Shown one piece after another: positions 1-24,000 of a stretch of 24,000 nucleotides of DNA. The notes beneath the pieces are model-generated. The model was given only the letters and a program-made list of their open reading frames with translations, did no database searches and was not told the DNA's origin. The DNA lies in contig NZ_JNYQ01000004.1 in NCBI RefSeq assembly GCF_000717245.1, positions 1,144,151 through 1,168,150 on the forward strand. Direction: 5' to 3'. The DNA comes from [Kitasatospora] papulosa. Its GTDB lineage: Bacteria; Actinomycetota; Actinomycetes; Streptomycetales; Streptomycetaceae. The number at the start of each line of letters is the position of its first letter. Position 1 is the first letter of the stretch. Both the position numbers and the translations under genes were made by a program.

Positions 1-1352
1 TGGGCGGCCAGGAGAAACTGATCGTCCGTGACGTGATCAAGGACGCGCACGGCACGGTCCACACCCGCTACGAGCGCACCTACGCCGGCCTCCCGGTCCT
101 CGGCGGCGACCTGGTCACCCACACCGCGGCGGACGGAAGGTCCAAGGGTGTCGACAAGGCCACCGACGCCCGCATATCCGTGCCGTCGACGCAGCCGAAG
201 CTGAAGGCCGCGGCGAGCGCCCGCAAGGTCGTCTGGGCGGGCGACGGCAAGCCGGCCCTCGCCTTCGAGACCGTGCGCGAGGGAGTGCAGAAGGACGGCA
301 CACCGAGTCGGCTGCACCTCATCACCGACGCCACGACCGGCAAGAAGCTCCACAGCTTCGAGGCCATCGAGACCGGCACCGGCAACAGCCAGTACAGCGG
401 CCAGGTGACGCTGTCGACCACCAAGGGCGGCTCGGGCTTCGAGCTGACCGACGGCGACCGGGGCGGCCACAAGACGTACGACCTCGGCCAGGGCCAGACC
501 GGCACCGGCGACCTCGTCACGGACGCCGACGACACCTGGGGCGACGGGACCGGTGGCGACCGCCAGACCGCGGCGGTCGACGCCCACTACGGCGCCGCCA
601 CGACCTGGGACTTCTACAAGAACGAGCTGGGCCGCGACGGCATAGCCGGGGACGGCAAGGCCGCGTACTCCCGCGTCCACTTCGGGACCGGCTACGTCAA
701 CGCCTTCTGGGACGACAGCTGCTTCTGCATGACCTACGGCGACGGGGCCGACGACAAGAGCGCCCTCACCGCGATCGACGTCGCCGGCCACGAGATGAGC
801 CACGGCCTCACCGCCGCCACCGCCAACCTCGACTACTCCGGCGAGTCCGGCGGTCTCAACGAGGCGACCAGCGACATCTTCGGCACCTCCGTCGAGTTCT
901 TCGCCGACAACACCACCGACCCCGGTGACTACCTCATCGGCGAGAAGATCGACATCAACGGCGACGGGACCCCCCTGCGCTACATGGACAAGCCCAGCAA
1001 GGACGGCGGCTCGGCGGACTACTGGGACGCCGGCGTCGGCGACCTCGACGTGCACTACTCCTCCGGCGTCGCCAACCACTTCTTCTACCTGCTGGCGGAG
1101 GGCAGCGGCGCCAAGACCATCGGCGGCGTCGACTACGACTCCCCGACCTCCGACGGCTCCACGGTCACCGGCATAGGCCGTCAGAAGGCCTACCAGATCT
1201 GGTACAAGGCGCTCTCCGTCTACATGACGTCGAGCACCGACTACGCCGGCGCCCGTGACGCGACCGAGAAGGCCGCCACGGACCTGTTCGGTGCCGACAG
1301 CGCCGAACTCGCCGCCGTCGGCGCCGCCTGGAACGGCGTCAACGTCAAGTAG
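1..1352 (+). CDS. Secreted thermolysin-like (peptidase M4) zinc metalloprotease; the N-terminus lies upstream of the window
   Basis: The frame is open from the window edge (codon phase starts at nt 3) to TAG 1350-1352. HEMSH (HExxH) lies at 789-803. GGLNEATSD, with the third zinc-ligand Glu, follows about 20 aa later. The upstream part (VIKDAHGTVHTRYERTYAGLPVLGGDLV) resembles the FTP/PepSY propeptide region. GC3 is high. Confidence 0.9.
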   Translation, partial: GGQEKLIVRDVIKDAHGTVHTRYERTYAGLPVLGGDLVTHTAADGRSKGVDKATDARISVPSTQPKLKAAASARKVVWAGDGKPALAFETVREGVQKDGTPSRLHLITDATTGKKLHSFEAIETGTGNSQYSGQVTLSTTKGGSGFELTDGDRGGHKTYDLGQGQTGTGDLVTDADDTWGDGTGGDRQTAAVDAHYGAATTWDFYKNELGRDGIAGDGKAAYSRVHFGTGYVNAFWDDSCFCMTYGDGADDKSALTAIDVAGHEMSHGLTAATANLDYSGESGGLNEATSDIFGTSVEFFADNTTDPGDYLIGEKIDINGDGTPLRYMDKPSKDGGSADYWDAGVGDLDVHYSSGVANHFFYLLAEGSGAKTIGGVDYDSPTSDGSTVTGIGRQKAYQIWYKALSVYMTSSTDYAGARDATEKAATDLFGADSAELAAVGAAWNGVNVK

Positions 1353-1388
1353 CGCGTCAGAGGTCCGCGTCGAACGACGCAGGACACA

Positions 1389-1425
1389 GCGGGAGCCGGC
1401 CGGCCTCGGGCAGGCCGGCTCCCGC
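1389..1425. terminator. GC-rich hairpin between the convergent protease and hbpS-like genes
   Basis: Perfect 13-bp stem, gcgggagccggcc (1389-1401) with ggccggctcccgc (1413-1425), and an 11-nt loop. It sits in the 145-nt gap between two convergent stop codons. There is no U-tract, which is common in high-GC actinomycetes. Confidence 0.45.
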
Positions 1426-1497
1426 CGTCGCAGGCGCCGGAACACGGGACGCCGGGCGTCTCCGGCCTGCGGCCCGATCCCGGGGCCGGGCCGCTCA

Positions 1498-2055
1498 CTA
1501 CCGGCCGAGAGCAGCCACGCCCGCCGCGGCGAACTTCTCGTCGAGATCGCCGCTCGGCGCGCCCGCGACGCCGATGCCCGCCACCGGGGCGCCCTTGACC
1601 TGCACGGGCGAGCCGCCCGCCAGGAACAGGGTGCCGGGGATGTCCTTCAGGTTCGGTGCCTGCTCCAGGCGCTTGACCAGCTCGGAGGTCGGCGCGTTCC
1701 AGGAGACGGCGGTGTACGCCTTCTTCACTGCGGACTCGGGGGACTGCGGGCCCGCACCGTCGCCGCGCAGCGTCACGACGGTGTTGCCGTCGCGGTCGAC
1801 GACGGCCACCGAGACGCGCTGGTTCTCCTTCTTCGCGGCGTCCAGAGCGGCCTGCGCGGCCTTGGTCGCGGCGGCGACGGTCAGGTGTGTGGACTGCTGG
1901 AGGTTACGGTCCGCGGTGTCGGCCTTCACGGCGGCGGCGGGCGCGGCGGCCGGGGTGGACGCGTTCGCGGACATCGCGCCGAAGGTTCCGGCACCCAGCG
2001 CCGCGGCGACGACGGCACCGGTCAGGACACGGGTGTGCAGGGACAGCTTCTTCAT
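1498..2055 (-). CDS. hbpS: Secreted GlcG/HbpS-family (DUF336) haem-binding protein
   Basis: ATG at 2053-2055 (MKKLSL...) is preceded by GAGGAG. A Sec-type signal peptide ends in ANA. The mature part (VSVAVVDRDGNTVVTLRGDGAGPQSPESAVKKAYTAVSW ... GIGVAGAPSGDLDE) matches my recollection of HbpS/GlcG proteins. The gene is divergent from a NarL-type two-component pair, as at the S. reticuli hbpS-senS-senR locus. The ORF-track extension to 2241 runs through the repeat-filled intergenic DNA and is not believed. Confidence 0.8.
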   Translation of the reverse strand: MKKLSLHTRVLTGAVVAAALGAGTFGAMSANASTPAAAPAAAVKADTADRNLQQSTHLTVAAATKAAQAALDAAKKENQRVSVAVVDRDGNTVVTLRGDGAGPQSPESAVKKAYTAVSWNAPTSELVKRLEQAPNLKDIPGTLFLAGGSPVQVKGAPVAGIGVAGAPSGDLDEKFAAAGVAALGR

Positions 2056-2123
2056 GGTGGGCTCCTCGGGTGAACGGCGGCTCGGGCTGCGAACCGTCCT
2101 GCTTCGGGTCCGGCTTCTTCCGG

Positions 2124-2187
2124 CTTCCGGTAGCGGCTTGCGGTTTCGGCCTCCGGTAGCGGCTGCCGGTTTCGGCTTCCGGTATCG
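2124..2187. promoter_or_regulatory. About 2.5 tandem copies of a 26-bp unit (13-bp sub-period, core CCGGT-W-N-CGG) in the hbpS/senS divergent promoter region; candidate response-regulator operator array
   Basis: Unit 1 is 2124-2149 (cttccggtagcggcttgcggtttcgg). Unit 2 is 2150-2175 (cctccggtagcggctgccggtttcgg), identical at 23 of 26 positions. A partial unit 3 starts at 2176 (cttccggtatcg). Half-sites ccggtagcgg, gcggtttcgg, ccggtagcgg, ccggtttcgg and ccggtatcga begin at 2127, 2140, 2153, 2166 and 2179. The repeat itself is certain; its function is inferred. Confidence 0.45.
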
Positions 2188-2309
2188 ATCCTCCGGCCGG
2201 AACCAGGCCCGGACCGTCGGCGTACCGGCTCGAAGCCCCACCCGTGTCGGACGACGGCCCCGTCAGCCGATCGGTTGATGCGGAGGTGGCCCGCAGAGGT
2301 GACCATGGG

Positions 2310-3737
2310 ATGTCCACGCAGGTCAGCCGCTGCGCGGTGACGCGAGAACGCAGGACGGGACAGGGCCGAGGGAGCGCGGGGTACGACGTGCGGCAGAACG
2401 GAACCGGGCCGGACCCGGAGCGAACGGCGCCGTCCGACGCGGACGCGGCACACCGTGCGGGTGCGGCCGGCGATCCGGACGCGCGGTGGCTGGCCCTCCT
2501 CATGCACGCCGCGTTCTTCCTGCTGCTCGGCGCCTCCCTCGCGCGCTTCCTCATGCGCCACCCCGGCGAGACCCGTACCCCCTGGATCATCGGGCTGTCG
2601 GCCGTGCTCGCCGCGCTGTACCTCCTCGGCCCGGTACTCGGCTCGCGCCCCACACCCCGCCGGCTGACCTGGCTCGGCGCCCTTGTCGTGGTGTGGATGG
2701 TCCTGGTCGTCCTCGCGCCGAGCTTCGCGTGGTGCGCCGTCCCGCTCTTCTACACGGGCCTGCGGATCCTGCCGCCGCGCGCCGCCCTGGCGCTCGTCGC
2801 CCTGCTCACCCTGTTCGTCGTCGCAGCGCAGCTACGGCTCGCCACCGGCTTCGACCCGAACCTCGTCCTGGCACCGCCCGCCGTCGCGGCCGTCGCCACC
2901 GCCGTCTTCGTCCACATGCAGCGCCAGGCCGTACGCCAACGGGACCTGGCCGTACGCCAGCGCGAGCTGATCGACGACCTGCTCCGCACCCGGCGGGAAC
3001 TGGCCGCCACCGAACGCCGGGAAGGGACCCTCGCCGAACGCCAGCGGCTGTCCATGGAGATCCACGACACCCTGGCCCAGGGGCTGTCCAGCCAGCAGAT
3101 GCTGCTCCAGGCGGCCGACCGCTCCTGGGACACCGACCCGGCCACCGCCCGCCGCCACGTCCTCACGGCGACCGGCATCGCGGAGCGCAACCTCGCCGAG
3201 GCCCGCCGCTTCGTGCACGACCTCGCGCCGGCCGACCTGGCCGAGGGAGGCGGGCTGGAGGCGGCACTGCACGCCCTCGCCGACCGGGAGACCGCACAGG
3301 CGCGCGGAGGCCTCACCGTCCGCTGCCATGTGGAGGGCGCACCGGCCACCACGCTTCCCGACCGGGTGCAGTCCGCACTCCTGCGCATCGCACAGGGTGC
3401 ACTCGCCAACGTCACCGAGCACGCCGAGGCCACCGTCGCCGCGCTGACCCTGACCCACCTCGACGACCGTGTCGTCCTCGACGTCGCCGACAACGGCCGC
3501 GGCTTCAGCCCCGAGCGGCAGACACCTCGCCAGGCCGGCGGCGTACGCGGTCACGGGCTGCCCGCGATGCGGGCCCGGGTCCAGCAGCTCGGCGGCACCC
3601 TGACCGTCGAATCCGCACCCGGCGAAGGGACCGTCCTGTCCGCCGCCGTGCCCCTGGCCACGCACCCGGACGCCCCGGTCACACCATCTGCACCGGGCGC
3701 CCCGCCCACCCCACCCGCCCCGGAGGAACACGCATGA
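2310..3737 (+). CDS. senS: Membrane sensor histidine kinase, HisKA_3/NarL-partner type (SenS-like)
   Basis: H-box [11 protein letters not shown] (His codon 3063-3065). HATPase_c boxes are present ([32 protein letters not shown]). About five N-terminal hydrophobic helices. The stop TGA 3735-3737 overlaps the next ATG (ATGA). The start is uncertain: ATG 2310 (AGAGGTGA 8-9 nt upstream) is preferred, and GTG 2244, GTG 2388 and ATG 2502 are alternatives. Confidence 0.85.
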
Positions 3738-4366
3738 CCCCGTCCGTACGGATCCTGCTCTGCGACGACCACGCCGTCGTACGGGCCGGACTGCTCGCCC
3801 TGCTCGGCGGCGAACCCGACATCGACGTCGTGGGCGAGGCGGGCAGCGGGGAGGAGGCCGTCGCCCTCGCCGCACAGCTCACGCCCGACGTCGTCCTGAT
3901 GGACCTCCAGCTGGGCTCGGGCATCGACGGTGTCGAGGCGACCCGCCGCATCGCCACCGCCGGGGCCGGCGCGGTCAACGTGCTCGTCCTCACGACGTAC
4001 GACACCGACGCGGACATCACCCGGGCCATCGAGGCGGGAGCCACCGGCTACCTGCTGAAGGCCGAACGCCCGGAAGAACTCTTCGCCGCGATCCGGGCCG
4101 CCGCACAGGGCCGCACGACACTCTCCCCGCCGGTCGCCAGCCGGGTCATGGCCCGGATGCGCAGCCCCCGGCCCACCCTGACCGAACGCGAACTCGACAT
4201 CCTGGGCCAGCTGTCACAGGGCCTCGGCAACCGTGACATCGCACGAGCCCTCTTCATCAGCGAGGCCACCGTCAAGACCCACCTGGGGCGGATCTACGAG
4301 AAGCTCGACGTGGACACCAGGGCGGGAGCGGTATCCGTCGCCAAGGAGCAACGCCTGCTCCCGTAG
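3734..4366 (+). CDS. senR: NarL/LuxR-family response regulator (SenR-like)
   Basis: REC domain ([14 protein letters not shown] ... VVLMDLQL ... LTTYD ... GYLLK) plus a C-terminal LuxR HTH ([43 protein letters not shown]). Translationally coupled to the kinase through the ATGA overlap at 3734-3737. Confidence 0.92.
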
Positions 4367-4477
4367 CCCACGCTCCCCGGGCGCCGGGCACCACCCGCGT
4401 TCACCCGGACGGCCCAGTCACCTCCCCCCGCCCGCCGCTCGGCGCGGGGCGCCCGCCGGACATGACACCATCGAACC

Positions 4478-4975
4478 GTGCTCGACATCGGCTACTCCCT
4501 CTCCCGGCGCTTCCCGGACCCCCCGCAGACCGACTACCGCCGCGCGGACGTCCACGCCCTGCGGCACGACCTGTTCTCCGGGGACGTCTACCTCGCCGAC
4601 ACCAAGGAAGACCGAGAGGTGTCCACAGCCTGGGGATGGGTCCCCGTACTCGACTTCGCCTGGGCACTCTGCGACATCGTCGAGCAGATCGACCGCGACC
4701 CCCGGGGCAACCGCTCGCACCGCCGGCAGTACGCCGAACTCGACTTCACCGAGTCGTCCGACCGCATGCTCTTCGAACGCCGCTTCGGCTGGGTGGACGT
4801 CGAAGCCGACTGGATGCCCGGCGAGGAGCCCCCGCTCACCTTCAACCACTCCCTGCTGCGCCGTGAGGCCCGCGACTTCCTGCACGACCTGATCGCCGAC
4901 CTGGCCGACATGCACGAAGGCCTCGCCGACAACCCCGTCATCTGGGACCTCCAGGCCCGCTTCCCCCGCCTCTGA
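4478..4975 (+). CDS. Hypothetical protein (165 aa), no motif recognised
   Basis: GTG start at 4478. The frame is uninterrupted with high GC3, and the composition is acidic and Trp-rich. I recognise no catalytic or transmembrane signature. Confidence 0.6.
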   Translation: MLDIGYSLSRRFPDPPQTDYRRADVHALRHDLFSGDVYLADTKEDREVSTAWGWVPVLDFAWALCDIVEQIDRDPRGNRSHRRQYAELDFTESSDRMLFERRFGWVDVEADWMPGEEPPLTFNHSLLRREARDFLHDLIADLADMHEGLADNPVIWDLQARFPRL

Positions 4976-5027
4976 CACCACCCGAGCACGGGGACGCGGG
5001 GACGGGCCCGGGCCTGCGGGTGTACGC

Positions 5028-5726
5028 CTACGCCTCCACCCGCACCCCGATCTGCGCGGCGAACGCCGGAGCCAGCTCCATCAGCTGGGACGGGCTGATC
5101 ACCGCCCCCGCCAGCCGCTCCACACCCCGCGCGATGTCGAGCTCGGCAACCGTCCTCAGATCGACCGACTCCATCCGCACGGCACTGAAGTCGGCACGCT
5201 TCAGCACGCAGTCCCGGAACTCCACCCGCACCAGCTGCGCCTCCCCGAAATCCGGCTCCGAGAGCACACACCCCTCGAAGACGACGTCCTTCAGCCGCGC
5301 CTTGCGCAGATTCAGGTAATCGATCTTCCCGCCCCGCACCAGCACCCGCTCCAGCACCGCACCGTGCAGCTGCACCCCGCCCAGCCGCGCGTCCAGGACC
5401 TCGACGTCCCTCAGCGACGCCCCCGCGAGATCGGTGCCGACACCACGCACACCCGTCAGCACCGAGTCGATGAACCTGGCCCGCACCAGCTCCGCACGGT
5501 CCAGGGCGCACCCGCGCAGCTCACAGTCCATGAACCGCGCCCCGGGCCCCGACGCCTCGGCCAGGTCCGTCCCCTCGAACCGCACCCCGTCGTAATCCCC
5601 GTCGGGCTCCAGCCCCTCACCGTCGTACTCCACCAGCGGCGGCAGCCGGACCTCCGGCCGCCTCGCCGGAGCCACCCCGTCCTTCGCCCCCGCGCCCCTG
5701 CCGCTCCTGTTGCCTGTACGTGCCAT
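5028..5726 (-). CDS. Pentapeptide-repeat protein
   Basis: Long run of A(D/N)LxX-type pentapeptides (GTDLAEASGPGARFMDCELRGCALDRAELVRARFIDSVLTGVRGVGTDLAGASLRDVEVLDARLGGVQLHGAVLERV...). The N-terminal tail is Gly/Arg-rich. ATG 5724-5726 (MARTG) is preferred, ATG 5735 is possible, and the ORF-track start at 5756 is less likely. Confidence 0.8.
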   Translation of the reverse strand: MARTGNRSGRGAGAKDGVAPARRPEVRLPPLVEYDGEGLEPDGDYDGVRFEGTDLAEASGPGARFMDCELRGCALDRAELVRARFIDSVLTGVRGVGTDLAGASLRDVEVLDARLGGVQLHGAVLERVLVRGGKIDYLNLRKARLKDVVFEGCVLSEPDFGEAQLVRVEFRDCVLKRADFSAVRMESVDLRTVAELDIARGVERLAGAVISPSQLMELAPAFAAQIGVRVEA

Positions 5727-5834
5727 GCCCCCCATCGTGACGCACACCACTGACACCGCCCCGGCCCGGTGTCACGAAACCGGCCGGCCCGACCGTCCTC
5801 ACGTCAGAAGCGCCCACCGCGAGGAGACCCAGCC

Positions 5835-7022
5835 ATGCAGCGCATCCACATCGTCGGCGGCGGCCTCGCCGGACTGACCGCCGCCATCACCGCCGCCGAA
5901 TCCCGGGCACAGGTCACCCTCCACGAGGCCCACCACACGCTCGGCGGACGCGCCAGGACCTCGGACGGCCCCTACCTCACCAACGAAGGACCGCACGCCC
6001 TCTACCGCCGCGGCCCCCACTGGGCCTGGCTCGAACGGCGCGGGCTCCTCGGCCCCTTCGCCTCCGTACCGCCCATCGAAGGCGCCCGCTTCCTCTTCCA
6101 CCGCGACGGCGCACTGCGCAGGACCCCGCCCCTCGCCCTGCTGCGCCTCACCCGCCGCAGCCCCCACCGCGCGCCCGTCGACACCGACTTCCACAGCTGG
6201 GCCACCACCCAGGTGGGCGAGGAGGGCGCCCGCGCGGCGGCCCACTACATGGGCGTCGCCCTCTTCCACCACGACCCCGGTTCGCTCTCCGCCGCCTTCG
6301 TCCAGGAACGGCTGCGCCGTGCCACCGCCCTGCCCCCGGAGGCCCGCTACCCGGTCGGCGGCTGGGCGCGGCTCGTCGACCGGATGGCGGCCCGGGCCTG
6401 GGACCTCGGCGTACGCATCCGGACCGACGCACGCGTCGGCCCCCAGGAGCTGGCGGAACTCCGGCGCGGCGGCCCCGTGATCGTCGCCACCCATCTGGAG
6501 TCCGCCCGCACCCTCCTGGAGGACCCCACCCTGACCTGGGACAGCGGCCGGACCGCCCTGCTCGACCTGGCCCTGCGGACCCGGCGCGGCGACCCGTTCA
6601 TCGTCTCCGACCTCGACGCCCCCGGCTGGATCGAACGGTTCACCGCCCAGGACCCCACACTCGCCCCGCCCGGCGAACAGCTCCTCCAGGCCCAGATCCC
6701 CCTCGCCCCCGGCACCCCGCGCGCCGACGCCCTGCGCCGCGCCGAGGACCTCCTCGACCTCGGCTTCCCCGGCTGGCGCGACCGCACCACCTGGCGCCGG
6801 GAAGCACTCGCGTCCGGCCGCACCGGAGCGGTCGACGGACCGGGCACGACGTGGCGGGACCGGCCCGCCGTCGACCGCGGCGACGGAATCCTGCTCGCGG
6901 GCGACCAGGTCGCCGCCCCGGGACTCCTCAGCGAGGTCGCGTTCAACAGCGGGATGGAGGCGGCGCTCCTGGCCCTCGACCACCTGGGCGGAGCGCAGCG
7001 CGCCGGGTCCCGCACCGCCTGA
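5835..7022 (+). CDS. NAD(P)/FAD-dependent oxidoreductase (amine-oxidase / phytoene-desaturase-like fold)
   Basis: ATG 5835 is preceded by GAGGAG (5821-5826). The N-terminal dinucleotide-binding motif is IHIVGGGLAGLTAAITAAE ... LHEA..TLGGRA. The substrate cannot be inferred. Confidence 0.8.
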   Translation: MQRIHIVGGGLAGLTAAITAAESRAQVTLHEAHHTLGGRARTSDGPYLTNEGPHALYRRGPHWAWLERRGLLGPFASVPPIEGARFLFHRDGALRRTPPLALLRLTRRSPHRAPVDTDFHSWATTQVGEEGARAAAHYMGVALFHHDPGSLSAAFVQERLRRATALPPEARYPVGGWARLVDRMAARAWDLGVRIRTDARVGPQELAELRRGGPVIVATHLESARTLLEDPTLTWDSGRTALLDLALRTRRGDPFIVSDLDAPGWIERFTAQDPTLAPPGEQLLQAQIPLAPGTPRADALRRAEDLLDLGFPGWRDRTTWRREALASGRTGAVDGPGTTWRDRPAVDRGDGILLAGDQVAAPGLLSEVAFNSGMEAALLALDHLGGAQRAGSRTA

Positions 7023-7085
7023 GCCCTCCGCCCCCGGGCACCCTGGAAGCGGCTCGCGCCACCCCCGGCTCAGGCGGCCCCGCGC

Positions 7086-7562
7086 TCAGGCCGCCCCGAG
7101 CTCCGCGAGCGCCCCGTCCGTCAGCCGGTACACCGTCCACTCGTCCTGCGGACGCGCGCCCAGCGCCTCGTAGAACGCGATGGACGGGGCGTTCCAGTCC
7201 AGCACCGACCACTCCAGACGCCCGTAACCACGCTCCACGCAGATCCGCGCAAGCTCCGTCAGCAGCGCCTTCCCGTAACCGCCACCACGCCTCTCCGGGC
7301 GTACGTAGAGGTCCTCCAGATACACGCCGTGGACCCCGCGCCACGTCGAGAAGTTGAGGAACCAGAGCGCGAAGCCGACCACGTCGCCGTCGTCGTCCGA
7401 CACCGCGACATGGGCGTACGCGGCGGGCCGCTCGCCGAACAGCGCCTCGCGCAACTGCTCCTCGGTGGCGTTCGCCTCGTCGAGCGCCTTCTCGTAGTCC
7501 GCGAGCTCACGGACCATGGCGTGGATGGCGGGGACGTCTTCGGAAGTGGCTGCACGAATCAT
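7086..7562 (-). CDS. GNAT-family N-acetyltransferase
   Basis: 158 aa. Acetyl-CoA motif A is present (LYVRPERRGGGYGKALL). Overall it resembles diamine/spermidine-type GNATs (EWSVLDWNAPSIAFYEALGA). It lies 27 nt downstream of the APH-like gene on the same strand. Confidence 0.88.
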   Translation of the reverse strand: MIRAATSEDVPAIHAMVRELADYEKALDEANATEEQLREALFGERPAAYAHVAVSDDDGDVVGFALWFLNFSTWRGVHGVYLEDLYVRPERRGGGYGKALLTELARICVERGYGRLEWSVLDWNAPSIAFYEALGARPQDEWTVYRLTDGALAELGAA

Positions 7563-7589
7563 GGGGGCAGCCTAAGGGCCGTTCCGTGC

Positions 7590-8501
7590 CTACCGGTCCC
7601 GCCCCAGCAACCGCCGGGCGATCTCCGCGTGGTCCGCCGGAAGCCGGGTCCCCCCGCCCCGGATCCACAGCCCGTTCTGCAGCACCCTCCCCAGCGTCCA
7701 CGCCCGCGCACGCTCCCGGTCCAGCCCCAGCGCCCCCGACAGCAGGTCGAACCTCCACCGCACCTCGGACGCCTCGAACCTGTTGTCCAGCGCCGGAAAC
7801 AGCTCGAACCCCGGATCCCCGCCCAGCGGCTTGGGATCGAGCACGACCCACTCCCCCGCCCGGCCGTCCTCCGCACGTCCGGCCAGGATGTTGTCGTAGT
7901 GGAGGTCCCAGTGCAGCAGCCGGTCACCCGGCTCCCCGGCCACCTCCCGCACCGCGGCCGCGCAGTCCATGAGCAACCGCCGCTCGCCCTCGTCGGCCAG
8001 TCTCGCGGCCGCACCGGGCGCCTCCTCCAGCATCCGGACGGCCTCGTCCCCGAGCGTCCGCATCCCCGCCGGAGCCGGCACCCGGACCAGCCGGGCCAGT
8101 GACTCCGCGAGCACCCGCACCGCCGCCCGCGCATCCGCGACCCCGGTCAACGGACGCCGCTCGTCCAGCCGTTCCAGCAGCATCACCCCGGTCGCCGGAT
8201 CATGGTCCAGCAGACCCACCACCCCCGCACCGGCCTCGCCCCAGACCCGCAGCGCGACCGGCTCCCCCACCGTCTCCTCGTCCACCAACTGCAGCTTCAA
8301 CGCCGCCCGTCGGCCGTCCGCCGCCCGCAGCACGGGAAGCACCAGCGCACACATCCCGCTCATCGCGGCCCCGTCGGGCCGCAGCCCCCACTCCTCCAGG
8401 TACCTCCCCGCGAGAGCGGGCAGCGCGTCGGCGAACTCCCGCCCCACCGCACCGCTGTGCGTCCTCAGATTCACGACCAGGTCACCCGGAACGTCGATCA
8501 C
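7590..8501 (-). CDS. Aminoglycoside phosphotransferase, APH(6)/streptomycin-6-kinase-like family
   Basis: GTG start at 8499-8501. Kinase catalytic-loop motif LLHWDLHYDNIL and downstream VLDPKPLGGDPGFEL, typical of the APH(6)/hydroxyurea-kinase family. 303 aa. Confidence 0.8.
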   Translation of the reverse strand: MIDVPGDLVVNLRTHSGAVGREFADALPALAGRYLEEWGLRPDGAAMSGMCALVLPVLRAADGRRAALKLQLVDEETVGEPVALRVWGEAGAGVVGLLDHDPATGVMLLERLDERRPLTGVADARAAVRVLAESLARLVRVPAPAGMRTLGDEAVRMLEEAPGAAARLADEGERRLLMDCAAAVREVAGEPGDRLLHWDLHYDNILAGRAEDGRAGEWVVLDPKPLGGDPGFELFPALDNRFEASEVRWRFDLLSGALGLDRERARAWTLGRVLQNGLWIRGGGTRLPADHAEIARRLLGRDR

Positions 8502-8564
8502 AGCGCGAGCCTAGAGGTAACGTCCCTCCAGCGACTGGGCTGCACACGGACAAGCAGGGGACAC

Positions 8565-9965
8565 ATGAGCACCGTCAGTACCGTCAACGGCGGCATTTCG
8601 TTCTGGTACGCGAACAAGGGCACCCCCACCCCACGCGAGCCCCTGCCCGGTGACACCTCAGCCGACGTCTGCATCGTCGGCGGCGGCTACACGGGACTCT
8701 GGACGGCTTACTACCTCAAGAAGGCCGTCCCCTTCCTCAACATCACCGTCCTGGAAGCCAAGTTCTGCGGCTACGGCGCCTCCGGCCGCAACGGCGGCTG
8801 GCTCTACAACGGCATAGCGGGCCGCGACCGCTACGCGAAGCTGCACGGCCACGACGCGGCGGTCCGCCTGCAGAAGGCCATGAACGACACGGTCGGCGAG
8901 GTCATACGCGTCGCGGACGAGGAGAACATCGACGCCGACATCCACCACGGCGGCGTCCTCGAGATCGCCCACACCCCCGCCCAGCTCGCCCGGCTCAAGG
9001 ACTTCCACTCCGTGGAGATCGCGTTCGGCGAGACCGACCGCGTCCTGCGCGGAGCCCGCGAGACCGCCGAACGCATCCGCGTCTCCGGCGCCGTCGGTTC
9101 CATCTGGACCCCGCACGGCGCACGCCTGCACCCCGCGAAGCTGGTCACCGGCCTCGCCGCCGCCGTGGAGGCCCTCGGCGTCACGATCCACGAGTCCACC
9201 CCCGTCACCGAGATCAAGCCCAAGCACGCCGTCACCCCGTACGGAACCGTCCGCGCCCCCTACGTGCTGCGCTGCACCGAAGGCTTCACCGCGGGACTCA
9301 AGGGCCACAAGCGCACCTGGCTCCCCATGAACTCCTCCATGATCGTCACCGAGCCGCTGCCCGCCGCCCTCTGGGACACCATCGGCTGGGACGGCCGCGA
9401 AACCCTCGGCGACATGGCCCACGCCTACGTGTACGCCCAGCGCACCGCCGACGACCGCATCGCCCTCGGCGGCCGCGGAGTCCCCTACCGCTACGCCTCC
9501 GCGACCGACAACGACGGCCGGACCCAGCCCGCCACCGTCGAGGCCCTGCGCGACCTGCTCGTCCGCTTCTTCCCCACCACCGCGGGCACCCGCATCGACC
9601 ACGCCTGGTCCGGCGTCCTCGGCGTCCCCCGCGACTGGTGCGCCACCGTCACCCTGGACCGCAGCACCGGCCTCGGCTGGGCCGGCGGCTACGTGGGCTC
9701 CGGCGTCGCCACCGCCAACCTCGCCGCCCGCACCCTGCGCGACCTCATCCAGCAGGACTCCGGCCAGGCCGGCCCCACCGAGTTCACCACCCTCCCCTGG
9801 GTGAACCACAAGGTCCGCCGCTGGGAACCCGAACCCCTCCGCTGGCTCGGCGTCCACGCCCTCTACGCCGCCTACCGCACCGCCGACCGCCGCGAAGCCG
9901 CCTCCTCCTCCCTCGCCACGGATCCCCTCGCGAAGGCGGCGGACCGCATCTCCGGACGCCACTGA
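8565..9965 (+). CDS. FAD-dependent oxidoreductase (DAO family, gamma-glutamylputrescine/glycine-oxidase-like)
   Basis: ATG 8565 (MSTVSTVNGG) with AGGGGA upstream. FAD motif DVCIVGGGYTGLWTAYYL ... GASGRNGG. The ORF-track N-terminal extension back to 8202 overlaps the APH gene on the opposite strand and is rejected. Confidence 0.85.
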   Translation: MSTVSTVNGGISFWYANKGTPTPREPLPGDTSADVCIVGGGYTGLWTAYYLKKAVPFLNITVLEAKFCGYGASGRNGGWLYNGIAGRDRYAKLHGHDAAVRLQKAMNDTVGEVIRVADEENIDADIHHGGVLEIAHTPAQLARLKDFHSVEIAFGETDRVLRGARETAERIRVSGAVGSIWTPHGARLHPAKLVTGLAAAVEALGVTIHESTPVTEIKPKHAVTPYGTVRAPYVLRCTEGFTAGLKGHKRTWLPMNSSMIVTEPLPAALWDTIGWDGRETLGDMAHAYVYAQRTADDRIALGGRGVPYRYASATDNDGRTQPATVEALRDLLVRFFPTTAGTRIDHAWSGVLGVPRDWCATVTLDRSTGLGWAGGYVGSGVATANLAARTLRDLIQQDSGQAGPTEFTTLPWVNHKVRRWEPEPLRWLGVHALYAAYRTADRREAASSSLATDPLAKAADRISGRH

Positions 9966-9986
9966 CCGGGCCGGCCACCGGCCCGG
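9966..9986 (+). terminator. Short hairpin directly after the oxidoreductase stop codon
   Basis: ccgggcc (9966-9972) pairs with ggcccgg (9980-9986) around a 7-nt loop, starting at the base after TGA 9963-9965. A second 9-bp hairpin, gacccgggc/gcccgggtc, lies at 10025-10049. Confidence 0.35.
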
Positions 9987-10302
9987 CTCCCGCCGCCCCG
10001 GGCACCGTCGGCCCACATCCCACCGACCCGGGCACCGCCGGCCCGGGTCGGCCACCGGCCGCGGCGTCGCAGGCCCGGGCCGGCCACCCCTGTGCGCCGC
10101 CGGAGACCCGTCCTAGGCCGATCAGGAGAAAGCCCGGCTCCGAACGGGTGACGGCACGTATCCCCGTCCTCGCGCACCACCGCATCCGCCATTGACTGAG
10201 GGCCCATCACCACGGCGTCCCCTCACGGGCGCCTCCACGCGACCTCGAAGCCCGCCTGCCGCCCTCCGCGGCCGACACGGGCCGTGAGAAGGGACCACCT
10301 CC

Positions 10303-10989
10303 ATGCGGGTGCTGCGAAACATCGCATCGGGCGCCATCGCCTCGCTGCTCCTCCTCGTCGGGCTGACACCCGCGGCCGCCCACGCCGACCCCGGCGACCA
10401 TGGCCGCCCCGCGACCCACTGCCCGACGGACGCCCGTACACGCGGGACCAACGGAGCACCCACCACACCCCTGGAGGAGTACTACCTCGACGACTGGCGG
10501 CTCGGTCCACAGGTCCTGCCGAGGACCGGCGCCATCGGGGCGATGCTGCGTGACTACCACCGCACCGGCCCGACCTCCGCGTACTGGTTCCTCGGCTGCT
10601 ACTGGCAGACCAACCCGACCAGCGGCGAGTCCGGCTGGTGGTACCCGGACCACGACGGCTTCGTACTCGACCGCGCGGGCAACCCGGTGAAGAAGAACCT
10701 GACGCTCCGCGTGGGACAGCTGGTCGACCTCTTCGGCAGCGGACGCGGCAACTTCCTCGCCCCCGCAGGGACCCCGTACGCCAAGCGCGCCATCCCGCCG
10801 AGCAACCTCGTCACCTACACGACCGACTACCCGAACAGCTACCACCTGTACCGGGTCACGGAGGCGTTCACCGTCGAGGCCGGCCGCATCCGCCCCTGGT
10901 TCGGGCAGCCCGGTCTGGGGATCCAGTACAAGACGGACCAGCGGGTCTCGGAACTGGTCAACGCCGAGAAACTCGAAGCCCTGAACTGA
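10303..10989 (+). CDS. Secreted TNT-domain (tuberculosis-necrotizing-toxin-like, DUF4237) putative NAD+ glycohydrolase
   Basis: ATG 10303 is preceded by GAGAAGGGA. Signal peptide MRVLRNIASGAIASLLLLVGLTPAAAHA, with cleavage predicted before DP. The C-terminal half is ...GQLVDLFGSGRGNFLAPAGTPYAKRAIPPSNL...YHLYRVTEAFTVEAGRIRPWFGQPGLGIQYK. This matches the TNT/NADase signature as I remember it (DRFG..G.F..P.GTP...R.LPP....Y..Y.V......G.IAPWFGQPGGG.QY). Confidence 0.75.
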   Translation: MRVLRNIASGAIASLLLLVGLTPAAAHADPGDHGRPATHCPTDARTRGTNGAPTTPLEEYYLDDWRLGPQVLPRTGAIGAMLRDYHRTGPTSAYWFLGCYWQTNPTSGESGWWYPDHDGFVLDRAGNPVKKNLTLRVGQLVDLFGSGRGNFLAPAGTPYAKRAIPPSNLVTYTTDYPNSYHLYRVTEAFTVEAGRIRPWFGQPGLGIQYKTDQRVSELVNAEKLEALN

Positions 10990-11004
10990 TCACGACCGCA
11001 CTCC

Positions 11005-11039
11005 CCTGGGCGGGCCCGGCACGACCGGGCCCGCCCAGG
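11005..11039 (+). terminator. Perfect 15-bp GC hairpin between the toxin gene and the downstream small ORF (terminator or attenuator)
   Basis: cctgggcgggcccgg (11005-11019), loop cacga, ccgggcccgcccagg (11025-11039). It starts 16 nt after the TGA at 10987-10989 and ends 18 nt before the ATG at 11058. Confidence 0.55.
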
Positions 11040-11057
11040 CGCATGCAAGGGGAACCG

Positions 11058-11423
11058 ATGAACAGGACCGAGCTCACCGAACGGCTCCGCCGCGAGGAGG
11101 TACCGGACGCGCTCTACGAGATCCCGGGAGTCCACGGCGTCCCCGTACAGCTGGACGCTTACTACGTCCTGCGCCCGGAAGGCGACACGTGGCCGGTCCT
11201 GCTGCGCCAGCGGGGCCAGGAGGAAGTCATCGCCCGCTTCGCAACCGAGGCGGAGGCCTGCGACTACCTGTACGACACCCTCACGGACGTCCCCCCACCC
11301 GCCCCCGGCGGCGCGGCCCGCATCGAACGCCTCCTGGCCGACGCCGACGAGATCCAGCGCCAGGCGGAGGAGGACTTCGAACGCGCCCCGGACCGGGAGG
11401 ACGGCGGGACTGGGGGTGTCTGA
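11058..11423 (+). CDS. Small acidic cytoplasmic protein (121 aa); candidate cognate immunity protein for the TNT-like toxin
   Basis: ATG 11058 with AAGGGGA 5-6 nt upstream; ATG 11043 is an alternative. GC3 is very high. No signal peptide or transmembrane segment, and the composition is rich in Glu and Asp. The immunity role is inferred from position only. Confidence 0.7.
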   Translation: MNRTELTERLRREEVPDALYEIPGVHGVPVQLDAYYVLRPEGDTWPVLLRQRGQEEVIARFATEAEACDYLYDTLTDVPPPAPGGAARIERLLADADEIQRQAEEDFERAPDREDGGTGGV

Positions 11424-11498
11424 ACCGGGACGCCGGGCCCCGACCCGTGTGGACACCGCGATCGGCTTCGGCACGGGGCAGCGAGGGGCGGCGGCCCT

Positions 11499-13052
11499 CT
11501 ATGCGACCTCGATGCCGTACTCCCGCAGCAAGGCCCCCAACCCGTCGGGGTATCCCCTTCCTCCCGACACGAACTCCCAGTCACCGGAACCCCGCAGTCT
11601 GAACGAGCCGAGGACCAGCGCCACCTCCCCCGCCCTGCCGTCGGACACCTCCAGTCGGTCGAGCTCCACGCCCCGGGCATCCCGCAGCCGGATGCAGGCC
11701 TGCGTGAAACCCGCGAGATCGCCGGAAGGCTCAGCCTCCGGATCCACAGCGGCCACGAGCACCACACGGTCGGCCTCAGCGGGAAGCGCGTCGAACGACA
11801 CACTCAAGGCCGCCCGGTCCTCCGCGAACCCTGGCACAGCCCGCACAGCGCCGTCGGGAGTCCGCGGATTGTTGAAGAAGACGAAGTGGTCATCACTCAG
11901 CACCCGCCCGCCCCGGCACACCAATGCGCACACATCGAGGGCCACGCCGCCCGACCACGTCATACCCAGCACATTGTGTTCACCGGCGGGTTCGCCCTCG
12001 GGCGACGACCGTTGAGCCGGTACCCCGGCCCCGCCAGCACCCGGCAGCCTCCCCCGCAGCCCACAGCGCCCCAGGAGGTCGACCAGCTCCGTACCCGACA
12101 CGAGAGTCAGCGGCTTGCCCTCGGCGAAGGTGTACGAGCCGGGGCCGAAGCCTGACGTCGTCACCAGCACACCCTTGTTGGCCCCAGCTCCCTGGACCGT
12201 GCCGTAGAGATCACGCACGGCACTCGGAGGAACCGTGTTCCGGTAGCGCTTCACCTGGACGATGATCTTGCCGCCGCTGATCGGGTCCGGATCCATGGCC
12301 TCGACATCGACACCACCGTCGTTGGAACGCTGCGTGGTCACCGCATGCATCCCTCGCGCCCGGAAGAGCTCGGCGACCAGTCCTTCGAACTCGATGGGAT
12401 CCATCTCCAGCAGATCCGGCTCAGCACCGCCGCCGTGCGACACCGAGCCGGACTCCAGCTCCGCCGGAATCCTGCCCGGCCGGACGGCCAGGCGCTGATC
12501 GGGACGAGCCGACAGCTGTCCTCGCAACGCGCCCGTCAGGCAGTCCACCGCATTCACCTGTTCCAGGTTCAACCCGCCGAACTCCGTCCGCGAGACCATC
12601 GTCGTGCTCAGGCAGACCGACGCCTGGCGCCCAGTCGCCGGATCGATGTCATGCACAAAGCCGTTCAGCGCCACCGACTCCACGACCTCGAACTCGTCCG
12701 CCGCGAAAACGTCCCGCAACACGAGGAGCACGCATTGAGCCAGCACGTCCCGGTAGAGGGCCCTTCGCTGGCCCACGGGCCGCGGCGTCTCCTTCTCCGT
12801 GTCCGAGCCCACCAGATACCGCACGCTCTTCGACTCGGGAACCACCGTGAAGCCCGGCAGCTCCCAGTCCAGTACAAGCTGCCGACCCGCCGGATCGAAC
12901 GCGACGGTCACCTGACGGGGAAACTCCGCCGGCCAGGCCGACGACGAGTACAGCGCAGCCGAGAAGTACTCCACCACAGCACCCGCATCACCTCGTCGCA
13001 GCGCCACCGCCAGCTCGGAGACCCCCGCGTTGTGCCGCCGGATCTCGCTCAA
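11499..13052 (-). CDS. Unknown N-domain + Mrr_cat (PD-(D/E)xK) restriction-endonuclease core + C-terminal TerD-fold domain; in frame with the upstream ORF across a single TAG
   Basis: Mrr_cat lies at about 12069-12410: DPIEFEGLVAELF, NDGGVDVEA (Asp codon 12306-12308), IIVQVKRY (Gln 12255-12257, Lys 12249-12251) and KGVLVTTSGF. The TerD-like domain lies at about 11502-11981: LGMTWSG, LSDDHFVFFNNPRTPDG and the C-terminal GYPDGLGALLREYGIEV. The first codon after the upstream TAG is TTG (13050-13052), and the next in-frame start is GTG (13005-13007). Confidence 0.8.
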   Translation of the reverse strand: MSEIRRHNAGVSELAVALRRGDAGAVVEYFSAALYSSSAWPAEFPRQVTVAFDPAGRQLVLDWELPGFTVVPESKSVRYLVGSDTEKETPRPVGQRRALYRDVLAQCVLLVLRDVFAADEFEVVESVALNGFVHDIDPATGRQASVCLSTTMVSRTEFGGLNLEQVNAVDCLTGALRGQLSARPDQRLAVRPGRIPAELESGSVSHGGGAEPDLLEMDPIEFEGLVAELFRARGMHAVTTQRSNDGGVDVEAMDPDPISGGKIIVQVKRYRNTVPPSAVRDLYGTVQGAGANKGVLVTTSGFGPGSYTFAEGKPLTLVSGTELVDLLGRCGLRGRLPGAGGAGVPAQRSSPEGEPAGEHNVLGMTWSGGVALDVCALVCRGGRVLSDDHFVFFNNPRTPDGAVRAVPGFAEDRAALSVSFDALPAEADRVVLVAAVDPEAEPSGDLAGFTQACIRLRDARGVELDRLEVSDGRAGEVALVLGSFRLRGSGDWEFVSGGRGYPDGLGALLREYGIEVA

Positions 13053-13589
13053 CTACCCCTGCGCCCAGTCGTCGTACTGACGCCGATATGCCGCGAGCTG
13101 CTGCTGTCGCTGCGCCTCCGCCGCCTGCGCGGCCCGCCAGTCCTGCTGGTACCTCGCGTGCGCCTCCTGCTGAGCCTGAGCCCGCCGTCCGGCGGTCCAG
13201 CCGCCCTGCACCTGGTACCGGTTAACGGCAGGCATGGGTACGGGACAAGCCAGTTGCCCAGGAGCGAACGGCTCGATCTCCTCAGCGCGCCCCAGCGACG
13301 CCGTCCGGAACGCAGACACCCGGGAGCCGGCCGCCAGCAGACCCTCCAGCACACCGACCCGAGCTTCGAGCTCCTCCGTACGGCGTCTCGCGTCCGCCTC
13401 ACGCCTGCGCCGGTACTCGGCCTGCTGCTCCCGGTGCAGCCTCGCCATGTCGCGCTCGTGGGCCCGCTGCAACCGCTCCTGCTCGCGTGCTCCCTGAACG
13501 GCAGCACGATGCTGCGCTTCGTGCTGGCGCTGAAGCTGCCGCTGGGCCTCCGCCCACGCACCGACCAGACCGTTGGACCGACGACTCAT
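13053..13589 (-). CDS. Gln/Arg/Glu/Ala-rich predicted coiled-coil protein (178 aa); probably the N-terminal part of the Mrr/TerD protein, cut off by an in-frame TAG
   Basis: ATG 13587-13589 with GGGGAGAG upstream. The sequence AQRQLQRQHEAQHRAAVQGAREQERLQRAHERDMARLHREQQAEYRRRREADARRRTEELEARV is typical of a coiled coil. The TAG at 13053-13055 is followed directly, in the same frame, by the 517-codon nuclease ORF. Confidence 0.7.
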   Translation of the reverse strand: MSRRSNGLVGAWAEAQRQLQRQHEAQHRAAVQGAREQERLQRAHERDMARLHREQQAEYRRRREADARRRTEELEARVGVLEGLLAAGSRVSAFRTASLGRAEEIEPFAPGQLACPVPMPAVNRYQVQGGWTAGRRAQAQQEAHARYQQDWRAAQAAEAQRQQQLAAYRRQYDDWAQG

Positions 13590-13698
13590 CTATCGCTCTC
13601 CCCACCCGTCTCCACGCTTCCTGCACATTTCTTACACGCGCGGAAACGTCCGCGTCCCGGGAGTGGTGGATCTGATCCGATATCGCGGCCCGGGCAAC

Positions 13699-13729
13699 AA
13701 AAAACCAGGCCAGCATGATGCTGACCTGG
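13699..13729 (-). terminator. Intrinsic terminator after the tRNA (hairpin plus T6 tract on the minus strand)
   Basis: On the minus strand: CCAGGTCAGCA-TCA-TGCTGGCCTGG (11-bp stem with one G-U pair), followed by TTTTTT. It begins 7 nt after the tRNA 3' end. Confidence 0.7.
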
Positions 13730-13736
13730 CGTTTCG

Positions 13737-13809
13737 AGCCGCCTGTCGGAATCGAACCGACGACCTGGAGCTTACAAGGCAACCGCTCTGCCAACTGAGC
13801 TAAGGCGGC
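13737..13809 (-). tRNA. tRNA-Thr (anticodon UGU), 73 nt, CCA not encoded; the anticodon stem has two adjacent mismatches
   Basis: Minus-strand sequence: GCCGCCT-TA-GCTC-AGTTGGCA-GAGC-G-GTTGC-CTTGTAA-GCTCC-AGGTC-GTCGG-TTCGATT-CCGAC-AGGCGGC-T. The acceptor stem pairs 7/7, the D stem 4/4 and the T stem 5/5, with canonical D and T loops. The anticodon stem pairs only 3/5 (28-42 is U-C, 29-41 is U-U). Confidence 0.8.
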
Positions 13810-13843
13810 ACAGCGCACGCCGAAACCGCGCGCGCAAGCCCTC

Positions 13844-13849
13844 ACTCTA
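13844..13849 (-). promoter_or_regulatory. Candidate -10 hexamer (TAGAGT on the minus strand) for the tRNA
   Basis: actcta on the plus strand reads TAGAGT on the minus strand. It ends 34 nt upstream of the mature tRNA 5' end and matches the Streptomyces TAnnnT -10 consensus. No convincing -35 was seen. Confidence 0.3.
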
Positions 13850-13964
13850 CACAGCAGCGCGCGCCGCGATCCACGAAGTTTCGCCACCGCCGTGACCCTC
13901 CGACCACCCGTGCGTTAAAAGGACTGACGTGCTGTTCCGTATATCGGACAGTCGGAGGGCGGGC

Positions 13965-15365
13965 ATGACGGACACGGTGGACAAGCCGGTACGGGTGACA
14001 GGCGAAGAGGCGAGACGCATCAAGCGGGAGGCCCTCGGCATCGCCGACCGCAGGACGGACCACGGCAGCACACGCGGGGTTCCGAGAAGTCGGGCCAAGG
14101 AGGCCGGCACGCAGCAGCGTGTGTACCGCTACCGCTTCTACCCGAGCCCGGCACAGGCCGAGCAGCTGGAGAAGACCTTCGGGGCCTGCCGTTGGGTCTA
14201 CAACGAGGCGCTGACCCTGCGTGTCGGCGCCTGGGAGCAGCATCGCGTGTCGGTGGGGTTCGCCGAGTCGTGCCGTGCGTTGACGGGGTGGCGGCAGGCG
14301 TCAGGGACGAGCTGGCTGCGGGAGGTGTCGTCGACGGTGCTGCAGCAGTCACTACGTCATCTGGACGGAGCGTTCACACGCTTCTTCAAGCAGTCGGCGA
14401 AGTATCCGCAGCGGAAGACGAAGCGCCGCTCGCGGAACTCGGCGACGTACGTGCGCACCGGATTCCGCTGGGTGGACGACCCCGAACTGCCGGGCACGGG
14501 GCGGCTGACGCTGGCGAAGCAGTCGGAGCCGCTCGACGTGCGGTGGTCGCGACCGCTGCCGGAGGGTGCGGACCCGGTGAAACTGTCGGTGACACGAGAC
14601 CGGGCGGGGCGCCATTTCGTCTCGGTGCTGGTGGAGGAGCGGATCCAGCCGTTGCCTGCCGCGTTCCTGCCAGGTGGGCATGAGCCGAGGGCGGTGGGGA
14701 TCGACCTGGGTCTGGCGGCGCTGGTGGCGCTGGACGACGGGACGAAGATTGATCATCCGCGCCTGATGCGGAAGTACGGGAAGGAACTGGCACGGCTGCA
14801 ACGAGGGCTGCACCGGAAGAAGAAGGGCTCGGCGAACCGGGACAAGGCCCGGGAACGCATCGCTCGGCTGTACGCGCTGATCAGTGACGCGCGCAAGGAC
14901 ATGCTGGACCAGTTGACCACCCGCCTCGTGCGCGAGAACCAAGTGCTCGTCGTGGAGGATCTGGCCATCACGAACCTGCTGCGGCCCGCCACGGGGAGAG
15001 GGCGTCGGCGTAAGGCCGGACTCATCCGCTCGATCAAGGACGCTGCCTGGGGCGAGCTGCTGCGGCAGCTGCGGTACAAGTGCGCGTGGTACGGGCGCAC
15101 GCTGGTGATCGTCGACCGCTTCTTCCCCTCGACACGGCGGTGCGCCGACTGCCATGCCAAGGGGGCGCCCCTCGACGTGTCGGTCCGGGAGTGGTTGTGC
15201 GCGGAGTGCGGCGCGTGGCACGACCGGGATGTGAACGCGGCGCGAAACCTCAGGGAGGAAGGGATGCGGCTCTACCGCCTGGTGTCGTGCGCACTGCCGT
15301 CGGGGCGCGTGCCTCCGCCTGTGATCAAGGCGTCGGAGCTGCCGGCGGTGCTGTCGGCCGCGTGA
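13965..15365 (+). CDS. tnpB: TnpB (OrfB_IS605 family) RNA-guided RuvC nuclease
   Basis: N-terminal RVYRYRFYPSPAQAEQLEKTFGACRWVYNEAL motif. RuvC-I is GIDLG (Asp 14703-14705), RuvC-II is VVVEDL (Glu 14955-14957) and RuvC-III is HDRDVNAARN (Asp 15228-15230). Zinc finger CADC...CAEC. The start is uncertain: ATG 13965 (GGAGGG upstream) is preferred, with GTG 13929 or GTG 13995 possible. Confidence 0.88.
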   Translation: MTDTVDKPVRVTGEEARRIKREALGIADRRTDHGSTRGVPRSRAKEAGTQQRVYRYRFYPSPAQAEQLEKTFGACRWVYNEALTLRVGAWEQHRVSVGFAESCRALTGWRQASGTSWLREVSSTVLQQSLRHLDGAFTRFFKQSAKYPQRKTKRRSRNSATYVRTGFRWVDDPELPGTGRLTLAKQSEPLDVRWSRPLPEGADPVKLSVTRDRAGRHFVSVLVEERIQPLPAAFLPGGHEPRAVGIDLGLAALVALDDGTKIDHPRLMRKYGKELARLQRGLHRKKKGSANRDKARERIARLYALISDARKDMLDQLTTRLVRENQVLVVEDLAITNLLRPATGRGRRRKAGLIRSIKDAAWGELLRQLRYKCAWYGRTLVIVDRFFPSTRRCADCHAKGAPLDVSVREWLCAECGAWHDRDVNAARNLREEGMRLYRLVSCALPSGRVPPPVIKASELPAVLSAA

Positions 15366-15530
15366 GGGAGCGGTACGGACCGACGGGCCGTCGGCCGTGA
15401 TGCCCGTGGAGCCCGTGTAGGACCGGGCGGGCGCATCCCCCAGGGATACGTACGACCGGCAGCGGGCGCTGAAGCAGGAAGTGCAGCGAACGGCATCGGA
15501 CCCGGAGACGGAGTTCTGCCGTGGCTTGCA
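15300..15530 (+). ncRNA. Putative omega-RNA (reRNA) scaffold overlapping the tnpB 3' end and right end (approximate)
   Basis: This rests on position only. In characterised TnpB elements the guide RNA scaffold is transcribed from the 3' end of tnpB plus the right end. Several short stem-loops lie here (ccgacgg/ccgtcgg near 15379-15393, atccc/gggat, cagcg/cgctg, cggca...tgccg). No covariance model was run. Confidence 0.3.
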
Positions 15531-15715
15531 CACGGTCAAAAGTGCGTTGCTCTGCCGGCGAATTTCTCACGGCCTCGGACTTTTTCATGCCCTTCGGACT
15601 ACTGACAGATCCGAAAACGCCAGGTAGCGTCACCTCAGGTTCACTCCAGTGGACCACACCACTCCCTTACTCGGATCGTCCGGCACGTTCCTGCCGGTGG
15701 AGGAGAAGAATCGCC

Positions 15716-16852
15716 ATGGCCAGTGTCACGTTCGACAAGGCGTCCCGCGTCTACCCCGGCTCCACGAAGCCGGCTGTGGACCAGCTCGAGATCGACATCG
15801 CGGACGGCGAGTTCCTCGTCCTCGTCGGTCCTTCCGGTTGTGGCAAGTCGACCTCCCTGCGCATGCTCGCGGGTCTCGAGGACGTCAACGGCGGTGCCAT
15901 CCGCATCGGTGACCGCGACGTCACGCACCTGCCCCCGAAGGACCGGGACATCGCCATGGTGTTCCAGAACTACGCGCTCTACCCGCACATGTCCGTCGCG
16001 GACAACATGGGCTTCGCCCTCAAGATCGCCGGTGTGAACAAGACCGAGATCCGGGCGAAGGTCGAAGAGGCCGCCAAGATGCTGGACCTCACCGACTACC
16101 TCGACCGCAAGCCGAAGGCGCTCTCCGGTGGTCAGCGTCAGCGTGTGGCGATGGGCCGTGCGATCGTGCGTGAGCCGCAGGTCTTCCTCATGGACGAGCC
16201 GCTGTCGAACCTCGACGCCAAGCTCCGTGTGTCGACGCGTACGCAGATCGCCTCGCTGCAGCGCCGCCTCGGCATCACCACCGTGTACGTCACCCACGAC
16301 CAGGTCGAGGCCCTCACCATGGGTGACCGCGTCGCGGTCCTCAAGGACGGTCTGCTCCAGCAGGTCGACTCGCCGCGCAACATGTACGACCGCCCGGCGA
16401 ACCTCTTCGTCGCCGGCTTCATCGGCTCCCCCGCGATGAACCTCGTCGAGGTCCCGATCACCGACGGTGGCGTGAAGTTCGGCAACAGCGTCGTCCCGGT
16501 CTCCCGCGAGGCGCTCACCGCCGCCGCGAACCGTGGTGACACCACCGTCACGGTCGGCATCCGCCCGGAGCACTTCGACATCGTCGAGCACGGTGGCGCC
16601 GCCGCGACCGGCCTCTCCAAGGCCTCCTCCGACGCCCCGGCCGGTCTCGCCGTCTCCGTCAACGTCGTCGAGGAGCTCGGCGCCGACGGCTTCGTCTACG
16701 GTGCCGCGCAGGTCGGTGGCGAGCACAAGGACCTGGTCGTCCGCGTCGGCGGCCGTGCCGTGCCGGAGAAGGGCACCGAGCTGCACGTCGTGCCGCGCCC
16801 GGACGAGCTGCACGTCTTCGCCACCTCGACCGGTGAGCGTCTGACCGCCTGA
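15716..16852 (+). CDS. msiK: Multiple-sugar-import ABC transporter ATPase MsiK (MalK/UgpC family)
   Basis: ATG 15716 is preceded by GGAGGAG. Walker A GPSGCGKST, Q-loop, signature LSGGQRQR and Walker B FLMDEPLSNLD are present. The C-terminal regulatory (TOBE-like) domain is present. The N-terminus MASVTFDKASRVYPGSTKPAVD is near-identical to Streptomyces MsiK as I recall it. No permease or binding-protein genes are adjacent. Confidence 0.93.
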   Translation: MASVTFDKASRVYPGSTKPAVDQLEIDIADGEFLVLVGPSGCGKSTSLRMLAGLEDVNGGAIRIGDRDVTHLPPKDRDIAMVFQNYALYPHMSVADNMGFALKIAGVNKTEIRAKVEEAAKMLDLTDYLDRKPKALSGGQRQRVAMGRAIVREPQVFLMDEPLSNLDAKLRVSTRTQIASLQRRLGITTVYVTHDQVEALTMGDRVAVLKDGLLQQVDSPRNMYDRPANLFVAGFIGSPAMNLVEVPITDGGVKFGNSVVPVSREALTAAANRGDTTVTVGIRPEHFDIVEHGGAAATGLSKASSDAPAGLAVSVNVVEELGADGFVYGAAQVGGEHKDLVVRVGGRAVPEKGTELHVVPRPDELHVFATSTGERLTA

Positions 16853-16859
16853 TCCGTCC

Positions 16860-16920
16860 GGTCCGCCTGAGCGGACCCGGCGTCACGGCCCCGCGTCCCC
16901 CGAGGACGCGGGGCCGTTCG
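16860..16920 (+). terminator. Two consecutive hairpins after msiK
   Basis: ggtccgc/gcggacc lies at 16860-16877. A perfect 12-bp stem, ggccccgcgtcc (16887-16898) with ggacgcggggcc (16904-16915), is followed by ttcg. Confidence 0.6.
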
Positions 16921-17088
16921 CGTGTCGCGGCCGGAATCGGGTTTCGGATCCGAAGGGCTCCAAATACCCTGGCACACCGGTCAATTCACCCCAGCCTGTC
17001 AATGTGTGATTCGAAAAGACCACTCGAACCATCCCCCGCAGGGGTGACGAAATGTCGCCACACGGTCACTGCCCGCTACGCTCGCTGC

Positions 17089-17502
17089 GTGACCCACACC
17101 GCGCGCCGAATCGGCCGAACCCTAGCCCTCGTCCTGCCCGTCGTCATGGTTCTGTCCGGGACCCTCGCGGTCACCCGTGTGCAGTGGTCGGGGCAGGACA
17201 CCGAGACCCAGCTGCTGACCGCCTCCTCGGAGACCGTGTCCAAGCAGGCGAAGGCCCCGGCTCCCCAGGACGTTCTGCGGGACAAGCTCCTGCTGGAGCT
17301 CCGCGAGAAGGACCCGGGGGCCGCCCTGACGAGCCTCCAGCGCACCGTCGAGGGGCGTCCCTCGCTGGCGAAGCACTGCATGTCGATCGCCAAGGCGCTC
17401 GGCAAGGCCGCCGTGGACCAGTACGGTCCGACGCGCGCCCACCGCTTCTCCCGTCCGGTCTGCGACACGTCCTTCGCCTCGGGCGTCGCGCAGTTCAGCT
17501 GA
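17089..17502 (+). CDS. Small membrane-anchored hypothetical protein
   Basis: A single N-terminal hydrophobic helix (IGRTLALVLPVVMVLSGTLAV) is followed by a soluble domain of about 110 aa. GTG 17089 sits just before the helix and is preferred. The open frame extends back to 17002. Confidence 0.6.
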   Translation: MTHTARRIGRTLALVLPVVMVLSGTLAVTRVQWSGQDTETQLLTASSETVSKQAKAPAPQDVLRDKLLLELREKDPGAALTSLQRTVEGRPSLAKHCMSIAKALGKAAVDQYGPTRAHRFSRPVCDTSFASGVAQFS

Positions 17503-17538
17503 GCCGGGTGTGTCCGGGCACGGCATATCGTGCCTGGC

Positions 17539-18258
17539 ATGCATACGTTTCCGACGCAGGCCGTGATCCTGGCGGGTGGTCAGGGCTCGCGGCTTCGCCC
17601 GTACACCGATGACCGCCCGAAGCCGATGGTCGAGATCCCGGGGACCGGGACCCCGATCATCGGCCATCAGCTGTCCTGGCTGGCCGCCGAGGGCGTCACC
17701 GACGCCGTGATCTCGTGCGGCCATCTCGCGGATGTGCTGCAGGAGTGGCTGGCCTCGGCCGATCTTCCGTTGCGTGTCACGACCGTCGTCGAGACCGAGC
17801 CCTTGGGCCGGGGCGGCGGTCTCAAGCATGCCGCGGCACGGCTGCCCGATCCGTCGGAGCCCTGGTACGCGACCAACGGTGACATCTGGACCCGCTTCTC
17901 GCTGCGGGAGATGGCCGCGTTCCACGCCGAGCGGGACGCCACCGCGACGCTCGCGCTGGCCCGCCCGCGGATCCCGTGGGGCGCCGTGGAGACGGACGCG
18001 TTCGGCCACATCACCGACTTCATCGAGTCGCCGCCCTCGCCGTATCTGATCAACGCCGGGGTGTACGTCTTCGCGCCCGCGTTCACGGGGATGCTGCCCG
18101 ACCGCGGTGACCACGAGCGGACGACGTTCCCCAGGCTGGCCCGTGAGCGCAGCCTGGCAGGGTTCCCGCTGCCCCACGGGGCGTACTGGCGGGCCATCGA
18201 CACCGCGAAGGACCTCACGGAGGCGGCGCGGGAGCTGGGCGCCCGGTCGGACGGCTGA
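17539..18258 (+). CDS. Sugar-phosphate nucleotidyltransferase (NTP_transferase family, mannose-1-phosphate guanylyltransferase-like)
   Basis: N-terminal AVILAGGQGSRLRPYTDDRPKPMV motif (GxGxRLxPxT). About 240 aa. ATG 17539 or GTG 17530 could be the start. Confidence 0.85.
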   Translation: MHTFPTQAVILAGGQGSRLRPYTDDRPKPMVEIPGTGTPIIGHQLSWLAAEGVTDAVISCGHLADVLQEWLASADLPLRVTTVVETEPLGRGGGLKHAAARLPDPSEPWYATNGDIWTRFSLREMAAFHAERDATATLALARPRIPWGAVETDAFGHITDFIESPPSPYLINAGVYVFAPAFTGMLPDRGDHERTTFPRLARERSLAGFPLPHGAYWRAIDTAKDLTEAARELGARSDG

Positions 18259-18276
18259 CGGCGTCCCGGACATGGG

Positions 18277-18311
18277 CGAGGGCGGTCACCGGTGTCCGGT
18301 GACCGCCCTCG
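18277..18311. terminator. Perfect 16-bp hairpin between the convergent nucleotidyltransferase and DoxX-like genes (bidirectional terminator)
   Basis: cgagggcggtcaccgg (18277-18292), loop tgt, ccggtgaccgccctcg (18296-18311). It lies between the stops at 18258 (+) and 18330 (-). Confidence 0.7.
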
Positions 18312-18329
18312 TGGTGTGAACCGGCGGTG

Positions 18330-19964
18330 TCAGCCGAGGAGGCCGCCGATGGGGTTCTGCCCGGCGCCGCCGGACGAGCCCCCGTCGGAACCGCCGTCGG
18401 ACCCGCCGTCGGAGCCGCCGTCGGAACCACCGGACGCGGCGGAGCCCGACGAGCTGGGGCCCGAGTCGCCCGCCGGGGGCTCCTGCGGGGCCGGCTCCTG
18501 CGGGGGCGCCTGGCCCGTGCCCTGGGTCTGGCTGGGCTGCCCCGTGCTCGCCCCGGCCGTCGGGCCGGACTCGCGCTCGGACTCGGCACCAGGCGTGGAC
18601 TGCTCGGCCGACGGGGTGCCCGGGGCGCTGGAGGGCGCCGTCTCCGGGGTGCGGTTCTCCGGGGTGCTGGACGGCTTGCGCTTCTTGCCCTCGGACTTGT
18701 CGGGGAGCGGGGAGCCGGGCAGCTGGTTGGTCGGGTAGCTGTCGGGGCCCGGCACGGTGACGACCTGGGTGGAGCGGACCGCACCGCCGAGCATCGAGCC
18801 GACCAGCAGCGTCAGGCCGACGACGACGGTGGCGATCACGGTGCCGCGGCGCAGTACCCGGCGCCGCAGGTCCCAGATCTCGGAGCGGGGGCCGAGCGTG
18901 CGCCAGGCCTCCCCGGAGAGGCGCCCGTCGAGGGAGTAGACGGGGGCACCCGCGATGACGAGAGGGCTCCAGGCGGCCAGCAGGATGATGTCGGCGGTGT
19001 CGTAGGCCCCGTCGGTACGCCAGCTGACCGCCACCAGCACGGCGGCGGAGAGCAGGGCGCCGAACGCGGCGGCGACCCGCTGCCAGAGCCCGAGGACGGT
19101 GAGCACACCGACGACGACCTGGAGGAAGGCGACGGAGAGGCCCGCCGCGACGGGGTGCGCGAGCGCGAAGTCGCGCAGCGGCTCGGCGGCCGTCCACGGG
19201 TGCAGCGAGGTGAGCCACTTGACCATGGAGCCGCGGTCGCCGTCGTCGAAGTAGGCGGGGTCGCAGAGCTTGCCCATCCCGGCGTAGATGGCGAGGAAGC
19301 CGAGGATGACGCGCAGCGGGAGGAGGACGACGCCGAGGTTCATCCGGCGGCCGGGGTAGTAGGCGTGCCGGACGGTGTCGCCGCTCTGGCGCCGGTCACC
19401 GGCGGTGGCGTCGTCGCGGTCCTCGGCCCCGAGGTCGTCGTCGTAGGTGATCTCGTACGCGTCGCGGGCCGGTGTGCCGACGGTGTCGTAGGCGCCGACG
19501 GCCTGCCGCATGGGGGGCAGCAGGGGCCCGGTGCGGCCGCCTCCGTCCCGGTGCGGCGCGGGGATCACGGGGTTGGGCTGGGTCTCGTCGAGGCGCGGGA
19601 TGACCTGGGTGCCGCCGCCCGTGTCCTCGTGGCCCGCGCCGAAGTCGCCGCCGGGGCGGGTGTCGAGGTGGCCGGCGGTGGAGTTCCGTACGGCCTGCAG
19701 GAGTCCGGTCGCTCCGGGGTCGCCCGGCTCCGACCTGCCGCTCCAGACGACGGGGGCTCGCCTGCGGCCGCCAGCGCCGCTCATGGCGGGGATCCTGGCC
19801 CGTCCGGCGGAGCCCACGGGGCGCAGACGGGTGCGCTGGCCGGGGGCGAGCTGCACCCGGAAGCTGGCGTGGCTGACGATGACCTGCGCGGGGTCGCTGT
19901 CCACCTTCGTCATGCTCAGGGCGGGTTGGTCGTCGAACCGAGGCGTTCTGGTGTCCACACTCAT
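18330..19964 (-). CDS. DoxX-like integral membrane protein with a long N-terminal soluble region and a Pro/Ser/Gly-rich C-terminal tail
   Basis: ATG 19962-19964 is bounded by an in-frame TAG immediately upstream. The central hydrophobic block (MNLGVVLLPLRVILGFLAIYAGMGKL ... LSVAFLQVVVGVLTVLGLW ... LLSAAVLVAVSW ... IILLAAWSPLVIAG ... IATVVVGLTLLVGSMLGG) resembles DoxX-family proteins. The C-terminal low-complexity tail ends in (GGSD)4. Confidence 0.8.
   Translation of the reverse strand: MSVDTRTPRFDDQPALSMTKVDSDPAQVIVSHASFRVQLAPGQRTRLRPVGSAGRARIPAMSGAGGRRRAPVVWSGRSEPGDPGATGLLQAVRNSTAGHLDTRPGGDFGAGHEDTGGGTQVIPRLDETQPNPVIPAPHRDGGGRTGPLLPPMRQAVGAYDTVGTPARDAYEITYDDDLGAEDRDDATAGDRRQSGDTVRHAYYPGRRMNLGVVLLPLRVILGFLAIYAGMGKLCDPAYFDDGDRGSMVKWLTSLHPWTAAEPLRDFALAHPVAAGLSVAFLQVVVGVLTVLGLWQRVAAAFGALLSAAVLVAVSWRTDGAYDTADIILLAAWSPLVIAGAPVYSLDGRLSGEAWRTLGPRSEIWDLRRRVLRRGTVIATVVVGLTLLVGSMLGGAVRSTQVVTVPGPDSYPTNQLPGSPLPDKSEGKKRKPSSTPENRTPETAPSSAPGTPSAEQSTPGAESERESGPTAGASTGQPSQTQGTGQAPPQEPAPQEPPAGDSGPSSSGSAASGGSDGGSDGGSDGGSDGGSSGGAGQNPIGGLLG
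18379..18426. repeat. Four tandem 12-bp units (ccgccgtcggaN) encoding (GGSD)n, flanked by degenerate copies
   Basis: The units are 18379-18390 (cccccgtcggaa), 18391-18402 (ccgccgtcggac), 18403-18414 (ccgccgtcggag) and 18415-18426 (ccgccgtcggaa). Degenerate units lie at 18367-18378 and 18427-18438. Confidence 0.9.
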
Positions 19965-20253
19965 CTAACCGAGTGATGTGTGATTAGGACACTGCCTTGA
20001 CACGTCCAGAGTGTCCGAGACCCGTCAACCGTCCTCGGCCACGGGTCCGGCGGCGTACGCCGGGGACGCGGCGGGAGAGCCGGTGAGCCCACCGGGACGG
20101 CTTCGTCGCTGGTGGGGCGGCCTGTGGCGGGCGGCCGACGGCTCCTGCCCCGCCTCTCGTGCCCCTCGTGCACCGGCCGCGTCCAGGGGGGCGTGCGTCC
20201 GGCGGACGCGCGGGCGTTCCGCGCCTCCGCGGAAGGCGCCGAGCCCGGCGGCG

Positions 20254-20288
20254 GTCGCGTCGGGATCCTTCATCGGTCCCGACGCGAC
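20254..20288 (-). terminator. Hairpin 10 nt downstream of the rlmB stop
   Basis: Perfect 12-bp stem, gtcgcgtcggga (20254-20265) with tcccgacgcgac (20277-20288), and an 11-nt loop. Confidence 0.5.
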
Positions 20289-20298
20289 GGCTCGGGTG

Positions 20299-21255
20299 TC
20301 ACGCCCGGCGGCGTGCCACCTCGTAGAGGACGATGCCGGCGGCGACACCGGCGTTCAGTGATTCGGCACCGCCGGGCATGGAGATCCGGACCCGGTAGTC
20401 GCAGGTCTCGCCGACGAGGCGGCCCAGGCCCTTGCCCTCGCTGCCGATGACGATGACGACGGGGCCGGCGAGGGCCTCCAGGTCCTCGACGGTGTGCTCG
20501 CCGTCCGCCGCGAGGCCGACGACGGTGAGGCCCGCCTTCTGGTAGCCCTCCAGGGCGCGGGTCAGGTTGGTGACGCGCGAGACGGGTGTACGGGCCGCGG
20601 TGCCGGCCGAGGACTTCCACGCTCCGGCGGTCATACCGGCCGCCCGGCGCTCGGGGACGACGACGCCGTGGCCGCCGAAGGCGGAGACGGAGCGGACGAT
20701 CGCGCCGAGGTTGCGGGGGTCGGTGACGCCGTCGAGGGCGACGATCAGCGGGTCCTCGTTGTTGTCGTACGCGGCGGAGGTGAGGTCCTCCGGGTGCGCG
20801 TACTCGTACGGCGGGACCTGGAGGACGAGGCCCTGGTGGTTCAGGCCGTTCGTCATCCGGTCGAGCTCGGGGCGCGGGGCCTCCATGAGGTTGATGTTGC
20901 CGCGCTCGCCGGCGAGCTGGAGGGCCTCGCGGACCCGCTCGTCGTTGTCGATGTACTGCTGGACGTAGAGGGTGGTCGCGGGGACGCCGTCGCGCAGTGC
21001 CTCGAAGACCGGGTTGCGGCCGACGACCATCTCCGACGTGCCCTTGACGCCACCGCGGCGCGGGGCGGGGCGGCGAGCGGCGGCCTGCTTGGCCTGGGCG
21101 TTCGCCACCCTGTTCTTCTTGTGTCCCTTGCGGGCGGAGGCGGGCGGCGTCGGTCCCTTGCCTTCGAGAGCACGGCGTCGGTTACCGCCGCTGCCGACCT
21201 GCATGCCCTTCTTGTTGGACGTGCGGCGGTTCCTGCGCTGGCTGTTCCCGGCCAT
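20299..21255 (-). CDS. rlmB: 23S rRNA (guanosine-2'-O)-methyltransferase RlmB (SpoU/TrmH family)
   Basis: SpoU motifs are present (LIVALDGVTDPRNLGAIVRS, VVIVIGSEGKGL, ISMPGGAESLNAGVAAGIVLYE), with the substrate-binding N-domain (GRNPVFEAL). There is a Lys/Arg-rich N-terminal extension of about 75 aa. The conserved cysS-rlmB gene order is kept. Confidence 0.88.
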   Translation of the reverse strand: MAGNSQRRNRRTSNKKGMQVGSGGNRRRALEGKGPTPPASARKGHKKNRVANAQAKQAAARRPAPRRGGVKGTSEMVVGRNPVFEALRDGVPATTLYVQQYIDNDERVREALQLAGERGNINLMEAPRPELDRMTNGLNHQGLVLQVPPYEYAHPEDLTSAAYDNNEDPLIVALDGVTDPRNLGAIVRSVSAFGGHGVVVPERRAAGMTAGAWKSSAGTAARTPVSRVTNLTRALEGYQKAGLTVVGLAADGEHTVEDLEALAGPVVIVIGSEGKGLGRLVGETCDYRVRISMPGGAESLNAGVAAGIVLYEVARRRA

Positions 21256-21300
21256 GACCTACCTGTTTCGTTGCTTCAGAAAAACGTCGTCAGTGAAAGT

Positions 21301-21326
21301 GTGCCGCCCGGACGGCCGGGCGGCAC
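21301..21326 (-). terminator. Perfect 11-bp hairpin between cysS and rlmB
   Basis: gtgccgcccgg (21301-21311), loop acgg, ccgggcggcac (21316-21326). It lies 35 nt after the cysS stop. On the minus strand a T-rich stretch (cgttttt) follows at some distance. Confidence 0.5.
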
Positions 21327-21360
21327 ATTTGCGCTGCTCACGCATGGTGCGAAGGCCCGC

Positions 21361-22761
21361 TCAGCGGGGTCCGAGCGTCCAGCGGGGTCCGGCGGGGCTG
21401 TCCTCGATGACGAGGCCGGACTGGTTGAGCTGGTCCCGGATCGCGTCTGCGGCGGGCCAGTCCTTGCGTTCACGGGCGGACTGGCGCTGGTCGAGGACGA
21501 GTCGTACGAGGGTGTCGACGACGCCGTGCAGGTCCTCACCACGGTCGCTCTCGCCCGCCCAGTGCGGGTCGAGGGGGTCGAGTCCGAGGACGCCGAGCAT
21601 CGCGCGCACCTCGGCGAGGCGGGCGACGGCGGCTTCCTTGTCGTCGGCGGCGAGGGCGGAATTGCCCTGCCGGACGGTGGTGTGGATGATCGCGAGCGCC
21701 TGCGGGACACCGAGGTCGTCGTCCATGGCCTCGGCGAACGCGGGCGGCACCTCGGCGGCGGCCTCGACCGGCCCGCCGGCCTTCTCCACCACGCGCTGGA
21801 CGAAGCCCTCGATCCGCGCGAACGCGGATTCGGCCTCGCGCAGGGCTTCCTCGCTGTACTCGATCATCGAGCGGTAGTGCGGGGTGCCGAGGTAGTAGCG
21901 GAGGACGATCGGGCGCCACTGCTTGACCATGTCGCTGACCAGCACGGAGTTGTCCAGGGACTTCGACATCTTCTCGCCGGACAGGGTGACCCAGCCGTTG
22001 TGCACCCAGTACTTCGCGAAGTCGTCGCCGAAGGCCTTGGCCTGGGCGATCTCGTTCTCGTGGTGCGGGAAGATCAGGTCGATGCCGCCGCCGTGGATGT
22101 CGAAGGCGCTGCCGAGGTACTTGTGCGCCATCGCGGAGCACTCGAGGTGCCAGCCGGGACGGCCGCGGCCCCACGGGGTCTCCCAGCTGGGCTCGCCCGG
22201 CTTGGCGGACTTCCACATGGCGAAGTCGCGCTTGTCCCGCTTGCCGGTCTCGTTGTCGCCGGAGGGCTGGCGCAGGTCGTCGAGGTCCTGGTTGGAGAGC
22301 TCCAGGTACCCCTCGTACGAGCGGACGTCGAAGTAGACGTTGCCGTCGGCCTCGTAGGCGTGGCCGCGCTCGATGAGGCCGCGCATCATCTCGATCATCT
22401 CGGTGATGTGGCCGGTGGCACGCGGTTCGTAGGTGGGCGGGAGGCAGCCCAGGACGTCGTAGCCGTCGTTGAAGGCGCGCTCGTTCTCGTAACCGATGGA
22501 CCACCAGGGGCGGTTCTGCTCGGCCGCCTTTTTGATGATCTTGTCGTCGATGTCGGTGACATTCCGGATGAACGTCACGTCGTAGCCGCGGTATTCGAAC
22601 CAGCGGCGCATGATGTCGAAGTTCAGTCCGGACCTGATGTGCCCGATGTGCGGGGCGGCCTGGACAGTCGCGCCACAGAGGTAGATCGAGACACAGCCCG
22701 CGGTGAGCGGGACGAAGTCACGGATCTGCCGGGCGTTGGTGTCATGCAGGCGAATAGTCAC
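21361..22761 (-). CDS. cysS: Cysteine--tRNA ligase
   Basis: GTG start at 22759-22761 with TGAGGG upstream. Class I HIGH motif (APHIGHIRSG), KMSKS motif (GEKMSKSLDNS) and Cys-rich zinc site (YLCGATV, HLECS). 466 aa. Confidence 0.95.
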   Translation of the reverse strand: MTIRLHDTNARQIRDFVPLTAGCVSIYLCGATVQAAPHIGHIRSGLNFDIMRRWFEYRGYDVTFIRNVTDIDDKIIKKAAEQNRPWWSIGYENERAFNDGYDVLGCLPPTYEPRATGHITEMIEMMRGLIERGHAYEADGNVYFDVRSYEGYLELSNQDLDDLRQPSGDNETGKRDKRDFAMWKSAKPGEPSWETPWGRGRPGWHLECSAMAHKYLGSAFDIHGGGIDLIFPHHENEIAQAKAFGDDFAKYWVHNGWVTLSGEKMSKSLDNSVLVSDMVKQWRPIVLRYYLGTPHYRSMIEYSEEALREAESAFARIEGFVQRVVEKAGGPVEAAAEVPPAFAEAMDDDLGVPQALAIIHTTVRQGNSALAADDKEAAVARLAEVRAMLGVLGLDPLDPHWAGESDRGEDLHGVVDTLVRLVLDQRQSARERKDWPAADAIRDQLNQSGLVIEDSPAGPRWTLGPR

Positions 22762-22815
22762 CCCTCAAGGGTAGTGGGCCCGCACCAGTGCCCGGCGCCC
22801 CCTGTGGAAAACGTG

Positions 22816-24000
22816 TCACAACTGATCGGTGACGGTGGTCCCGGGCTCCGGCGCCCGTCGTCCCGCGGACAGGGTCAGGGCGAGTGCCGCGCCCGCCAGG
22901 GGGACCGCGGCGAGCATCCCCCACAGGACGGGTCCGGGGGTGTCGAGGAGGGTTCCGGTGGCGGCGCTGCCCACCAGGACGGCGAGCCCCGACACGGAGG
23001 ACAGGGCTCCGGTGGCGAGCCCGAGGCGGTCGTCGTCGACCAGGTCGGGCACGAGCCCCCGGGCGGCGGGGGCCAGCAGCATCTGGCCGAGCGTGAGCAG
23101 GACGACGAGCGTGGCGGCGGGGAGCAGCCCGGCGGGGCCGTCGGGCGCGAGGGGTACGGCCGTGAATCCCGCGGCGACGACGGCGAGTCCGGCGACGAGG
23201 GCGGTGCGGGGCGCGATCCGGCGTGCGGACCAGCGGGTCAGCGGCAGCTGCGCGACGACGACGAGCAGGGAGGAGAGGGCGAAGAGCGCGCCGAGCGCGC
23301 TCTGGGATCCGGTGGCCCGTTCCACCTCGGCCGGCAGGGCGAGGTAGAGCTGGTTGTAGGAGACGAGGTAACTGCTGTACGCGAGGCAGAGGGTGAGGAA
23401 GGGCCGGTTGGCGAAGACCTCCCGGGGCAGGAGGGTCCGCTTTCCGGCGGGCCGGGCGCGGCGCGGCCGGCGGGGCATGAGACGGGCGTGTCCGGCGAGT
23501 ACGCCGACGAAGACCAGGGCCCCGGCCAGGCACGCGGTGCGGAAGTCACCTCCCAGGAGCAGCAGCAGGCTGCCGACGAGGGGGCCGAGGAACGCTCCGG
23601 CCTGTCCGGCGGCGGAGAACACGGCCAGCACCTGGGCGCGTGGTGTGCCTGTCTCCCGCTCGTGGGTGACGGCGGCCCTGGCCGTCTCGGATTCGACGGC
23701 GGGTGAGAAGAGGGCGGCGGCGAAGCCGATGAGGAGGACGGCGCCGATGACGCCGGCGGTGGTTCCGGCCTGGGCGAGCCAGCAGAATCCGGCGATGCGC
23801 AGGACGCAGCCGGTGAGGACGACGGGACGGGGGCCGTAGCGGTCGGTGAGGGCTCCGCCGACGACGAAGAGGCCCTGCTGGCTGAAGGTGCGCAGCCCGA
23901 GCACGAGTCCTACGAGCCATCCCGCCATGCCGAGTCCGTCGCCGAGGTGGGTGGCGAGGTAGGGCAGGACGGCGTAGAAGCCGGTGTTGAAGGCGAACTG
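22816..24000 (-). CDS. MFS transporter; the N-terminus lies beyond the window edge
   Basis: Stop at 22816-22818. Multiple hydrophobic helices and an MFS loop motif (GALTDRYGPRPV). The frame stays open upstream of the ATG at 23928, reading QFAFNTGFYAVLPYLATHLGDGLG to the end of the window. Confidence 0.8.
   Translation of the reverse strand, partial: QFAFNTGFYAVLPYLATHLGDGLGMAGWLVGLVLGLRTFSQQGLFVVGGALTDRYGPRPVVLTGCVLRIAGFCWLAQAGTTAGVIGAVLLIGFAAALFSPAVESETARAAVTHERETGTPRAQVLAVFSAAGQAGAFLGPLVGSLLLLLGGDFRTACLAGALVFVGVLAGHARLMPRRPRRARPAGKRTLLPREVFANRPFLTLCLAYSSYLVSYNQLYLALPAEVERATGSQSALGALFALSSLLVVVAQLPLTRWSARRIAPRTALVAGLAVVAAGFTAVPLAPDGPAGLLPAATLVVLLTLGQMLLAPAARGLVPDLVDDDRLGLATGALSSVSGLAVLVGSAATGTLLDTPGPVLWGMLAAVPLAGAALALTLSAGRRAPEPGTTVTDQL

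Follow-up and report, generated by a model that had tools for sequence, protein, structure and literature searches.

An interrupted copy of an Mrr-TerD fusion gene conserved in Streptomyces and Kitasatospora, a candidate solitary restriction-type endonuclease

In the 24,000 nt stretch of [Kitasatospora] papulosa DNA analysed here (contig NZ_JNYQ01000004.1; the window), the minus-strand segment from 13589 to 11499 is best explained as a nonsense allele of a conserved gene for a protein of about 696 aa that is found in Streptomyces and Kitasatospora, joins an Mrr nuclease core to a TerD-like domain and, in its intact form, would be a solitary restriction-type endonuclease. We give this reading a probability of roughly 0.6. 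The first-pass annotation had claimed a single reading frame encoding five parts. The five parts are present in the translation, but the frame is not continuous, as a TAG codon interrupts it and leaves two ORFs, one of 178 and one of 517 aa. A 'read-through product' is mentioned in the text of that annotation and not in its title. The features of the gene are as follows.

13056-13589, minus strand: upstream ORF, codons 1-178, ATG start; N-terminal helical region of the ancestral 696-aa protein
13053-13055, minus strand: in-frame TAG at codon 179, which is CAG (Gln) in the intact allele
11499-13052, minus strand: downstream ORF, 517 codons and stop (11499-11501), opening with TTG at 13050-13052 right after the TAG; runs from the last part of helix 2 through the middle domain and Mrr core to the linker and TerD-like domain
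13344-13571, minus strand: long helix 1, aa 7-82, in which Arg, Glu, Gln and Ala are abundant (AlphaFold2, pLDDT 80-91)
12996-13193, minus strand: long helix 2, aa 133-198, containing the stop codon (AlphaFold2 secondary structure)
12414-12995, minus strand: middle domain, conserved alpha/beta, aa 199-392 (conservation; no Pfam or NCBIfam match)
12072-12410, minus strand: Mrr_cat PD-(D/E)xK core, aa 394-506 (Pfam PF04471, E=1e-31)
12384-12386, 12306-12308, 12255-12257 and 12249-12251, minus strand: catalytic Glu402, Asp428, Gln445 and Lys447, respectively
11976-12053, minus strand: Gly/Pro/Ala-rich linker, about aa 513-538, predicted disordered
11502-11975, minus strand: C-terminal TerD-fold beta-sandwich, aa 539-696 (Pfam PF02342, E=4.3e-21)

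Origin of the stop codon

The stop, Q179*, results from a single C-to-T change at window position 13055, and the corresponding residue is Gln in 35/50 and Arg in 11/50 homologues. An intact 696-aa allele that is 99% identical and lies in the same context was found in a sister strain (locus L081), where nucleotide identity to the window is 98.9-99.4%. The two alleles are distinguished by 10 synonymous and 4 non-synonymous differences, which is comparable to neighbouring genes, and all 14 are confined to a 717-nt tract, with the remainder of the gene identical, including all 1,374 nt that follow codon 239. One of the 14 is D121A, which alters a residue conserved as Asp in 48/50 homologues. So small a number of differences rules out a long-decayed pseudogene.

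The gene is intact at 79/80 species-level loci, indicating that the window copy, which was seen in one assembly, is a recent nonsense allele. The cluster at 90% identity has 42 members, nearly all of 696 aa (WP_400757018.1 is an example of the intact protein), and includes one other, differently split copy. A cluster look-up recorded the exact 178-aa product from one contig only, while an exact look-up for contigs encoding it returned none. Independently disrupted alleles were found in the window, at L033, which has its own stop, and in a S. pratensis genome. Most likely, to judge from these sequences, the window copy is a recent, strain-specific nonsense allele in which the stop inactivates the gene. 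At best, the stop would leave a 517-aa product without most of the helical region.

An error in sequencing or assembly, in a strain that in fact carries the intact 696-aa gene, would also account for a single-base difference confined to one assembly, and the other members of the 90% identity cluster that were read are intact, save for the one that is differently split. However, stop-creating substitution errors are uncommon in modern assemblies, the 717-nt tract includes 13 other genuine-looking differences, D121A among them, and the independent stop in L033 indicates that such alleles do arise; we regard an error as very unlikely. It is also quite unlikely that the gene survives its stop by restarting at the TTG to give a functional 517-aa protein, perhaps together with a 178-aa helical protein. 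The TTG follows the TAG directly and a purine-rich CAGGGG precedes the TAG, plasmid-borne homologues align only from query residue 181-201 on, and clusters of 363-416 aa (P0209, P0159 and P0220) cover only residues 144-515. Nevertheless, the TTG is Leu180 of the intact gene and its position is thus coincidental, and as the stop lies inside helix 2 the 517-aa product would begin in the middle of a helix. The complete identity to the intact allele downstream of codon 239 is consistent with a restart, but is equally explained by a recent mutation. A recent nonsense allele remains our preferred explanation of the stop.

Domains of the 696-aa protein

The Mrr_cat assignment made in the first-pass annotation was borne out by the profile search, in which PF04471 scored 109.9 bits (cut-off 21) over profile positions 2-115 of 115. 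The domain spans aa 215-327 in the numbering of the 517-aa ORF and aa 394-506 in that of the full frame. The active-site motif of the Mrr family consists of a helix Glu, an Asp and Gln/Glu-x-Lys. Here, E402, D428, Q445 and K447 are all present in the window and invariant across 50 homologues, and the Asp, Gln and Lys codons had been located correctly from the sequence. The core, with the D...QxK variant of the active site, is common to E. coli Mrr, ScoA3Mrr/SCO4213, BanUMrr, ZmoMrr and Rv2528c.

With Foldseek, the AlphaFold2 model of the whole protein matched MspJI and AspBHI, both of which contain a nuclease (E=4e-6 to 6e-5, 307-398 alignment columns, rmsd 16-21 A). These enzymes have a similar layout, with a recognition domain at the N-terminus and a PD-(D/E)xK nuclease at the C-terminus. 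However, the middle domain on its own matches neither MspJI/AspBHI nor an SRA-like domain, and only the nuclease core is therefore shared. The pTM of the model is 0.49, so contacts between domains in it are not reliable.

At the C-terminus, the TerD assignment also held. PF02342 matched at 75.7 bits (cut-off 25.3) over profile positions 37-187 of 187, phmmer aligned the domain to the solved structures 3IBZ (2.5e-16) and 2KXT (7.7e-15) with a shortened loop, and Foldseek returned 3IBZ (E=1e-11, TM 0.68 normalised to the target). Klebsiella TerD (2KXT), the S. coelicolor TerD-like protein 3IBZ and SCO6318 (2QZ7) share both the beta-sandwich fold and the sequence family. As first noted from the letters alone, the Ca-binding loop is replaced. 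In the alignment to solved TerD proteins the canonical acidic Ca2+-binding loop (GDNxTGEGxGDDE) is absent, with the loop HTGDNITGEGEGDDEQ of 3IBZ/2KXT replaced by the shorter RAVPGFAEDRAA. The replacement is 5-6 residues shorter than the canonical loop and differs among homologues except at D591, which is near-invariant. P0131 and P0140, distant relatives that also bear TerD, likewise lack the Ca2+ loop. The linker that precedes this domain has a pLDDT below 50 at residues 517-535 in the AlphaFold2 model and differs in length among homologues.

The first-pass annotation predicted an N-terminal coiled coil. Two long helices are indeed predicted (7-82 and 133-198, at a pLDDT of 80-93 in AlphaFold2), but their heptad pattern is unclear. 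Hydrophobic residues occupy at most 0.375 of the a/d heptad positions in helix 1, which is 41% charged, and at most 0.625 in helix 2. For helix 1, a charged single helix or a helical hairpin may fit these data better than a classical coiled coil.

The middle domain, for which no motif had been recognised, is a genuine conserved alpha/beta domain, with invariant residues among 50 homologues that include W242-E243-L244-P245, R275, R276 and Y279. Profile searches with Pfam and NCBIfam gave no match, nor did a search of PDB sequences, and the domain alone had no significant fold match in PDB (best E=0.025) or BFVD (best E=0.0078). A modified-base reader, SRA-like or other, was considered on account of the MspJI/AspBHI matches of the whole protein and rejected when the middle domain alone matched nothing. 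Its weak fold matches are rich in PD-(D/E)xK proteins (UL24, Cas4-like proteins, exonucleases, DUF2800, Rai1 and 3K93). A degenerate second nuclease fold was nonetheless not supported, as hhalign gave a probability below 1% against the family's own Mrr core, and this is a lead only.

Distribution of the family

More than 2,300 homologues were found at E<=1e-5 and the coding GC3 of the gene is 0.81, which together place the frame and its family beyond what chance would be expected to produce. The protein obtained by reading through the stop matches the PADLOC mREase_IV model PDLC03663 with E=9e-60 over profile positions 22-524 of 544, and the upstream ORF aligns to the model, from profile position 22, once it is joined to the downstream ORF. 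The model thus extends from the helices to the Mrr core, with the middle domain in between, but stops before the TerD-like domain. It carries the label of predicted Type IV (methyl-directed) restriction enzymes; the window copy has a stop codon. The family made up of helices, middle domain and Mrr core is large (803 clusters at E<1e-30) and annotated 'restriction endonuclease', and its members mostly end near query residue 515, without TerD. The middle domain and the Mrr core co-occur in other phyla, and the unit is also carried by plasmids in Methylobacterium, Xanthomonas, Agrobacterium and Clostridium. The same core is joined to HIRAN, FtsK-gamma or TerD in other lineages.

At least 432 species genomes, from Streptomyces and Kitasatospora, carry the fusion to TerD, in every case annotated only 'restriction endonuclease', and homologues across many Streptomyces species share 67-72% identity. 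Precomputed Pfam annotation gives Mrr_cat and TerD for 120/120 among the matches listed. A phage-borne origin was ruled out, as there was no full-length match among 50,697 phage records. The architecture had first been put forward as undescribed. This does not hold for the core, which is modelled in PADLOC, or for the fusion, which is in the Pfam annotation, though no paper characterising an Mrr-TerD fusion experimentally was found in the literature covered, which did not extend to Anantharaman, Iyer and Aravind 2012. Nor did the literature yield a tested member of the PDLC03663 family, for which 'Type IV' is a database label.

Genomic context

The following features flank the gene.

13736-13809, minus strand: tRNA-Thr(TGT) (ARAGORN), directly upstream
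13704-13730, minus strand: terminator-like hairpin and T-run separating the tRNA from the gene (consensus match; 1 site found, 1.0 expected by chance)
13929-15365: TnpB
10303-10989: TNT toxin

The gene is the first downstream of a tRNA, as had been noted, and both are on the same strand. The hairpin suggests that the gene may be transcribed separately from the tRNA. At the syntenic locus L012 the same tRNA is 181 bp upstream of the gene. The first-pass annotation placed the gene in an islet with a TnpB element and a toxin pair, which is partly right; TnpB and a TNT toxin were confirmed in the window. However, TnpB and the TNT pair are missing from L012, and we conclude that the gene was resident first and that they joined it later. 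Other neighbours in the window are GNAT, APH(6), an FAD oxidoreductase, an MsiK-like ATPase, an NTP transferase, DoxX and SpoU, an RNA methylase (20299-21255). These neighbours are shared at just 2 of the 80 loci, L012 and partly L007, which rules out a fixed syntenic core gene. Between window and L012, the protein is only 66% identical, whereas the housekeeping genes on its flanks reach 83-89%. The surroundings vary from clade to clade and often place the gene downstream of tRNA genes, with a tRNA-Arg 0.3-9.7 kb upstream at 26/80 loci. In complete genomes, the gene is mostly in the central part of the chromosome.

The 140 immediate-neighbour slots fell into 102 clusters, all of which were scanned with PADLOC and Pfam; the counts are approximate, as the GC3-based gene caller is crude and mis-called L012. 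About 5 of the 102 are defence-like (mREase_IV, TIR, mad1 twice and NACHT) and 2 are transposases, given as raw counts with no genome-wide background rate. The remainder are mostly ordinary metabolic, transport and regulatory genes. Against the condition that the first-pass annotation set for its own refutation, the outcome is mixed: the gene is not part of a fixed syntenic core, but enrichment of defence genes or mobile elements is unclear from the counts, and a clear defence-island gene is not supported by these scans. No DNA methyltransferase was found near the gene within the window, and the 25 commonest Pfam families across the 102 clusters include none. Similarly, terA, terB, terC, telA and associated biosynthetic genes are absent from the window, and Ter families are absent from the commonest neighbour Pfam families.

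Possible functions of the intact protein

In the reading that we prefer, the intact protein would be a solitary DNA endonuclease of the restriction type that has no partner methyltransferase, as is the case for the Mrr-like Type IV enzymes. The middle domain would supply recognition of DNA or of a target and the helices would mediate self-association, while the TerD-like domain may be a regulatory addition specific to its lineage, serving either to bind a ligand or to dock to other proteins. In other lineages, HIRAN or FtsK-gamma, which are DNA-binding domains, may occupy the same accessory position on the core. The role given to the TerD-like domain is pure inference. E. coli Mrr differs in having an Mrr_N winged-helix DNA-binding domain; none was detected here with Pfam, and the long helices and the middle domain take its place, with the TerD-like domain added at the C-terminus. 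Restriction of modified DNA by Mrr-type enzymes has been described in vivo for E. coli, Bacillus anthracis, S. coelicolor (SCO4213) and Zymomonas (PMC3874153), and E. coli Mrr is reported to be controlled via its oligomeric state and triggered by stress (PMC5435990, PMC3874153). Modified-base readers (Mrr_N winged helix, SRA, PUA, DUF3427 and similar) had no Pfam match in the protein and the middle domain had no fold match in PDB or BFVD. That the middle domain resembles no known modified-base reader counts against the reading that we prefer, as do the lack of the Mrr_N domain and the mostly ordinary immediate neighbours.

A sensor (TerD), oligomerisation and effector (Mrr) arrangement, as first proposed, is a reasonable hypothesis. 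That the TerD-like domain is a true sensor, with a small molecule, a metal or another TerD protein as the cue that switches the Mrr nuclease on or off in a widespread single-chain immunity or stress system of Streptomyces, is unlikely. The Ter system (terZABCDEF), which also has a TerD-family domain, has been tied to phage, colicin and tellurite resistance, and TerD has been proposed to sense a ligand or metal (PMC7824862, PMC4633105). However, that system includes TerA, TerB, TerC, TelA and biosynthetic genes, none of which is in the window, and its TerD proteins are free-standing and have the acidic loop, whereas here the domain is covalently fused to a nuclease and has a shortened, variable loop in which near-invariant D591 is kept. 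A narrower version, in which the domain binds a small molecule such as a nucleoside-like metabolite and Mrr then cuts DNA indiscriminately, as in abortive infection, seems quite improbable. In comparative-genomics papers, TerD has been proposed as a ligand-binding domain, perhaps a sensor of signals derived from nucleotides (PMC7159879, PMC7824862). Conservation of the TerD-like domain is strong, with loss of the Ca2+ loop common to P0131 and P0140, the AlphaFold2 model has a flexible linker between it and the nuclease, and a few loci adjoin TIR, NACHT or mad1 genes. Against this, no signal-producing enzyme was found in the window or in the 25 commonest neighbour Pfam families, most of the family works without TerD, and the ligand is conjecture.

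For a defence gene, moreover, this one is unusually widespread and shows unusually high conservation (67-72% identity; 79/80 intact), which raises the possibility of a housekeeping or developmental nuclease, acting for example in DNA degradation during stress or in the programmed death of old mycelium, with the TerD-like domain tying it to signalling by calcium or stress and to the many TerD proteins that are free-standing in the cell. TerD and TerE are reported to form strong heteromers (PMC4633105). Carriage by at least 432 species genomes, a mostly central chromosomal location and mostly non-defence neighbours point the same way. Still, the position of the gene is not conserved across the genus, while core developmental genes of Streptomyces are usually syntenic. 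Moreover, it evolves faster than flanking housekeeping genes, the independent disrupted alleles (window, L033 and S. pratensis) suggest that it is dispensable, and the core family is found on plasmids in unrelated phyla. We consider a housekeeping or developmental role doubtful, and retain the solitary restriction-type endonuclease as the more probable function.

Significance

The significance of the window alone is small, because the copy in it is broken and the core family had been catalogued before. As the fusion too is catalogued, it is a moderately interesting lead and not a new system. Solitary restriction-type nucleases are a known barrier to the introduction of DNA into Streptomyces, and the broken allele beside intact sister-strain alleles provides a ready natural comparison. 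For decades it has not been clear what TerD proteins do, although they have been linked to resistance against tellurite, colicin and phage. A TerD-nuclease fusion that is intact in hundreds of Streptomyces species would offer a simple read-out for TerD, in the form of DNA cleavage or toxicity, and if the TerD-like domain is a sensor, this would be the first case where the output of TerD could be read directly as DNA cleavage.

An in-frame stop codon in the Mrr-TerD gene

Translation of the minus-strand frame 13589-11499 agreed with its description in the first-pass annotation, except that the single reading frame reported there is not open. An in-frame TAG leaves two ORFs, and the frame and its neighbours are arranged as follows:

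10303-10989, plus strand: secreted TNT-domain protein (tuberculosis necrotizing toxin, NAD+ glycohydrolase type; Pfam E=4.6e-31)
11001-11423, plus strand: small ORF after the TNT gene, called as 121 aa in L081, the locus of the intact allele
13050-13052, minus strand: TTG directly after the TAG, opening the downstream ORF of 517 aa
13053-13055, minus strand: TAG after codon 178 of the frame 13589-11499
13056-13589, minus strand: upstream ORF of 178 aa with an ATG start
13704-13730, minus strand: terminator-like hairpin directly after tRNA-Thr, a 12-bp stem followed by a T-run
13736-13809, minus strand, as the target gene: tRNA-Thr(TGT), located with ARAGORN
13929-15365, plus strand: TnpB (IS200/IS605 OrfB, Cas12f-like), between tRNA-Thr and an MsiK-like ATPase gene

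The codon-position composition of the target frame is that of a real gene (GC1/GC2/GC3 of 0.75/0.51/0.81; surrounding DNA 71.6% GC). A Pfam search upheld the Mrr_cat (E=1e-31) and TerD (E=4.3e-21) assignments made at first pass and added a weaker, overlapping match to NA-iREase1; NCBIfam has no model for the protein. The hairpin sits in the 146-bp gap between tRNA-Thr and the target ATG. No sigma-70-like promoter was found for the gene.

The top match in a protein search was P0001, the 696-aa product of the intact allele at L081 in [Kitasatospora] papulosa, which is 99% identical and has CAG (Gln) at codon 179 where the window has TAG. The accession of the intact 696-aa allele is WP_400757018.1. 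Gene order in L081 is exactly that of the window, TnpB, the TNT toxin pair and the MsiK-like ATPase included, with 98.9-99.4% nucleotide identity. The two alleles differ at 14 bases (10 synonymous, 3 missense and 1 nonsense), a level that resembles that of the neighbouring genes, and one missense change in the window copy, D121A, affects an Asp shared by 48 of 50 homologues. All 14 differences lie within the first 717 nt (window 12873-13535), and the two alleles do not differ over the other 1,374 nt. As the differences are confined in this way, they mark a locally more divergent tract rather than decay, and the stop is recent. The border between the two parts has the look of a recombination or mosaic junction within the gene.

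Intact orthologues were found in 79 of the 80 species-representative loci, and the 90%-identity cluster of the window protein has 42 members, nearly all of 696 aa. The only disrupted copy among the 80, L033:10001-12094 from Streptomyces sp. NPDC088744, has its own in-frame stop at approximately aligned codon 153, in the N-terminal helical region, which is independent of the window's TAG. One S. pratensis genome carries a different split within the same 90% cluster, which may reflect either a frameshift or natural splitting; its 532-aa nuclease part (P0284) is annotated as 'restriction system protein' and its 154-aa free-standing TerD (P0282) as 'stress response protein SCP2'. As intact loci and 696-aa members predominate and split copies are few, the gene is normally kept whole and occasionally lost.

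We conclude, with a probability of about 0.95, that the window carries a nonsense allele belonging to a catalogued Mrr_cat-TerD family. The 178-aa product is recorded from one contig only, and an assembly error at the TAG is one reading of this, though a highly improbable one. It is also improbable, if slightly less so, that the split gene still functions by restarting at the TTG adjoining the TAG.

Parts of the intact protein

An AlphaFold2 model of the intact protein, built from 50 homologues (mean pLDDT 80.6, pTM 0.49), has the following parts:

aa 7-82: long helix 1
aa 133-198: long helix 2
approximately aa 199-392: middle alpha/beta domain
aa 394-508: Mrr core
aa 517-535: disordered Gly/Pro/Ala linker
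aa 539-696: beta-sandwich (TerD part)

The N-terminal region had been read as a coiled coil. Helix 1 is 41% charged and its heptad hydrophobic periodicity is weak, at most 0.375, while that of helix 2 is a little stronger, reaching 0.625. With a weak heptad signal and high charge, a coiled coil is not established, and the region may equally well be a helical hairpin or a charged single helix.

Within the Mrr core, all 50 homologues share Glu402, Asp428, Gln445 and Lys447, and the intact protein is, judging from its sequence, likely to be an active nuclease. Counted within the 517-aa ORF, Asp428 and Lys447 are D249 and K268. The TerD part matched the solved TerD proteins 3IBZ and 2KXT in sequence (2.5e-16 and 7.7e-15) and 3IBZ in fold (Foldseek E=1e-11, TM 0.68). 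Alignment to these two proteins bore out the loss of the Ca2+ loop noted at first pass, the acidic loop GDNITGEGEGDDE of TerD being replaced by a shorter one; the Ca2+ loop is also missing from P0131 and P0140, two distant TerD-bearing relatives.

The middle domain is conserved among homologues and had no Pfam or NCBIfam match and no PDB sequence match. When it was modelled alone (pLDDT 73.9), Foldseek returned nothing significant from the PDB (best E=0.025) or viral models (best E=0.0078). As the domain alone has no significant fold match, the matches of the whole-protein model to MspJI and AspBHI derive from the nuclease core. Its weak fold matches lean to PD-(D/E)xK-fold proteins, and comparison of its profile with the family's own Mrr core was negative; this model-based leaning may be taken as a lead only.

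The wider family

More than 2,310 relatives were found among 5.8 billion proteins. The 120 best are all 620-757 aa long (nearly all 685-717) and carry Mrr_cat and TerD; they come almost entirely from Streptomyces and are named only 'restriction endonuclease'. The 696-aa read-through protein matched the PADLOC model mREase_IV PDLC03663 ('Type IV methyl-directed restriction enzyme') at E=9e-60 over positions 22-524 of 544, a match that spans everything except the TerD part. The family of the nuclease module, predicted Type IV enzymes, is thus already catalogued, and public annotations show the fusion; 'undescribed', as the system had been called, was an overstatement.

HMMER, run exhaustively against 1.84 billion cluster representatives, gave 14,021 matches, of which 803 had E<1e-30. 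The best clusters are mostly 500-590 aa long, end near query residue 515 and lack TerD; the match continues through TerD in only a handful (P0121, P0123, P0124 and P0130), and the more distant P0131 and P0140 also have TerD. The TerD-bearing members with names are from Streptomyces and Kitasatospora, while those without TerD include Nonomuraea and Larkinella (Bacteroidota). In other lineages, the N-terminal DNA-binding domains HIRAN (P0164 and P0216) or FtsK_gamma (P0177) replace or join the long helices on the middle domain and Mrr core, in other phyla too (e.g. Larkinella), which suggests that the family is modular and its accessory domains interchangeable. In P0122, a close relative of 816 aa that is 63% identical over query aa 81-535, the ORF continues past the Mrr core with an XOO_2897-like deaminase toxin domain as well as a SUKH-4 immunity domain. 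Either this is an artefact of gene fusion, or a polymorphic toxin locus has taken in a member of the nuclease family.

The unit of middle domain and Mrr core is plasmid-borne in Methylobacterium, Xanthomonas, Agrobacterium and Clostridium, and full-length copies were found on four Streptomyces or Kitasatospora megaplasmids. No full-length match was found in phage records.

Genomic context

When one genome per species was scanned with six exact peptide patterns, relatives were found in at least 432 genomes, a lower bound because only these six patterns were used. Among 80 loci fetched, the window's neighbours are shared by the syntenic L012, in part by L007, and by no others. In 26 of the 80 (among L004-L077), the orthologue has a tRNA-Arg gene (24 CCT, 2 CCG) 0.3-9.7 kb upstream, oriented the same way. 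The gap holds variable, unrelated genes within a conserved outer frame (clusters 3, 6 and 12 upstream; 1, 2, 4 and 5 downstream), and resembles a hot spot where genes are gained and lost. Other clades have stable blocks of their own, and many loci are unique.

The 140 immediate-neighbour slots fell into 102 clusters, for which PADLOC gave approximately five specific defence matches as a raw count (mREase_IV, TIR, mad1 twice and CARF-like), and Pfam one further NACHT-type protein and two transposases. The others are oxidoreductases, transporters, glycosyl hydrolases and regulators. The check on homologue context proposed at first pass thus came out divided: the gene is not a syntenic core gene, and enrichment near defence genes is not demonstrated. 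Its behaviour is that of a solitary accessory gene: it occupies variable spots, in many cases downstream of a tRNA, and is not demonstrably a defence-island gene. A fixed core gene is ruled out, as the context varies among the 80 loci.

Between the window and L012, the target protein is 66% identical, versus 83-89% for CysS, MsiK, the NTP transferase and SpoU. The TnpB and toxin pair of the islet described at first pass are indeed present; as neither was found in L012, they are later arrivals beside an older resident target gene. TnpB is 97.6% identical between the window and L081, aligned over the first 1021 of 1320 nt only, while the flanking genes exceed 99%. The small ORF at 11001-11423 had no family match and plausibly encodes the immunity protein of the TNT toxin. 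Both genes of the pair converge on the 3' end of the target gene.

Proposed function

In vivo restriction of modified DNA by Mrr-like enzymes is known from several bacteria, S. coelicolor among them (SCO4213; PMC3874153, PMC1934918). We propose that the intact protein would be a stand-alone restriction-type endonuclease, with target recognition by the middle domain and self-association through the long helices. The TerD-like domain would serve as a regulatory addition peculiar to Streptomyces and Kitasatospora, and may no longer bind Ca2+ in the canonical way. We place this whole mechanism just short of even odds; blended with identification of the nonsense allele, our confidence is moderate and on the favourable side.

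Stress reportedly activates E. coli Mrr via tetramer dissociation (PMC5435990). The intact protein might be a developmental or stress nuclease, which we consider unlikely. TerD has been proposed as a ligand-binding sensor, possibly of nucleotide-derived signals (PMC7159879, PMC7824862), and TerD and TerE form heteromers (PMC4633105). A ligand-gated abortive-infection effector seems a little less likely again, and we prefer the stand-alone endonuclease.

Full-text searches turned up no paper characterising a TerD-Mrr fusion; an earlier mention in Anantharaman et al. 2012 is possible. Apart from the stop codon and the coiled coil, the first-pass observation was largely right. The TerD-nuclease combination is uncharacterised yet widespread, and offers a direct way to test what the TerD domain does.
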